A stretch of DNA of 64,000 nt, from positions 2,720,001-2,784,000 of the forward strand of contig OY781964.1 of NCBI GenBank assembly GCA_963677485.1. Reading direction: 5' to 3'. The stretch is from Armatimonadota bacterium. GTDB taxonomy: Bacteria > Armatimonadota > HRBIN16. Of the stretch, positions 1 through 64,000 are shown piece by piece (within the stretch, counting starts at the first letter, position 1; the number at the start of each line of letters is the position of its first letter). Made by a program: the position numbers and the translations under genes. Below the pieces are notes generated by a model. That model was given only the letters and a program-made list of their open reading frames with translations. It ran no database searches and was not told the DNA's origin.

Positions 1-355
1 TCAAGCTGCCCAGAACGATGCGTGGTGCTTGCCCAAGGATCAGCGCGAAAGGCTCTTGCAGGTTCCATCCCGGTGCGGCGGGCAGTGCGACCGCCAGAGA
101 AAAGCTCAACGCCGCCACGATGCAGGCCCCAAAACCCATCCATATGACACGCCGCGATTTGGCGTATCCATAAACCTCTACCAGCACATCACCAAAGATA
201 TAGCTTAGGGGAAATAGGAGGGTGCCGCCGTCGATATCGATGGTGGTGCCGGGGATTCTCAGCGCTTTGATGGCACAGACGTTGCTGACGATCATCACAA
301 CCACGAAGATAGTGGTGATGATATCCAAATAGTGGTAGCTGCGGGATTTCTGCAA
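1..355 (-). CDS. yhhQ: Queuosine precursor transporter (YhhQ/Vut_1 family), runs off the left edge
   Basis: Not in the ORF track. Manual translation from TTG at 355 (SD AAGGAG): MQKSRSYHYLDIITTIFVVVMIVSNVCAIK...GGTLLFPLSYIFGDVLVEVYGYAKSRRVIWMGF, matching the family FP..Y...D...EVYG....RR.IW.GF signature. Confidence 0.88.
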   Translation of the reverse strand, partial: MQKSRSYHYLDIITTIFVVVMIVSNVCAIKALRIPGTTIDIDGGTLLFPLSYIFGDVLVEVYGYAKSRRVIWMGFGACIVAALSFSLAVALPAAPGWNLQEPFALILGQAPRIVLGSL

Positions 356-489
356 AAAACTCTCCTTCAGGGGGCGACTCACTCTTATATTGTATCTTCT
401 CGTACATCCCGAAGCGAACCCGCAGTGAGTGATGCGGTAAAATGAGACTATCAGAACACAAATCGAGAAGCACAAAAGGGAGAACCCCA

Positions 490-1548
490 ATGAGTGAGAG
501 CACATTTACCGTGGGAGTGGTTGGCTGCAGCGGATACGCTGGCGGTGAGCTGACCCGCATCCTGACCGCACACCCCAACGCGAAGGTCACCTACCTCACC
601 AGCCGCACCTACGAAGGCAAGAACATGGATGAGGTCTTCCCGGGCTTCGCAAACATCGACATGCCAACGGTAGAGGCGTTTGACCCGGATGTTGCTGCTG
701 GTAAAACAAAATACCTGTTCCTGGCCACCGAGAACGGCCTGGCTATGAAGATCACCCCCCAGCTTCTGAAAGCCGGTTTGAAGGTGATCGACTTGTCGGC
801 CGACTTCCGGATCCGGGATGTAGAGGAATACGAGCAGTGGTACCGCATTGCGCACTGCGCCACCGATCTGCTGGCGGAGGCGGTCTACGGCCTGCCAGAG
901 CTGACCGACCACCAGACGATCGCGACCGCGCGGCTGATCAGCAACCCCGGCTGCTATCCCACGGCTTGCGCACTGGCCCTCGCCCCGGCATTGAAACTGG
1001 GACTGATTGACCCCGCCAGCATTGTAATTGATGCCAAATCGGGTGTCTCTGGAGCCGGCCGAAGCAAATTCAACCTGGCGTATCACTATGCAGAGCTGAA
1101 CGAAGGCATGAAGGCATATGGTGCCCCTGGACACCGGCACACACCCGAGATTGAGCAGACATTGTCAGGCTTCAGTGGTCAGCGGAACCCACTCTGCTTC
1201 TGTCCTAACCTGGCACCCATGTCGCGCGGCATCCTGGCCAACTGCTTCGCCACGCTCACCAAAGATATCTCACCAGAAGATGCCACCGCGATGTATCGGC
1301 AGTTCTACGCCGGCAAGGTGTTTGTCAGCGTAAAAAATCCGGGGCAGTTCCCCGTCACCAAAAATGTCAGCGGCACTAACATGTGCCACATCGCGCTAAC
1401 CGTTGACCCGCGCACCAACCGGCTGATCGTCAGCAGCGTGATTGACAACCTGGTGAAGGGGGCCGCCGGTCAGGCCGTGCAGAACTTCAACATCATGGCT
1501 GGTCTGCCCGAGACCGCCGGGCTGCTGATGCCCGCGATTTTCCCGTAG
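490..1548 (+). CDS. argC: N-acetyl-gamma-glutamyl-phosphate reductase
   Basis: VGCSGYAGGEL Rossmann motif, VIDLSADFR, catalytic NPGCYPT, DAKSGVSGAGR, HRHTPEI, IDNLVKGAAGQAVQN. Start moved to ATG 490 after an AAGGGAG SD. Confidence 0.97.
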   Translation: MSESTFTVGVVGCSGYAGGELTRILTAHPNAKVTYLTSRTYEGKNMDEVFPGFANIDMPTVEAFDPDVAAGKTKYLFLATENGLAMKITPQLLKAGLKVIDLSADFRIRDVEEYEQWYRIAHCATDLLAEAVYGLPELTDHQTIATARLISNPGCYPTACALALAPALKLGLIDPASIVIDAKSGVSGAGRSKFNLAYHYAELNEGMKAYGAPGHRHTPEIEQTLSGFSGQRNPLCFCPNLAPMSRGILANCFATLTKDISPEDATAMYRQFYAGKVFVSVKNPGQFPVTKNVSGTNMCHIALTVDPRTNRLIVSSVIDNLVKGAAGQAVQNFNIMAGLPETAGLLMPAIFP

Positions 1549-1570
1549 ACCGAATTACATATTCGTGTGG

Positions 1571-1610
1571 ATCGGACGGATTGGACTTATAAGGTCCGAT
1601 CCGTCCGATT
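1571..1610. terminator. Hairpin between convergent argC and thrS
   Basis: ATCGGACGGATTGGAC-TTATAAG-GTCCGATCCGTCCGAT inverted repeat. Confidence 0.55.
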
Positions 1611-1633
1611 GCATGCCCGTTGCATGAGAGCTA

Positions 1634-3088
1634 TTAACCTCGGAAGATCGGCCTTTGGCTGACCATGACCGGCATCGCGAGTGGTCGAAACGGCATACCC
1701 CGTGTTTCAACAGCGAGGATGTTCATGAACTCACCAACCTCAATGCCAGTCGCCTCCCCTTTCACACGGTCGCGAATGTGCAGCACAGAGGATCCGGCCT
1801 CTTTGGCACCTACCACAGCCACATACGGTACCCAATCACCTTCGGCAGCTCGAACTCGCTTGCTTACGGTTTCGTTTCGGTCATCTATATCGCAGCGGAT
1901 ATCGGCAGCATTCATGCTCGAGGCCACGGCCTGTGCATACTCCAGATACTCAGCAGATACTGGGATAACCCTCACCTGTGTTGGGGCAAGCCAGAGAGGG
2001 AACGACGGCGGTGCCCCCTGGGATGCATCTACTGCAATCGTCTCCAAGATGGCGCATAATGCCCGTTCAATACTGCCAAAGCTGGATGCGTGCAGAATCA
2101 CGGGGCAGGCGTGCTTCATGCCATCATCGGCGATGTAACCAATATCAAAGCGTGCGCCATCTTTCACATCCCACTGAACTGTGCTCACCTGCACATTTGA
2201 ACCATCAGCCGTAATGCACTGATACTCGTTCTTGATGGCGTAGTAGTGGCTCATTTGTGGCATCAGCTTGAAAAACGAAGGCACACCCATCTGTGTACCA
2301 AGGCCCAGCAACCACTCCTTGTGATCATCGAAAAACTCCGTGGTGCCCTCCCAACCCATGACCCATCGACCAGGTGCGATGACATCATCCATTAACCGTG
2401 CAAACAGCATGCACAGCTTTTCGAACTCTATGGTGGCTTGTTCTGTTGTCGCACAGGCTGCATGCATATCACTCATCATGAAGCCTCTGACACGCTTCAG
2501 TCCGCTCACTTCGCCCTCTTGTTCATTACGGAAACAGCTTGCCTCTTCGTAGACCTTCAAAGGCGTCTGTTTGTATGTAAACCGAGTGTTATGCATGAGT
2601 GGGAAAGCCAGCGGATCGGAAGCGTATCGCAGGTAGCACGTTCCACGGCCTCCGTCTACTTTATAGTCCCTCTCGTGGAACTCACCCATTAGTTCACCAA
2701 CGGAGTTGCTGTCGCCACGAATCAGTATCGGGTTATTCACCTCGAAGGCTCCCCATTGCCGTGAGAGGCGGAGCGCATAATCCTGGATCAGCCGGTGTAT
2801 CAGCAGACCGTTGGGATACCAAACATAGTGACCCTTCTCGGAAACTTCGCAGTAATCAACCAACTGATGACGAAGCATGGTGTTGATGTGGGCGGGGACC
2901 AACCCAGTGTCAACTTTGTGACCCAGTTCGTTGTCGACAAACTGCTTGAGCATGGCTATATGGTTGCCTGGTTGCAAGAACAGGTCACAACTCGCATAGT
3001 TGTCTGGTGTGACCTCCCAGCACTGCCCATTGACGTCAGCTAATACATACCTGTCGAACTCACTCGGATGGTGCTTGTCAGATTTCAT
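1634..3088 (-). CDS. thrS: Threonyl-tRNA synthetase, archaeal-type catalytic plus anticodon domains, no N-terminal editing domain
   Basis: Motif 2 FRNEQEGEVSGLKRVRGFMMSDMH, motif 3 ILHASSFGSIER, C-terminal PLWLAPTQVRVIPV...WVPYVAVVG...PFRPL. LVDY/WYPNG segment resembles archaeal ThrRS. Poly-Thr leader upstream supports Thr specificity. Confidence 0.9.
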   Translation of the reverse strand: MKSDKHHPSEFDRYVLADVNGQCWEVTPDNYASCDLFLQPGNHIAMLKQFVDNELGHKVDTGLVPAHINTMLRHQLVDYCEVSEKGHYVWYPNGLLIHRLIQDYALRLSRQWGAFEVNNPILIRGDSNSVGELMGEFHERDYKVDGGRGTCYLRYASDPLAFPLMHNTRFTYKQTPLKVYEEASCFRNEQEGEVSGLKRVRGFMMSDMHAACATTEQATIEFEKLCMLFARLMDDVIAPGRWVMGWEGTTEFFDDHKEWLLGLGTQMGVPSFFKLMPQMSHYYAIKNEYQCITADGSNVQVSTVQWDVKDGARFDIGYIADDGMKHACPVILHASSFGSIERALCAILETIAVDASQGAPPSFPLWLAPTQVRVIPVSAEYLEYAQAVASSMNAADIRCDIDDRNETVSKRVRAAEGDWVPYVAVVGAKEAGSSVLHIRDRVKGEATGIEVGEFMNILAVETRGMPFRPLAMPVMVSQRPIFRG

Positions 3089-3126
3089 TTCAGGACCTCC
3101 TTAGACCACCACCACAGCAGAGCAAC

Positions 3127-3156
3127 AAAAAAAGCCACCCCGGTGGGGGCGGCTTT
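3127..3156 (-). terminator. Attenuator terminator upstream of thrS
   Basis: Minus strand AAAGCCGCCCC-CACC-GGGGTGGCTTT followed by a T run (7 T in total). Confidence 0.9.
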
Positions 3157-3180
3157 CGAAATTGTTGATTTAGAGCACGT

Positions 3181-3270
3181 TCAGATACGCCGCAACCTCC
3201 GGAAAGAAGAGGTAGTGGTAGTAGTGGTGATATGACCGGCCATACAGATAGCTTGCGGTGTTGATCTCAT
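3181..3270 (-). CDS. Thr-rich leader peptide MRSTPQAICMAGHITTTTTTSSFRRLRRI (29 aa)
   Basis: ATG at 3270 preceded by AAAGGGGA; six consecutive Thr codons (ACC ACT ACT ACC ACT ACC); stop 25 nt before the terminator. Confidence 0.88.
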   Translation of the reverse strand: MRSTPQAICMAGHITTTTTTSSFRRLRRI

Positions 3271-3321
3271 CGTACTCACGTCCCCTTTCTTGCCCGTCGG
3301 TAGGCGATACTTATGATATGT

Positions 3322-3349
3322 ATTATACACGGTATGTGATTGATATCAA
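3322..3349 (-). promoter_or_regulatory. Sigma70-like promoter for the thrS leader
   Basis: Minus strand TTGATA-N16-TATAAT. Confidence 0.6.
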
Positions 3350-3435
3350 TCCCGCAAACCCACCGTCTGTTGCTGCTTTGGATATACTATGCTAAATACA
3401 ATCCATAATCGCCAACCCAGGAGGCCGTTTATCCC

Positions 3436-5583
3436 ATGAAAGCTGCACCTGACCAATCGAGTATCGCTGAGATATCCGCAGGTTTCAAGAACCCCGAGGC
3501 GCCATATCGAGCACTGCCGATGTGCTCCTACGACTACGCGCACATCCAACAGCAGGCCAGCAGCGCGCGCAGTGCCGGCTGGGGCGGGATGAATGTGCAG
3601 TATCCAGACTGGGGCGAAGGCTACCTGCAGACCAAAGAGAGCTGGAGTAAGTTTGCCGAGGCGTTGAAGGCGTGCAAAGAGAACGGCTTGTCGATGTGGA
3701 TATATGACGAACGTGGTTATCCCAGCGGCAAGGCGGAAGCACTGGTTCTGAAAGACCACCCCGAGTTCGAGGCGCAGGGATTGTTCTATGACGCACTCGA
3801 CATCGGCGAGACCGAGCCTCGGTCGGGGGAGTGGAAGCTGCCCCCTGGTCAGCCTTACTATGTGGTGCTGTATGCCACCACCGGTGCACACACCCCGCTG
3901 GTGGGAAAGCCGGTGGAGCTGACGAGTCGAGTGGCAAACGGCGTGCTGAAGTATGAGCTAAAGCCCGGCAACTGGCGGCTGATGACCTTCGTGCAGGATC
4001 GATTGTTCAAGGGAACCCACTCGGAGATACTGGGCGAACGGTATATCAACATCATGGACCCTCGCGCCGTGCGGAAATTCATCGAGGTCACCCATGAGCA
4101 GTATTTCGCACGCCATGGTGATGAGTTTGGCAAGACCATACAGGCGTTCTTCACAGATGAACCCTCGCTGATGGGCGGGTATTTAGTGGACGAAACCCAA
4201 TCCTACCCGGTGCTGTCATGGTGGGATGGCATGCCAGGCGCGTACCGCCAGATGCGCGGGTATGACGTTCGTGAGGCCTTACCTGCGCTGTTCAACGACG
4301 TGGGAGCCGACACCATCAAGAAGCGTTGCGACTACTACAGTGCCGTCTCGCGATTGACCGCCGGCAACTACTTCGGTCAGATCCGCAAATGGTGTGAAGC
4401 GCATCACGTAGCCTCCACCGGGCACTGCGTGTGGGAGGAATCGCTGATCTACCACGCTTACTTCTACGGCAGCATTTTTGATTCCCTGGCAGAATTCGAC
4501 TGGCCGGGCATTGACCTGCTGGGCTGCTCTTATGGTGATATGTCGGGCTCGCGCACCGAAGGCGGGCCGGTCACCCCAAAACTGATCAGCTCGGTGGCGC
4601 ATCTCTACGGCAAACCGCGCACTGCCACCGAGTCGTTCTGTTTTGTGACCAAGCAAACCCCGCCAGCCGATATGCTCTCGGTGGTGGGCTGGCAGTGGGT
4701 GCTGGGCATCAACTGGCTGACCACCCTGAGTATGCAGGGGGAGCATACGCCGGAGGTGCAGCAGCTATTGAACGACTACACGGGCCGGCTGAGTTATCTA
4801 CTGACCCGCGGTAAGTTTGTCGCCGACGTGGCGGTTCTCTACCCCATCGCCTCGGTCTGGGCGGATTTCGTGCCCTCCAACCGCCCTGTTTGGCATATGG
4901 ATGTGAACCCCGGTGCGGCGAAGGTGGACGACGCCTGGCAGGCCGTCACCCGAACCCTTCTGGGATGTCAGCGCGACTTTGACTATATCGACGAGGCCAG
5001 TGTGGGCAAGGCGCGCATATCCACAGGCGCGATGGGCGTAGGGGAGTGCCGATACTCCGTGCTGGTTCTGCCAAATGTCACCACCCTGGAGTATGCGACG
5101 CTGGTCAAGATCATGCGATTCGTGGAGCGGGGCGGTACCGTCGTCGCGTGTGGCGATATCCCCAGCCAGCGTGCTGATGCCGGTTCCGTTACTGAGTTTC
5201 GAAAACTGTCCGACCAGTTGTGGAGCAGTTCCGCGGCGTGGAGCAGCAGGGTGATATGGCTGAAGTCACACGAGGCCTTGCCGAAGGCGATGGAGGCGAT
5301 TGGCGGAGCCGATGTGCGGGCCATCACCGCAGGGATGGATGTCTACAGCCATCATCGCTCGGTCAAGAGCGGGGACATCTATTATTTGCAAAACAACGGC
5401 GTAAAGACGGTCTCTGGTGATGTCAGCTTCCGAGCCACCGGCCGGGTTCAGATTTGGGATCCCGTGAGCGGTACGATGGAAGCAGCCAAGGCGAAGAGCT
5501 CCGGTCGGTACAGCACCGTGTCGTTGAACCTGCCCGCGCGTAACGGGCTGTTTTTGGTGTTCGACCGCAGCCGACAGGGGTAA
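3436..5583 (+). CDS. Glycoside hydrolase, GH106-like (alpha-L-rhamnosidase-like)
   Basis: WIYDERGYPSG, FFTDEPS, PGIDLL, ADVAVLYP and DFDYIDE motifs typical of GH106-like TIM barrel plus trimerisation domain; SD AGGAGG. Confidence 0.7.
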   Translation: MKAAPDQSSIAEISAGFKNPEAPYRALPMCSYDYAHIQQQASSARSAGWGGMNVQYPDWGEGYLQTKESWSKFAEALKACKENGLSMWIYDERGYPSGKAEALVLKDHPEFEAQGLFYDALDIGETEPRSGEWKLPPGQPYYVVLYATTGAHTPLVGKPVELTSRVANGVLKYELKPGNWRLMTFVQDRLFKGTHSEILGERYINIMDPRAVRKFIEVTHEQYFARHGDEFGKTIQAFFTDEPSLMGGYLVDETQSYPVLSWWDGMPGAYRQMRGYDVREALPALFNDVGADTIKKRCDYYSAVSRLTAGNYFGQIRKWCEAHHVASTGHCVWEESLIYHAYFYGSIFDSLAEFDWPGIDLLGCSYGDMSGSRTEGGPVTPKLISSVAHLYGKPRTATESFCFVTKQTPPADMLSVVGWQWVLGINWLTTLSMQGEHTPEVQQLLNDYTGRLSYLLTRGKFVADVAVLYPIASVWADFVPSNRPVWHMDVNPGAAKVDDAWQAVTRTLLGCQRDFDYIDEASVGKARISTGAMGVGECRYSVLVLPNVTTLEYATLVKIMRFVERGGTVVACGDIPSQRADAGSVTEFRKLSDQLWSSSAAWSSRVIWLKSHEALPKAMEAIGGADVRAITAGMDVYSHHRSVKSGDIYYLQNNGVKTVSGDVSFRATGRVQIWDPVSGTMEAAKAKSSGRYSTVSLNLPARNGLFLVFDRSRQG

Positions 5584-5641
5584 CTGCAGCTATCGACCCT
5601 GAAGCGCAGTCTACCAGCACAACTCGGGCTCTTGTTTAGCT

Positions 5642-5786
5642 GATTCCGCGACATAAATGTCTCGGCTACTGATCAGCAAGCCCGCTAAAGCGGACTACGG
5701 CACTTCGTGCCGATGGTGGTAACGCCACCCCAGGCTGCTTCAGCAGTCTTGTTTTTCAATAGCCGAGACATTTATGTCGCGGAATC
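5642..5786. repeat. MITE/REPIN-like element, copy 1
   Basis: Terminal inverted repeats TTCCGCGACATAAATGTCTCGGCTA...TAGCCGAGACATTTATGTCGCGGAA with internal hairpins; homologues at 29791 and 48781. Confidence 0.85.
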
Positions 5787-6076
5787 GGAGGCACACTAGC
5801 TCGTTTGGCATATGTGGGGCATTATCTGCTCAACCATCAACGACGGGTTCCATCAACCTGCTAAAGCAGGCCTCGTCACCCATCGCTAATCATTTGGCTG
5901 TCCGCTGAAGCGGACGCCTCCCGGACGCCCCCTGCGCCCGCTTGCGGGCTGCAAATCATTAGCCACGCGGTGAGGGAACCCCTATACGGACGCCAGTCCG
6001 TGGGGTGACTAAACCCGTGGCAACGGTGACTGGTAGCCTGCGATTTACACCACCGATCCCGACGCGACGGGTTCTG

Positions 6077-6166
6077 CTATCCGCCAGACCGGCGCGGTCT
6101 TGAGCCTTCTGCATCCGCTAGCCTACACACAGACCGCCCCGGACATAGGCAACGTTTGGCTGCAAT
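6077..6166 (+). repeat. About 90-bp interspersed repeat (AGACCGGCGCGGTCT family)
   Basis: Near-identical copy at 33477-33566, diverged copy near 14670-14735. Confidence 0.8.
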
Positions 6167-6284
6167 AAGGGCGAACAGCGAACTCGCACGTCACTGTGTC
6201 TCCTCAGAGTGACGCATTAGTTGCACTCATGACCTACGGGTTCCATGGCCCGCGTTCCGGCGGGGGATCGCACAACGGGAGCGC

Positions 6285-6345
6285 TTGACTTCATAATGGC
6301 AGAGATGTATAATTGATTAGTCGGTTAACTATCAACCGGATAACA
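6285..6345 (+). promoter_or_regulatory. Sigma70 promoter with a probable MarR operator
   Basis: TTGACT-N17-TATAAT (6285-6313) followed by the imperfect palindrome GATTAGTCGGTTAACTATC. Confidence 0.7.
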
Positions 6346-6374
6346 GTTAGCCAAACCGCAGATGGAGCCAGCCA

Positions 6375-6830
6375 ATGAACCAGCAAGAAAAGCCAGCCAC
6401 CGCAATCGCATGGAAGCTACGCGATATCCAGCATCACCACATGTTGATGATCCACAATATTTTAGGCCGCCACAGCCTGCACTGTGGGCAGCCGCGTATC
6501 CTGCACACGGTGGCGGATATGGACGGGGCCTCACAGCGAGAAATCGCCGATAAGCTGCAGATATCCCCCGCCTCGCTGGCTATGTCTATCAAACGGATGT
6601 GCAAAGCCGGACTGCTTGAAAAAGTGGCGAGCGAAACCGACCAGCGGACAAACCAGATACGCATCACACCCAAAGGGATGCAGCAGCATATCGACTGTTT
6701 ATCTGAGTGTGCTGAGGCCGACGCGAGGATGCTGGAGGGGTTGAGCCAAGCAGAGATCGGACAACTAGGTGATATTATCTCGCGGATCTACGATAACTTG
6801 ATACACATGACGGTGGAAAAAGATGCTTAA
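6375..6830 (+). CDS. MarR family transcriptional regulator
   Basis: wHTH SQREIADKLQISPASL...IKRM...GLLEK...DQRTNQIRITPKG; overlaps the ABC gene start. Confidence 0.92.
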   Translation: MNQQEKPATAIAWKLRDIQHHHMLMIHNILGRHSLHCGQPRILHTVADMDGASQREIADKLQISPASLAMSIKRMCKAGLLEKVASETDQRTNQIRITPKGMQQHIDCLSECAEADARMLEGLSQAEIGQLGDIISRIYDNLIHMTVEKDA

Positions 6831-8553
6831 AACTCTGCTGCCCTATCTGCGTAACTATAAACTGGCCGCAATCCTCTGCCCGATTTTGATGCTATTCGAA
6901 GTGTTCGGCGATATCTTGATGCCGCTGCTGATGGCGCATATCATCGACAAAGGCATTTCGCAGAAGGATATGCACACCATCATCTATACAGGTGTTGGTA
7001 TGATCCTGCTGGCACTGTTCGCGCTGGCCTGCGGTGCCTACGCCAGCCGTTTAGCGGCGGTGGCTTCCATTGGTGCTGGAGCCGAGATACGTAATGATCT
7101 ATTTCAGAAGATACAGTCTTTCTCTTTTGCTAACCTAGATAGATATAGTATCCCCTCGCTCATCACGCGCCTGACGTCAGATATCAACAATATCCAGCAG
7201 ATCATCATGATGAGCCTTCGAATCATGGTACGTGCGCCTTTTATGATGATCCTGGCTCTTGCCATGACACTATTCATCAACCCTCAACTCGCCATGGTGT
7301 TCATTGTGGCCATCCCGCTGCTGAGTATCTCACTGGTGTACATCATGTCCAAGGCACACCCACGGTTCAAAATACTTCAAACAAAGATCGACGGACTAAA
7401 TACCTCAGTCCAGGAGAACCTGATCAACATCCGCGTGGTGAAGTCTTTTGTGCGCACCGACTACGAGCAGCAGAAGTTCAAGGCGTCCAATGACGACCTG
7501 ATGAACAGTGCGCTTCACGCTTTACGGCTGGTGATCACGCTGATGCCGATCATGCAGCTCATCATGTTTGGCTGCATCATCGCCATCCTGTGGTTCGGCG
7601 GTAAAATGGTCAGCGTCGGCCATATGCAGACCGGCCAGTTGATCAGCTTCATCAGCTATGTCACGCAGATATTGATGTCGCTGATGATCCTGTCGATGGT
7701 GTTCCTGATGCTCACCCGCGCGAAGGCTTCGGTGGAGCGTGTGGTCGAGGTGATGGAGACTGAGCCAGATATCGTCGATCCAGCTCAGGCCGTCACATCG
7801 GTGGCGGACGGCTCCATTGAGTTTCAGGATGTGCATTTCAGGTATGCTTCGGGCTCAGGCGACGAAACACTCGCCAAAGTCACCCTGCGTATCGAAGCTG
7901 GCGAAACCATTGGAATCATCGGCTCCACTGGCTCCGCGAAGACCACTCTGGTGCAGCTCATCCCCCGGCTGTATGACGTGACCGCGGGTGCAGTGTTGGT
8001 GGGCGGGGTCGATGTGCGCAAATACGCTATCAGCCATCTTCGGGACGCGGTGGCGATGGTTCTGCAGAAGAACACTCTCTTCTCAGGTACTGTGCGGGAG
8101 AACTTGATGTGGGGAAATTCCAACTCCACCGAGCAGCAGATACAGCAAGCGTGCGAAGCTGCTCAAGCCTGGGATTTCATCAACGAGCTGCCGGAGGGGT
8201 TGGATTCCAGCCTGGATCAGGGTGGCGTGAACCTGTCAGGTGGCCAACGCCAGCGGCTGTGTATCGCCCGTGCCTTGCTGAAGCAGCCCAAAATCATCAT
8301 ATTGGATGACTCCACCAGTGCTGTCGATATGGCGACCGATGCGCATATCCGTGAGAGCTTTAATACCCGGCTGGCGGATGTGACCACGCTGATCATCGCA
8401 CAGCGTATCAGCTCAATTTCCCACGCCGATCGGGTGATCGTGATGGATGACGGTAAGGTGAACGGCTTCGGCACCCAGGAGCAGTTGCTAGAGAACAATG
8501 AAATCTACCGCGATGTTTATGAGTCGCAGCGGGAAGGGGCGTTAGCAGGATGA
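6823..8553 (+). CDS. ABC exporter, fused TMD-NBD (heterodimer subunit 1)
   Basis: TM domain, degenerate Walker A GSTGSAKT, LSGGQRQR, ILDDS (degenerate site typical of TM287-like subunits). Confidence 0.93.
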   Translation: MLKTLLPYLRNYKLAAILCPILMLFEVFGDILMPLLMAHIIDKGISQKDMHTIIYTGVGMILLALFALACGAYASRLAAVASIGAGAEIRNDLFQKIQSFSFANLDRYSIPSLITRLTSDINNIQQIIMMSLRIMVRAPFMMILALAMTLFINPQLAMVFIVAIPLLSISLVYIMSKAHPRFKILQTKIDGLNTSVQENLINIRVVKSFVRTDYEQQKFKASNDDLMNSALHALRLVITLMPIMQLIMFGCIIAILWFGGKMVSVGHMQTGQLISFISYVTQILMSLMILSMVFLMLTRAKASVERVVEVMETEPDIVDPAQAVTSVADGSIEFQDVHFRYASGSGDETLAKVTLRIEAGETIGIIGSTGSAKTTLVQLIPRLYDVTAGAVLVGGVDVRKYAISHLRDAVAMVLQKNTLFSGTVRENLMWGNSNSTEQQIQQACEAAQAWDFINELPEGLDSSLDQGGVNLSGGQRQRLCIARALLKQPKIIILDDSTSAVDMATDAHIRESFNTRLADVTTLIIAQRISSISHADRVIVMDDGKVNGFGTQEQLLENNEIYRDVYESQREGALAG

Positions 8554-10535
8554 GCACTGAGTGGCAAAAAGCGAAAGCCGTTCGTCGAGATCAGGGCATC
8601 GGAGGCCCCGGCCCGGGTCATGCCCCCTTCGCCACGGTAAAACCAAAGAACGCCGTCAAGACCTTGATGCGGCTATTCGCCACGCTGGCCGGCAGCCTGC
8701 CGCTGCTGATCGCCGCGATGGTGTTGACTATCCTCAGCGCCTTCGCCGGAGTGGCAGGCACCTATTACCTGAAGCCGTTCTTCAATGGTTTGATCGGCGG
8801 GGTCGGCCCGGCCGGGATGCTGGGCACGCTAGGCATGATGACGTTGATTTTCCTGGCGGGTGCGCTCTGCACCTACCTGAGCAGCCTGATGATGGTCACC
8901 ATCGCGCAGCGCACCACCAACCGCATCCGCACCGCGCTGTTCTCGCACCTGCAAAAGCTGCCGCTACGCTACTTTGACAGCAACACGCAGGGCGAACTGA
9001 TGAGCCGCTTCACCAACGATGTGGACAACGTAAATATGGCGTTGGAGCAGAGCCTGTCATCGACCATCACCTCACTCATCACCGTGGTGGGCACCTTCTT
9101 GATGATGCTGTGGTTCAGCCCATTTCTGACGCTGTTCATCGTGCTGATGCTGGTCGTGATGGGCTACGCGATGAAATACGTGGGCGGCAAGAGTGCTCGG
9201 TATTTCCGCGAGCAGCAGAAGTCGCTGGGAGCGCTCAACGGCTACATCGAGGAGATGATGGAAGGTCAGAAGGTGGTCAAGGTGTTCAACTACGAACAGA
9301 CCGCCCAGAAGGAGTTTGGTAAACGGAACGAGGAGCTGCGTTTGGCTTCGACCGATGCCCAGACCTTCGCCGGTATGCTGATGCCCATCATGGGTAACCT
9401 GTCCTACATGAACTACGCGGTGACCGCCATGGTGGGCGCGATTATGACCATCCGCGGGCTGATGGACATCGGCACCATCGCCGCGTACCTGCAATACACT
9501 CGGGCCTTCTCACAGCCCATCACGCAGATCGCCAACCAGATCAACATGCTGCTGGCTGCTCTGGCCGGTGCTGAACGTATTTTCGATGTGATGGACCAAA
9601 CCCCGGAGATTGACGAAGGCAAGGTTCGGCTGGTCCTGGCCACCCGCAACGCCGATGGCTTGCTGATCGAGCACGAAGGTGACCCCACTGCCGACTTTGA
9701 GCATAGTTTCCATGCCGCAGATGCCACGCCTGATGAGCCCCTGGAAAGCCTGCTGGCCTGGCGCACCGTGTCCGCCGATGGCACCGTCAGCCTGCGGGAA
9801 TGCCGCGGTGATGTACGCTGCGACGAGGTGGATTTTGGCTATGTGCCCGAGAAGCTGGTGCTGAAACAACTCAGTGTGTATGCCGAACCCGGGCAGAAGA
9901 TCGCATTCGTGGGCTCCACCGGTGCGGGCAAGACCACCATCACCAACCTGATCAACCGGTTCTACGAGATCGAATCGGGCAGTATCACCTACGACGGCAT
10001 CGACGTCCGCGAGATCAACAAGGCGGATCTGCGCCGCACGCTGGGTGTGGTGCTGCAGGATGTACACCTCTTCCAGGGCAGCATCCGCGAAAACATCCGT
10101 TATGGTAAAGCGAACGCCACCGATGAGCAGATTGTTCAGGCTGCGAAACTGGCCAATGCCCACGGTTTTATCAGCCGTCTGCCCGATGGTTATGACACGG
10201 TGCTGACCGCCGATGGCATCAACCTTTCGCAGGGTCAGCGGCAGCTTCTCTCCATCGCCCGCGCGGCCGTGGCTGATCCGCCGGTGCTGATTCTGGACGA
10301 GGCCACCAGCTCCATAGACACCCGCACCGAGCGGCTGATTGAGCGGGGTATGGGCCAACTGATGCATGGACGCACCACCTTTGTGATCGCCCACCGGCTG
10401 TCTACCGTGCGCAACGCCGACGCCATCATGGTGCTGGAGAACGGCGAGATCATTGAGCGCGGTAACCATGCCAGCCTGCTGCAGCAGCGAGGGCGGTACT
10501 ACGAGCTGTGTACCGGCATCGCGGAGCTGGCTTAG
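8550..10535 (+). CDS. ABC exporter, fused TMD-NBD (heterodimer subunit 2)
   Basis: GSTGAGKT, LSQGQRQ, ILDEATS, IAHRLST; ATGA overlap with subunit 1. Confidence 0.94.
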   Translation: MSTEWQKAKAVRRDQGIGGPGPGHAPFATVKPKNAVKTLMRLFATLAGSLPLLIAAMVLTILSAFAGVAGTYYLKPFFNGLIGGVGPAGMLGTLGMMTLIFLAGALCTYLSSLMMVTIAQRTTNRIRTALFSHLQKLPLRYFDSNTQGELMSRFTNDVDNVNMALEQSLSSTITSLITVVGTFLMMLWFSPFLTLFIVLMLVVMGYAMKYVGGKSARYFREQQKSLGALNGYIEEMMEGQKVVKVFNYEQTAQKEFGKRNEELRLASTDAQTFAGMLMPIMGNLSYMNYAVTAMVGAIMTIRGLMDIGTIAAYLQYTRAFSQPITQIANQINMLLAALAGAERIFDVMDQTPEIDEGKVRLVLATRNADGLLIEHEGDPTADFEHSFHAADATPDEPLESLLAWRTVSADGTVSLRECRGDVRCDEVDFGYVPEKLVLKQLSVYAEPGQKIAFVGSTGAGKTTITNLINRFYEIESGSITYDGIDVREINKADLRRTLGVVLQDVHLFQGSIRENIRYGKANATDEQIVQAAKLANAHGFISRLPDGYDTVLTADGINLSQGQRQLLSIARAAVADPPVLILDEATSSIDTRTERLIERGMGQLMHGRTTFVIAHRLSTVRNADAIMVLENGEIIERGNHASLLQQRGRYYELCTGIAELA

Positions 10536-10544
10536 GGGTCGGAG

Positions 10545-10860
10545 TTCACACGCGGAGACGCGGAGGGCGCGGAGGGGAGCAAACGCAAAGGCGCAAAGGG
10601 GCAAAGACGCAGGGGATACGAATCCGTTGGTCATTTGTCTGAACCACGGATGGACACGGATGAACGCGGATGGGATCAAACGCAAAGACGCAAAGGGGCA
10701 AAGGCGCAATGATATGTGATTACGCCGGTCATTCGTCTGAACCACGGATTTCACAGATGGGTTCAGATAGGTGCGGATGGGGAGGCAACCAATCGGGCGA
10801 ACGGCGTTCCCAGGAGAAATCCCCCTTTGCGTCGTTGCCCCCTTGCGTCTTTGCGTTGAA
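10545..10860. repeat. Cluster of short-period intergenic repeat modules
   Basis: CACGCGGAGACGCGGAGGGCGCGGAG; AACGCAAAGGCGCAAAGGGGCAAAG; TGTCTGAACCACGGATGGACACGGATGAACGCGGAT; reverse module CTTTGCGTC...CTTTGCGTT. Confidence 0.85.
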
Positions 10861-10936
10861 TCCCTCTCCACACCAACCCAGATGTAAACCAAAACTAGAT
10901 AAATCAGACCCGTTTTCGTAATCAGCTAAAAACCAC

Positions 10937-10964
10937 TTGACTCGCAAACCATATCGGGTATAAT
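10937..10964 (+). promoter_or_regulatory. Sigma70 promoter
   Basis: TTGACT-N16-TATAAT about 55 nt upstream of ATG 11021. Confidence 0.65.
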
Positions 10965-11020
10965 GACCACATAACAGGCGTATATAAGCCTGGATACGAT
11001 CCAATGATGGGGGTATCAAT

Positions 11021-13201
11021 ATGAGTATGTACGTCGCCGTTCCGGTTTTGTTGTGTCTATTGCTGTTTACTGGGTGGGTAGCATGCGCCACGCCCAACAT
11101 GTGGAGTACGGGACAACCGATTAGTGCCAGCATGACCGAATCCCCTGCGGGAACAGTCCATGCCCCCGGCACCAAAAGTTACACCATTACCGCCACCGAC
11201 ACAGACACCGCCTTTCCTAACTATGTGGGTCCTGTGCCCGATACCCTGACCTACGCCTGGACCGCCACCAAAGGCACCATCTCCGGTGGAGCCAACGCCA
11301 CATGGACCATACCTGCCGATGTCAGAGGACTGATTAGCTGTCAGGTGGTGATTGATGATGTGGCCACGATGCCGCCCGGCGACTTTGGAGCACGGGATGA
11401 CACCGCTATCACCTTAACTCGAAGCATGACTGTGCCTTACGCCAACGCCCAGTATGAGACATTCGCCACTGACAATGTGTCTGGCGTAACCAAAATCCGC
11501 TACAAACTAAGCAATGTTGGCTGCAGTTGCCAGCAGCTCAAGGTAGAATACCAGGAGCAGGCCTCAAGCTTCCATACCTGCGACTGGACACCCATACTGA
11601 CTACGGGCAACCCGGCCCAACTGATCAGCACCACCACTGATGGCGATAGCGTGGTCAACCAGGTATACGAGCTATCCTGGAATACCCTGGGGCTGCATAA
11701 CGCAGACTACCAGTTACGGCTGAAGGCGGACTACAATTGCAACTGCCATCAGACGGCGTTCCGTAGCTTAGAGCAGACCCACACCGTGAATGTGAAGAAC
11801 CTGGATATCACCACTCGCAACCCAAACGGGAATGTGGATTACCTGCGATGGGACCCGGAGCAGAGTCTTGCTGATACCACCATTCAGAGTACGCTGGAAG
11901 ACCACGGCGGTACGTCCGGCACCACTCTGAATATCAGCATCTACCACTCCGACCGGACAGCCAACCCGACACCCGTCTGCACGGCTACCGTAACCACCGA
12001 CAGCAACCCTGTGTCCACATATACATGGGATGGGAAAGATGGCTCGGGAGCGACTTGTGCGCCTGGCATCTACCTGTTTACGGTCAACGCCACGCACAAC
12101 CAGACCGGCGGAGGGGACTCCGTAAGCGACCGTGCGTCGGATGCGTTCATCATGGAAGACCGTATGTTGAATGTGACAGGACAGGATGATAAGCTGGACT
12201 TTCAAGCGAAGGTTCAGGGAACAGTTGCTAATTCGACTATCATACGAATTGATCCACAATTAGCAGTCCTGGGATCATCAACAGGGACGACACCACTTAA
12301 CAGTCCGACGCCTACTACAACTTCCGACTGGCTTCAGGTTGCTAGAGTAGACCAAGATGGTGACTCCTCTATCTGGGTTATGTCAGGAAAAGACGGTACG
12401 CCAGAAAATGACAAAAGCCACACTGCAAGACCGGTATTGGCCTTAAATGATGACCTACCACCACTAAGTGTCTTAGGTGTCATTGGTGAAGAAAATTTTG
12501 GGGAGCCTATTGGATACATCCAAGCTATCTCTGCGTCGGCTGCATCTCTGTATAACACATTTGCACACGATACTTATCAAGGAGTATCACCAAATCGAGT
12601 AAAGCTTACGCATGCTAAACGACCGTCATTCGGTGGCATCTGTAACACCAACACATGCTCGATCTCTACAAGTTGGGTTCAGCAGAGCCTTGAAGAACTG
12701 CACCGTGGGCAGATAATAGAATCTCTCCATGCTATGCGGCAAAATAGATTATTCCTATTTGCAGGTCATAGTAATAATCTTCTCCTAATGTGTAAACAGC
12801 CATACTGTGCTGTAACATCGCTATCCACATCACGCATTAAAAATGATTGGGGCAAGATAGCTATACTAGTCGGGTGTGAGACGGCACGCAATGGTGGGGG
12901 GGTATCATTTGCACATGACCTAGCATCACGTGGCTGGCATGTAATAGGGTATAAACGCCTGCTGTTTTCTGACAAGGCTTCAGCTTTCATGGATGGACTA
13001 CGGGTATTTCTACCGATGTCCGACGTTCCTGGTAAATACGATCTGCCTATCACGGAACCATCTATCCGTACTTGGGTACAGTTGGCAAATGCATATGCCG
13101 CCGATAATTGCCCGAATTCTCCGAATGATGACGAACAAAAGGATTTAAAACGGGGAATAAAACCAATAAACTATTTCATATACATCCCTGCTGGGACATA
13201 A
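11021..13201 (+). CDS. Secreted protein: Ig/PKD-like and FlgD-Ig-like domains with a C-terminal caspase-fold-like His/Cys domain
   Basis: Signal peptide; TLTYAWTATKGTI (PKD-like); YTWDGKDGSGATCAPGIYLFTVNA (FlgD-Ig signature); C-terminal FLFAGHS...IAILVGCETA. Confidence 0.65.
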   Translation: MSMYVAVPVLLCLLLFTGWVACATPNMWSTGQPISASMTESPAGTVHAPGTKSYTITATDTDTAFPNYVGPVPDTLTYAWTATKGTISGGANATWTIPADVRGLISCQVVIDDVATMPPGDFGARDDTAITLTRSMTVPYANAQYETFATDNVSGVTKIRYKLSNVGCSCQQLKVEYQEQASSFHTCDWTPILTTGNPAQLISTTTDGDSVVNQVYELSWNTLGLHNADYQLRLKADYNCNCHQTAFRSLEQTHTVNVKNLDITTRNPNGNVDYLRWDPEQSLADTTIQSTLEDHGGTSGTTLNISIYHSDRTANPTPVCTATVTTDSNPVSTYTWDGKDGSGATCAPGIYLFTVNATHNQTGGGDSVSDRASDAFIMEDRMLNVTGQDDKLDFQAKVQGTVANSTIIRIDPQLAVLGSSTGTTPLNSPTPTTTSDWLQVARVDQDGDSSIWVMSGKDGTPENDKSHTARPVLALNDDLPPLSVLGVIGEENFGEPIGYIQAISASAASLYNTFAHDTYQGVSPNRVKLTHAKRPSFGGICNTNTCSISTSWVQQSLEELHRGQIIESLHAMRQNRLFLFAGHSNNLLLMCKQPYCAVTSLSTSRIKNDWGKIAILVGCETARNGGGVSFAHDLASRGWHVIGYKRLLFSDKASAFMDGLRVFLPMSDVPGKYDLPITEPSIRTWVQLANAYAADNCPNSPNDDEQKDLKRGIKPINYFIYIPAGT

Positions 13202-13212
13202 TAGGAGTAACG

Positions 13213-14316
13213 ATGATGATCAAAAGATTGGTAGTTGCTTTGCTGGCAATCACAGTTACTATGATCGGCACTGCCGTTCGGTGTGATGCCCAATTACTTA
13301 CCCAAAATCAGGCAACCAGCGTTATACGGGGATGGCTAGGAAACGCGAGCTGGACACCAACGGAATGCGATGAATCTACGTATGTATGCCGATGTGGTAC
13401 CACTAAATATGTTTTTAGAATTAGAAATGCCACCGACGTACTGCGTAATGACCGTATATCCGGGAATCTACTATACTGGGCTTCAGGTTTTACCGATGAT
13501 GATAATAACGAAGACCCTCAAGTGCTCGAAGCCGCATTTAATGCCTGGGCACCTTCACACCTACCCCCGTCATTTTTGGCCAAAATGACTCGGTCCACAC
13601 CGTACTTCTGGTGCTATCGACAGGCTAATGGAATTGAACACCTAAGCACATCAATTGCGATATCCGTCAACGCACAAGGCCAGATAAACTACGCAAATAT
13701 CTGCGATTGTGTGTTGCCAGACTATACTGGTAGTATTCCTGTAACGCCTACACAAGCGATGCAGATTGCCGCAACATGGGTGTCTACGAAGTACGCAGGT
13801 ATTACGAATCAACTTTCTTGGCCACAACAATCTAGTAATCCGTACTATGGGTACAGGAATAATGCTCCAATTCTATACTATATGGTTTACTGTGTGTTGG
13901 ATTTTGGTAATGGACTGACTTCAGAACCAACCATCACTGTAAATGCAAATACAGGTGAGGTGTGGGATAATTCCAGTAGTATCGGTTCCGCAACGATGAG
14001 TAAACCTCATAAAACGACCATGCTCATCACCTTGTATGACAACAAGACCCAGATTGGCTACCCCAACTCACTGATGCCGTTAAAACCACTCCAGTCCCTC
14101 GCCAAAGGCCACAAGATCAGCGCAAAAGCGGGGGAGAAGGCCTTCACCATAGACGGCAAGCGGATTGCCCTGCCCGCGAAAGTGGTAGCCAAGGCAGGCA
14201 CGCTCTACCTCCCCTGGCAGGCATTGAAGTCGCTGCCGGGTGTGAAGTGCAGCTACGACGCGAAGCTGAACAAGCTGGACATCACCACCACACCGGCGGT
14301 GAAGAAGGCGAAGTAG
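13213..14316 (+). CDS. Secreted protein with a PepSY-like segment and a C-terminal stalk (copper amine oxidase N-like) domain
   Basis: Signal peptide; VTPTQAMQIAATW...ITVNANTGEV (PepSY-like); FTIDGKRIALPAKVVAKAGTLYLPWQALKSLPGVKCSYDAKLNKLDI (stalk-like); SD AGGAG. Confidence 0.6.
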   Translation: MMIKRLVVALLAITVTMIGTAVRCDAQLLTQNQATSVIRGWLGNASWTPTECDESTYVCRCGTTKYVFRIRNATDVLRNDRISGNLLYWASGFTDDDNNEDPQVLEAAFNAWAPSHLPPSFLAKMTRSTPYFWCYRQANGIEHLSTSIAISVNAQGQINYANICDCVLPDYTGSIPVTPTQAMQIAATWVSTKYAGITNQLSWPQQSSNPYYGYRNNAPILYYMVYCVLDFGNGLTSEPTITVNANTGEVWDNSSSIGSATMSKPHKTTMLITLYDNKTQIGYPNSLMPLKPLQSLAKGHKISAKAGEKAFTIDGKRIALPAKVVAKAGTLYLPWQALKSLPGVKCSYDAKLNKLDITTTPAVKKAK

Positions 14317-14329
14317 GCACCGAAACCCA

Positions 14330-14360
14330 TAACCGGCGCGGGCACCCGCGCCGGTTTTTT
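14330..14360 (+). terminator. Rho-independent terminator
   Basis: AACCGGCGCGGG-CA-CCCGCGCCGG-TTTTTT. Confidence 0.85.
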
Positions 14361-14419
14361 CGTATTGGCTCCTCCCCTGTACCCGCTTGCGGGCTGCGAT
14401 ATCGATGACGCGCCGGCGA

Positions 14420-15046
14420 TTCTGTCTGAACCACGGATCACGCTGATGACACGGATAGGTTCGGATGGAGAGGGAGGGCTAACCGCCAGACCGCGCCGGA
14501 GACGGGCCGCATAGTAATTGTAGGCGTACTGAGAAACCGGCGCGGTCAAGTACCCCCCGGCGCCTATGCGTCATTGCGTTTCGTCCTACCATTCGTGTCC
14601 ATTTGTGTTCATTCGTGGTTACAATAGAGTCCGTTACTCCATCGTGCCGATCGCTGCCCGCCTCGGAGAAAGACCGGCGCGGTCTTGGGTCTTGAGCTGC
14701 CGCTATCGTACTGTCAGACCGCCCCGGACATGGCCAAACAAAACCCGACGGCCAATTGGCGCATCGATAATGGGCACTCCGCTAGACCGCGATGTCGCTA
14801 TTGTCTAAACCACGGATGGACACGGATGAACGCGAATAGGATCAAACGCAAAGGCGCAAAGGGGCAAAGACGCAATGATATGTGATTACGCGGGTCATTT
14901 GTCTGAACCACGGATTTCACGGATGGCAAGGATAGGTTCGGATGGAGAGGGAGGGCTACAAGGTACTTCACCTTTGCGTCCTTGCCCCCTTGCGCCTTTG
15001 CGTTAGAATCCGTTCCTAATCTGTGCCATCTGCGTCATCTGTGGAT
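14420..15046. repeat. Cluster of short-period repeat modules, including a roughly 150-bp copy of 10636-10785
   Basis: 14802-14950 aligns by eye to 10636-10785; further forward and reverse modules at 14424, 14565-14620 and 14972-15046. Confidence 0.85.
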
Positions 15047-17154
15047 CTATTATCCCCTACCGGCAGAAGCGAGATACGCACCATCTCCTCGGTCTCCACG
15101 ACGGGTATACAGACAGACAGAACGCCGTCTTCCAACACGTACCCCATCACGGAGCCATCTGACACTCTTCGGCATCCCGCGAGTTCCCGGTCTTGCGGCA
15201 GACGCACCGAGGCGTGGATGTCATGCACGGGCACGTTGGGAAGCTCTAGCTGGTAGTTGGTGAAGCACAGCAGCAGACCATTGGTGTCCGCACTCTGCAA
15301 TACGGTGACCTCGACACAGCGGGGGGCATCGCACGCCACCAGCAGTTCCGATGCCGCATAGCGGTGCATCATGTCCATACCGAAGCTTTGCTGCGATTCG
15401 TTCTGCAGCGCGAACAGGGATGAGTAGAGGTAGACGCATCGGCCCTGGCCGTAGCTGTTGACAGTCAGACCAGCATACTCGCTTACCGCGCCGGGAGGGT
15501 TGGAATGGACGGAGGCATATTGTGCAGCATCGCCCGGGTTGAACAGCGGCTCTGACACCTGCCCCAGCACAGTGGCGGTGGTCGCCTTGACCATCGGTGA
15601 TGGCATGTCGGACAGCACATACTGAAGGTTACCTGTTGCTGTGCCATCGGGAACGGTGTCGGGCTCACCATGATATGCCAGGTAGTTCGTCCACTTCGAC
15701 ATCTTGCCGGTGTAAGTAACTCCAAACACATCAGCCAACTGGAAATCGCCTGAGGAGGTGCCGTCCGTGAGGTTGAGGGAGCTGCATCCGGTGGCGACCA
15801 ATGTGCCGCCGTCATAGACAAACTGCTGGATCGAATCCACCTCGGCGGTTGTCATGTTCATGGCGTTGTTGACTATTAATGTTCGGAGCCCGTGGAGATC
15901 AGGCCGGTCACTGGTGATGATCTTGTAGGGGATGTTGGCCCTTCCCAGTATGACGGATGTGCCGATGGTCTCTTTGATGGTTTGGATATCGCCGGGCGGA
16001 AGCATGTTGCTTCGGCCCCCGCTGGCCAGTTTCATGTCGGTGCCGTTGTCGCGAGGGTCAATATGGGAGGGCATTGAGAAATACAGTCCGACATCGGCCA
16101 ACAGACTCGCCTTCATGTCCCTCACGGCAGTCAGGAATGGCCGAACAGCAGCGTTCACCCGCCCGAGTTTGTCGTAAACCTCTGGGCAGAGGGTGCCGTC
16201 TGGGTTGATGGCGTCGATGAAGAAGCAGGCCCCGCCATTCGCCAGCGTGAGCGCGGCGTGGCACAACAGCTCCTCGTCACTTTTGGTGGAGGTGTGATCC
16301 CACAAGTTAACGCAGCGTGAGGTCATAAACTCGAAAGGCACATTCCGCGAGAAGGCTGACAGCACCTTGGTGACTATCGAGGCCTGATATCGCCCGCCGT
16401 AGAAGTCGCCGCTGGCGTATTCACATGCGGCGGCGATTCCGGGGCACTGGGCCGTCCTCCAGCCGAACAGCACTGGCGAGAACTGGTAGGTCACGCTGAT
16501 CTCCGGGCGTTCGGATTTCACATGCTGCCGCATGTCATCTACAAACTCAACCATCCATCTTTCGCGAGCCTGCTGGAAGGCGATCCAGGCTGGGTCAGAC
16601 CAGTTCACGATGTGCGGTATCTCCATGCCCGTTTCACGCCGGAACTTCGCGCGGCAGTGGGGGCATACGCAGACGATGGGCCAGAACACCATGTCGATGA
16701 ATATGCCATCCACATCATATGCGATCACTTCCGATATCTCCGCCTTCGCGGCCTTCACATACTCTGCGCTGTTCGGGCAGGCCAGCCAGAAGCGGCCCTC
16801 CTGCTGATGGCCGTCAAAGGCCTCCATGCGCCACTCGGGATGCGACTGCGCGGCGTGGTTGTGGAAGAGCGCGGTGGTGTAGGCGATGGGCACGATGCCC
16901 TCTGCACGCAGCAGATTCACGGTCTCGCCGAAGATATCCCGTCCGTGCAGGTTCGCATGCTGGTGCCCGACCTTCGTGGGATAGTAGCAGTTGCCATTAT
17001 GGTCGCAGGCATAGACCATGGCTGACTCAAACCCGCCTCTTTTGACCATGGCCACGTAATTGGCCGGGTCGAACTTGGTCATGAATGACGGGTCGTGTTC
17101 GGTGATGTGGTTGTCAATCAACAACCGTGTGTAACACTCTTCATACCAGGGCAT
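15016..17154 (-). CDS. Glycoside hydrolase, GHL6/GH151-like with beta-galactosidase trimerisation domain
   Basis: FDPANYVAMVK, ACDHNGNCYYPTKVG..H..L.GRD, ACPNS, DGIFIDM, CVCPHC, PFEFMTSR. Confidence 0.75.
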   Translation of the reverse strand: MPWYEECYTRLLIDNHITEHDPSFMTKFDPANYVAMVKRGGFESAMVYACDHNGNCYYPTKVGHQHANLHGRDIFGETVNLLRAEGIVPIAYTTALFHNHAAQSHPEWRMEAFDGHQQEGRFWLACPNSAEYVKAAKAEISEVIAYDVDGIFIDMVFWPIVCVCPHCRAKFRRETGMEIPHIVNWSDPAWIAFQQARERWMVEFVDDMRQHVKSERPEISVTYQFSPVLFGWRTAQCPGIAAACEYASGDFYGGRYQASIVTKVLSAFSRNVPFEFMTSRCVNLWDHTSTKSDEELLCHAALTLANGGACFFIDAINPDGTLCPEVYDKLGRVNAAVRPFLTAVRDMKASLLADVGLYFSMPSHIDPRDNGTDMKLASGGRSNMLPPGDIQTIKETIGTSVILGRANIPYKIITSDRPDLHGLRTLIVNNAMNMTTAEVDSIQQFVYDGGTLVATGCSSLNLTDGTSSGDFQLADVFGVTYTGKMSKWTNYLAYHGEPDTVPDGTATGNLQYVLSDMPSPMVKATTATVLGQVSEPLFNPGDAAQYASVHSNPPGAVSEYAGLTVNSYGQGRCVYLYSSLFALQNESQQSFGMDMMHRYAASELLVACDAPRCVEVTVLQSADTNGLLLCFTNYQLELPNVPVHDIHASVRLPQDRELAGCRRVSDGSVMGYVLEDGVLSVCIPVVETEEMVRISLLPVGDNRSTDDADGTD

Positions 17155-17165
17155 ATGCGGCCTCC

Positions 17166-18383
17166 TTAGAGCACCAGGTCTGGATTACCAGGTCCGAAGT
17201 GCTTCAACATGACGATGGGATCGGACAGCGAGGGGTTGGTGATGCTCACCCCTGACTTGGCGGCCTCTTCACTCACGAAATACTCATCGCAGGTCAGTTG
17301 GCCGTACCGAATCAGTGCAGGCGACTCGATGTCCCACACGCCCATTTTGCCATGACCCTGCAATACGATCAAACCATACGCGGCGGCATCTTTGATCACG
17401 ACAGAGCGTCCGGGCAGCACAGTCAGCTCCTTCGCCGAGTAGGCGGTGTTGCGGTAACAAATCCAGTTTTCGATGTAGCCTTCAGTGTTCATCTCATCCA
17501 GGCCCCGAACAGGTTTGGGCCGCATGAAGTGATTCTGTGCGAACTCAGGATCGAGGTTCGCCTCCCAGTCGATCACCTCCATGAGGTAGTCAAAATCGCC
17601 TAGGCGGTCTGCTGGCGTGTTCTTCCACAATAGCTCCTCAGCGATGATCTGGTCGCCGACCAGCGACTGGTACATCGCGAATACATCCGATGCGGTTTGA
17701 GGCTCGTAGGTGCAGAGGCTGCCCGGGGCGTGCAGAATACCGGGTGGGACATCCCAGCCCGTGCCGGGTTCCAGCCGATAGGCTTTCGAGAGGTTGGTGA
17801 TCTTATTGTCGCCCCTGGTGAAGTTCACCAGTGCCTGCCGCACCTGCTCTTTGCTGGTGCCAGGTTCAAAACCAAAGAAAGTATATGGGAAATCGGCTCC
17901 GTAGTTGTTGAGCTGGGTTGGGAAGAAGTAGGCTTCGGGCTTCCCCATCTGGCCGATCAGCGCCGCATGTTGGTTTCTGTGATGGATATGGTGTGGGAGA
18001 GGGCCTTTGTTGTCGAAAAACTTGGAGAACATGGGCCACTTTCCGAATTTGCTCCAGAGACGCTCACCGATGACAGCTGCCTGCAGCTCGTTGATGACAT
18101 CGAGGAGCCGAACCTGCTCGGTCTTCCCATCATGCTCCAGCACCACAAAACTGAGGCCCTCGTCCTGACCGGTGTCGGGGCCGTTGTCAGCCATCGTGGT
18201 TGAGGAGAACCAGCGTTCATCGATGCCGCCCCGTGCCCCACCCAGCGCGTAGTAGTCATCGGGGTGAAGCTTGATGCGTCTGCCGGGCACGCAGAACGAC
18301 CTCGGCACCCAGTTGGGAGCCAGTCTCAGAATACCCTTCCCGTCGTCCATCGCCGCCTGAGCCAGGAACCGTGTGCTCGCCAT
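17166..18383 (-). CDS. Phosphomannose-isomerase-like cupin protein
   Basis: SKFFDNKGPLPHHIHH, GKPEAYFF, VPPGILHAPG, YEPQTASD. Start set at ATG 18383 after GGAGGA. Confidence 0.65.
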   Translation of the reverse strand: MASTRFLAQAAMDDGKGILRLAPNWVPRSFCVPGRRIKLHPDDYYALGGARGGIDERWFSSTTMADNGPDTGQDEGLSFVVLEHDGKTEQVRLLDVINELQAAVIGERLWSKFGKWPMFSKFFDNKGPLPHHIHHRNQHAALIGQMGKPEAYFFPTQLNNYGADFPYTFFGFEPGTSKEQVRQALVNFTRGDNKITNLSKAYRLEPGTGWDVPPGILHAPGSLCTYEPQTASDVFAMYQSLVGDQIIAEELLWKNTPADRLGDFDYLMEVIDWEANLDPEFAQNHFMRPKPVRGLDEMNTEGYIENWICYRNTAYSAKELTVLPGRSVVIKDAAAYGLIVLQGHGKMGVWDIESPALIRYGQLTCDEYFVSEEAAKSGVSITNPSLSDPIVMLKHFGPGNPDLVL

Positions 18384-18525
18384 ACCGATATCCTCCATCT
18401 CACTCGCAGGGTAGAGGTCGTGGAGATTGTGAACCGCCCCTCTGTGACCACTGTGGTTATCTTTCAGTTAGTTCGTGATGGACTGGTCATGTTCCTCTAT
18501 GTGCGATGTTCTGTAGCTGATGCTA

Positions 18526-18750
18526 TCGTAGGGGCCACCCTTGTGGTGGCCCTAATCATTGTTCATTCGGTAGTGATTGTTTAGGGCGCCCACAAGGGAC
18601 GCGCCTACGACCAGCTACATACAAGCGCCAACGCAACCCCTGGAAACATCCTTACCCATAGACGGTGTCTTTCCCATTCCTGATCTGGGGCAACCACGGG
18701 GGGATTGCCCCTACCGTGGAAGACATGGACACGGCACGCCATGTCCCTAC
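18526..18750. repeat. GTAG-type REP cluster (REPIN pair plus two REPs)
   Basis: CGTAGGGGCCACCCTTGTGGTGGCCCT ... AGGGCGCCCACAAGGGACGCGCCTACG; further ...GATTGCCCCTAC and GGACACGGCACGCCATGTCCCTAC. Confidence 0.8.
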
Positions 18751-20867
18751 CCCATCTGTGGATACAGCTTCAGGCCATACACGGTCACGGTGTCCTGCGG
18801 ACGCAGCTTCTGCAGCGGGCAGCTCAAACTAATGGGCAGCCGACCTTGGGAATCGGCGCGGGCGGTGACGATGAGCTGCTGCTGGCGTGGGTGCTTGATC
18901 GCGGTGCATTTGGCCACACCGGACCCAGTGCCCGCCTTCAACTCGAGCCGGGTGAAGCGGTGCGCCATCTTGACATCAGCATACACGCTATACCGCTTGC
19001 CCGGTTGAAGTCCGCTCAGCATACACTGCATACCGCCCGATTTACTGGGGTGGAGCACTATCTGTTGGCCAGATATCTGCGCACCGGCCTGCCGCCAGCC
19101 GGAGGCGGTCAGGGCGAGTTCCGGCTGTTTGAGCGGCTTGATGGGCAGCACCACTTGCAGAAGCGCACTGCCGAATGCGGGCAGCACACCCTCCCACTCC
19201 GCCTGACCGTTCTTCACGGTGAGGGTGATTCTCTGGCTGGGCTTGAATGCTGACTTCAGCTTGTACTTGGGCGAGAGTCGTGCCCACTGCGCCCAGCCAG
19301 CGTTATCCACCGTCGCTCGGATGTCGATGGCCAGCGGCATGTATTTAGGCGCCAGCTTGATATCGCGGCCCAAGTGACCGCCATTCGGACCCAGCTCGTA
19401 TGGGATGTTGTAGCGCTGCCGGTCTTGCAGCCATTCCGTCCACCAGTTGTTGTGCTTTTCGTCTATGAGGTACAACTCGGCCTGAAGCGGTCCGTTCGCT
19501 ATCGGCAGGTGGTCGAGTTTCAAGCTCACGGGTTCATCACCGGTGGCGGAGATGCCTTCGCGCAGATGCACCATCAGGCAGCGCAGCACAGTGGACTTGT
19601 CGTGCTGCACATACGCCCCCAGGCGCACATCGGCCTCAGGGTTCAGCTCCTGACCAGCCTGGCTGACCGGCAGCACGCGGCTGCCCTCCAGCATCTTGCT
19701 GATTCGGATGGCATGGAAAACCGGCGGATGCACGGCGTGGTAGTACAGCAGACCCAGATCACCGGTGGTCAGCGCATAGCGGTTCCAGGCCAGCACCACG
19801 TTGGGCTGCTGCCCCGCGCAGATGTTCTTCATATTGTATAACGCGGCCCCACGCTGTTCTGCAAAGTCCGTTTCAGCTGCACAAACCTGCCCGTTCTTGT
19901 CGGTACCGCCGTATGAATCGAAATACCCATACTCCGGCATGTGGATTTCCAGTGCCGAGAGCTGTGGGTACTTCGCGGTGAGCGCGTTCAGGTAATCCGA
20001 CTTCCACTTCATTCCCGCGGCGAAGGTCATGCCGATGGAGGCTTTCGGGTTCTTGCGTTTGATCGGCGAGAAGGGGTTGATCCAGTCCTCGCTGAGCACT
20101 GTCCAGTCGCTGAAGCCAAACCAGCCGATGTTGGTGCCTTTTTTACCCGTGGCGTAATTGGTGCCCTCGGCCCAGTGCTTCACATAATCCTCAGCCTGGC
20201 CAGGGAAGGCGTAGTAGCATCCCATATAGAGCTGACTGCCCAGCACCTGCTCCGCGGCATCGATCCAGTAGTCCATCATCTTGATGCACTCTCGGCGGTT
20301 ATCCGATTCATTCATCAGCGTCTGCGTACCGGGGATGACGCACTTAATCTGCCAGTCCATCTCAATGCCGAACAGGAACGTCCAGTTGCGCACCGCATCG
20401 CGGCTGTAGGTGTCCGCCAGCCACTGGAACATGCTCTTCAAGTAAGTGTGCCACTTGGGGTAGCTGTTGGGCTGCCGCACAGGGTAGCCGTATTCGGCGG
20501 TGACATGCCCGCCTTCCATCAACGGGGCGGGCATTGAAGGAGTGCCCATCACCAGTAACGGGGTCAGACCCCAGCGCAGCGTGGTGTCGAAAAACGCCTT
20601 ATGCGCGGGTGTGGGTGTATATACGATGTCGCCCGCGCTGTTCGTGGCCCAGGGCGTGGTGCGCGCCGATGAGCTATCCTCGGCGAACCATCCGAAGCCG
20701 TAGCGCTGGGTGCCCTCAAAGCGCGTCACCGCGTAGTTATTCGGTGGGTTCGGCTCATCGTAGAAGGCGTTGCTTTGCACCGCCTGGGGCACATGCCGGA
20801 AGAGCATCCCCCCATTCAACTGACCGCCGCAATCGACGATGAACTGACATCCGTTAGGGTTGGGCAT
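18747..20867 (-). CDS. Divergent GH39-like (clan GH-A) glycoside hydrolase
   Basis: VRNWTFLFGIEMDW resembles the GH39 acid/base segment; HMPEYG is a candidate nucleophile; LYLIDEKHNN C-terminal motif. The ORF-track N-terminal extension is repeat-derived. Confidence 0.5.
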   Translation of the reverse strand: MPNPNGCQFIVDCGGQLNGGMLFRHVPQAVQSNAFYDEPNPPNNYAVTRFEGTQRYGFGWFAEDSSSARTTPWATNSAGDIVYTPTPAHKAFFDTTLRWGLTPLLVMGTPSMPAPLMEGGHVTAEYGYPVRQPNSYPKWHTYLKSMFQWLADTYSRDAVRNWTFLFGIEMDWQIKCVIPGTQTLMNESDNRRECIKMMDYWIDAAEQVLGSQLYMGCYYAFPGQAEDYVKHWAEGTNYATGKKGTNIGWFGFSDWTVLSEDWINPFSPIKRKNPKASIGMTFAAGMKWKSDYLNALTAKYPQLSALEIHMPEYGYFDSYGGTDKNGQVCAAETDFAEQRGAALYNMKNICAGQQPNVVLAWNRYALTTGDLGLLYYHAVHPPVFHAIRISKMLEGSRVLPVSQAGQELNPEADVRLGAYVQHDKSTVLRCLMVHLREGISATGDEPVSLKLDHLPIANGPLQAELYLIDEKHNNWWTEWLQDRQRYNIPYELGPNGGHLGRDIKLAPKYMPLAIDIRATVDNAGWAQWARLSPKYKLKSAFKPSQRITLTVKNGQAEWEGVLPAFGSALLQVVLPIKPLKQPELALTASGWRQAGAQISGQQIVLHPSKSGGMQCMLSGLQPGKRYSVYADVKMAHRFTRLELKAGTGSGVAKCTAIKHPRQQQLIVTARADSQGRLPISLSCPLQKLRPQDTVTVYGLKLYPQMG

Positions 20868-21089
20868 TCGGCACCTCATGAGTGGTTTGGTATTGTATTG
20901 ATTATAACCGAAGGAGGAAGGAGAGGAGGAGACAGAAGAAAGGAGACGGGAGTCAGGAGGGGAGGGGATGAAGATGCTGCGTGTGTATGTGTGCGTGGAA
21001 CAAACTGTCATCGATCGAAATACAGGTATAATAGGACGATCCTTCAAGGGTAAGGCAGCACGTACATGAAAGCAGAATGAGGTATACCC

Positions 21090-21464
21090 ATGTCGACACC
21101 GGCCCAATCATTTACTGATTTAATTGTGTGGCAGAAGGCACATGCATTTGTGTTGACCATCTATGAACTATCCAACGCATTTCCGAAAACCGAGGTTTTT
21201 GGGCTCACATCGCAATTACGTCGAGCTGCAATATCAATTCCGGCTAATATCGCTGAAGGGTTCAAGAAACAAACACAACTCGATAAAGCCCGATTTATGA
21301 ATACCGCGGAAGGTTCGCTAGAGGAGTGTCGATACTATTTGATATTAGCTCATGATCTTGGTTATCTAGACAAAACTATCGCGTGGGAGCAGAGTACGGA
21401 AGTAGCACGGTTACTTAACAGTTACCGGATGGCGATCATGAGCAAGATACCATCAAAGCGTTAA
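21090..21464 (+). CDS. Four helix bundle protein (23S rRNA IVP / bAvd-like family)
   Basis: SFTDLIVWQKAH...FPKTEVFGLTSQLRRAAISIPANIAEG...AEGSLEECRYYLILAHDLGY. Confidence 0.95.
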   Translation: MSTPAQSFTDLIVWQKAHAFVLTIYELSNAFPKTEVFGLTSQLRRAAISIPANIAEGFKKQTQLDKARFMNTAEGSLEECRYYLILAHDLGYLDKTIAWEQSTEVARLLNSYRMAIMSKIPSKR

Positions 21465-21491
21465 GGCCTGTCAACTTAGGCATCTCCTCCC

Positions 21492-21566
<75 letters not shown>

Positions 21567-21582
21567 CCCTTGCCTCCTCCCC

Positions 21583-22569
21583 CTAGCGGCTGGCGAGGGC
21601 GGCGTTGAGAGCATTGATAAGTTTTCCCGAGGTGAAGTCAGGATATCTCACAAACTCATCACCCTTGCGGTCATATACGATAGACGTGAACAAGCTGTTG
21701 ATGCCGTAACGTCCGCTGATCACCGGGTCCATGCTGTAAGAAACTACCAGCGTATTCACCTTGTTTTTAAACCGGTCCAACAACTCGTTTTGCACCATCA
21801 CCAGCGGCCTAAGGTCACCGCGCGGGGCTGTGAAGAATACTACGCTGGGCTTATGGCTGCGGCGCGCCGCATCGATCTGGCGAATTTCACTGCGGTCGAT
21901 CAGTTTTGTATAGATGGAGCTCGCCCATTTTCTATCGAGCTCGATTCGACAACGCTGTCCCATCAACTGGAAGTAGTCGAAAAGCATCCTGGACTTTTTG
22001 CGCTGATAGACGAAGTCATTGGCATCTATGATCTTCTGGGCCAGGTTGGTATCAAGGTCAACCTGCCTTTTGACGTAAAGCGCGTTCAGCATCTCTACCG
22101 AATTGACTTCTATGGAGGAGTATAAATGCTGGAAATAGGCACTCTGAAGCATGTCGAGAGGAGCGTCAGGGGCTATTTTGTTGGCTGCAGCCCATTGGCG
22201 TGCTTCTCCAAGCTCAAAAGTCTTCATGCATTTTGTTTCCAGTATCATGGGAAGCCGTACTTCAACACGCCGAAGCATTGAGGGGTCTTGGATCTGCTCT
22301 ACACCCAGCTCGCTCTCCTTCACCACTAGCTTACCCGAACGCGCCAGCACGCCATCGGGCAGATCGGCTAAGATGGCGGTGGTGAGTCCAGAAGAGAACA
22401 TGCCAGGAAAACTCAACTCGGTTTGGCTGGGAGGTATGTAGCCGGAGTTGCTGTCGATGACCGCGATTTGGGCCGCAATGATGATCCCTGCAAGCATGCC
22501 GACCAAGCTTGCAGAAACTATGCCGACTATATGGTTCTGTGGTTGAGGTGCTTCATCATTCATCATCAT
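21583..22569 (-). CDS. Membrane-anchored protein with a C-terminal thioredoxin-like fold lacking CxxC
   Basis: N-terminal TM helix; KPSVVFFTAPRGDLR...YGINSLFTSIVYDRKGDE; overlaps the upstream CNNM gene. Confidence 0.5.
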   Translation of the reverse strand: MMMNDEAPQPQNHIVGIVSASLVGMLAGIIIAAQIAVIDSNSGYIPPSQTELSFPGMFSSGLTTAILADLPDGVLARSGKLVVKESELGVEQIQDPSMLRRVEVRLPMILETKCMKTFELGEARQWAAANKIAPDAPLDMLQSAYFQHLYSSIEVNSVEMLNALYVKRQVDLDTNLAQKIIDANDFVYQRKKSRMLFDYFQLMGQRCRIELDRKWASSIYTKLIDRSEIRQIDAARRSHKPSVVFFTAPRGDLRPLVMVQNELLDRFKNKVNTLVVSYSMDPVISGRYGINSLFTSIVYDRKGDEFVRYPDFTSGKLINALNAALASR

Positions 22570-23884
22570 TCCCTGCCTGGTCGGGAGGACTGTTCATCAA
22601 ACTGACGAGACACTGCGCTACACCATGTCCTTCGACTTTTGTAACCACGAACTCCAGGTTTTCGTATACCACACGGTCATTCATTTCCGGTGGCCTACCC
22701 AGCAGTGTTAACACCAGCCCACTGACCGAATCCACTTCTTCATGTTCAAGGTCGCAGCCTAGACGTTCCCCAAGTTCATCCAGCCTAACCGTGCCCTCTG
22801 CCAGTACTTGCTGTGTTCCTGCATTAAGTATAGCATCTGGGTTATCATTTCCTTCATCTATTTCGCCAACCAGTTCGGCAAACAGGTCACCGGTGGTCAC
22901 CACCCCGGCGGTACCGCCGTGTTCATCCATCACCACAACCAACTGGGTTCTGGTGACGCGCATGCGTTCCAGCACCGCTTCCAGCTCTGTGGTTTCAGGA
23001 ATGAATGGCGCTTCACGTATCATGTCACGGTTAAGCGGTTGCTCTGTGACAATCAGCCTGAGCACATCCTTGATATGCACCACCCCTATGATATGGTCCA
23101 GATCACCTTCATACACCGGATACCGTGTGTGCTGGTTTTCGGCTACCAGTTGTCGGAGCTGCTCATTGCTGGCATCCACCGGCAGGCCATCGATGTGAAC
23201 CCTCGGCACCATTACCTCACCAGCGGTCAGCTCCCCAAACTCAAACAGCTCCCGCATCACCTGACCGGCTTCACCATGCAGCAGCCCTTCAGCCTGGCTT
23301 TCCTGCACGATGAGTTCCAGCTCTTCCGGTGTGTGGTAGTAGTTGGTGTTGATCTGCCGTTTGACGCCAAACAGCCGCAGGATCAGGTTACCCAGCGAAT
23401 TCAACAGCCATACTAGAGGGGACAGAACCCTGTAGATCGCCACCATGATGGGTGCCACCGTAAGAGCAGTCTTCTCCGCACTGTCCAATGCCAGCGACTT
23501 TGGCACCATCTCGCCCAGCACGATGTGCAGGAAGGTCAACAACGCCATTGATAGTATGCTGCTGATGGTATGCACAACCACCCAGTCGGGCATGGTGACC
23601 GCATGCAGCAAGTTGGCGATGCCCGTGGCTAGTACGTGCTCACCATACATACCAAGCCCCAGGCTGGCGATGGTGATGCCAATCTGCGCCGTCGCCAGAT
23701 AGCGGTCTTGACGGATGGTGCTCTGCAGCACACGCAAAACCAGTTTAGCGCCGGAATGACCGTCAGCCGCATTCGTCTCAATGGTTGCGCGGGAGACTCC
23801 GACAATAGAGAACTCCGCGATGACGAAAAGGGCATTGAGCAGGATTAAAACTGCGATGATGAGGGTAGGAATGAGCACACTCAT
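22556..23884 (-). CDS. Hemolysin-family / CNNM (DUF21-CBS-CorC) protein
   Basis: NALFVIAEFS, QIGIT, GEMVPKSLAL, VMVPR, HTRYPVY, VMDEHGGTAG, ELVGEI. Confidence 0.93.
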   Translation of the reverse strand: MSVLIPTLIIAVLILLNALFVIAEFSIVGVSRATIETNAADGHSGAKLVLRVLQSTIRQDRYLATAQIGITIASLGLGMYGEHVLATGIANLLHAVTMPDWVVVHTISSILSMALLTFLHIVLGEMVPKSLALDSAEKTALTVAPIMVAIYRVLSPLVWLLNSLGNLILRLFGVKRQINTNYYHTPEELELIVQESQAEGLLHGEAGQVMRELFEFGELTAGEVMVPRVHIDGLPVDASNEQLRQLVAENQHTRYPVYEGDLDHIIGVVHIKDVLRLIVTEQPLNRDMIREAPFIPETTELEAVLERMRVTRTQLVVVMDEHGGTAGVVTTGDLFAELVGEIDEGNDNPDAILNAGTQQVLAEGTVRLDELGERLGCDLEHEEVDSVSGLVLTLLGRPPEMNDRVVYENLEFVVTKVEGHGVAQCLVSLMNSPPDQAGNDDE

Positions 23885-25191
23885 GATTTCTCATCCTCTT
23901 TCTCATCACTCGCGACCGGCTTGACAATCACCCAGGTGATCACATTATCTTCCACGCTCTCCACTGTGGCCTCTGTACCATCAATGATCAGCACTTGCCC
24001 CGCCTGAGGGATATCACCCAGCTCCTCCATCACACGTCCTGCGACTGTGTGGGCCTGACCCTGCCATTCCACGCCGATATACTCGGATACCTCATCAATG
24101 CTCATCAGACCAGGCAGTCTCACTCTGCCGTCCGGAAGCACCACCGGCTCGGGATCGGCCTCTTTGAACTCATCGGCCATATCGCCTAATAGCTCACCCA
24201 GCACATCCTCCAGTGTGACCAAACCCTCCATGTCGGAGTATTCGTTGATCACAATCAACATATTAGTGCGCTTTTGACGCATCATAGTAAGCAGCCGCTC
24301 TACCGTCACGTTCTCCAGCACATACTGGACAGGTTTCAGCAGGCTTTCGATCGGAGGCATTTCGCCGCTTTGCAGCAGATGGTTCACGACATCTTTGGTA
24401 TGCACAATCCCTACGATATGGTCCATATCCTCGCGATAGGCGGGAAGCCTTGAAAAGGGGCTGTCTAGAATCTGCTGCCAGAGCTGTGTTTGGGGGTTTG
24501 ATAGATCGATGAACTCCACCTGACGGGTGGGCACCATGATCTGGTTCACATTCCGCATTCCGAACTGAAGGGCTTGATGCAAGCGCTGATGCTCATCGGG
24601 CTCAAGATAACCGCCGTCCCGGCTATCCACCAGCAGCATGTCGATCTCTTCGGGGCTGTGAATATGGTGGTGGCTGCCAGGGGTGTGTCCCATCAACCTC
24701 AAAATGAAGTGTCCGCAGCCATTCAGCACACGGATGGAGCCGCCGAAAAGAACCAAACTCCAACGCATCGGCCAGTAGGTGGCCATTGCTACCCGTAGAG
24801 TATATTGCAGGGCGAGTGATTTTGGGATCAGTTCAGCCACGAGTACTTGCGTCACCGTCATGACCACCAATACCGTCAATGCAGAGACGGAGGCAGTGGC
24901 GTGGGTGATGCCGAGTGATTGATACCAGGGTTGTAGAAGTCCAGAGAGGCGCGCCTGACTGTATGCGCCTAATACCAGGCTTGTAAGGGTAATACCAACC
25001 TGACAGGCCGCAATATAGCGGTCCAGGTGCAGTGGGCTGTCGATTTCGGCAAATAGCCGCGAAGCCATTGTGTTGCCTTGTAAGCTGAGTTGTCGCAGTT
25101 GAGTTTTTCGCACGCTCACGGCTGCGAATTCAGCCGCGACATACACCGCGTTGGCGGCGATGAGCAGTGCTACCACAATAAATTCTGTCAT
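23881..25191 (-). CDS. Hemolysin-family / CNNM (DUF21-CBS-CorC) protein, paralog
   Basis: NAVYVAAEFA, CQVGIT, AELIPKSLAL, FSRLPAY, TLEDVLGELLG. Confidence 0.93.
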   Translation of the reverse strand: MTEFIVVALLIAANAVYVAAEFAAVSVRKTQLRQLSLQGNTMASRLFAEIDSPLHLDRYIAACQVGITLTSLVLGAYSQARLSGLLQPWYQSLGITHATASVSALTVLVVMTVTQVLVAELIPKSLALQYTLRVAMATYWPMRWSLVLFGGSIRVLNGCGHFILRLMGHTPGSHHHIHSPEEIDMLLVDSRDGGYLEPDEHQRLHQALQFGMRNVNQIMVPTRQVEFIDLSNPQTQLWQQILDSPFSRLPAYREDMDHIVGIVHTKDVVNHLLQSGEMPPIESLLKPVQYVLENVTVERLLTMMRQKRTNMLIVINEYSDMEGLVTLEDVLGELLGDMADEFKEADPEPVVLPDGRVRLPGLMSIDEVSEYIGVEWQGQAHTVAGRVMEELGDIPQAGQVLIIDGTEATVESVEDNVITWVIVKPVASDEKEDEKS

Positions 25192-25429
25192 ATCAGAAAA
25201 GGCTGCCAGCCTAAGTGGTCGTCTATGTCTTCTTCCATGCTACTCATTATACATCATATGAACACGGATACCTCTCAAATGTAAGCGTATTTCATCCGAT
25301 GTTGATGGCAGTGTGGCTGCCTTATTGTGATATATTCCGAAAACTAGTATTTTTGCGAACACTGCCTGGGGTACTAAATTGTTAAAATCTCAATGGTATG
25401 GTCCATCATGTATTAATATGGGGGGATTT

Positions 25430-25738
25430 ATGGCCATCTACTGGGGATTCATCTGCGGGATACTCTCTTCGAATTTGACGGAAGCCGGCAGCACGGGGCT
25501 GTTGTTCGGAGTATACGCAGTCTGCGAAGTGCTTTGGCGTATGAGGCATCTGCTGTTTAGGTCCGAGCATCACATCATTCATAGCGCCGCTTACGATCCT
25601 GCTGTTGGTCAGGCCTTGCTTCATGTACGGCACGCGTTCCGCGACTGGACATTCTATCTCTACCTCGGGCTGCGTCACGGGGCCATCGCCAGTGTCGCGT
25701 CTATCGTCGTCTGGGGCATCAAGCACGTCGCTAGCTGA
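25430..25738 (+). CDS. Small hypothetical membrane protein
   Basis: Hydrophobic segments and a GGGGGA SD; no recognisable family. Confidence 0.45.
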   Translation: MAIYWGFICGILSSNLTEAGSTGLLFGVYAVCEVLWRMRHLLFRSEHHIIHSAAYDPAVGQALLHVRHAFRDWTFYLYLGLRHGAIASVASIVVWGIKHVAS

Positions 25739-25746
25739 CAAGGCGG

Positions 25747-26271
25747 CTACTCGCGTAAAGCCATCTCTCTTTTCAGTTTGCTCGCCCTGCGCCAGTAAGA
25801 CATAAAAAGCTTGGCAAAAATGGCTGTGAACACTACGCCTATGCTCACAGGTGCCAGCATCTCATGTTGGTAGTTCATGACGCCAAAGACCGCTATCGCG
25901 AATTCGATGATGGCGATAGTTCCGATCAATGTCATGATCCTCTGGTAGTGCTTCAGCCGCGATGGCAGATCAGTATATAGATCAAATGGTCCGTCGGTGC
26001 TTCTACGGCGGAAATAGGCCCACCGCCAGTAGGTGTCCACGCACTCAGCGCCTGTCTCCTCCACGAACTTGATATACGCCTGGCCTTCTATATGCGATGG
26101 AAGGTTGTCCATCAGCTCGATACGATAGGTATATTCCCCAGGTTCACCCTCTTCGAACAGATACTGGGGTACGCAGTAACTGATGAACTGGTAGCCTTTT
26201 GCCGCCATCTCATTGAGCCATTTTTCCTCTTTCTCAAAGTCCAGAAAGAGCCGAGTGACTTTATGTCTCAT
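25747..26271 (-). CDS. DUF2812 domain protein
   Basis: EKEEKWLNEMAAKG...Y.FE.GEPGEY.YRIE...WAYFRR; typical PadR partner. Confidence 0.85.
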   Translation of the reverse strand: MRHKVTRLFLDFEKEEKWLNEMAAKGYQFISYCVPQYLFEEGEPGEYTYRIELMDNLPSHIEGQAYIKFVEETGAECVDTYWRWAYFRRRSTDGPFDLYTDLPSRLKHYQRIMTLIGTIAIIEFAIAVFGVMNYQHEMLAPVSIGVVFTAIFAKLFMSYWRRASKLKREMALRE

Positions 26272-26594
26272 TGACTTCCTCCAATGATTGTTCTGCTGTG
26301 ATCAAGTAGCTGCTGCAAACGAATCACCTCATCAAGCATGATCTGATGCCCTGCCGGGGTGATTTCATACTCCTTCTTGCGGCTGCTGTCCGAGGCGCGC
26401 AACGCGCGGATCCACCCTTTTTCGAGCAGCGTACTGACCGCGCCGTAGAGGGTGCCCGGACCCAGTTGCACACGCTCTGCGGTCATCTCCTTCACAAACT
26501 GCATGATGCCGTAACCATGCATAGGTGTATGAAGTGCTAATAACACATAGAACACCGCTTCGGTCAGTGCGCCGCGGTCCGTGCTTTCAGGCAT
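26268..26594 (-). CDS. PadR family transcriptional regulator
   Basis: LTEAVFYVLLAL..PMHGYGIMQ...GPGTLYG...RKKEYEITPAG. Confidence 0.93.
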   Translation of the reverse strand: MPESTDRGALTEAVFYVLLALHTPMHGYGIMQFVKEMTAERVQLGPGTLYGAVSTLLEKGWIRALRASDSSRKKEYEITPAGHQIMLDEVIRLQQLLDHSRTIIGGSQ

Positions 26595-26618
26595 TTGGTG
26601 TCCCCCTCCATCTGGTAG

Positions 26619-26687
26619 TATCGTCAGGCGATATATCGGCTGACGATATATATATCAAGTATATCGGCTGACGATATACTGTGTCAA
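26619..26687 (-). promoter_or_regulatory. Three TATCG-N5-CGATA operators overlapping a TTGACA/TATACT promoter
   Basis: Boxes at 26619-26633, 26634-26648 and 26662-26676; minus-strand -35 at 26682-26687 and -10 at 26658-26663. Confidence 0.8.
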
Positions 26688-26830
26688 TACTTTGCGGGTG
26701 ATATTTCAAAATCCGTCATCGATGAAGGCCAATCCAATGATTTGTTGCCTGCACTGTAGCTGCCGTGTTAGCATAGCAGTAGTCAACTACAATTGCTGTG
26801 CCCAGGCATACACAAGAGAGGTTTCGCACG

Positions 26831-28810
26831 ATGAAGTTCCCGCTGCTTTTACTCACATCCCTGTCACTGTCGTTCGCTGTCGGCACGGTCACTGCCGCCC
26901 AGCTCAAGCTTACCGGTCATATCGGCGGCCATAAGCTTAGTTTCACAGGCAAATCCATAGACAGCACCGCCAGCTATACGGTGAAAGGCCAGCCTGAGTA
27001 TCTCGCCATCACGGAGATATACCCAGACACCACCAAGGATGTGGAGTATCGCTACCAGCTCTCTGCACCCGGTATCGGTGTATACCATCGAACCCGGAAA
27101 AGCCTGGGGTTTGGGCCAATCAGCTACTTCATCAAGGTGAATAAGTATCCGCTGGGCAGCATCACCATCAGCACCGATGGCAAGCCGGTCTGTATTCAGT
27201 CCGTGCGCGGGGTCACCGCCCAGGAGCTGCGCAAGATCAAAACCGCCGACAGCTTCCAGCTGATGGGCCTCATCCCCACCACCAACCCGAAGGAACGCCA
27301 ACGGCTGGTGGATGTGCTCATGACCCGCCTTCGCACGCTGCCGGAGTATCACATCACCCGTGGTATGGCCTTCGAAATCCGCTACGCCAACATGGATGTA
27401 GGTGGCGTGAAGGCGGAGCTGGCACTCAGTCAGAAGTGGGCGAAGCAATACCAAGTGCCCATGATGCTGGGCATGGTCTCCTGGTGGGTGGGCACCCCGT
27501 TAGGTATTCCCGATGGGCTGGGAGGAACATTCAGCGACCTCAAATACCAGCAGGTTTGCTACTCCCCCGATGTGGAGATGCCCGAAAACCCCGCTTTGCG
27601 ATCTCTGCTGGGCGACCGTTATAACCACCACTACGGACTGACCACGCCCAATATATGGAGCAACACGCCCTGGTTGACGATGAACAGCGATGTGCTGAAT
27701 AACTACCGGTATAAGCGCATGATGGACACTATCAGTTCACTGAAGCAGATCAGTCCCAATGACACTAGCTGGGTGGCCAGCATCTTCCTTGAGAATGAGC
27801 CGCGTTACTGGGATACTCAGATGGAGGCGGGCAACCCGAAGGCGGGTCGGCAAGGGAAACCGCTATGGGGTGACTTCAACCCATTACTCATTGAAGCTGC
27901 CCGTAAAGATGGAGTGGATATCAACCCCGTAGACGGCATGTCCGATGTGGAGTTGTGCTGGCTGCACCAAAACGTCGGTCGGTATGATCAGGCTGCCGTG
28001 AACGGCCTCAACACCGCCATCAAAACACAGCGATGGGGATTAAAGCTGCCAGTATATACACACGCGATGCAGTTCCAGCACTTCTACGGTGGCGAACAGA
28101 TCAAGCATGCGACCTCTGAGTGGGCCTACGCGAAAAACGCCCTCACCGGTATCGAAGGGATATTCTGCACCGTGTCGGACTTCTACCGCATACGCGAGTG
28201 GGGGCCGTGGGTGAACCTGAACCGCGAAGAGACGGATGGTCTGCCCACCGACGCGCACCTGTGGGATATGCGTGTGGACTACATGATGGGCGGAGGGCTA
28301 TACAACAGCTACAACTGGCATATCCTGGGCGAAGACCGGTTCTTCGACTACGTCAACAAGTTCCTGGACAACCTGCCGGTGGTGAACCTTCGCCCCGCTC
28401 AAGTGCGGTACACCAGTGCAGATAGTCTGACCATGCGCGCTCCCATGCAGTTGCAGGCGTTCACAGGTGTGCGGCTGCCCGTTGAGGTGTTAAAGTCTTT
28501 AGGCGCCCAGATCAGCCTGGTGGTGAGGGACGGCTCCGGCAATGAATACAGCTCACAGCCGCAGTCCGTGGAGCTCAAACCTGGCCAGCACAGCTTGAGC
28601 TTCGAATTCCCAACTCCAGCCGAATGTGGCTACCAGTTGGATGCCACCGTGTCACTTCGGGTGACCGATGCGAAGGGTAAGGTGATTTCCGGTGTGGCGG
28701 GGTTCGTGCCCGCTTCCGCAGAGAATATGATGTTGTCCCTCGATCTGCAGGCCCAGCGCGGCCTGAGCCAGTGGGTGATACAGCAAAGCAAAGCCCAGAG
28801 CTGGAAGTAG
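26831..28810 (+). CDS. Secreted hypothetical protein, possible clan GH-A glycoside hydrolase
   Basis: Signal peptide MKFPLLLLTSLSLSFAVG; IFLENEPRYW resembles the GH-A NEP motif. Confidence 0.45.
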   Translation: MKFPLLLLTSLSLSFAVGTVTAAQLKLTGHIGGHKLSFTGKSIDSTASYTVKGQPEYLAITEIYPDTTKDVEYRYQLSAPGIGVYHRTRKSLGFGPISYFIKVNKYPLGSITISTDGKPVCIQSVRGVTAQELRKIKTADSFQLMGLIPTTNPKERQRLVDVLMTRLRTLPEYHITRGMAFEIRYANMDVGGVKAELALSQKWAKQYQVPMMLGMVSWWVGTPLGIPDGLGGTFSDLKYQQVCYSPDVEMPENPALRSLLGDRYNHHYGLTTPNIWSNTPWLTMNSDVLNNYRYKRMMDTISSLKQISPNDTSWVASIFLENEPRYWDTQMEAGNPKAGRQGKPLWGDFNPLLIEAARKDGVDINPVDGMSDVELCWLHQNVGRYDQAAVNGLNTAIKTQRWGLKLPVYTHAMQFQHFYGGEQIKHATSEWAYAKNALTGIEGIFCTVSDFYRIREWGPWVNLNREETDGLPTDAHLWDMRVDYMMGGGLYNSYNWHILGEDRFFDYVNKFLDNLPVVNLRPAQVRYTSADSLTMRAPMQLQAFTGVRLPVEVLKSLGAQISLVVRDGSGNEYSSQPQSVELKPGQHSLSFEFPTPAECGYQLDATVSLRVTDAKGKVISGVAGFVPASAENMMLSLDLQAQRGLSQWVIQQSKAQSWK

Positions 28811-28838
28811 GGACAGCGAGAATATTGGAGATTTAAGA

Positions 28839-29720
28839 ATGAACGACACGGTGACATCAAAGAAAACAACACCATCTCGTGCGATTCGTGCGGAACAGCC
28901 GTTGTTCCGATTTGGCTTGGTCGCCGATATTCAGTATGCGGACAAACCAACCGCCGGCAGACGATCCTACGCAGAATCGCTGGCGAAGCTTGAGGCTTGC
29001 GCGGGAGAAATGAACCGCAGGCGGGTGGCTTTTGTGGTGAACCTCGGCGATATCATCGACGGCAGGGACAACAAGACCATTACGGACCTCGATCGGGCAG
29101 TCCGTTCCTTCCGCAAGTTTGGGGCTCAGGTGCGGCATGTCATCGGCAACCACTGCCTTATTACAGGACGACCTACGCTAATGAACGCCCTCCGGCTTAT
29201 GGCACCTTATTACGAGTTCAGCCGGCCGGGCTGGCGGTTTCTGGTGCTTGACGGCATGGATATCAGCTCACCGTGGCCTTCAGACGCCGTCTCGGCAGCC
29301 GAGGCCTCGGAGCGGCTGGCCGCCAACCCGAAGCTGATCAGCTACGACGGGGCCATAGGGCGAAGGCAGCTCGCCTGGCTGCGCAACCAGCTCCGGGCGG
29401 CTGCATCGGCCAAGCAGCGGGTGGTTGTCTTTTGCCATGAACCTATACTCGAGGCTGCGGCTGCGGCAGACACACTGCTTTGGAATGCCGAGGATCTGTC
29501 GAGCATTCTGGAAGAGTCTGGGGTGGTCGCTGCCTATTTCGCCGGGCATCACCATGCCGGTGGATATGCCGAGAGCCGAGGTATCTACCACGTGACGGTT
29601 CAGGGGCTGGTGGAGTCGCCGAAAGGCGGGACCGCTTACGCGGTCGTGGAGGTTTTCAATGACCGGTTGGAGGTAATCGGGCTTGGCGACGTACCAAGCC
29701 GCACCCTGATGCTTGGGTAG
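28839..29720 (+). CDS. Metallophosphoesterase, ADP-ribose/CDP-alcohol diphosphatase-like
   Basis: ADIQYAD, NLGDIIDG, VIGNHC, FCHEP, AGHHH. Confidence 0.85.
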   Translation: MNDTVTSKKTTPSRAIRAEQPLFRFGLVADIQYADKPTAGRRSYAESLAKLEACAGEMNRRRVAFVVNLGDIIDGRDNKTITDLDRAVRSFRKFGAQVRHVIGNHCLITGRPTLMNALRLMAPYYEFSRPGWRFLVLDGMDISSPWPSDAVSAAEASERLAANPKLISYDGAIGRRQLAWLRNQLRAAASAKQRVVVFCHEPILEAAAAADTLLWNAEDLSSILEESGVVAAYFAGHHHAGGYAESRGIYHVTVQGLVESPKGGTAYAVVEVFNDRLEVIGLGDVPSRTLMLG

Positions 29721-29790
29721 GAAACCTATGTGCCCACGCGCTAAGCACAGTTTATGCTCATAAATCCAGATTGGGATCGTATCGACCATG

Positions 29791-30075
29791 TTCCGCGACA
29801 TAAATGTCTCGGCTATTGATCAACAAGCACCCGCCCGTGCCTACCCGGCAGCCCAGGCTGTAACTGATACGGTCGTAGGGGCGTCCCTTGTGGGCGCCCT
29901 AAAACCAAAACTATCGAATCAACAACGATTAGGGCGCCCACAAGGGACGCCCCTACGACCAGCTATATACAAGCCCGCTAAACCGGGCTGGGGAGCTCCT
30001 TGCCGACAAAGATAACGTTAATGAAGACTGCTTCAGCAGTCTTGGTGTTCAATAGCCGAGACATTTATGTCGCGG
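29791..30075. repeat. MITE-like element, copy 2, with a nested REP-pair insertion
   Basis: Same terminal repeats as 5642 and 48781; extra 146 bp (29829-29974) containing a GTAG REP pair. Confidence 0.85.
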
Positions 30076-30097
30076 CGTCGGCGGCACACGAGCTCAG

Positions 30098-30958
30098 TTA
30101 CCCCTCGCCGTCCTCACTCCACAACCGGACGATGCTGATGAACTCCTCAAGGCTCAATGTCTCGCCTCTGCGTTGCGGGTCGATGCCCACTTCTCGAAGG
30201 CTATCGGCCACAGCATCCTTCGAGATGTCGAGCACACCGGCCAGGCTGTTTCCCAGCGTTTTACGCCGTTGGCCAAAGGCGGCACGCGTGATCTGAAACA
30301 GAAGGTGCTCATCTGTAGTCGATAATATAGGCGGCACAGGATCGAACTGCACTACAGCACTTTGCACTTTTGGCGGTGGATAGAAAACCGAGGCGGGAAC
30401 ATTACGCAATAACCGCACCGTACAATGATAGTGGGCGAAGACACTGACAGAACTGCACCCTTTTTGGCCGGGTTTGGCCAGCAGCCGATCGGCCACCTCT
30501 TTTTGTATCAGCAGCACGGCGCGGCGCCATCCGGTGAGCTCTGTGAATAGAACCTCCAGTATGGGTGCTGTGATATTGTAAGGGATGTTGGCAACCACGC
30601 AGTAGCCATCGGTGCCAAAGCATTGACGGGCTAGATCGGCAGGGTCTGAACGCAGAAAATCACGTTCGACAAGCTGCACGTTTGGGTAGTCAGCTAATAT
30701 CTCCCGCGTGAGGGGCAGTATTTTGTTGTCTATCTCAAAGCTCAACACCTTCGCAGCACGCTGCGACAGCGCAGTGGTCAGGGTGCCGATGCCGGCACCT
30801 ATCTCCAGTGCCCCTTCGCCGGGCAGGAATTCTGCCGCGTTGGCGATGGCCTGCAGGATGTTCTCATCGGCTAGAAAATGCTGGCCATGGCGCTTATCGG
30901 TGTGCATACCATGCGCGGCTAACAGCTCTCGAATGACGGAAGGTGTAGTTAGTCTCAT
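30098..30958 (-). CDS. rsmA: 16S rRNA adenine dimethyltransferase
   Basis: GQHFL, LEIGAGIGTLT, VVANIPYNIT, IQKEVA, FYPPPKVQS, AFGQRRKTL. Confidence 0.97.
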   Translation of the reverse strand: MRLTTPSVIRELLAAHGMHTDKRHGQHFLADENILQAIANAAEFLPGEGALEIGAGIGTLTTALSQRAAKVLSFEIDNKILPLTREILADYPNVQLVERDFLRSDPADLARQCFGTDGYCVVANIPYNITAPILEVLFTELTGWRRAVLLIQKEVADRLLAKPGQKGCSSVSVFAHYHCTVRLLRNVPASVFYPPPKVQSAVVQFDPVPPILSTTDEHLLFQITRAAFGQRRKTLGNSLAGVLDISKDAVADSLREVGIDPQRRGETLSLEEFISIVRLWSEDGEG

Positions 30959-31018
30959 CCATTCTTTGTACCCGATTTATGCCGAAGCTGTCCATACTAA
31001 GGTATCCTCAAGATAGAA

Positions 31019-32449
31019 ATGAAAGAAATGGGGTCACTGCGTTTGAAGCGCATCATAATTCTCCTGGCCGCAGCGTGTGCGATTTTCAACACACCACTCT
31101 TTGCCAGTCCGAAGGCTGTCAAAGAGGCCTACTCGTCAGCCTCCAGAGCTATGGTCACCTTGATGGTCGATACGACAGTATCCGGTGCTGGTCAGAAAGA
31201 CTCGGTGAAGCACCTTGAGAGCTGGGCCGTCGTGGTGAACCCAGGAAACTATGTGGTCGCACCGCTGCTTGATGCTGACCCCGTGTTTGCTTTAAGCCTG
31301 GTACGTACAGCCATGAGTGCTGCGGGCCAGAAGCCCACTGAGGTCTCACTCACACCTGCCAAACTGAAAATCCGGTTGGACGATGGTAAAGAGATTGACG
31401 CCGAGATTGTCAAGCGCGATGAAGCCGAAGGCCTGGCGTTGCTCCGCCTCACTAACCCGCCCGACAACCTTCAGGCGATGACCATTGGTAAAGTGCGTGA
31501 AGCCAGAATGGGTGATGAGATTGTGGTGTTACAGCCCATGGGCAGCGGCTACGGTACCGACGTGGCGGTGACCCCATTGACCATCAATATGGCCATTCAC
31601 AAACCAAACTATTACACAGTGTTGTTTAACCAGTTGCATACCGGATGCCCGGTCTTCAGCCGCGACGACGGTTCACTGCTGGGTGTGGTGGTACCCCTGG
31701 TCTCTACCAACCTGAACTCCTCGATGGTCACATCTGGATTGCTGACCGTCGCCTCCGGGGTATCCCTCAAGAAGCTGGCTGGCCTGCCGGCCGATCCGGT
31801 TGAGTCATCGGCAAATGTCAGGGAAAAGATGGCGGAAAAGATCAACCCTGCGTTGGTTAGCCTGTCATGGATATTGAAACAAACCGGGCCGAACGGCCAG
31901 CCTGAGGAGAGCAAGCGTGTAGGGCAGGCTGTCCTCTTGAGCCCTGATGGTCTGATGGTGTGTGATGGTGCCGCGATGGGTGTGTTTGCCGATCAGGCTA
32001 AAGTTCAGATCGTCGACCTTAAGGCGGTGCTCAGCGACGGCACTTCAATGCCTGTCAGCATCGCCCGCAAGGACAGCGACTGGCGTTTAGCATGGTTGAA
32101 GCCAACCTCAGCCCCTGCAAACCCGCTGCCTTTCATGCGAGAACCTGCAGCCGGGCCACTAAAGCTTAGTGAGGATCTGTGGTCTGTTTTCCGTGCTCCT
32201 GAAGGGATGCAGTATGCAGTTGGTGTGCAAAAGATGTGTTACATTGGCTCGATCGACAACCCAGTTCGGATGCCCCTTGGCATGGGCGATGGTGAGCTCA
32301 ACAGTCCTGTGTTTACCTCTGACGGCAAATGGGTAGGATTGGTGGTGAATCCGCCAGGTGAGAGCGAGTTTGGCATAGACGAGATCACCATTCTGCCGGT
32401 AAAGAACCTGATGAAAGCCAGTGGATTACCGTATGTGGAGGCCAGATAA
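31019..32449 (+). CDS. Secreted protein with two trypsin-like domains lacking the catalytic triad
   Basis: HtrA-like scaffold (IRLDDGKEIDAEIVKRD...LALLRL; GCPVF..DG.LLGV) present twice, without TNxH or GxSGG. Confidence 0.65.
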   Translation: MKEMGSLRLKRIIILLAAACAIFNTPLFASPKAVKEAYSSASRAMVTLMVDTTVSGAGQKDSVKHLESWAVVVNPGNYVVAPLLDADPVFALSLVRTAMSAAGQKPTEVSLTPAKLKIRLDDGKEIDAEIVKRDEAEGLALLRLTNPPDNLQAMTIGKVREARMGDEIVVLQPMGSGYGTDVAVTPLTINMAIHKPNYYTVLFNQLHTGCPVFSRDDGSLLGVVVPLVSTNLNSSMVTSGLLTVASGVSLKKLAGLPADPVESSANVREKMAEKINPALVSLSWILKQTGPNGQPEESKRVGQAVLLSPDGLMVCDGAAMGVFADQAKVQIVDLKAVLSDGTSMPVSIARKDSDWRLAWLKPTSAPANPLPFMREPAAGPLKLSEDLWSVFRAPEGMQYAVGVQKMCYIGSIDNPVRMPLGMGDGELNSPVFTSDGKWVGLVVNPPGESEFGIDEITILPVKNLMKASGLPYVEAR

Positions 32450-32450
32450 C

Positions 32451-33242
32451 ATGAAACCCATACTAGCTATTGTCATCGGCGTGATGGCGTTAAGTGGAGC
32501 GGGGATGGCCCAGAAGCTTACTGTGCCGGAGCAAGCCCGCGACCAATTTTCACCGGTGCTGTTACGAATGGAAGCCAACACACAGGTTGGGCCGGATGCT
32601 GAGCCTACCGATTCGGGACAAAACACCGCCACTGCTGTGGTGATGAGCAGTGACGGGCTGCTGATAACCACACTGAGTGCCGTAGACCCTCTGTCTATGC
32701 TGGGTGACAAGGCCACAGGCGATCAGTTTAGGCTGAAAGTGAGCGGACTGAAAGTGGTTCTGCCAGACGCCACAGAGATGCCGGCGCAAGTGGTGCTGCG
32801 TGATAAACAGACAGGTTTTGCTGTCATCAAATTGAACGACAAGCCGAAGCAACCGCTAGCCGCCTTGCCGTTAGCGAATGTCAAACCGCTTGAGGTGGGT
32901 GATGATATCTACCTGGTCGACAGATTAGGCCCAGATATGGAGAATATCTGCGTGGTGAGCTCCCAGATGGTTATGGCCAGGCTGAGTTATCCCATCAACA
33001 AAGCGGTGGTCACAGGTGGTAATGTGGTGGGAGCCATAGCCATAAATCAAGCTGGCGAGGTCTGCGGACTGGTGTCGATGTACCGTCCTGATGCCAAACG
33101 AACCTACGCGGTCTACACAGTGATCGGCCCCGATGAGTTGAAGGCACTGCTTGAGAAGGCTCGACGTGCCGGTCCTGATGTGGCCAACAGCAACGATGCT
33201 GCGCAACCGACTGTCAGCCAATTACCCGCAAAGACTGATTAA
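32451..33242 (+). CDS. Secreted trypsin-like pseudo-protease
   Basis: Signal peptide; AVVMSSDGLLIT, VVLPDATEMPAQVVLRD; no GxSGG. Confidence 0.6.
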   Translation: MKPILAIVIGVMALSGAGMAQKLTVPEQARDQFSPVLLRMEANTQVGPDAEPTDSGQNTATAVVMSSDGLLITTLSAVDPLSMLGDKATGDQFRLKVSGLKVVLPDATEMPAQVVLRDKQTGFAVIKLNDKPKQPLAALPLANVKPLEVGDDIYLVDRLGPDMENICVVSSQMVMARLSYPINKAVVTGGNVVGAIAINQAGEVCGLVSMYRPDAKRTYAVYTVIGPDELKALLEKARRAGPDVANSNDAAQPTVSQLPAKTD

Positions 33243-33476
33243 GGTTCAGTGGGCGGGTGAATGCGATACCCGCCAGAGCCCATCATCTTGTTGTGAGCCA
33301 TGGGCCCATATTCATCGCCATTTGGCATATCCTGAGAGCCGGCTTCTAGCCGGCTTTTCGGTTAATAAGCCGTGTCCTTTAGGGCGCGGGGACGAAGTCA
33401 CGTTTGGCGGCCAATTGCAGACTGGGCTGCCGTGCCGGCCCGGGCGGTTGCTTGTTCCTGACACAAATCTTTCATG

Positions 33477-33566
33477 GCTATCCGCCAGACCGGCGCGGTC
33501 TTGAGCCTTCTGCAGCCATTAGCCTACGGTCAGACCGCCCCGGACATAGGCAACGCTTGACTGCAA
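33477..33566 (+). repeat. About 90-bp interspersed repeat, copy of 6077-6166
   Basis: GCTATCCGCCAGACCGGCGCGGTCTTGAGCCTTCTGCA...CAGACCGCCCCGGACATAGGCAACG. Confidence 0.8.
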
Positions 33567-33575
33567 GCACCATAA

Positions 33576-33607
33576 TCAAAAAGGGCGGGCAAATGCCCGC
33601 CCTTTGA
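33576..33607. terminator. Bidirectional terminator
   Basis: AAAGGGCGGGCA-AA-TGCCCGCCCTTT between convergent genes. Confidence 0.8.
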
Positions 33608-33622
33608 GTTAGGTGACTGAGG

Positions 33623-35446
33623 CTAATGCAGAGACTCGTGTGTGCGAACTAAGGCTTCAAACCGAAGGTCGGTGCCCAGCACGCCCAGCACGTTCTCGTC
33701 ATCATCGGTGATCGTGCATGACAAGGTCACGCACAATACGCCGGTGATGCGGGATTTATAGAACTCCGTAATGTACACCTGACCTGGACCCGCATCCAAC
33801 GCGCCTACAAACCAGTCGCGGTCAGCGAAGTCATGATCAAGGCCATATGTTCCAAAGGTTTCTCGGAACTGTGGCTGGGTGACATTGTTGGTAATCTTCT
33901 TGCCCTTCGTATCCACCACATATGCGAACTGGATGAACGCATGTTTATGTACCGCATCTTCTAGAACTTTTTCGATCCTGCTATTGTCCATGCTGATGAT
34001 TTCTGGGTTCTGAACCAGCTCCGCAACGATCTTTTCCACCAGGTTAAGTGCATGATCACGCAGCTTATCGAAGTCGCTCTTGAAGTATTCGGGCAGATGC
34101 ATCCGCGACTGCATCAGCATCTCGTTATCCGATATGGAGGTGACGCGGCCTTGCGCATACTGCTGTCTGATCCACTCCAGCATTCCTGCTAGTCCTGCGT
34201 GCCGCTTATCCAAGGCTACCTCTGGACGAAGCCCCAGGTAGTTGTTGACCCAATGGGCCACTCCGGCCACGCCGGATTTATCGGTGATGTTGACTCGGGC
34301 CGGACGGTCCAGGATCTTGTCGGTATCGAAGATGTTATATATCTCCGCATCTTTCAACATGCCGTCTGCATGAATTCCAGCACTGGTGGCATTGAAGTGT
34401 GAGCCCACGAAGGGATAAGAGGGTGATATATCGACGCCCATCTCTTTTTGGAAGTAGTCAGCGATCTCCGTGATGATGCGCGTATCCACGCCGTTGGTGT
34501 CGCCCTTCAGGGAGATGTAGTCCATGATGGCTCCCTCAAGCGGCGGGTTGCCGGTGCGCTCACCAAAGCCTAGAAGCGCGCAGTTGGCGTTAGAGCACCC
34601 ATACAGCCAGGCGGTGGTGGAGTTGACCAGCACCTTATGGAAGTCGTTATGTCCGTGCCACTCAAGCCACTCACTAGGAACCCCGCATTCGTGGATCATC
34701 GTGTGGATCATCTTGGGCACGCTGCGCGGTAGGGTGGCCTCCGTGTAGGGCACGCCAAATCCCATGGTGTCGCACAACCGGATTTTGACCGCCTTTTTAC
34801 TTTCGCGAGCGACTTCCATCAGCCTTTGTACGAAGGGGATGATGAAGCCGTCGAAGTCCGCGCGGGTGACGTCCTCGAGGTGGCATCGCACCGCGTCAAG
34901 ACCAGACTCCAGGGCCGTGGTGACCAGGTCGACATACATCTCCAGTGCCTGAGAACGCGATTTATTCATTTTGCGGAAGATGTGGTAGTCCGATGCGGAG
35001 GTCAGAATGCCGGTTTCGCGCAGGCCCATCTCCTTCACCAGTTTGAAATCCGCTTTAGTGGCGCGGATCCATCCGGTGACCTCAGGGAACTTGTGGCCCA
35101 GCTCCAGGCATTTATATACGGCCTCTTTATCCTTGTCGCTATACAGGAAGAACTCCGTGGCGCGGATGACACCGTTGGGCCCGCCCAACTGGTTCAGCAG
35201 ATCATACAGGCGCACGATATGCTCAACTTTATATGGCGGCCTGGACTGCTGTCCGTCGCGGAACGTCGTGTCCGTGATATACATTTCTCGTGCGGGTTCC
35301 ATGGGCACAGAGTGACCGTCGAAGACAAGACGCGGCACCTCTGAGTATGGGAACTGCTCCCGCAGCATGTTCGGTTCCGGTACATCAACGACTTCTCGTT
35401 TGGAGGTGGTGTGTAGTAAACCCCATCGCGGGTTTTTTGATATCAT
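33623..35446 (-). CDS. DRE-TIM metallolyase, Re-citrate synthase-like, with a C-terminal Cache-like domain
   Basis: ITDTTFRDGQQSRPPY, EFFLYS, EVTGWIRA, CHLEDVTRAD, EWHGHNDF, GERTGN, TSAGIHADG; C-terminal DFADRDWF...YKSRITG.LC.TLS. Confidence 0.8.
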   Translation of the reverse strand: MISKNPRWGLLHTTSKREVVDVPEPNMLREQFPYSEVPRLVFDGHSVPMEPAREMYITDTTFRDGQQSRPPYKVEHIVRLYDLLNQLGGPNGVIRATEFFLYSDKDKEAVYKCLELGHKFPEVTGWIRATKADFKLVKEMGLRETGILTSASDYHIFRKMNKSRSQALEMYVDLVTTALESGLDAVRCHLEDVTRADFDGFIIPFVQRLMEVARESKKAVKIRLCDTMGFGVPYTEATLPRSVPKMIHTMIHECGVPSEWLEWHGHNDFHKVLVNSTTAWLYGCSNANCALLGFGERTGNPPLEGAIMDYISLKGDTNGVDTRIITEIADYFQKEMGVDISPSYPFVGSHFNATSAGIHADGMLKDAEIYNIFDTDKILDRPARVNITDKSGVAGVAHWVNNYLGLRPEVALDKRHAGLAGMLEWIRQQYAQGRVTSISDNEMLMQSRMHLPEYFKSDFDKLRDHALNLVEKIVAELVQNPEIISMDNSRIEKVLEDAVHKHAFIQFAYVVDTKGKKITNNVTQPQFRETFGTYGLDHDFADRDWFVGALDAGPGQVYITEFYKSRITGVLCVTLSCTITDDDENVLGVLGTDLRFEALVRTHESLH

Positions 35447-35736
35447 AGTCTATATCTCCTGTCGCTCAAGTATTAATGTGTACCAAATATAGTGTACCCT
35501 CAGCAAAAAGATTGTGCCAAATTTCACAATGTCTATTAACATGATTAGTGGACTCGAATGGCTTGGTTGATGAAAGTGAAGAACCCAAGATTAGTGAGTC
35601 GGAGTAAAATGCCGTAGCAAACTGGTTATGGACCATGATGTGTCTCATGGACATCCTACACATTCTGCGACTATACAATCTTACGACACTCTACTAAATA
35701 TAAGTAACTGATGGTGATCAGGATCGCATCATCCGC

Positions 35737-35946
35737 TCACATCCTGGTCGTCGGATACCGGTCCTTGATATTAGCGAAGAAGTACATGCCATGAGAAGCG
35801 GCACTCATCAGAGCATCGTACTCCGATGCGGGGACACCACTGTATTGGTATACAATGCCACGCATGAACTCTATCTCAAGAATTACTGTGTCTGGGTCGT
35901 ATCCGATCGATACTAAATTACTAGATGATACTTGAATGCGTTCCAT
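35737..35946 (-). CDS. KTSC domain protein
   Basis: MERIQVSSSNLVSIGYDP...LEIEF..GIVYQYSGVP..EY..LMSA.SHG.YF..NIKD.Y; ATG 5 nt after the herA stop, with the AAGGAG SD inside herA. Confidence 0.92.
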   Translation of the reverse strand: MERIQVSSSNLVSIGYDPDTVILEIEFMRGIVYQYSGVPASEYDALMSAASHGMYFFANIKDRYPTTRM

Positions 35947-37555
35947 TCTTATTACTCCTTTTCTTGCTCGCTGTTCGATTCCGAAGGCGCTGCATTTACC
36001 CCGGCACTTGGATTCTGATACCGCCAAGCCTCAACAAGAGGCTTGTAGTCTTCGGCTTTGGGTGGCTCTGTCCAACCACCTTCCCGTATGCGCTTTCCGT
36101 CCTCCCCTTTAGGGACAACGACCAACGGGTCGTCGCTATCAGGGCGACAGCCAACTGGCGGTCGATCAATCACTGTTCGGATCGGCATGTTGACGGCTTC
36201 CCCAACGATCAGAGCCTCGCCTGTGCGCAGTATGGGAAGCATCGAAAACAGACCTTTTAAATTGTCAGCAACACATCTGGTAACCTGACCTTGATCTTGT
36301 TCATTGGTCAGTCGCATTGCGACAATAGTTCCACATTGAGAGAGAATCGTTTGGTCGATTTCCGAAGGGCGTTGACTCACCAGCATAAGGCCAACGCCGT
36401 ACTTACGTCCCTCTTTGGCGATACGGCGCGTTGCTGCTGCGGCGCGACCTTTGGATTGTGCGCCTAAATAGTTATGTGCTTCCTCCAATACCAGCAATAA
36501 CGGTCGTTGGCGACCTCCTTCTGGCTTTAATCTTCCCCAGAACATAGCGTCATACAGAATTCGCAGCATTGCTCCCACAATGTCATCGATAATGGCTGAG
36601 GGAACACCAGATAAATCGAACACGGAAATCGGGGTATCCGAGCCAACCCAGTCAGAGAGCAGTTTGTCCAAATCGAGCTCTGTCTTGCCATCCGGCGAAA
36701 CCGCCCACTTACCAGGACGGAATAGGAACTGCATCCTAGGATCGCGAAGCTTCATCTCTAGCATGTCGATGTGGTTGTGAGGTTGATTCGAGTACTGACT
36801 GAGGTATATTTTCGGGGTGCTCGATTTATCCTCTGGCATGAACTTTGGACGCACAAGTCCGTTGACATCTCCTTTAGCTTCAATGGGTGGTGTGCCATCC
36901 TTTGCCCATGCTCTTGTAGCTTCTGTCGGGTTCTGATTAGAGCTGACCGTATGGGTAGCGAAGTGTAAACAATACAAATCATACCAAAGCTTGTGCACTG
37001 AAAATGGTAGCGGTGTGTCTACTGTGATGTCGGTATCAGGCATGATATCAACAATTCCGCCAGAGGCCGAAGCTCTTCGTGCTGTCAGCACATGTTCTTG
37101 GACAAGTGCGAACGGGGTTCCGGTGATATTTCCCATCGAAAAAGAAAGGAACTCGTCGAATGCCAGTGCCCAGTAGGGAATGTACAGTTCGCTTTCGTTA
37201 GCGTCAGTATCTGCTCCAATTCTAAATACCCTCGCCCTTGTCCCGAATGCCTTTGCGTATTCACCATGAAGATCGAGCAGGACAACGCGGGCTGACCCAA
37301 ATCTGCTTGCATCAGAAACCGCTCCCAACAAACTCGCTACTGCCGTAGACTTCCCGGCTCCTGTACTACCAACAACAGCAGAGTGGCGGCTCACAAGACG
37401 GTTCATGTCGAGATAGGCTTTGATGGATTCGGCGCTGGAGACCTTACCTATGTGAGCGGCACCCGAATTTTTACAGACAGAATATTAAGGTAAACTGAGT
37501 TCATGAGGACACATCATTTGAATGATCCGGATCCGATGTCTGTTCCGACGTCCGG

Positions 37556-37930
37556 GTGGAAAGAGCCCCGGAAGGAGCGCGGAGCGCGACTGAAGGGGCG
37601 AGTTCCACCCCGGACGTAAATTTTTTACCGGAGAGCCGACGGTGGTCCTGCCGACGCAAACTTGAGGTGGTTCAACGCTTGATTGGCGGCGAATCCTTGG
37701 AGATCGTATCAAGGCAAATAGGTGTACCGATATATCAGATTGAGGAGTGGCGTGATAGAGCCCTGGCTGGCATGGAATCCGCTCTGAAGATACGTGTTCA
37801 AGATCCCTTAGAGCATCAGCTCAAAGAGGCCCAGCGACGTATCGGTGAGCAATCTATGGAGATTGAACTCCTATACGAGCGATGTCACCGGAGAGAAGCC
37901 CCTTTTACGCGGGGGAAATTACGGAAATGA
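37556..37930 (+). CDS. IS OrfA (HTH); start uncertain
   Basis: RRWSCRRKLEVVQRLIGGESLEIVSRQIGV..YQIEEWRD. Confidence 0.8.
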   Translation: MERAPEGARSATEGASSTPDVNFLPESRRWSCRRKLEVVQRLIGGESLEIVSRQIGVPIYQIEEWRDRALAGMESALKIRVQDPLEHQLKEAQRRIGEQSMEIELLYERCHRREAPFTRGKLRK

Positions 37931-38841
37931 GCACTGCCATTTCCCCCGCCACATGCGCTCACTATGGTGTAGAAAGGGTATGCCGAGTTTGGGAACAACC
38001 TCGCTCTACCTACTATATGCAAATCACAGAGGCTGTTCATCCTGCTTTAAGCACACCCAGGCTAAAGCGTGGACCCAAGACCTCCGTTTCCGATGATGAA
38101 CTATTGGAAGCGATCAAGCTTGTAATCAATGGCTCTCCATTTCAAGGTGAAGGCTATAAGAAAATCCACGCGTCACTGCACTTTGGAGCACAGAAGTTGC
38201 GAGTGGGCAGGAACTGTGTGCTTCGGCTAATGCGTAACAATGAGCTTCTATCGCCTTATCGCAGACCTAAGGCAGATACTAATCAACACAATGGAACGAT
38301 CATTACTGATGCTCCCAATATCATGTGGGGTACTGACGGCACACAGGTGCGGACGGTTGATGATGGAAATATCTGGATATTCAGTGCGGTAGAACACTGG
38401 AACGGTGAGTGCGTAGGCATATATGTCTGCAAACTCGGTACCCGGTTCAACGCCGTTCAACCTGTGCTTGAAGGGGTTCAGGCTATATATGGCAGCGTAG
38501 AGCGTGCTGTCGCCAACGGGCTTACTCTGAGACTCGACAACGGATCCGCAAATTGCTCCGATCACTTCCAGTATGAAATCAAGCGGCTGGGGATCACACC
38601 CAGCTTCAGCTATGTGCAACAGCCCCAGACAAATGGTGTGGTTGAGCGATTCAACCGGACACTAAAGGAACAGGTCATTTACGCACATGTATTTCAGAAT
38701 GTCGACGAAGTGAGGGAAGCAGTGCTACAATTCAAACAGGAGTACAATCGTTCGTGGCGATTGGAGAAGATGGGATTCAAAACGCCGCTTGAAACCCGCC
38801 AGTGCTTTGTAGAAGAGCACTCCATTACAACTGCGGCTTAA
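37927..38841 (+). CDS. IS OrfB, rve/DDE integrase core
   Basis: WGTDGT, LRLDNGS, PQTNGVVERFNRTLKEQ; -1 frame relative to OrfA with a CCCCTTTT slippery candidate near 37879. Confidence 0.9.
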   Translation: MSTAISPATCAHYGVERVCRVWEQPRSTYYMQITEAVHPALSTPRLKRGPKTSVSDDELLEAIKLVINGSPFQGEGYKKIHASLHFGAQKLRVGRNCVLRLMRNNELLSPYRRPKADTNQHNGTIITDAPNIMWGTDGTQVRTVDDGNIWIFSAVEHWNGECVGIYVCKLGTRFNAVQPVLEGVQAIYGSVERAVANGLTLRLDNGSANCSDHFQYEIKRLGITPSFSYVQQPQTNGVVERFNRTLKEQVIYAHVFQNVDEVREAVLQFKQEYNRSWRLEKMGFKTPLETRQCFVEEHSITTAA

Positions 38842-39492
38842 CACTAACCCGTGTCTGTGTAACTGGGTGCGATACAGACCTTACCTATGGTAACATAAGC
38901 ATCCTCATCGCCTGGCGCGTACACCGTCTCCAGGTCGGACTCGGTAACAACATGCACAGAATCGCCGATGGATGGATACTGCGAAATGCCTCGTTCAAAT
39001 GGCTTGCCTCTGCGTCCCTCACCAACCATCTCTACACGTAACCAGCGATTCCCTAATAGAGGCACTGTATCTGGTCCACCCGGAGCTGCGCCTGCACCAA
39101 CTTGCGAGATGATTCCATATAGGTCCACATATCCTGCCGGGATACGAACAAATCCGCCTACCTGTCCCGCTCGGTAACCTTCTCCGTTTACGAACAGGAG
39201 GCCAGTGGGTGTATTCTCTGGCAACTTCACACTGATACTTGAGCCGTTTACATCTTCGACAGTTCCAAGGCGCGAGGGATCAGGATTGAGTTGTTTGTTC
39301 GTCATTGTGTTTCATCCCACCGCAGAGTTGTTCAAGAAATAGCCCAAAGTAATGGAAGTCACCCAGCCTCGACATTGTTTGCTTCTGTCGTGTCAATAGT
39401 CACCTTATTACTACCACCCATGTTCGGCATATGTATACCACTTGACTAGTTCGTGTTCATTGCCCAATGTAAGTGTTGGATGCGTCGGTATC

Positions 39493-40260
39493 TCACTCTA
39501 CGGATGCATTATCCGGCTTGCTTACCTCCCCTCTGCGCTGCCTTTGGCGATAGCTCTCACCGGTGACAACAGTCACCCGGGCATGGTGAGTCAATCTGTC
39601 CATAGCAGCTGAAGCGAGAAGAGAGTCGCCAAACATCTCCGGCCATTCGGAGGGAGCCCGATTAGATGTCAATACAATACTGCCCTTCTCGTATCTCTGG
39701 TGGATGATCTCGTAGAGGTCTTCCGCTCCCTGAATTGTGATGGGGCGAAGACCAAAGTCGTCGAGTATCAGGAGGTCAACGTTGACCAATTTCTTAATCA
39801 ACCGCGTATAAGCATCGTCTGCCCTGGCCGCAAACATCTCCTGTTGCAACTTGTGGACAGAACTGTTATAAACACTGTAGCTTCGCTTAATGGCCTCATA
39901 ACCTATGGCGGTGGCTAGATGTGTCTTGCCCACACCAGTGGGACCACACACCAGCCAGTTGGCATGTTGAGCGATTAACTGGCAGGTCGCCATCTCCCTT
40001 ACCAGCGAACGATCAAGGGTAGGTACAGCGTTGAAGTCGAAGTGGGACAGCAGTTTCGTGTTCTCGAAACAGGCCGCCTTCTCCATCTTTACCTGTTTAG
40101 TTTGGCTGCGTCGCTCAAGCTCATCATCTACTAATAACGCAAGGAACTCCGTTGGTGAGAGCTTTTGCTCACGGGCTAGCTCCGCTCTCTCTTCGAGGCT
40201 ATCAACCATGCCAGACCATCTGAGTTGCCTGAGCTTGGGTAGCAGTGTGTGAGTTAACAC
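39493..40260 (-). CDS. istB: IS21 helper ATPase
   Basis: GPTGVGKTHLA, LLILDDFG, LTSNR, AAMDRLTHH, GESYR. Confidence 0.96.
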   Translation of the reverse strand: MLTHTLLPKLRQLRWSGMVDSLEERAELAREQKLSPTEFLALLVDDELERRSQTKQVKMEKAACFENTKLLSHFDFNAVPTLDRSLVREMATCQLIAQHANWLVCGPTGVGKTHLATAIGYEAIKRSYSVYNSSVHKLQQEMFAARADDAYTRLIKKLVNVDLLILDDFGLRPITIQGAEDLYEIIHQRYEKGSIVLTSNRAPSEWPEMFGDSLLASAAMDRLTHHARVTVVTGESYRQRQRRGEVSKPDNASVE

Positions 40261-41813
40261 GCTTCTACCTCCATATTGGTGTCAGCATTACTGACCAAAA
40301 TGAATTCGTCGGCACTACGAGCGAAGAGGTAGTCTTTTTTAGGGGGAAGAGAAGATGTTATTCCCATTGGCTCGTGATCTGTACCGGCCCTCAGTATCTT
40401 AGCAATGCGTTGGTAACTACCATCTTGGTAATAGAGAGAGCGTGCGCAGGCCGCTTCCAGGCGACTACTGCTGTACGTTTGAACTAGCCGGACGATCCTC
40501 TTCACGGATTGTCTTCGGTCTACAGGCCTGTCAGCCAGCAAAGCATTAAGCACCGTAACACAACTGGGGCCGATGTCATGCCCTAATTCCAGGCAATTCT
40601 CGATTGAAAGAACCATATAGGCCACTTTATGTGTTGGGTAATCAGTCATGCGGGTAATGCGCTGCCCTTGTTGTGTCGCTCTTTGATGTGTTCCAACTAG
40701 TTTATGGTCGTTATCATATATCTGCACCACTCGTTCGTGCAGATGCACGTCCATTTGGCTGCCTATGTAGCTGTAGGGCACGGAATAGTAAGAACCATAC
40801 ACTGTAACATGACAGTCCCGATGGACTTTCGCACTACGAACTTCAATGAGATCAAATTCCGTGTCTGGTAATGACTTAAGCGTGCTCTTCTCTACCTGAT
40901 TGAACTGCGCCAATGGCTGTTTATGTGTGGTTCCATGGTTACGCAGACCTGCCTCTTGTGTGATCCAGGTCTTCACAAGCAGGTTCGCTTCGTCGATATC
41001 CATGAACTCCCGGCCTGCAATGAAGTTTCGCTGCACGTAATGAACCCCGTTTTCCACTTTTCCTTTATGCTCCGGGGTTCTCACTCTACACGGATGAATG
41101 AGGAAGTCGTAGTGCAAGGCCAGTTGCCGATACGGCTCCGAGATGACAGGGTCGTATATATCTGCTTTGAGAACCGCTGACTTTAGATTGTCTATCACAA
41201 GTTCCTCTGGAACGCCTCCGAAGAATTCAAAGGCGTTGATATGGCAGTTCACCCATGTGGGTATCCTTTGATTGAATACAAACTCCACATATTGATGTCG
41301 AGAGTGTGATAGCGTCATCAAGAAGGCATACGTTGAACGCATCTTGCCTGTTGCGGGGTCCTTCATTTGCCCCACAAATCCGAAGTCAACCTGGGCCTGT
41401 TTTCCTGGGTCTGTCTCTAGACGTATAATGGCCAACTGCTCTTTGGGGGTCAGTCCGTTAATGAAGCGAATAACCGAAGAGTAGCTACCGGTAAACCCGT
41501 ATAGTCGTTTGAGGTTGTTGTGGATGGTCACTGCCTCTATGTGAGTCTGGAGATAGGTCTCGATGATTTCGCGGTATGGTTCAGCACTAGACACATTACT
41601 GCGTCGTTTGCGCTGCGGTAAGGTGTCACGAAATGCCTCCATACTCGGCATATCTGAATCTGGAGCCAGGTATCCAAGTCGAGAAGCCCACTGTGCGTAT
41701 TGGCTGACGGTGTTACGAGCGCAGCCCGTGTCACGAGAAATCGCTCGTTGGGACTGCCCACGCCGCAGTCGGAATATGATCTCTTCTATGATCTGCATTC
41801 TTAGCCTTTCCAT
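40254..41813 (-). CDS. istA: IS21 transposase
   Basis: ETDPGKQAQVDFG, FFGGVP..LVIDNLKS, PEHKGKVENGV, YYSVPY. Confidence 0.96.
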   Translation of the reverse strand: MERLRMQIIEEIIFRLRRGQSQRAISRDTGCARNTVSQYAQWASRLGYLAPDSDMPSMEAFRDTLPQRKRRSNVSSAEPYREIIETYLQTHIEAVTIHNNLKRLYGFTGSYSSVIRFINGLTPKEQLAIIRLETDPGKQAQVDFGFVGQMKDPATGKMRSTYAFLMTLSHSRHQYVEFVFNQRIPTWVNCHINAFEFFGGVPEELVIDNLKSAVLKADIYDPVISEPYRQLALHYDFLIHPCRVRTPEHKGKVENGVHYVQRNFIAGREFMDIDEANLLVKTWITQEAGLRNHGTTHKQPLAQFNQVEKSTLKSLPDTEFDLIEVRSAKVHRDCHVTVYGSYYSVPYSYIGSQMDVHLHERVVQIYDNDHKLVGTHQRATQQGQRITRMTDYPTHKVAYMVLSIENCLELGHDIGPSCVTVLNALLADRPVDRRQSVKRIVRLVQTYSSSRLEAACARSLYYQDGSYQRIAKILRAGTDHEPMGITSSLPPKKDYLFARSADEFILVSNADTNMEVEAC

Positions 41814-43603
41814 GTATGCCCTCCTGATAAAACTGTGTCTATCATTTAGGCGGTCAGGGGCATCGAAACACGGCTAGAGTGGTATAGTCATGCCGAACAT
41901 GGGTGGCTCACACATGCCGAATGGGCTGGTATAGTGTAACCCGATTAGCGACATGTCGAAATGTTGTTTCATCGGTCGGGACCTCAACATCGTGTAACCA
42001 TGGCAGGTGTTCCCCATCGCCGCTCGTTCCCGCACGATACTGGCCAACGCGTGTTCCTACGACTGCTCCATCAGATGCAAGGACGGTCAGATTGGGTTGA
42101 GACTTGGCATATTCGACGGCACGTTCATGAGCATCCAGTGTTGAATACATCAAGGCAAAACACTGAGCCTTCAGGTTACCCCTTAAGCCGTCCAGTAGAA
42201 TCTCGTTGAAGTGATCATCAATAAAGGAATAGCCACATATAATTAGTCTTGGTGAACCGTGTGTACGCTGGTCTGAATGTCCTCGCCCAGATGATTCACC
42301 TCGGAAAAAAGCACGCAGCCTATCAAGCATGGCTAAATAAGGCATGCGGCGGCTCTGGTCATATTTCAAGTGTGATGGGTAGATCATCACTTTCTTCTGT
42401 GCTTCACGCGCCACACGCACAACACGTGTGGTAGTTTTACCATTTTTTATTTCCTCAATTTGTTCCCAGTTGATTGACCCATGGAGTTTCCAAAGCCGAG
42501 TCCATCGCAACGGTATGACGTCATGTTCTATGGAAGCGAGGTCAAACCACGGCTCTCGCGTTCCGACGAATCCATCGAAGTGCGGAAGCGACTGACGCTC
42601 AAACGCCTGCTCAAAGAGTAAATCGTAGTTCGGTGTGAATAATTCCACAGGGAAGCTACGCGCTACTCCGCCAATCCATGATGCAAAACGGGTATATGAG
42701 CAGCGATGACTCGGCAGTTCTTTTGACATCACGCCCTTGATTGAGGAGCATATTATATCATCCAAGCTGTTCAACGCATCCTTCGTCATATCCAGCACGT
42801 TGCTGTTTCTTTTTCTACTGGAAAGGATGCGGAGTTCAGTGAGTACATCCTCGACAGTAGGCACGGTAGCAATGGGGCAACTCTGGCCATGACATTCACC
42901 ACATGCTGGTGCTTCTCTACATCCTTTGCACTCCTTACAGATAGCATCCCAAGCTTTTCGATATTCTATCCCACTGCTGGCATTCGCATCTTCTTTATCG
43001 AGAGCTTCAATAACCTGCGTTGTGAGGTTCTTAATATCTGGTATCAGGTTAAGACTCTCAGTTCCATTATTGTCATACACACCAAGTGGACAACCAGCAC
43101 CCAAGAAGAATCCGATCTTCTGCTTGTTGTCCTCCAGTACTTGCCGGAGAGTGTCCACTTGCTGGCTGGCATTATGTATTTTTCCATACTTTTGATCTGT
43201 TTCGGTATTATTTTGCACTATGGACGGTACAACAGAAGAACCTGCCTGCGCTGAAATTTCGGTCATGGAATTACATCCCTCTTAGATACCAGCATTATAA
43301 GAAAAATCGCAACCATGTGTAAATTCTCACATAGAATAGCTTTGTATGAATTCCGCATTTTACTCGACTGGATGGTTATACATTCGATCATAGTCATCCT
43401 GATATCGACGCCACATACACATTACTCCTTTCCAAACACCGTTACAATCTGTCATCCAGATCGCCAATGAGGTCAACTCTCGGTCAAGGTCACCTGCAGC
43501 GACATATTCCCGTACGTGGTGTATCACTTGGACAACAAAGCAGGATTACCCGCCCAGCCTACTGAATATTAGACAGACCAAACCCCACCCAGGAGAAATA
43601 AGT

Positions 43604-45466
43604 ATGCTTAGCGATATTCAGTTTATCCCTCGCCCACGCGTCATCAACGACGTTCCTGAAAGCTTCATCGTGGCAGCGCATCACACCATAGGCAGTATGG
43701 ACGTCATCAACAACTACCCCAATCTGTTGAAACTGCAGCAGGTGATTAAAGAGGAGCTGGGCGTCACTGCCGAGATTGTGTGTGGCTGCGACTGCACATA
43801 CCAGCTCAGCATCGAGCCGACCCTTGGCAAGCAGGCCTATGAGCTGGCGATCAGCGCTGGGTGCGTCAGCATTGTAGGCGGATGTGAGGCGGGGCTGTAT
43901 TACGGCATCTGCACGCTGAAGCAGATCATCCGCGAGTCTGGCAATGAGCTCTGGTGCGGCAGCATCCAGGACCGCCCGGACTACCCAGTGCGCGGCCTGA
44001 TGCTGGACATCTCGCGCGACATGGTGCCCACCATGGACACGCTGAAGATGACAGTGGACATGCTGGCAGACCTCAAACTCAACCGTCTGGAGCTCTATGC
44101 GGAGCACACCTTCAAATACCGTAACCATCCGCAGGTTTGGAGCCTGGCCAGTCCGATCAGCGGAGAGCAGATCCTTGAGCTTCAAGCCTACTGCAAGCTG
44201 AGGCACATCGAGTTGGTGCCCAACCAGAACTGCTTCGGGCACATGCGCCGATGGTTGGATCATCCCGACTATCTGCACCTTGCAGAATCTCCTGAGGGCT
44301 TCGAGTGGCCCTGGGGAGGCAAAATGGAGGGTCCATTCTCGCTGAATTCGCAAGACCCTGAAGCCATCAAGCTGGTGGAGGGCATGTTCGACGAGATGCT
44401 GCCCTATTTTGAGAGCCCCAACGTGAATGTGGGCTGCGACGAGACCTTCGACCTTGGCGCCGGGGCCAGCAAAGAGGCTTGCGAGCGGCTGGGCAAGGGT
44501 CGGGTTTACCTGAATTTCCTTCTGGAAATTTACAAGGTCATGAAAAAGCATGGCAAGGTGATGAACTTCTGGGGTGACATCGTGCAAGAGCACCCCGAGC
44601 TGGTGCCGGAGCTGCCCAAGGACGTGATCGCGTTGGAATGGGGATATGACAAGGGCCATCCCTGGCAGGAGCGTCTGGCTAGGCTGCAGGAAGCTGGTCT
44701 GCCGATCTATGTCTGCCCGGGCACCTCAGCCTGGGGCACCATCGCCGGGCGCACCGATAACTGCATCGCCAACCTGAAGGAAGCCGCGGTTTATGGCCTG
44801 CAGTATGGCGCGATCGGGTATCTGAACACGGACTGGGGCGACTACGGTCATGTCAACAAAACGCCGGTATCCTACCTGGGATACGCCGTTGGCGCGGCTT
44901 ATAGCTGGACTGCGGAGCAGAGTGACCAGATCGACATCCCGGCCGCTCTCAGCAAGCAGGTGTTCAATGACCCCACCGGTCAGATGGGCACCGTGGCTTA
45001 TGAAATGGGCAACGCGCACCTGAAGCTAGGCAAAGTCGTGGGCAACTCCAGCGTGCTTTGGCAAGGCATCGTGCCCGGGCTCAGTGCGGAATCGTTGAAA
45101 GCAGATGACCGCGGCCCTGAGATCACGGTGGAGAAGATCGATGAGGCGATCGCAATGATTGAGGCGTTGCAGGCGCGCGTGCTGCGATCCGGCAGTAAGC
45201 GAGCGGATGCTCAGTTGCTGGTGGATGAGTGGTATAGCGTGGGCGAGATGCTGAAACACGGCTGTTACCGCTGGCGCGCTCTGGCTGAGGGTCGCTACGA
45301 AAACCAAGCCACGAAGAACAGGCTGTCGTCGCACCTTCGCACCGTGATCGGCGAGCACCAGCGGCTCTGGATGCAGCGTGCCGAGGTAGGCGGTCTGCGC
45401 GACAGCGTCAGCCGGCTGTGGAACCTGATGAACGAATACGGGATCAAAGAGCACCAGGGTATGTAG
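43604..45466 (+). CDS. GH20 beta-N-acetylhexosaminidase-like
   Basis: IQDRPDYPVRGLMLDISRD, LVPNQNCFGH, NVGCDET (catalytic DE), GYLNTDWGD. Confidence 0.9.
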   Translation: MLSDIQFIPRPRVINDVPESFIVAAHHTIGSMDVINNYPNLLKLQQVIKEELGVTAEIVCGCDCTYQLSIEPTLGKQAYELAISAGCVSIVGGCEAGLYYGICTLKQIIRESGNELWCGSIQDRPDYPVRGLMLDISRDMVPTMDTLKMTVDMLADLKLNRLELYAEHTFKYRNHPQVWSLASPISGEQILELQAYCKLRHIELVPNQNCFGHMRRWLDHPDYLHLAESPEGFEWPWGGKMEGPFSLNSQDPEAIKLVEGMFDEMLPYFESPNVNVGCDETFDLGAGASKEACERLGKGRVYLNFLLEIYKVMKKHGKVMNFWGDIVQEHPELVPELPKDVIALEWGYDKGHPWQERLARLQEAGLPIYVCPGTSAWGTIAGRTDNCIANLKEAAVYGLQYGAIGYLNTDWGDYGHVNKTPVSYLGYAVGAAYSWTAEQSDQIDIPAALSKQVFNDPTGQMGTVAYEMGNAHLKLGKVVGNSSVLWQGIVPGLSAESLKADDRGPEITVEKIDEAIAMIEALQARVLRSGSKRADAQLLVDEWYSVGEMLKHGCYRWRALAEGRYENQATKNRLSSHLRTVIGEHQRLWMQRAEVGGLRDSVSRLWNLMNEYGIKEHQGM

Positions 45467-45482
45467 CAGATCGGGTGTGGTT

Positions 45483-45510
45483 CGTAGGGGCGAACGGCCG
45501 TTCGCCCTTA
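45483..45510 (+). repeat. GTAG REP
   Basis: CGTAGGGGCGAACGGCCGTTCGCCCTTA. Confidence 0.7.
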
Positions 45511-45538
45511 GATTCTAAAGCAACGAAGCCGAAAGCGG

Positions 45539-47161
45539 CTACGACTTGCTCTCGTGGTATTCCTTCTCCACATTCACATTCCACACATCATCGCGGTTTT
45601 GAATCTTGCCCGAAATGTAGTCCACCGCGACCATGGCGGTCAGCATAGAGTGGTCCTGGTTGTTATATCTGTGCTGCCCATTACGCCCCACCATGAAGAG
45701 GTTCTCAAACCGGCTAAGGTAACTCTTGACCTGGTCGAATTGCTCATAGCTGCCGAAATAGGCGGGATAGGCTTTCGGTACGCGGATCAGCACGGTCTTC
45801 AAGATATCATCAACATCAACCACGCCGATGGTCGCCAGCTCTTTGACGGCAAACGCGCAGAAGCTCTTATCATCCATCGACCAGAGCTCATCACCCTCGT
45901 TCGCAAAGTATTCCATACCAACCCAGGCTGTATTGCTATCCGCCACCATGTAGGGGCTCCAGTTGTTAAATATCTGAAGCCTGCCCACGCGCACATCGGG
46001 TTCCTGGATATATATCCAGTTGTCAGGCACAATATTGTTTACCGATGGGCGGTCGGTGTCATTGGTGAGCTTCAGCTTACGGGCCAGCACGCCCACGGTC
46101 ATGAAGTCGCGGTACTGCAGACCGGCGGCCACATCCGCTATCTCTTGCGGCACTTGAGTTTTGAGTGCTGGCAGCAGCTCCTTGATGGGCATACTGCTGA
46201 ATACGTAATCTCCCAATATCGTCTCAACCTCACCAGTTTCGGGGTTCAACACTTGAACTCCTGTGATGCGGTCGCCCTCTGTCGTCAGCCCTACTACCTT
46301 CGTGCCCATACGGATCTCGGCTCCTGCTTGAAGCAGATCAGCTGCCACCACTTCCCACAACTGCCCCGGGCCAAGTTTCGGGTACCAAAACCGCTCGATC
46401 AGACTGGTTTCGACCTTTGATTGGTCTGATTTGCTGGATTTTGGCAGGGCCGATTTGAGGGCGTGGAGAAGGGCTTTACTTAATGATAGCCCCTTAATAC
46501 GCTGCGCACCCCATGCCGCGGACAGCTTGTGGCAGGGGACACCCCAAACCTTCTCGGTGTAATCTCTGAAAAAAGTGCAGTAGAGCTCATACCCAAACTG
46601 GTTGACCAGGAAATCTTCCAACGATCGCACAGGCTTGCGCTTGGCAACTTTGGCCACAACATAACCCCAGCCTATCCGCATCACGCGAGTCAACCCCAGG
46701 TTCTTCAGGGTTTTGCCAGACAGGCTGATGGGGTAGTCAAAAAACTTGCGCAGGAACAGGATTCGCGAGAGGCGGCTCCTGTTGAGCATCACCCGATCCG
46801 TCGCTTCCGGGTCACGCTGTCTGCACTCGATGGCCTCAGACGAATCGAGGGGCAGCACGACGCACTTATCGACCAACTCGACATCACGATGTAGTATCTT
46901 GTCATCAGAGCTTGGTGCTGACTGCGGAGGCATGACGTTGAACCACCAGTCCATGACGCGCTGGGATTTTGAGAAAAACCGGTGCCCGCCGATGTCTATG
47001 CGGTTGCCTTCAAACTGATCGGTACGGGAAATCCCGCCGATTGACTGGCTGGCCTCGAATACTATAGGTTTCACATCAGTGTGGCGAAGCAGCTCGTATG
47101 CCGCCGTTAAGCCCGCAGGGCCAGCTCCTATGATCAATGCGGTTTTCTTCGATTCAGCCAC
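45539..47161 (-). CDS. FAD-dependent oxidoreductase (protoporphyrinogen oxidase / UDP-galactopyranose mutase-like)
   Basis: [41 protein letters not shown]. Confidence 0.88.
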
Positions 47162-47465
47162 TTGTCTCTACCTCTTTACTACACATCAGGTCTTAACTCA
47201 CTCGATTTCACGATGGCAATACAACAACGTTTTACATGTTCTGCCATGCAGTAGGTTAGAATCGCCTACTACATTCTTGCATAAAAACCAGACATATGGG
47301 AGCCGTTTGGATAGTAACTATTACCGTCACTTGATGCCGACGTTTTTACGATATGCTATAATACCCATATGACGGCGAAACTGCAGAATGTGGGTACTAT
47401 GGAATTTGATCTATTTAATCGAAATGGAGCAGGCCTGCGCAGATGAAAGATGATGGAGTGGCACG

Positions 47466-48734
47466 GTGAGAAAAACCAAATCTGAAAACACGGTTCCATA
47501 CAGCGTTCCATACGGACGATGGTTTTGGATACTGATCTGCTGCGCGTTGGTCGCCTGTCTAGCGACAGTATACCTTCATCGGATGGATACCCCGGACCGG
47601 CTTGCCAATGATGCGCTTGACTACCATAACCTGGCACTGCAGTTGATAAAAGATCACTCATATGGCAGCACCTACCGCGTGCCGGCATATCCTGCCCTGC
47701 TTGCATTGGTGTATGCGGTCACAGGACCAAACCTGCCCGCTGTTTACCTGATGCAGTCGCTGCTATTCGTGGCCTCTTTGGTGTTAGTCTATACTATCGC
47801 TTCTATGCTGGTTCGGAACGAAACCACATCGCTGATTGCTTTGGCGGTTTGTCTACTATATCCACCTTTTTGGCGTTCTCTAACCGATGTGCTCACCGAG
47901 CCTCTGGCCATGTTCCTTGTGACAGCCACAGTATGGCAGTTAATTCTATGTATTGAGAAGGTCAGTGTCCGTCGGTGTTTCGCAGTAGGTGTGCTACTGG
48001 CGATGACTACACTGTGCAAGGCCGTGACGATCCCATACATAATCATAGCGGCATACCTGGTGCTGAAGCCAAATGGAGTGAAGAAACTGAACTGGGCAGG
48101 GGCTTGTGTGCTTCTTGTCGCCGCGTCGGTATGTCTAGGTGCCTGGACGGTGCGAAACTACAGAGTGACGGGTGAAATCATCCCAGTGGCGACGGGTGGC
48201 GGGTTCAATTTTTGGCTGGGAAACTGGTCACCGTATTACCACCACGTATGGAAGTGGCAAAATTATCCACCCGAATTGGCCCGTCAGCTAGCGGGGAAGA
48301 CCGAAGTGGAGCAGGACAAGATATTCACACGGGTGGCGATAAACCAAATGACGAGAGAACCGCTGGCGGCTGCAGGGATGTTTGTTCAGAAGTTCTCCGA
48401 CCTGTGGCTTGCGGGGATCGGTAGAGACCCCGCATCGGTACCCACTCCTGTCAAGGCGATTGGCCGGTTTACTATCCCAAAACTGTCGTTCGTGTGCATC
48501 CCGTTGCTAATATTGGCTGTTATGGGATATCGACGGCTGTCACGTGAGGAACGGCGGCGTGCCCTGCCCGTGACCACGCTGATGCTGTGGTGGACAGCGG
48601 CGTATGTGCTGACTACCGTGGCCCCCGTGCGTTATGTTCTGCCGGTGATGGCATTCGAAGTTGTGCTGGCATCCGTTGCGATATCGGCTGGGGTGACAAG
48701 GCTCGCGATGAAACGCAAACGTGCCACCGCCTGA
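47466..48734 (+). CDS. GT-C fold membrane glycosyltransferase (ArnT/PMT-like)
   Basis: Multi-TM; NDALDY, YRVPAYP, VLTEPL, WTVRNY...GGFNFWLGN, RYVLPV. Confidence 0.8.
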   Translation: MRKTKSENTVPYSVPYGRWFWILICCALVACLATVYLHRMDTPDRLANDALDYHNLALQLIKDHSYGSTYRVPAYPALLALVYAVTGPNLPAVYLMQSLLFVASLVLVYTIASMLVRNETTSLIALAVCLLYPPFWRSLTDVLTEPLAMFLVTATVWQLILCIEKVSVRRCFAVGVLLAMTTLCKAVTIPYIIIAAYLVLKPNGVKKLNWAGACVLLVAASVCLGAWTVRNYRVTGEIIPVATGGGFNFWLGNWSPYYHHVWKWQNYPPELARQLAGKTEVEQDKIFTRVAINQMTREPLAAAGMFVQKFSDLWLAGIGRDPASVPTPVKAIGRFTIPKLSFVCIPLLILAVMGYRRLSREERRRALPVTTLMLWWTAAYVLTTVAPVRYVLPVMAFEVVLASVAISAGVTRLAMKRKRATA

Positions 48735-48780
48735 GAGCAGTCTATTACCCACAAGTATCGCATAGCCAGTAGGTCACCCA

Positions 48781-48919
48781 TTCCGCGACATAAATGTCTC
48801 GGCTATTGAACACCAAGACTGCTGAAGCAGTCTTCATTAACGTTATCTTTGTCGGCAAGGAGCTCCGCAGCCCGGTTTAGCGGGCTTGTTGATCAGTAGC
48901 CGAGACATTTATGTCGCGG
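48781..48919. repeat. MITE-like element, copy 3 (opposite orientation to copy 2, no insertion)
   Basis: Reverse complement nearly identical to 29791-30075 once 29829-29974 is removed. Confidence 0.88.
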
Positions 48920-49008
48920 TACATGGTCGATACGATCCCAATCTGGACTTGTGGATAATTGGCTGGCCTGAGATTGCGCACTTTAACCGTAATACCCGCA
49001 CTGGCCCA

Positions 49009-49079
49009 TGTAGGGGCGAGGTGACCTCGCCCCAGACGTGGTTGCATTCGCCCCAGGGCACGGCACGCCATGCCCCTAC
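49009..49079. repeat. Inverted GTAG REP pair
   Basis: GTAGGGGCGAGGTGACCTCGCCCC ... GGGCACGGCACGCCATGCCCCTAC. Confidence 0.75.
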
Positions 49080-51130
49080 TCTACCTCAATCACAACGCCT
49101 TCCGGCTTGTTCGCGAAGTGCAGCGTGAGGGTGCGCGTGGCCTCATCGTAAACCCATTCCGCTCCGCTAACCCGCGACGGCCGCTTCGGCACGCGCAGCA
49201 GAGCAGCCCCCTGCGATTCGACAGGCCCTTCCACCCTGAGCGTCATCTTCCCACCGGAGAACTCCACGCCCTCGCACTTCCCGGCGCAGGCGATGAGCCC
49301 CGGCGACTTACTCGCCGCATTGAGGTCGACCAACAGCTTACGGTCGCCTGGCTTCAGCGTGATGCCATCCAGTATGGGAAGGCGGGCGTCGAACAGGTCC
49401 ACAAACCGACCCTTCAGTTGCAGGGAGGCGGGCCGGTCGACGTCGTCCAGAGCCGCCGCGACCACATACGGACCTCGGCGCAGCACGAAGGCCGGTTCTG
49501 CAGTCCATTTGCGGCGCATGAGGGAGAAGCCCTTCTGTGCCAACGCGATCAGCTCTGCGGCCCCTTTCGGGTCGGCTGCCAGTGCAGTGGGGTTCTTACG
49601 GCTGATGATCACATGCCCCTTGCCCACCGTTTTGATTGTTTCTTCGCAGCCAGCGGGCAGCCCAAGAAGCTCCAGTAGGTGGTCCATCGGGGTTGCATAG
49701 CTGTGCTCGCCGGTGTTCCACCACTCACGAACCTTGTTGGCGGGGTCGTTGCCGGCATCCACTATCAGCAGCGTGCCTCCAGCTTTCACCCACTCAACCA
49801 CAGGCGCATGCAACTCGGCTGCCGGGGGTTTCTGACCTTCGTAGCTCAGGCAGAGCAGTTTGAAGGGCTTCAGATAGTCCTTCAGCAGCACATTTTCCAA
49901 CTGCACCGGCTGCGCCGCCACTCCCGCTTTGATGAACGGGATCGCCTGACCGAAGAAGCAGCTCAGATGCGGGTCTCCAGTGAAGGGCTCGAACCGCTGG
50001 AACATCAGCGTATCGCTGACCAGCACCCCAACGCCCTGCATGCCGCTCTCCCATTTGAATTTGGGCTGCTTCATGTATCCCAGCGCATGGAACACGGTAA
50101 GTAACTCGGTTTCGTACTCTTTCGAGATGCGGCTTTCCGGCTGTCCCGCTTTGGCTGGGTACTTGAAGGTGAACGGTCGCTCCGGCCAGGGGCAGACCTC
50201 ATAATGGAATACCTCCGGCCATAACAGCGAGGCGACCAGCGTGTTCTCCCAGTGCATCTTGAAGTCCACCCAATCGCGGGCCTGGTCTTCCACAGGGTCG
50301 TTCAGGTAGATCATCCGGCGGCCGGTGCCTTTCACCAGATTGCTCAGCACCCCATACTCCAGGAAGGCGGTTTCAAAGGTGCGTTCTTTCAGCACACCGC
50401 GGTAGAGGTTGGGGGTGCGGGCGGTGCCGGTCCACACTTGGCCGATGTAGCCGTCGCAGCCTTCCAGTTGGGCCAGACTGTGCTCAGGGCTGACGATGCC
50501 CCACTGCGCATAGTTGATCATGCTGTGGGTGGGCACAAAGCAGCGCACATTCATGCCTTTGGTCTTGCCGTATTTCTGTGCTTCGCTGAACACCTGTTGC
50601 AGGGCACGGCGATACAGAAAGTATTTCAGCTTGCTGGCGCGGTATTGTGCTTCAGGAGAACTATACGGGGCCTGCCATGGCTCCTTGTAGTAACTCTGCC
50701 ACTCGCGCTTGAAGCTTTCGCTGTAGCCGGCCCGTACCCAGAACTCAGGCTCCTCAAGGAAGATCGTGTCGATGCCTTGATCGATCGCACGCTTCACACC
50801 ATCGGCCAGATAGAGGCCGTAGGTGATGGAAGGGGCCATGTAGGGTACGTCGACACCATGCCCGATGATCTCACCATTCCGTTCTCTCTGCGCTTCATCC
50901 CAATGGTTCTTACCATCCCACTGGCCATACAGATAGTCTTTGTACTCTCCCCAAGCCACTCCCGTCATCAGTTGGATGGTGTAGCCGGCTTTACGCCAGC
51001 CTTCCACTTTTTTAGGCAGATCGTTGTTGATGCCATAAACCATCGCGACGTCTGCCGGGATGTGCATCCGCGAGTCATAGTTGGCGCCTGTCTGGAAGCT
51101 TGTGAATTCTCTCTTTTTATTATCGGGCAT
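49076..51130 (-). CDS. Conserved hypothetical protein, probable glycoside hydrolase (TIM barrel plus trimerisation-like domain)
   Basis: IFLEEPEFW; C-terminal LSYEGQKP...WVKAGGTLL; adjacent to a polysaccharide beta-helix gene. Confidence 0.45.
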   Translation of the reverse strand: MPDNKKREFTSFQTGANYDSRMHIPADVAMVYGINNDLPKKVEGWRKAGYTIQLMTGVAWGEYKDYLYGQWDGKNHWDEAQRERNGEIIGHGVDVPYMAPSITYGLYLADGVKRAIDQGIDTIFLEEPEFWVRAGYSESFKREWQSYYKEPWQAPYSSPEAQYRASKLKYFLYRRALQQVFSEAQKYGKTKGMNVRCFVPTHSMINYAQWGIVSPEHSLAQLEGCDGYIGQVWTGTARTPNLYRGVLKERTFETAFLEYGVLSNLVKGTGRRMIYLNDPVEDQARDWVDFKMHWENTLVASLLWPEVFHYEVCPWPERPFTFKYPAKAGQPESRISKEYETELLTVFHALGYMKQPKFKWESGMQGVGVLVSDTLMFQRFEPFTGDPHLSCFFGQAIPFIKAGVAAQPVQLENVLLKDYLKPFKLLCLSYEGQKPPAAELHAPVVEWVKAGGTLLIVDAGNDPANKVREWWNTGEHSYATPMDHLLELLGLPAGCEETIKTVGKGHVIISRKNPTALAADPKGAAELIALAQKGFSLMRRKWTAEPAFVLRRGPYVVAAALDDVDRPASLQLKGRFVDLFDARLPILDGITLKPGDRKLLVDLNAASKSPGLIACAGKCEGVEFSGGKMTLRVEGPVESQGAALLRVPKRPSRVSGAEWVYDEATRTLTLHFANKPEGVVIEVE

Positions 51131-51144
51131 GGTGTGCTCCTGAA

Positions 51145-52482
51145 TTAGTCGTTGTCGCGGATGATGGCCCTATCACCGATCTGGTTCTTCACGATCAGTT
51201 TCTTTTCGGCGGTGTTGGCCAGGATTTTGGCTGACACCACGCCTCGTGTGAGTGTGACTGCCGTGGCATCTCGGTTGAACATACTGTTGATGACCGTCAA
51301 CTTGCCGGCCTCACAGAGAATCGCCGAGTCGTCCTTGCCTACGCGGCCCCAGTCACGCATACAGCATTGGCTGAGGCTGACGCTTCCCTTGCCCTGCAAA
51401 TACGCGATGTGCTGCGCGCTGCCCCAGAAGGTGCAGTTATTGAATTGAATGTAGTTGGAGCTCTTCTCTGTTGTGACGATCTGTGCGATTTCATGCTCTT
51501 TACTGCTGGCGAAGTCACCTTTCGCAGTCTCGTTGAACGCGGGATGCGCCACAAACTGGCCATTAGTGATGATAATGCCGAAGGGGTTAACGCTATCGGC
51601 CACGATGCACTGGATGGAACCATCGACTCCGCAGCCGCTCATCTGACCGTTGTAACTGCCGGCCTTTGTCTGCACAAAGTGAAAGCCGATTTTGGCTCCA
51701 TACACAAAGCAGTTGGTGAAGTAGCCCCAGTCGTTGCGTCCCACGATGAAGGCCTCCAGATTACGCCGCATCACATTCGCCACCGCCTGGTCGACGTTGG
51801 GTAGCGCGTCTATGGGGCGATTATCCATATCGCTGCGGGGCCAGTAGTGCGGGTTGAAATGCACGTTCTCTACACGGCTGATGTCGTAGCAGTTGTCGAT
51901 GAAGAGCCCCCGCCGAAGCACACATCCGTATATGTTGCGCACCACGCAGAGCGAACTGTCGCTGATACTGCCCAACGCGATGCCATTCCAGGCGTTGACC
52001 ATGGTGATATTCTCAATCTGGCAGTGCATCCCTTCGGCTTGAACCGCCCAGGGATAGGGCACAGGGTTGGGCCAGCTCTGTTCCGGCCAGGCGATGGTGA
52101 GGCCCATCAACCCGGTGCTGGTGTTCATGCGGATACCTGCCGGGGCGTCTTCTTTGCCGCGACCGCCCGTCAGCAGCAAGCAGGTTCCCACTTTAGTAAG
52201 GCCGTGGTGGGTGCTCTCCCATACGCCTTTCAGGGTCACCCCTGTGGGGATGTTCAGTGAACTTGCGATACGGAACTGGCCTGCGGGCAGCTCCAGGCTT
52301 CCACCTGTTTTGGCAGCCTGCCCCAGAAGTGACTGTATGGCCGCGGTGGCATCTGTTTTGCCGTCCGACATCGGTGCCAAGTCGGGTTCCACGGTGGTGC
52401 CGTTGATGCGTGCCGGTGCGGCGATGACCCCCAGCGGCAGCAGTAGCAGCGCGAGCAGCAGATACCGAAATGTGTGATTCAT
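51145..52482 (-). CDS. Secreted pectate-lyase-superfamily beta-helix protein
   Basis: Signal peptide; DGKTDATAAIQ, LPAGQFRI..SLNIPTGVTLKG, SRVENVHF. Confidence 0.8.
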   Translation of the reverse strand: MNHTFRYLLLALLLLPLGVIAAPARINGTTVEPDLAPMSDGKTDATAAIQSLLGQAAKTGGSLELPAGQFRIASSLNIPTGVTLKGVWESTHHGLTKVGTCLLLTGGRGKEDAPAGIRMNTSTGLMGLTIAWPEQSWPNPVPYPWAVQAEGMHCQIENITMVNAWNGIALGSISDSSLCVVRNIYGCVLRRGLFIDNCYDISRVENVHFNPHYWPRSDMDNRPIDALPNVDQAVANVMRRNLEAFIVGRNDWGYFTNCFVYGAKIGFHFVQTKAGSYNGQMSGCGVDGSIQCIVADSVNPFGIIITNGQFVAHPAFNETAKGDFASSKEHEIAQIVTTEKSSNYIQFNNCTFWGSAQHIAYLQGKGSVSLSQCCMRDWGRVGKDDSAILCEAGKLTVINSMFNRDATAVTLTRGVVSAKILANTAEKKLIVKNQIGDRAIIRDND

Positions 52483-52589
52483 GGCGTCAGCTCCGTATGT
52501 GATTAGTTACTATCTGTACTACTATTCGCTAAGGCCAGCGGCATTCCCTGCGTGGCCTTGGACGTTCTGACCACGGTCATCCACCGTCG

Positions 52590-53372
52590 TTACACCACCG
52601 TCCGGTACATGCAGCCTTGTGGGATAAAATGCGTAGGAACCCCAGGGAACTGCTCCGATACATATTGTGCCAGGCTCTTCATGCCAGGCTCTTCGGCGGT
52701 GCAATGGTTGACTATCACCAAGGGTATACCGCGGTCAAGGCACCAGGCGCCATCAGCCCAGTAGTTCATGCCGTCGTCCGTGCCGATGATGGCATCTGCA
52801 CCCAGGCTGGTCATGGTTTCATAGCGGGTGATCGCCCCGCAGCCAATCGCCACACGGTTCACTGGGGCATCGGGTTCGCCCACCATCTGCACCGCGTTTT
52901 GGCCAATTTCACGGGTGTGTTCGGCCACATGTTTGGCGAGTTCTCCCAAGGTGGCGACGGGCGACTGGTAGACAGAATGGAACCGGTCAGAGTTCAGCTT
53001 CTCTGACAGCCCAAGCTGCGCTCCCCAGCGGTCGACTATCCCCACCACAGGCATCTGATCCCACACATCGTGGCAGCGGAAGATCACCAGCCGGTTTTGC
53101 TCGATATACAGCCCTTTTTCCTTGCAGTGAGGTTGGGCAAACAGCCGTTCGTCGTCATCCATGTGATTGTAGAACACCGGCTCGTGGGTGATGAACAGGT
53201 TGCAGCCCATCTCAACGGCTTGTTTCAGTGCAGAAGTGCGTGCCTGCCATGCCACCGCGATGCCTCGAACCTCCGTCTCTGGGTCGCCTGTGATGAAGCG
53301 GTCGCAGGTTTTGTCCCAGTTCACCCAGGTTCCGATGGTCTGCATGTGATTTTTGATATCGATAGCCTTCAT
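52590..53372 (-). CDS. Nif3-like dinuclear metal centre protein
   Basis: GDPETEVRGIAV, LFITHEPVFY, FRCHDVWD, VNHCTAEEPGM. Start at 53372; the upstream ORF-track extension is repeat-derived. Confidence 0.88.
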   Translation of the reverse strand: MKAIDIKNHMQTIGTWVNWDKTCDRFITGDPETEVRGIAVAWQARTSALKQAVEMGCNLFITHEPVFYNHMDDDERLFAQPHCKEKGLYIEQNRLVIFRCHDVWDQMPVVGIVDRWGAQLGLSEKLNSDRFHSVYQSPVATLGELAKHVAEHTREIGQNAVQMVGEPDAPVNRVAIGCGAITRYETMTSLGADAIIGTDDGMNYWADGAWCLDRGIPLVIVNHCTAEEPGMKSLAQYVSEQFPGVPTHFIPQGCMYRTVV

Positions 53373-53484
53373 TGTGATCACCTCCGGTGCTGAGAGTGTA
53401 TCACCGCAGGCGGTTTGTTGCCAGTGTGCATATGGGACGCTGGGCGAGTTTTGGGTTCTTGACGCGAGCAGTGGTCTAGGTTCT

Positions 53485-53595
53485 TTTAACCACGGATGGA
53501 CGCGAATGAACGCGGATGGGAACGGCTGGTGTTGACGGCCCCAAATCGCCGGGGTTGTTTGAACCACGAATGGACACGAATGGACACGAATAGGG
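53485..53595 (+). repeat. Short-period repeat modules
   Basis: AACCACGGATGGACGCGAATGAACGCGGAT; GAACCACGAATGGACACGAATGGACACGAAT. Confidence 0.8.
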
Positions 53596-53619
53596 AACAA
53601 AACCGGATCCATTGGAGGT

Positions 53620-54063
53620 GAATCCGTAGGGATGGCCCTTGTGGCCATCCGCAGACGCAGGATGACTACAAAATGGTGTAACGGAAGGCAGGTAACATAC
53701 GGTAAAACCGTCTCTATCCATAAATCTGGCGGATGAGCACAAGGCTCATCCCTACGAATGCAGGTAATTAAAACAAGCCGACAACAAAAACACCAGCGTA
53801 GGACATGCCCGCACGGATAATGCCGAGGGAGGAATACTGCGCCGAATTTGTCGGAGGCGAATCCGTAGGGATGGCCCTTGTGGCCATCCGCAGACGCAGG
53901 ATGACTGTAATGTGGTGAGACAGAAGGTAGATAACATGCGGCACACCAGCCTGTATCCATAAATCTGGCGGATGAGCACAAGACTCATCCCTACGAATGC
54001 AGGTCATATAATGGTGATTTTCGAAGGGACACTAATCTATTACCTCATCCCTACGAATGCAGG
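53620..54063 (+). repeat. Tandemly duplicated REPIN-like unit (about 145 bp x2, period about 240 bp) plus a partial third end
   Basis: GAATCCGTAGGGATGGCCCTTGTGGCCATCCGCAGACGCAGGATGACT...ATCCATAAATCTGGCGGATGAGCACAAG(G/A)CTCATCCCTACGAATGCAGG twice. Confidence 0.88.
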
Positions 54064-54085
54064 CTATCCAAACAATATGCCATCC

Positions 54086-54120
54086 AAAAACACCGGCGCG
54101 GGATATGCCCGCGCCGGTGT
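54086..54120 (-). terminator. Rho-independent terminator of the VIT-vWA gene
   Basis: AAAAACACCGGCGCGGG...CCCGCGCCGGTGT. Confidence 0.8.
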
Positions 54121-54128
54121 GGATGCGG

Positions 54129-56396
54129 CTACTTCGCCTGGACGGTCAGACTCTTCATCTCGGCGTCGCTCAGTGTCTCCTGACCTTTGGGGCCGATCTC
54201 CACAGCATTGTTGTTGGCCAGAATGGCACGCACATTGCCCAGTGTGGAGTACTGCGCCAGTTTGGGATAGGCCTTCAGCAGCTTGAAGTGCGCGTCGGAG
54301 AACTGCTTGATCTGCATCGCCTTCTGGTCGGGCATCAGACCCGCATCCTCCCAAAACTCACCGCGCTGGTAGAAGGTGCGTGAGGCCACGTTCTGCACAT
54401 TCGCCACAATCACGGTACGGTCGTAGGCGTCCTGGTAGGTTCCACCGATGCGCCGGTTGGCGGCCATCGTACCGAGCTGCTGTGCATTGGCCCGTCCGCC
54501 GGCGGGCATATTCAGCATTCCGGGTGCCTGAGCGGCGTTTTTGCTGCTGTTGGAGTTGGAACTCTGCGCCACACTGTATGCCCCGGTGGTGACATCGGCC
54601 GCTTCTCCAGACTGTTGGCGCATCTGCAACATATCCTTCTGTAACTCGGCCTCGGTCTTGCGTTCATCCGCCAGGAAGGAGGTGTATTCGGTGGGTATTC
54701 CATACTTCTTGGACAACCGCACCACCTCGTCTATCAGCTCCTGGTTGGAGTGCAGCCGGATTTCGTCCAGCAGATATCCGATTTTGCGCGAGGCCCAGAG
54801 CTGGGCGATGAACTGATGCTCTTCACCACTATCGGGCAGGCGGGTGGTCAGCACAAAGCTCTTCTTTTGGTCGCCAGCCGTGCCCCTCAGGATCACTTTG
54901 ACCTCACCCGATCCCTGATATCGTCCCAGCACGATGAGCTGGGTGCCGGTGAAGATGTCGGGCAGATCGGTGTTGGGGTACCTGTCGCTGGTCTTGAGCC
55001 CCTGGATTTCCAGGGTCACATCCGACAGCAGCGGGTCGCTGACTTTTGCGAAGAATCCGCTGATCTTGGCCTCGATGCTCTCCTTCGGACGCACATAATC
55101 GCTGGAGCCGCGGTTTTGCTCCGAGAGTTTGTCCAGAAGGTGGGTGTTCACATCGTAACCCACACCGAACACGAACATCCGAGCTTTGGGGTTCTTGGCA
55201 TTGGTCAGAATGACCTGCGGGTCGGTGTTTCCCGCCGTGGGCTGACCATCGGTGATGAAAATCACGTAGTTGTTCGAGGATTCGACCCCGGCAAACTGCT
55301 TGCGTGCGCTTATCAGGGCATCGTTGATATTGGTGCCGCCCGATGCATCGAGCTCATTGACCGTGTCCAGCGCCTTTTTGCGACTTTCGCTGCTGAGCTT
55401 CTGAAGCGTCTTGAACAACAGATCGGGGTTTTCGTTGAAGGTGATCACGTTGAAGCTGTCCTGCGGCTTCAAGGAGTTCAGACAGAAGCTGAGTGCCTGC
55501 TTCGCTTGGTCGATCTTTTCACCCGCCATGCTGCCGGTGCGGTCCAGCACAAAAGCCACGTTCTTGGGCTGCACTTTGGCCTTCGCCACTTCCACACGCG
55601 GACTGGCCAACAGCATGTAGTAGCCAGGTTCGCCGGGCTGTTTGTGCGCCACCATGTCGATGCCAACGTCGTCATTTGACACAGAATAGTAGAGCTCCAG
55701 GTCAGTATCCGGCACGCTGTTTTTAGCCGACCATGTCACGGTGGCCTCGCGGTCGGAGGTGCGGTCTACCACCACTTGATGGGTGGGCGAATAGACGCTG
55801 GTGATCGGCCGTGAGGCGCTGATCTTGATGGTGACGGAACAGTCCTCCAGCGGTCGGGCGGAGAACCGCTCCGTGCTGAGGGGGTAGACGTACCGGCAGA
55901 CATTGCCAGTTTTTTTCACCACCTCCGCGTAGCTTAAGCGGATCCGCTTGTCACCGTTCGCGGGGATGGGGTAAACCCGCGCGCGAAAGGTGTTGCGGCC
56001 GATATACTCCAGTATCGCCGGGTCTTTACGCTGCCTGACGATAGATTCGTATATATTTCTAGCTTCGTCTTTATCCAGGATATTGCCAAGTATCTCCTGC
56101 TCGCCGGCATACATGGAGAACTTGGTGATGGCGGAACCCTCCGGCATTGGGAATATATACATGCCCTCGCGGTCCACTCCGCTGTCGTTGTGGAATATCT
56201 GGTCGACCTTAGTAGTGCAAAGCTGGTCTTGGATGTTGACATTCACGTGATGGTATTTCACGGTGAACAGTTCCTTGGGCATCATGATGCTGGTATTGGG
56301 CCGTTCGATGGGGAAGATCATACCATCAGCCAATGCGCCGATGCTGAGCAGCATGGACAGCATCAGCATGGGGATTACGTGTGCTATAGCCTTCAT
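54129..56396 (-). CDS. Secreted VIT plus vWA domain protein
   Basis: Signal peptide; VIT (EARNIYESIVRQRKDPAILEY, ARVYPI); vWA VLDRTGSM, GGTNI, FITDGQPT, FGVGYDVN. Confidence 0.92.
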   Translation of the reverse strand: MKAIAHVIPMLMLSMLLSIGALADGMIFPIERPNTSIMMPKELFTVKYHHVNVNIQDQLCTTKVDQIFHNDSGVDREGMYIFPMPEGSAITKFSMYAGEQEILGNILDKDEARNIYESIVRQRKDPAILEYIGRNTFRARVYPIPANGDKRIRLSYAEVVKKTGNVCRYVYPLSTERFSARPLEDCSVTIKISASRPITSVYSPTHQVVVDRTSDREATVTWSAKNSVPDTDLELYYSVSNDDVGIDMVAHKQPGEPGYYMLLASPRVEVAKAKVQPKNVAFVLDRTGSMAGEKIDQAKQALSFCLNSLKPQDSFNVITFNENPDLLFKTLQKLSSESRKKALDTVNELDASGGTNINDALISARKQFAGVESSNNYVIFITDGQPTAGNTDPQVILTNAKNPKARMFVFGVGYDVNTHLLDKLSEQNRGSSDYVRPKESIEAKISGFFAKVSDPLLSDVTLEIQGLKTSDRYPNTDLPDIFTGTQLIVLGRYQGSGEVKVILRGTAGDQKKSFVLTTRLPDSGEEHQFIAQLWASRKIGYLLDEIRLHSNQELIDEVVRLSKKYGIPTEYTSFLADERKTEAELQKDMLQMRQQSGEAADVTTGAYSVAQSSNSNSSKNAAQAPGMLNMPAGGRANAQQLGTMAANRRIGGTYQDAYDRTVIVANVQNVASRTFYQRGEFWEDAGLMPDQKAMQIKQFSDAHFKLLKAYPKLAQYSTLGNVRAILANNNAVEIGPKGQETLSDAEMKSLTVQAK

Positions 56397-56502
56397 AGGT
56401 TCCTCCGGTTCTCCTTCGGGTATCGCCCGTCTTGCTGGAAGTGCGATGAACAGAGAATAAGACGATACCACGCGGGAAAAGTTTCAGGTGGGTTTGGGGG
56501 AT

Positions 56503-56725
56503 TCCAACGCAAAGGCGCAAGGGACGCAGAGGACGCAAAGGGGGGATGGCCTCACGCGGAGACGCGGAGAGCGCGGAGGGGGCCTCCCCATCCGTGAAAT
56601 CCTCCCCATCCGTGTAATCCGTGGTTCAGACAAAAGGCTCGGAGGGAATGTCTCACTCAAAGACTGATTAACCCTTGCGTCCTTGCACCTTTGCGCCTTT
56701 GCGTTGGGATCCGTGGTTCAGACAA
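56503..56725. repeat. Short-period repeat module cluster
   Basis: AACGCAAAGGCGCAAG, CTCACGCGGAGACGCGGAGAGCGCGGAG, ATCCGTGTAATCCGTGGTTCAGACA, CTTTGCGCCTTTGCGTT. Confidence 0.85.
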
Positions 56726-56972
56726 GCCCCTGCCGTTCAATATGCCCCCGGCTACAAGCTCGCTTCCACCCATTTCAACAATCGACCCAAGTTAGTGCCC
56801 TTAAGCATTGACAACCTCCAATATAAAAGGTATACATAATCAGAGCAGCACTGTAAACCAAGCAATTGGATTAACTGAACAAGGACTAACAACAGATTTT
56901 GCGAGGGAGCTGGCGTTGAGCCATCTCAAGGCTGCCGCCGCAATGCTGGCTAATACCGGAGGAAAAGACCAA

Positions 56973-57977
56973 ATGCGCATCCCAACTATCGTTATGTGTA
57001 CCCTGTGTTTCGCGTCAATGGCTACCCAGACACTGTGCTCCACCAAGTTCACGATCAAAGAGCTAAGCGTTCCCAAAGGAGCAAAAAGTGCCATCGCAGT
57101 ATCCGTCAATGCTCGCGGGGACGTCGTAGGCTATAGCATTACACCGCAGAACTCAACTGCTGGTAGCATGAGTAACACACGGGCAGTGTTGTGGAAAGAT
57201 GGCAAGCTCATTGATCTTCATCCATCCAGTAGTGCGACCGGCTCAAGAGCCGTCGCTATCAATGACAAAGGGGATGTACTCGTAAGTAGCGGATATTACA
57301 ATGCGTACCTTTGGACTAATGGGAAGTTTCGGAACCTCGGGACGCTTCCGGGTTATCCGAAAACATTGGGATATGCCCTTAACAATAAAGGTCAAGTGGC
57401 AGGTGTGTGTTTCACTAGCAATGGATTGCAGAAGCCCTTCATCTGGACTAACGGACGGATGGTAATATTAAAGATGCCTCCTAAATGCGATAATGCAGAG
57501 ATAGTAGGAATAAGTGATCAGGGCGTAGTGATCGGTAGGACCGAAATATATGAAACACGTTCATATTGGGTTCTGTGGAAACGGCAAGAGATGAATATAC
57601 TTAAAATGCCCAAAGTGATGTGTCTGTTCGGGATGAACAATAAAGGTAATGCGACCGGATTCAACGAGCCGAACCGCAGTAAAAGAATTGCTGTGGTATG
57701 GAAAGACGGTAACCTCAAACAACTTAAAATCCCCAAGGGTATCAGGGAATCACAAGGAAAGGCAATAAACGACCGTGGATGGGTAGCCGGAGATGCGATT
57801 TCTGGCGCAATGAAATATGCCATAGTGTGGCTACCAAAAGAGGTTGTTGACCTGCGGATTCCAGGAAGGGACACGCGCGCATATGGGATAAACAATGCGG
57901 GCACCGTGGTTGGTTCTTTCGCAGACGCTAAGGGCAACCTGCGTCCAGTGGTTTGGACAATGCAGCCGGGTAAATAG
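56973..57977 (+). CDS. Secreted HAF-repeat-like extracellular protein (AT-rich)
   Basis: Repeats AVSVNARGDVVG, AVAINDKGDV, NLGTLPG, ALNNKGQVAG, AYGINNAGTVVG; signal peptide; SD GGAGG. Confidence 0.85.
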   Translation: MRIPTIVMCTLCFASMATQTLCSTKFTIKELSVPKGAKSAIAVSVNARGDVVGYSITPQNSTAGSMSNTRAVLWKDGKLIDLHPSSSATGSRAVAINDKGDVLVSSGYYNAYLWTNGKFRNLGTLPGYPKTLGYALNNKGQVAGVCFTSNGLQKPFIWTNGRMVILKMPPKCDNAEIVGISDQGVVIGRTEIYETRSYWVLWKRQEMNILKMPKVMCLFGMNNKGNATGFNEPNRSKRIAVVWKDGNLKQLKIPKGIRESQGKAINDRGWVAGDAISGAMKYAIVWLPKEVVDLRIPGRDTRAYGINNAGTVVGSFADAKGNLRPVVWTMQPGK

Positions 57978-58065
57978 CTGCTATATCTACTGGCAGCGAC
58001 ATACACGTATGGTTCAGCAGCGGCATCGCCTGTGTGGGGCAGGCATATAGGCTTGCCCCACACCA

Positions 58066-58091
58066 CGATGTAATACATATGCATTACATCG
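58066..58091. promoter_or_regulatory. Probable toxin-antitoxin operator palindrome
   Basis: CGATGTAAT-N8-ATTACATCG immediately before a TACAAT -10-like box. Confidence 0.6.
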
Positions 58092-58121
58092 GTGGTACAA
58101 TGGGCATAGAGGTACCACAAC

Positions 58122-58424
58122 ATGCCAACAACACGCATCAAGTCGGACAGCCTGAGTTGCAGGGTGTCCCCTGAACACAAGCAGTTGATCGAACAGGCGG
58201 CGAAGCTCTCGGGGTATAGCCTGTCGGACTTCATCACTCATGCTTTAGTCTCTACCGCGGCCGAGATGGTGCGCGAAGCACCGGTCATACAACTGACAAA
58301 GAGCGAGTGGGACAGCTTCACATCATCCCTGGATCGACCTGTGCGAGTGCCAGGAGAAGCAACTCAGCACGCCGTCGAACTGTTCAACCAAGGGCATGAT
58401 GATGCCGATACGAAGGTATGGTAG
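58122..58424 (+). CDS. DUF1778 (TacA-like RHH) antitoxin
   Basis: LSCRVSPEHKQLIEQAAKLSGYSLSDFI...VIQLTKSEWDSF..SLDRP. Confidence 0.9.
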   Translation: MPTTRIKSDSLSCRVSPEHKQLIEQAAKLSGYSLSDFITHALVSTAAEMVREAPVIQLTKSEWDSFTSSLDRPVRVPGEATQHAVELFNQGHDDADTKVW

Positions 58425-58939
58425 AGAGGCCGGTCAGCCCTTCGCCCCTGGTCATCGAACATCTCGACAAGGCTGTGCATAACAGGCGAGACTTCGACTG
58501 TGGCGAACCGGCTCTGAATGATTACCTGATGTTTACCGCGCGGCAGCATGTAGATAAGGGCTACGCCCAAGTATGGGTTGCCGTGCAGGAGCCAGGTGCC
58601 GCTCAGGTGATCGGCTACTATACTCTTTCCATGAGTGCTGTTGAGTCTGACGAGGTGCCTCATAAAACCGGCATCAAGAGGATACCCGCGGTTCTACTTG
58701 GCAGGCTGGCGGTAGATAGCCGCTACCAGGGCCAAAACATAGGCGTCCGGCTTCTCATCCACGCCCAGCGCAGTGCCTTACTGCTCTCCCGGAATGTGGG
58801 TGTTCATGCGCTCATCGTGGATGCTCTCAATGAGAAAGCCGCGGCATTCTACCGGAAATACGACTTTGAGGAGCTCACTACCGGACCTCTGCACCTGTAC
58901 AAGACCATCAAAGACATCGCCGCGATGGGCATCATATAA
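58418..58939 (+). CDS. GNAT toxin (TacT/AtaT-like tRNA acetyltransferase)
   Basis: HNRRDFDCGEPALNDYL, IGYYTLS, IPAVLLGRLAVDSRYQGQNIG, LIVDALNEKAAAFY. Confidence 0.92.
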   Translation: MVERPVSPSPLVIEHLDKAVHNRRDFDCGEPALNDYLMFTARQHVDKGYAQVWVAVQEPGAAQVIGYYTLSMSAVESDEVPHKTGIKRIPAVLLGRLAVDSRYQGQNIGVRLLIHAQRSALLLSRNVGVHALIVDALNEKAAAFYRKYDFEELTTGPLHLYKTIKDIAAMGII

Positions 58940-58944
58940 GGTGT

Positions 58945-59225
58945 ATCTCACGCAGAGACGCGGAGAGCGCGGAGGGGATATAAATACACAGATCACACAG
59001 ATGACGCAGATAAGGAACCGCGACTATCCCATCCGTGTCATCCGTGGTTCAGACAGGTCCGGCGCAGCCATGCCCTAATCTGCGTAATCTGCGTAATCTG
59101 TGGATCACCCTCCCCATTCGTGTTCATTCGTGGTGAACAAGCACCGATATGACCTGTAGGACGAGTAGGACGGGTCACACAACAAATGGCCTTTGCGTCA
59201 TGGCACCTTTGCGCCATTGCGTTGG
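58945..59225. repeat. Short-period repeat module cluster
   Basis: CTCACGCAGAGACGCGGAGAGCGCGGAG, CACAGATCACACAGATGACGCAGAT, ATCCGTGTCATCCGTGGTTCAGACA, ATCTGCGTAATCTGCGTAATCTGTGG. Confidence 0.85.
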
Positions 59226-59247
59226 GTTTCGTCCTATCTCCTGCCGC

Positions 59248-60216
59248 CTACCACTCCAGCGTCACTTTGATCACCCCGCTGGATCGGTCGCGCATCAGGC
59301 GGTAGCCTTCTTCGAAATCGGAGGCGCGCAGCCTGTGCGTGATCAGCCGGTCAATCGGAAGCCGATCCTCAATCGCCAGTCGCACAGCGTCGGGCCAGGC
59401 ACCAGCGCTGGCGTTGCTGCCGATCAGCGTGACCTCACGCCACAGCATCTGGTTCCACGGGGTGGCAGGGCAGGTATCGCCGTAGTCGCCCACCTCCAAC
59501 ACCTTCCCCTGCTTGGCGGCGATCGCCAGAGAGGCGTCCATCGCCTTACCAGAGCCTGATGCCTCTATCACCACGGGGAACTCCAGACCAGTGCGCGACT
59601 TGATCTCGCCGACCATATCGCCATCGAACTCGTGATAGTTCAACGTGCTCGCAGCCCCGAATTCCGTGGCGATGTCGAGGCGGAGTGCACGTCCGCCCAC
59701 CGTGACCACATAATGGCCGCGTCGTGACATCAGCAGCGTCAGCATCAACCCGATGGGGCCGTCGCCGAATATCAGAACCGGCCCAGGAACCACCTCACCC
59801 AGCCGGTGGAGTGCGTGAACCGACACCGCCAGCGGCTCGATCAGTGCCAATGTGGGGAAGGCGATGTCTGAGGGCACCGTCAGCACGTTCGCGGCCTCGG
59901 TCAATAGATACTCCGCATATCCGCCCGGGTGCTCAAAGCCGACCTCAAGGCCGTCGGCCAGCACGTTCTCCGCCACGCATCGTTTGCCAACCAGTGAGGC
60001 ATCCACACCCTCACCCACAGCATCCACCGTGCCAGCCCATTCGTGCCCAGGTATGGCAGGGAAGCCGTTGCGCTCCCAGCCAGCCACCATGGCCAGGTCT
60101 GTGGCGCAGATGCCCACCGCACCGGTGTGGATACGAACCTGGCCCGCGCCTGGTACAGGCAGCGGCAGCTCCAGCATCTCCAGACGGCCAGGCCCCGTGT
60201 TGACTATCGCCCTCAT
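59248..60216 (-). CDS. Zn-binding MDR dehydrogenase lacking the structural-Zn loop
   Basis: GICATD, IPGHEWAG, GDGPIG; true start MRAIVNTG at 60216 (ATGA overlap). Confidence 0.88.
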   Translation of the reverse strand: MRAIVNTGPGRLEMLELPLPVPGAGQVRIHTGAVGICATDLAMVAGWERNGFPAIPGHEWAGTVDAVGEGVDASLVGKRCVAENVLADGLEVGFEHPGGYAEYLLTEAANVLTVPSDIAFPTLALIEPLAVSVHALHRLGEVVPGPVLIFGDGPIGLMLTLLMSRRGHYVVTVGGRALRLDIATEFGAASTLNYHEFDGDMVGEIKSRTGLEFPVVIEASGSGKAMDASLAIAAKQGKVLEVGDYGDTCPATPWNQMLWREVTLIGSNASAGAWPDAVRLAIEDRLPIDRLITHRLRASDFEEGYRLMRDRSSGVIKVTLEW

Positions 60217-61247
60217 GGGTTGATGACCACCTTGTTCCGCTCTGACGAACCCATCACTTCGACCGCCTTGTGGATTTCGGAGAGGGAGAAGCGGTGCGAG
60301 ATGATCTTCTCGATGTCGATCAATCCCGTCTCCATCAGCCGGATCGCTTTGCTCATGGCCAGTGGGGTGGTGCCGAAACTGGCGTCCATACGCCCCTCGA
60401 GGAAGTGGGTCAGACCGCCGTCCAGCTCGAACTTCTCGTGGGTGGTGATGCCAAACACATTCCAACGCGTGCCGCGGCGGCGCAGGTCAACCATTAGCCG
60501 GACGGCCTGGATTGGCCCTGCCGCTTCCACCACCAGATCGGGACCGTGGGGGATGATCTCGTAAACGCGTTTCTTGGCATCCTCTTTCGCCGGGTTGATC
60601 ACGTGCGTGGCTCCCAGCTTCATGGCGTGCTCCAGCGCGTATTCGCTGGTGTCGATGGCGATCAAACGGCCTGCACCTGCGGCTTTGGCCACCATCATGC
60701 ATAGCAGTCCGATGCTGCCCACACCGATGATCACCACATCGTCACCCACCTGCATCTCACTATACTGAATCACACCCTTCCAAGCGCCTGAGAGCGGTTC
60801 GGTGATGGCGGAGGCGTCAAATGACAGGCTGGCGGGTTTCGCAAACAGGGTGTTCTCTTTGGTCTTCATATACTCGGCGAACGCCCCAGGCCACACATCC
60901 ACGGGGCCGTCGCCGCCGGTGGTGAAGGCATGCTCGCAGTAGTGCGGGTTGTTCGTGCGGCAATGGCTGCAGTATCCGCAATAACCGGACGGCTGAACGA
61001 TCACCTCGTCACCCACCTTGAAATGCGTCATGCCTGGGCCGACCTCATGCACGATGCCGCTGGGCTCATGACCTACGATAGATGGGAACTGCACGTTTGT
61101 GCGGATACCCTTGATGGCTTTATAATCTGTCGCGCAGAACCCGCACGACTTAATCTTCACGACGACTTCGCCGAAGCCCGTGGCACGGGGCATCGGCACC
61201 TCTTCCAGTTCCAGTTTGTTGAAATCTTTGAGTACGGCTGCTAACAT
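60213..61247 (-). CDS. Zn-dependent MDR (sugar/polyol) dehydrogenase
   Basis: GFCATD, VGHEPSG, YCGYCSHC.......C, GVGSIG. Confidence 0.92.
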   Translation of the reverse strand: MLAAVLKDFNKLELEEVPMPRATGFGEVVVKIKSCGFCATDYKAIKGIRTNVQFPSIVGHEPSGIVHEVGPGMTHFKVGDEVIVQPSGYCGYCSHCRTNNPHYCEHAFTTGGDGPVDVWPGAFAEYMKTKENTLFAKPASLSFDASAITEPLSGAWKGVIQYSEMQVGDDVVIIGVGSIGLLCMMVAKAAGAGRLIAIDTSEYALEHAMKLGATHVINPAKEDAKKRVYEIIPHGPDLVVEAAGPIQAVRLMVDLRRRGTRWNVFGITTHEKFELDGGLTHFLEGRMDASFGTTPLAMSKAIRLMETGLIDIEKIISHRFSLSEIHKAVEVMGSSERNKVVINP

Positions 61248-61394
61248 GGGATCATTCCTCCAGATCGGTCCGCTTCACACAGACCGTTTATGTTATACCG
61301 TGCTACCGGTCGGATGGCAAATGAGGGGGGGTGATCTAGGCGGAGGCCAATCGGCCAAGACCGCACCGGTCTATCGGCGATCGGTATGAAAGGA

Positions 61395-61492
61395 ACGAAT
61401 ATCCACAGATGACGCAGATGACTAAGGTGAGGCCCCGCCACCTCCCCATCCGTAACATCCGCGTCATCCGTGAAATCCGTGGTTCAGACGAC
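61395..61492. repeat. Short-period repeat module cluster
   Basis: ATCCACAGATGACGCAGATG; ATCCGTAACATCCGCGTCATCCGTGAAATCCGTGGTTCAGAC. Confidence 0.8.
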
Positions 61493-61499
61493 TGGGCCC

Positions 61500-63398
61500 C
61501 TAGCGAATCGCCTCCAGCAGCTTGTCTTCCAGCCATCGGGCCGACTGGGCTTCCAGCGGTGTGTTGATCTGCCCACTTTTGTAAGCACCGATGCCCAGGT
61601 TGTCGCGATGAAGCCACACCACCTCACGTGCAAGCAGCGTGGGCATCAGTGTCAAGGACACAGCCAGGATGCTCCACACAAAAAACGGCTGCATATATCG
61701 CATGGCCGCGGCATAGTAGAGGCGGTAGCGTTGTTTGAGCACAAATGCCGAGATAAACCCAGCCAACGTGCATATGGCGATGACCGACACGGCCAGCCAC
61801 AGTGATGGCAACACGTGCGCCAGCAATAGTGCTGCTGTGACACCAGCAACAGGCAGCCAGTTGCACAGAATCTCAAAACCTCGTGCTGGTGTCTCGACGT
61901 CCTGCTTCTGGCACATCCTTTTGAAGCGGAAACGCCAGATGAACCAGGGAATTACCAGTGCCAGTAGAAGCACAACAGCCTTCTCGGTGGCGGTACCTTC
62001 ACTAATGTTGCCGCTGCGCCAGGGCATCCAGACCGCCTGTGTGAGAAGGGTATACACCGCCAACGGCACCAGCAGCCACCAGATGAGCAACTGACGCAGC
62101 TCCGGCTGCCAGTTCCAGACCGGCAGCGTATCGCCGCTCTTCCGGCAGGCTAAATGCCACACACCGGAGCATAGAATGCCGAACAGCAGCAAAACCAGCC
62201 ATGATATCAGTAAGACTGCCAGACTGGCCTCATCGGCGATGGTATACTCCAACATGCGTGGTGCTGCACGCTGAGCCGTAGTGATCGGCTCTGTGGCGAT
62301 CCATACGGAGGTGAATGTACCTAGATACCACCCAGCATTCCTCAATTCATGCCCAAACAGGCTCTTATTATCTATCTTGTGGATTCGATCAGAAAGAGAA
62401 TCAAACTTTTGCTGCTGGGCTGGCATCTTCAGCAGTCCCGCCAGCTCGGTGGAAGACTTCACGTTTATATTGAGCACGGCCTGCGCAACGAAAGCACGGA
62501 TGAGGTTGCCATCATGTGCCTTGACTAGTTGTTTACTGTAAGGAAGCTGCGCATCCAACAACTGGCGTGCTTCTGCCCGATATCCTAGCTTGATAAGCTG
62601 AGGCCCCGCCGCACCAAGCTGACTAGCCATGTTTCGAAGTTTTGCACTGTAGGGCATGTCAACAAATGGTCGAGCGGTTTCGCTGTTATTCAGATAGGTT
62701 TCGAGCAGTTTTGGATTACGGTCAATTTGGGTGAGATATATATCCTGGTCGTGGCGTCGTATCGGCAGCTTTGATGCCCTGCTATACGCTTGGATTCCGA
62801 GTATCGCCTGCTTGCGGTCGGTCATGGGGTACCGTTCCACAAGCGACTTTCTGCGGGTTTTGGGCTTCGGTGCATCGGCGGTAGGCATGTTCATGCTTAA
62901 CGGCATCTCGGTAGGAGCTATGCGCGGACCTTCAGGGGGTATCCATTTAAACCCCTCATCTAGTCGGATCATCGCTTCCATCAGCGGATAGAGACCATTA
63001 CCTGGGTCGAGGCGTTCACCAGCAGCGCACACAGCCAGTTGTTCGTCGAATGAAGGAAGCTTGCGACCGGTTGGGGCTATACCGAGTATCCCCACACTCT
63101 CCATATGGCTGGTTTGATAGGCCATCTGAGCCTTTTCAGTAGCTGAGAGCTTGTGCTTCTTGCTCAGCTCTGTCAGGTTTAACCCACCTGTCTTGATTCC
63201 TACACCAGATATCACCTGTTCAAGATCAGGTTTCTGAATTTGCGGCCATGGGTTCAGCGGCTTCATGCCAAGCGCCGGAATCTCAGGTACCGGTTGTCCC
63301 AGCCAGGATGCGTTGTTTAACCATCGCACGGACCACAGCCAGCCAATCACAATCGCGGCCAGAACAGAAATGAAACCAAACCAGTTTCGTTGCTTCAT
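61500..63398 (-). CDS. Hypothetical membrane protein (N-terminal anchor, large extracytoplasmic domain, multi-TM C-terminus)
   Basis: Long ORF with SD GAGGTG and a minus-strand TTGACA-N17-CATAAT promoter at 63441-63469. Confidence 0.75.
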   Translation of the reverse strand: MKQRNWFGFISVLAAIVIGWLWSVRWLNNASWLGQPVPEIPALGMKPLNPWPQIQKPDLEQVISGVGIKTGGLNLTELSKKHKLSATEKAQMAYQTSHMESVGILGIAPTGRKLPSFDEQLAVCAAGERLDPGNGLYPLMEAMIRLDEGFKWIPPEGPRIAPTEMPLSMNMPTADAPKPKTRRKSLVERYPMTDRKQAILGIQAYSRASKLPIRRHDQDIYLTQIDRNPKLLETYLNNSETARPFVDMPYSAKLRNMASQLGAAGPQLIKLGYRAEARQLLDAQLPYSKQLVKAHDGNLIRAFVAQAVLNINVKSSTELAGLLKMPAQQQKFDSLSDRIHKIDNKSLFGHELRNAGWYLGTFTSVWIATEPITTAQRAAPRMLEYTIADEASLAVLLISWLVLLLFGILCSGVWHLACRKSGDTLPVWNWQPELRQLLIWWLLVPLAVYTLLTQAVWMPWRSGNISEGTATEKAVVLLLALVIPWFIWRFRFKRMCQKQDVETPARGFEILCNWLPVAGVTAALLLAHVLPSLWLAVSVIAICTLAGFISAFVLKQRYRLYYAAAMRYMQPFFVWSILAVSLTLMPTLLAREVVWLHRDNLGIGAYKSGQINTPLEAQSARWLEDKLLEAIR

Positions 63399-63504
63399 CG
63401 AACAGCCACCTCATTTGACAATCGGTTTACCACGGTTTGTATTATGCGCACCACCAGATCGTTTGTCAAGCGCCGTTGGTGTCTGCAGATAGACGCGAAG
63501 GGAA

Positions 63505-63727
63505 CGAATATCCACCGATTACACAGATCACACAGATCACACAGATGAGGTGCGGTCACCTCCCCATCCGCGTTCATCCGTGTTCATCCGCGGTTCAGAC
63601 AACTATATGACAGGTAGGATGCGTAGGACGAATAGGACAGGTGACATGCCCTTCTCGCCTTCGCGGCTTCGCGTGAGCTGCTTCCCACCCATCCGCGTTC
63701 ATCAGCGTTCATCCGTGGTTCAGACAA
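63505..63727. repeat. Short-period repeat module cluster
   Basis: CACCGATTACACAGATCACACAGATCACACAGAT; ATCCGCGTTCATCCGTGTTCATCCGCGGTTCAGACA; ATCCGCGTTCATCAGCGTTCATCCGTGGTTCAGACA. Confidence 0.85.
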
Positions 63728-63735
63728 TCAGGCCC

Positions 63736-64000
63736 CTAGCGAATCGCCTCCAGTAGCTTGCCCTCCAGCCATCGGGCCGACTGCGCCTCGACAGGCATGC
63801 TGAGCTGGACCTTCTTGCAGGAGCCGATGCCCAGGTTGTCGCGCTGAAGCCAAACCACCTCGCGGGCGAGCAGCGTGGGCATCAGCGTCAAGGAGACCAC
63901 CAAAATGCTCCACACAAACAGCGGCTGCATGTATCGTGCAGCGGCGGCGTAATAGACTCGGAATTTCTGCTTCAGCGCAAACACCGAGATGACGCTGGCC
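63736..64000 (-). CDS. C-terminus of a tandem paralog of 61500-63398 (starts beyond the window)
   Basis: YYAAAARYMQPLFVWSIL...LLAREVVWLQRDNLGIG...EAQSARWLEGKLLEAIR aligns to the end of the 632-aa ORF. Confidence 0.85.
   Translation of the reverse strand, partial: ASVISVFALKQKFRVYYAAAARYMQPLFVWSILVVSLTLMPTLLAREVVWLQRDNLGIGSCKKVQLSMPVEAQSARWLEGKLLEAIR

Follow-up and report, generated by a model that had tools for sequence, protein, structure and literature searches.

A 69-aa KTSC gene, located directly behind herA in a SIR2-HerA operon of the window (the whole stretch of 64,000 nucleotides analyzed here), was found to be a genuine third gene in this subtype of SIR2-HerA, both conserved and tightly linked. 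It codes separately for the HerA tail domain and is not a new subunit; the split form is common, and the domain is fused in the system for which structures have been solved. The reading considered quite probable as a whole is that the cassette belongs to the Paenibacillus sp. 453MF subtype, that the KTSC protein forms a separate distal half of the HerA arm which docks on HerA and stabilizes the hexamer, and that the copy in the window is dead. SIR2-HerA is described in catalogues and papers as a two-gene system, whereas the branch containing the best-studied Paenibacillus system usually has three genes. Cloning sir2 and herA alone from such an operon would omit part of the HerA arm domain, and the three-gene form is a practical matter for annotation and experiments rather than a new mechanism.

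Reconstruction of an operon cut by two insertion sequences

The minus-strand genes sir2 (472 aa), herA (638 aa), and KTSC (69 aa) were restored by scripted excision of an IS21-family element (39391..41953, minus strand) and an IS3-family element (37453..38876, plus strand), each taken out along with a single copy of its duplicated target. After excision, sir2 overlaps herA by 26 nt and the KTSC gene follows herA after a gap of 5 nt. The string GAAAAGGAGTAATAAGAATG at the end of herA and the start of the KTSC gene matches the quotation in a preliminary description made from the sequence alone, all of whose numbers for the gene sizes, the overlap, and the herA end proved correct by the excision script and by reading of the sequence.

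In the window, the sir2 5' part (41954..43266, minus strand) spans codons 1-437 and runs into codon 438, where it is cut by the IS21-family element, and the sir2 3' tail (39280..39385, minus strand) includes the last 35 codons and the stop codon, overlapping the herA start by the same 26 nt. The herA 5' part (38877..39305, minus strand) encodes the N-terminal beta-barrel region in codons 1-143, and the herA 3' part (35952..37439, minus strand) encodes the RecA-like ATPase, the helical bundle, and the proximal arm part in codons 144-638. The KTSC gene (35737..35946, minus strand) is intact, with its Shine-Dalgarno sequence AAGGAG inside the last herA codons. A sigma-70-like promoter match, TTTACA-18-TATAAT (43294..43323, minus strand), was identified upstream of sir2 as the best of the region, with 11 of 12 consensus matches; sigma-70-like sites in the region were not more numerous than in shuffles, and the sir2 promoter is a consensus match only.

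The IS21-family element encodes istA (40254-41813) and istB (39493-40260), contains the Pfam domains IstB_IS21, rve, and Mu-transpos_C_2, and is flanked by the 5-bp target duplication TGTCG at 39386-39390 and 41954-41958. It was found at nine places with at least 99% identity within its own genome. The IS3-family element encodes orfA (37556-37930) and orfB (37882-38841), contains HTH_Tnp_1, HTH_21, rve, and rve_3, and is flanked by the 13-bp target duplication GACCTTACCTATG at 37440-37452 and 38877-38889. Of its nine places in the same genome, one is the window copy, four others are full-length, and four are partial or diverged matches. The ends of both elements were set by comparison of the other copies within the same genome.

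The IS21-family element interrupts sir2 behind codon 437 and the IS3-family element interrupts herA behind codon 143; the KTSC gene alone is intact. With sir2 and herA both disrupted, the SIR2-HerA system of this genome is dead, a relic of its family. At the protein level, the last 35 SIR2 residues would be replaced by IS21-family sequence, and HerA would be split after residue 143 by the IS3-family element. In the window copy, a defence operon has been inactivated two times over by insertion sequences that are proliferating within its own genome.

The whole cassette and its two insertion sequences lie in a strain-specific insert (35533..43537), which measures about 4.0 kb without the elements and about 8 kb with them. 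A genome of the same genus aligns to 33574-35532 and 43538-48691 of the window, with the flanks in the same order, and contains 1160 bp where the window has the insert. The GC content was 0.46-0.52 within the island versus 0.53-0.60 in the flanks, which bears out the AT-richer island of the preliminary description. Direct repeats at the ends of the 8-kb insert were looked for, and none were found.

By its sequence, the cassette belongs to the SIR2-HerA anti-phage systems, within the Paenibacillus sp. 453MF subtype. The sir2 open reading frame (41908-43266) matched Pfam SIR2_2 (E 1.6e-12) and the PADLOC SIR2 models PDLC04094 (E 7e-104) and PDLC04093 (E 1e-96), and the SIR2 protein matched 8w9l_A (E 3e-71). 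The catalytic residues are kept: N213, D215, and H262 of the window protein align with the published N163, D165, and H212 (Paenibacillus numbering). The 5' herA piece (38844-39305) matched positions 8-153 of the PADLOC HerA model PDLC04105 (E 5e-18); the herA 5' part shares 73-81% identity with 28 of the 32 closest loci and 47-67% in the loci L009, L025-L027, and L030. The 3' piece (35952-37406) matched the same PADLOC model (E 4e-127) as well as Pfam DUF87 and HerA_C, and the HerA 3' part matched 8wiv_A (E 2e-137) with the Walker A motif GSTGAGKS aligned. The Sir2-HerA assignment made earlier is thus upheld by PADLOC models for both genes. The features found at the locus include those by which a SIR2-HerA system is recognized, namely a SIR2 model match, the catalytic residues, and a co-oriented adjacent HerA with a Walker A motif, together with that of the Paenibacillus-453MF subtype, a KTSC 5 nt behind the HerA C-terminus. 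Intact complex-forming genes are absent, both sir2 and herA being cut.

Linkage and conservation of the KTSC gene

The 69-aa open reading frame matched Pfam KTSC (PF13619) with an E-value of 5e-23 and a score of 80.9 bits versus a cut-off of 25, and no model in PADLOC-DB 2.0.0 was found to match KTSC. Among related loci, a KTSC was found directly behind herA and on the same strand in all 33 loci with a HerA sharing at least 39% identity with that of the window, although these are not independent, as they include many close relatives and two sets of three identical loci. In contrast, it was found behind herA in none of the 47 more distant HerA loci. The clade loci come from Pseudomonadota, Acidobacteriota, Planctomycetota, and Eisenbacteria. 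KTSC is a separate open reading frame, mostly of 69 aa, in 32 of the 33 loci, with spacings from a 59-nt overlap to a 53-nt gap relative to herA, and it is fused in frame to HerA in the remaining locus, L030. A quick HerA tree, which leaves out the loci L039 and L062 (matched stretch below 300 aa), placed the 34 KTSC-linked rows on one side of a branch (SH-aLRT 99) and the other 45 on the opposite side.

The sequences point to purifying selection on the KTSC gene, the median dN/dS being 0.12 across those 77 pairs, out of 351, with a dS between 0.1 and 2. Additionally, the triplet of SIR2 family protein, ATP-binding protein, and KTSC domain-containing protein is annotated in RefSeq on two plasmids, one of Bradyrhizobium and one of E. 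coli. KTSC genes are found in many unrelated contexts, as would be expected of an unrelated neighbor that came to lie behind herA by chance, but such an origin is contradicted by the presence of KTSC on the same strand throughout the clade, over several phyla, and by the fusions, and it is scarcely credible.

The preliminary description had proposed a three-component variant, had suggested counting how often KTSC follows close herA homologues, and had named close operons lacking KTSC as evidence against its proposal. Because KTSC is present in every related locus, no such operons were found. The conserved and linked third gene therefore stands, but the notion of an undescribed kind of subunit does not, as the domain is the fused C-terminus of HerA in Paenibacillus.

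In 18 of 32 loci, sir2 has a DUF2130 gene immediately upstream in the same orientation. This gene was rejected as a fourth component, being absent from the window, without a PADLOC match, and displaced in the Bradyrhizobium plasmid, where it lies downstream of the triplet, past an opposite-strand AbiEi gene. DUF2130 was treated as a frequent neighbor and not as part of the system.

The KTSC protein and the arm of HerA

In the complex of Paenibacillus sp. 453MF, as described in the available text of the study (Nucleic Acids Res 2024, PMC11472057), a ring of SIR2 NADases and a hexamer of the HerA ATPase/helicase form one complex, whose assembly triggers NAD+ breakdown and nuclease activity. The HerA arm domain (residues 576-696) wraps around the adjacent RecA-like domain and stabilizes the split-spiral hexamer; a deletion or mutation of the arm domain was not found in that text. 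The window KTSC matched residues 630-695 of 8wiv_A (E 7e-15), and its AF2 model (pLDDT 94) superposes on the HerA chains of 8wld and 8wof with a TM-score of 0.91 and an rmsd of about 1.0-1.1 Å, and also on that of 8wiv. Because of these superpositions, the KTSC domain can be regarded as ordered in the complex; it falls inside the region published as the "C-terminal arm domain", and the cryo-EM models resolve it.

Fused forms were also identified elsewhere. Querying with the C-terminal portion of the L030 fusion returned ten database proteins of 413-691 aa (nine of them 667-691 aa) that combine HerA domains with PF13619, and the fused protein P0130 is colinear with 8wiv_A. A search for proteins of greater length that contain the window KTSC found none, a result that counts for little. 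The AF2 model of P0130 gives a pLDDT below 50 for the linker 575-621 and places the final two helices of the protein in KTSC. Those helices are probably the arm helices alpha19-20 of PMC11472057, an equation in which the helix count of a predicted homologue model was matched to the alpha7-alpha8 loop of the paper, and not to deposited coordinates.

By this comparison, the KTSC gene would encode the distal half of the C-terminal arm domain of HerA as its own polypeptide, and by analogy with the fused arm this polypeptide would probably make a non-covalent contact with a HerA subunit, docking on its RecA-like domain. Docking is predicted to occur through a conserved helix-linker-helix (window residues 40-59), in which S51 and G53 are invariant. 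Once docked, KTSC may help the hexamer to retain its working conformation, a part played by the fused arm in the solved complex, and co-expression may be favored by the close gene spacing and the ribosome-binding site inside the 3' end of herA. A complex prediction of the HerA 3' part (484 aa) with KTSC gave a score of 0.00, which was obtained without controls and bears neither way.

The occurrence of KTSC is not limited to HerA loci. In a sample of the phylum of the window, KTSC was present in 44 of 301 genomes, and of 29 further KTSC loci retrieved from this sample, only one adjoins a HerA. Several of the HerA-less copies are 48-53% identical to the window KTSC, about as similar as the HerA-linked ones. 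Because KTSC is not HerA-specific and several HerA-less copies are about as similar, these observations suggest a general activity inherent in the KTSC fold itself, which may be the nucleic-acid binding predicted for it in the available text of PMC9503650 and PMC7824862. No paper on KTSC function was found among the best-ranked matches listed by a literature search.

Such an activity would suit a KTSC that acts as a separate sensor or regulator, binding phage nucleic acid or an infection signal and switching the complex by binding or leaving HerA. This alternative agrees with the predicted nucleic-acid binding, with the majority status of the split form and the occurrence of PF13619 in none of the best 120 HerA homologues, and with the similar KTSC homologues without HerA, two of which lie beside OLD-type or HEPN genes. 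However, a domain that functions in permanent fusion to HerA, as in Paenibacillus, L030, and the ten database proteins, need not dissociate, the published structure (available text of PMC11472057) places the domain structurally in the hexamer, and no ligand is known; a sensor or regulator is unlikely. A broader form, in which free KTSC is a dissociable nucleic-acid-binding adaptor common to several defence ATPases and nucleases, and its binding to or release from HerA gates an open spiral versus an active ring, would, if true, account both for a KTSC kept separate in most lineages and for similar KTSC genes beside OLD-type or HEPN genes. It is judged slightly less likely still.

An antitoxin-like inhibitor, silencing the toxic SIR2-HerA complex before infection, would fit a small gene that ends the operon of a growth-arresting effector and is its sole intact survivor here. 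The fused forms speak against a titratable inhibitor, and according to the available text of PMC11472057, SIR2 alone is auto-inhibited and is activated by HerA binding, with no third factor. Additionally, the distant SIR2-HerA loci manage without KTSC, as a KTSC gene or domain was found in none of the 26 with a weak SIR2 match. This role is regarded as very improbable. The preferred reading remains that of a separately encoded arm half.

Comparison with known systems

Two stand-alone KTSC structures, 7x8c from Methanolobus vulcani and 4rgi (YPO2434) from Yersinia pestis, resemble the window KTSC in fold and length. The window protein shares 45-52% identity with them at TM-scores of 0.93-0.97, and for 7x8c the AF2 model reached a TM-score of 0.97 and the sequence match to 7x8c_A an E-value of 1e-18. 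No paper on either protein was found in a literature search, and none of the papers that were found names KTSC as a component of SIR2-HerA. A HerA-like ATPase coupled to a KTSC gene, as in the window, is mentioned by Iyer et al. (Viruses 2022, PMC9503650), where, in the available text, an endoDNase takes the place of the sirtuin and the variant appears as an unpublished remark without counts, loci, or structures.

The E. coli-type two-gene SIR2-HerA and the distant loci L055-L080 share the order of sir2 followed by herA and the PADLOC system name with the window, while the HerA proteins of these distant loci are only 29-36% identical to that of the window. According to the available text of PMC11472057, the E. 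coli and Paenibacillus proteins share 28% and 23% identity and differ in their SIR2-HerA interface.

The SIR2-HerA of Paenibacillus sp. 453MF (PDB 8w9l, 8wiv, 8wj3, 8wld, and 8wof; PMC11472057) is the closest studied system and has the same domain order. The window SIR2 (472 aa) is about 90 residues longer than the Paenibacillus SIR2 (381 aa), and the window operon, unlike the Paenibacillus system, is broken by two insertion sequences. In Paenibacillus, KTSC is the covalent C-terminus (residues 630-695) of a 696-aa HerA, whereas in the window a domain that is 46% identical to it is encoded by a 69-aa gene after a 638-aa herA.

Structure and genomic setting of the cassette

The sir2 reading frame was located at 41908-43266 on the minus strand (452 amino acids; Pfam SIR2_2; PADLOC SIR2 model PDLC04094, E 7e-104). 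On the same strand were a 5' piece of herA at 38844-39305 (PADLOC HerA model PDLC04105, E 5e-18), a 3' piece at 35952-37406 (PDLC04105, E 4e-127; Pfam DUF87 and HerA_C), and a KTSC gene of 69 amino acids at 35737-35946 (Pfam PF13619, E 5e-23), for which none of the PADLOC models produced a match. The cassette was interrupted by two insertion sequences, whose ends were defined by comparing copies within their own 5.22-Mb genome: an IS21-family element on the minus strand (39391-41953; istA 40254-41813, istB 39493-40260) with the 5-bp duplication TGTCG on both sides, and an IS3-family element on the plus strand (37453-38876; orfA 37556-37930, orfB 37882-38841) with the 13-bp duplication GACCTTACCTATG. 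Scripted excision of each element together with one copy of its target duplication yielded reading frames of 472, 638, and 69 amino acids, a 26-nt overlap between sir2 and herA, and a 5-nt gap between herA and the KTSC gene. Since these are the same sizes, overlap, and gap as in the preliminary description, its reconstruction was exact, and the herA/KTSC junction that it quoted, GAAAAGGAGTAATAAGAATG, is identical to the sequence in the window. In the current state, the final 35 residues of SIR2 are missing and HerA is broken after residue 143, and hence the SIR2-HerA system in this genome cannot work; the KTSC gene is the sole cassette gene still intact. A promoter-like TTTACA-18-TATAAT just upstream of sir2 was the best in the region, as a consensus match only.

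The IS21-type element was found at nine places in the genome with at least 99% identity, and the IS3-type element also at nine: the window copy, four others of full length, and four matches that are partial or diverged. As the matches of both types were mostly 99-100% identical, they point to recent bursts of both elements. At approximately 3427665-3431663 of the genome, an IS21-type copy was nested inside an IS3-type copy. The IS3-family element is 1424 bp in length with TG...CA ends, and together with its 13-bp target duplications it spans 37440-38889; a 14-bp duplication was observed at another genomic copy (L086), and two further copies had no target duplication. Target duplications of IS3 elements are usually 3-5 bp, far below the 13-14 bp seen here.

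The AT-richer island described previously was also observed, with a GC content of 0.46-0.52 over 35000-43500 versus 0.53-0.60 on both flanks. A same-genus genome (G001) aligned to the window at 33574-35532 and 43538-48691 with 85-86% identity, with just 1160 bp between the two aligned flanks. This interval contained only short reading frames (118 amino acids or fewer) and no SIR2, HerA, or KTSC match, so that the cassette is, by this sequence comparison, a strain-specific insert. A search for flanking repeats at the ends of the insert found none. Its neighbors are genes for an HMGL-like/Cache-domain protein on one side and a GH20 glycosidase on the other. The 607-amino-acid protein encoded at 33623-35446 (minus strand) joins an HMGL-like aldolase/synthase to a C-terminal Cache/PDC sensor-like domain, an unusual combination.

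KTSC genes behind herA in related loci

With the HerA 3' piece as the query and one genome per species, 113 pattern matches were obtained; 89 of them encoded relatives, of which the top 80 were retained. By tblastn, each of the 32 loci with a HerA at least 41% identical to that of the window had KTSC immediately after herA, and not one of the remaining 48 in this set of 80 did. A profile built from the KTSC sequences of 27 of the 32 loci added one locus (L033; HerA 39% identical), where the KTSC reading frame scored 30.8 bits against a Pfam cut-off of 25. It had no match in the remaining 47, which were composed of 26 distant SIR2-HerA pairs (HerA 29-36% identical) and 21 loci without detectable SIR2. 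Hence, the proposal of KTSC as a third gene holds for this HerA clade, with KTSC following 33 of 33 close herA homologs, although two sets of three identical loci make these counts not independent. In a quick HerA tree, from which two loci were excluded because their matches were short, a branch with an SH-aLRT of 99 separated the 34 KTSC-linked rows (the window plus 33 loci) from all others.

KTSC was a separate reading frame in 32 of the 33 loci, 69 amino acids long in nearly all, and its spacing to herA in these split loci ranged from a 59-nt overlap to a 53-nt gap; in the remaining one, from Rhodobacteraceae (L030), it was fused in frame to herA. Judging from its codons, KTSC is under purifying selection, dS being unsaturated in 77 of 351 pairs, for which dN/dS had a median of 0.12 and a maximum of 0.34; every pair involving the window was saturated. 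The hosts belonged to Pseudomonadota, Acidobacteriota, Planctomycetota, and Eisenbacteria. Additionally, two plasmids, one from Bradyrhizobium and a conjugative one from E. coli, carry the same triplet in RefSeq, annotated as SIR2 family protein, ATP-binding protein, and KTSC domain-containing protein.

Protein-identical SIR2-HerA-KTSC cassettes were observed in a Lysobacteraceae MAG, Hydrogenophaga intermedia, and Aeromonas rivuli (L005, L006, and L032). The identical cassettes, a shared upstream PDC-M68B/LmuB-like gene, and a downstream tyrosine integrase in L005 and L032 point to a recent horizontal transfer on a mobile island. In 18 of 32 related loci (L003:1646-3091, L004:1904-3181, L007:1735-3135, L012:742-2034, L013:1851-3176, and others), sir2 was directly preceded, on its own strand, by a DUF2130 (PF09903) gene encoding 425-494 amino acids; on the Bradyrhizobium plasmid, DUF2130 lay downstream of the triplet. 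DUF2130 had no PADLOC match and was absent from the window.

KTSC as a probable part of the HerA arm

Among the sequences of solved structures, the window KTSC matched stand-alone KTSC proteins (7x8c, E 1e-18; 4rgi, E 3e-13) and residues 630-695 of the 696-residue HerA chain of 8wiv (E 7e-15), which belongs to the SIR2-HerA of Paenibacillus sp. 453MF (PMC11472057). The same chain was the best structural-database match of the window HerA (E 2e-137), and its partner 8w9l that of the window SIR2 (E 3e-71), in which N213, D215, and H262 align to the catalytic residues N163, D165, and H212 named for Paenibacillus (PMC11472057). An AlphaFold2 model of the window KTSC (pLDDT 94, 27-sequence alignment) superposed on the HerA chains of 8wld, 8wof, and 8wiv with a TM of 0.85-0.91 and an rmsd of approximately 1.0-1.1 A, and the KTSC domain is thus ordered in the cryo-EM models. 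PMC11472057 assigns HerA residues 576-696 to an arm domain that is wrapped around the RecA-like domain next to it and steadies the split-spiral hexamer. The word KTSC is absent from the accessible text of PMC11472057, and no arm deletion or mutation was seen in its abstract, matched passages, or section 22.

Ten further proteins in a large collection combined HerA domains with PF13619. P0130, a database protein with this combination, is colinear with 8wiv_A (5-691 versus 11-696), and its AlphaFold2 model (pLDDT 75; linker 575-621 of low confidence) has its final two helices, 662-670 and 674-681, within KTSC. Because of this position, and because the helix count fits the alpha7-alpha8 loop and the alpha12, alpha13, and alpha15 of the catalytic domain in the accessible passages of the paper (PMC11472057), its alpha19-20 are probably the two KTSC helices, an assignment drawn from a predicted homolog and not from deposited coordinates. 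In the split KTSC proteins, S51 and G53 are invariant in the linker between the two helices. By comparison, the 120 best HerA homologs of the window, which were 67-72% identical and mostly 624-644 amino acids long, all lacked PF13619. The split form is the common one.

In the Paenibacillus relative, SIR2 rings and a HerA hexamer form one large complex, whose assembly switches on NADase and nuclease (PMC11472057). We consider it likely that the separate 69-amino-acid KTSC protein would supply the distal half of the HerA arm in trans, docking on a RecA-like domain and, once docked, supporting the hexamer; the tight herA-KTSC spacing may favor co-expression. The earlier suggestion of KTSC as a sensor or regulator appears improbable. 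Some independent activity of the fold is favored by its copies in genomes sampled from the phylum of the window, which are mostly away from HerA. KTSC was present in 44 of the 301 sampled genomes, and HerA adjoined just one of 29 further KTSC loci that were retrieved. The other contexts, from 36 of 85 flanking reading frames scanned, were mixed (OLD-type nuclease, HEPN proteins, a dehydrogenase fusion), and several of these KTSCs were approximately as similar to the window KTSC as the HerA-linked ones. Two comparative papers predict, rather than measure, that KTSC binds nucleic acid, namely DNA in one and RNA in the other (PMC9503650, PMC7824862). In other genomes of the phylum, stand-alone KTSC genes adjoined genes for an OLD-like TOPRIM/AAA ATPase and HEPN proteins (L100:1740-3137, L102:669-1469, L108:840-1331, and L114:1453-2622), entries that include a KTSC fused to a 6-phosphogluconate-dehydrogenase-like NAD-binding protein.

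Comparison with known SIR2-HerA systems

The view of KTSC as an undescribed subunit is not supported, since the same domain forms residues 630-695 of the Paenibacillus HerA (8wiv). A literature search found no paper naming KTSC in SIR2-HerA. In the accessible text of PMC9503650, one sentence reports, as an unpublished observation, the coupling of a HerA-like ATPase to a KTSC gene, apparently for variants in which an endoDNase replaces the sirtuin. In practical terms, the SIR2-HerA subtype of the window cassette normally comprises three genes. Unlike the window cassette, the E. coli-type SIR2-HerA is without KTSC. The Paenibacillus sp. 453MF system is equal to the cassette in domain content, whereas in the window KTSC is split off as its own gene, SIR2 is approximately 90 residues longer, and the cassette is broken.
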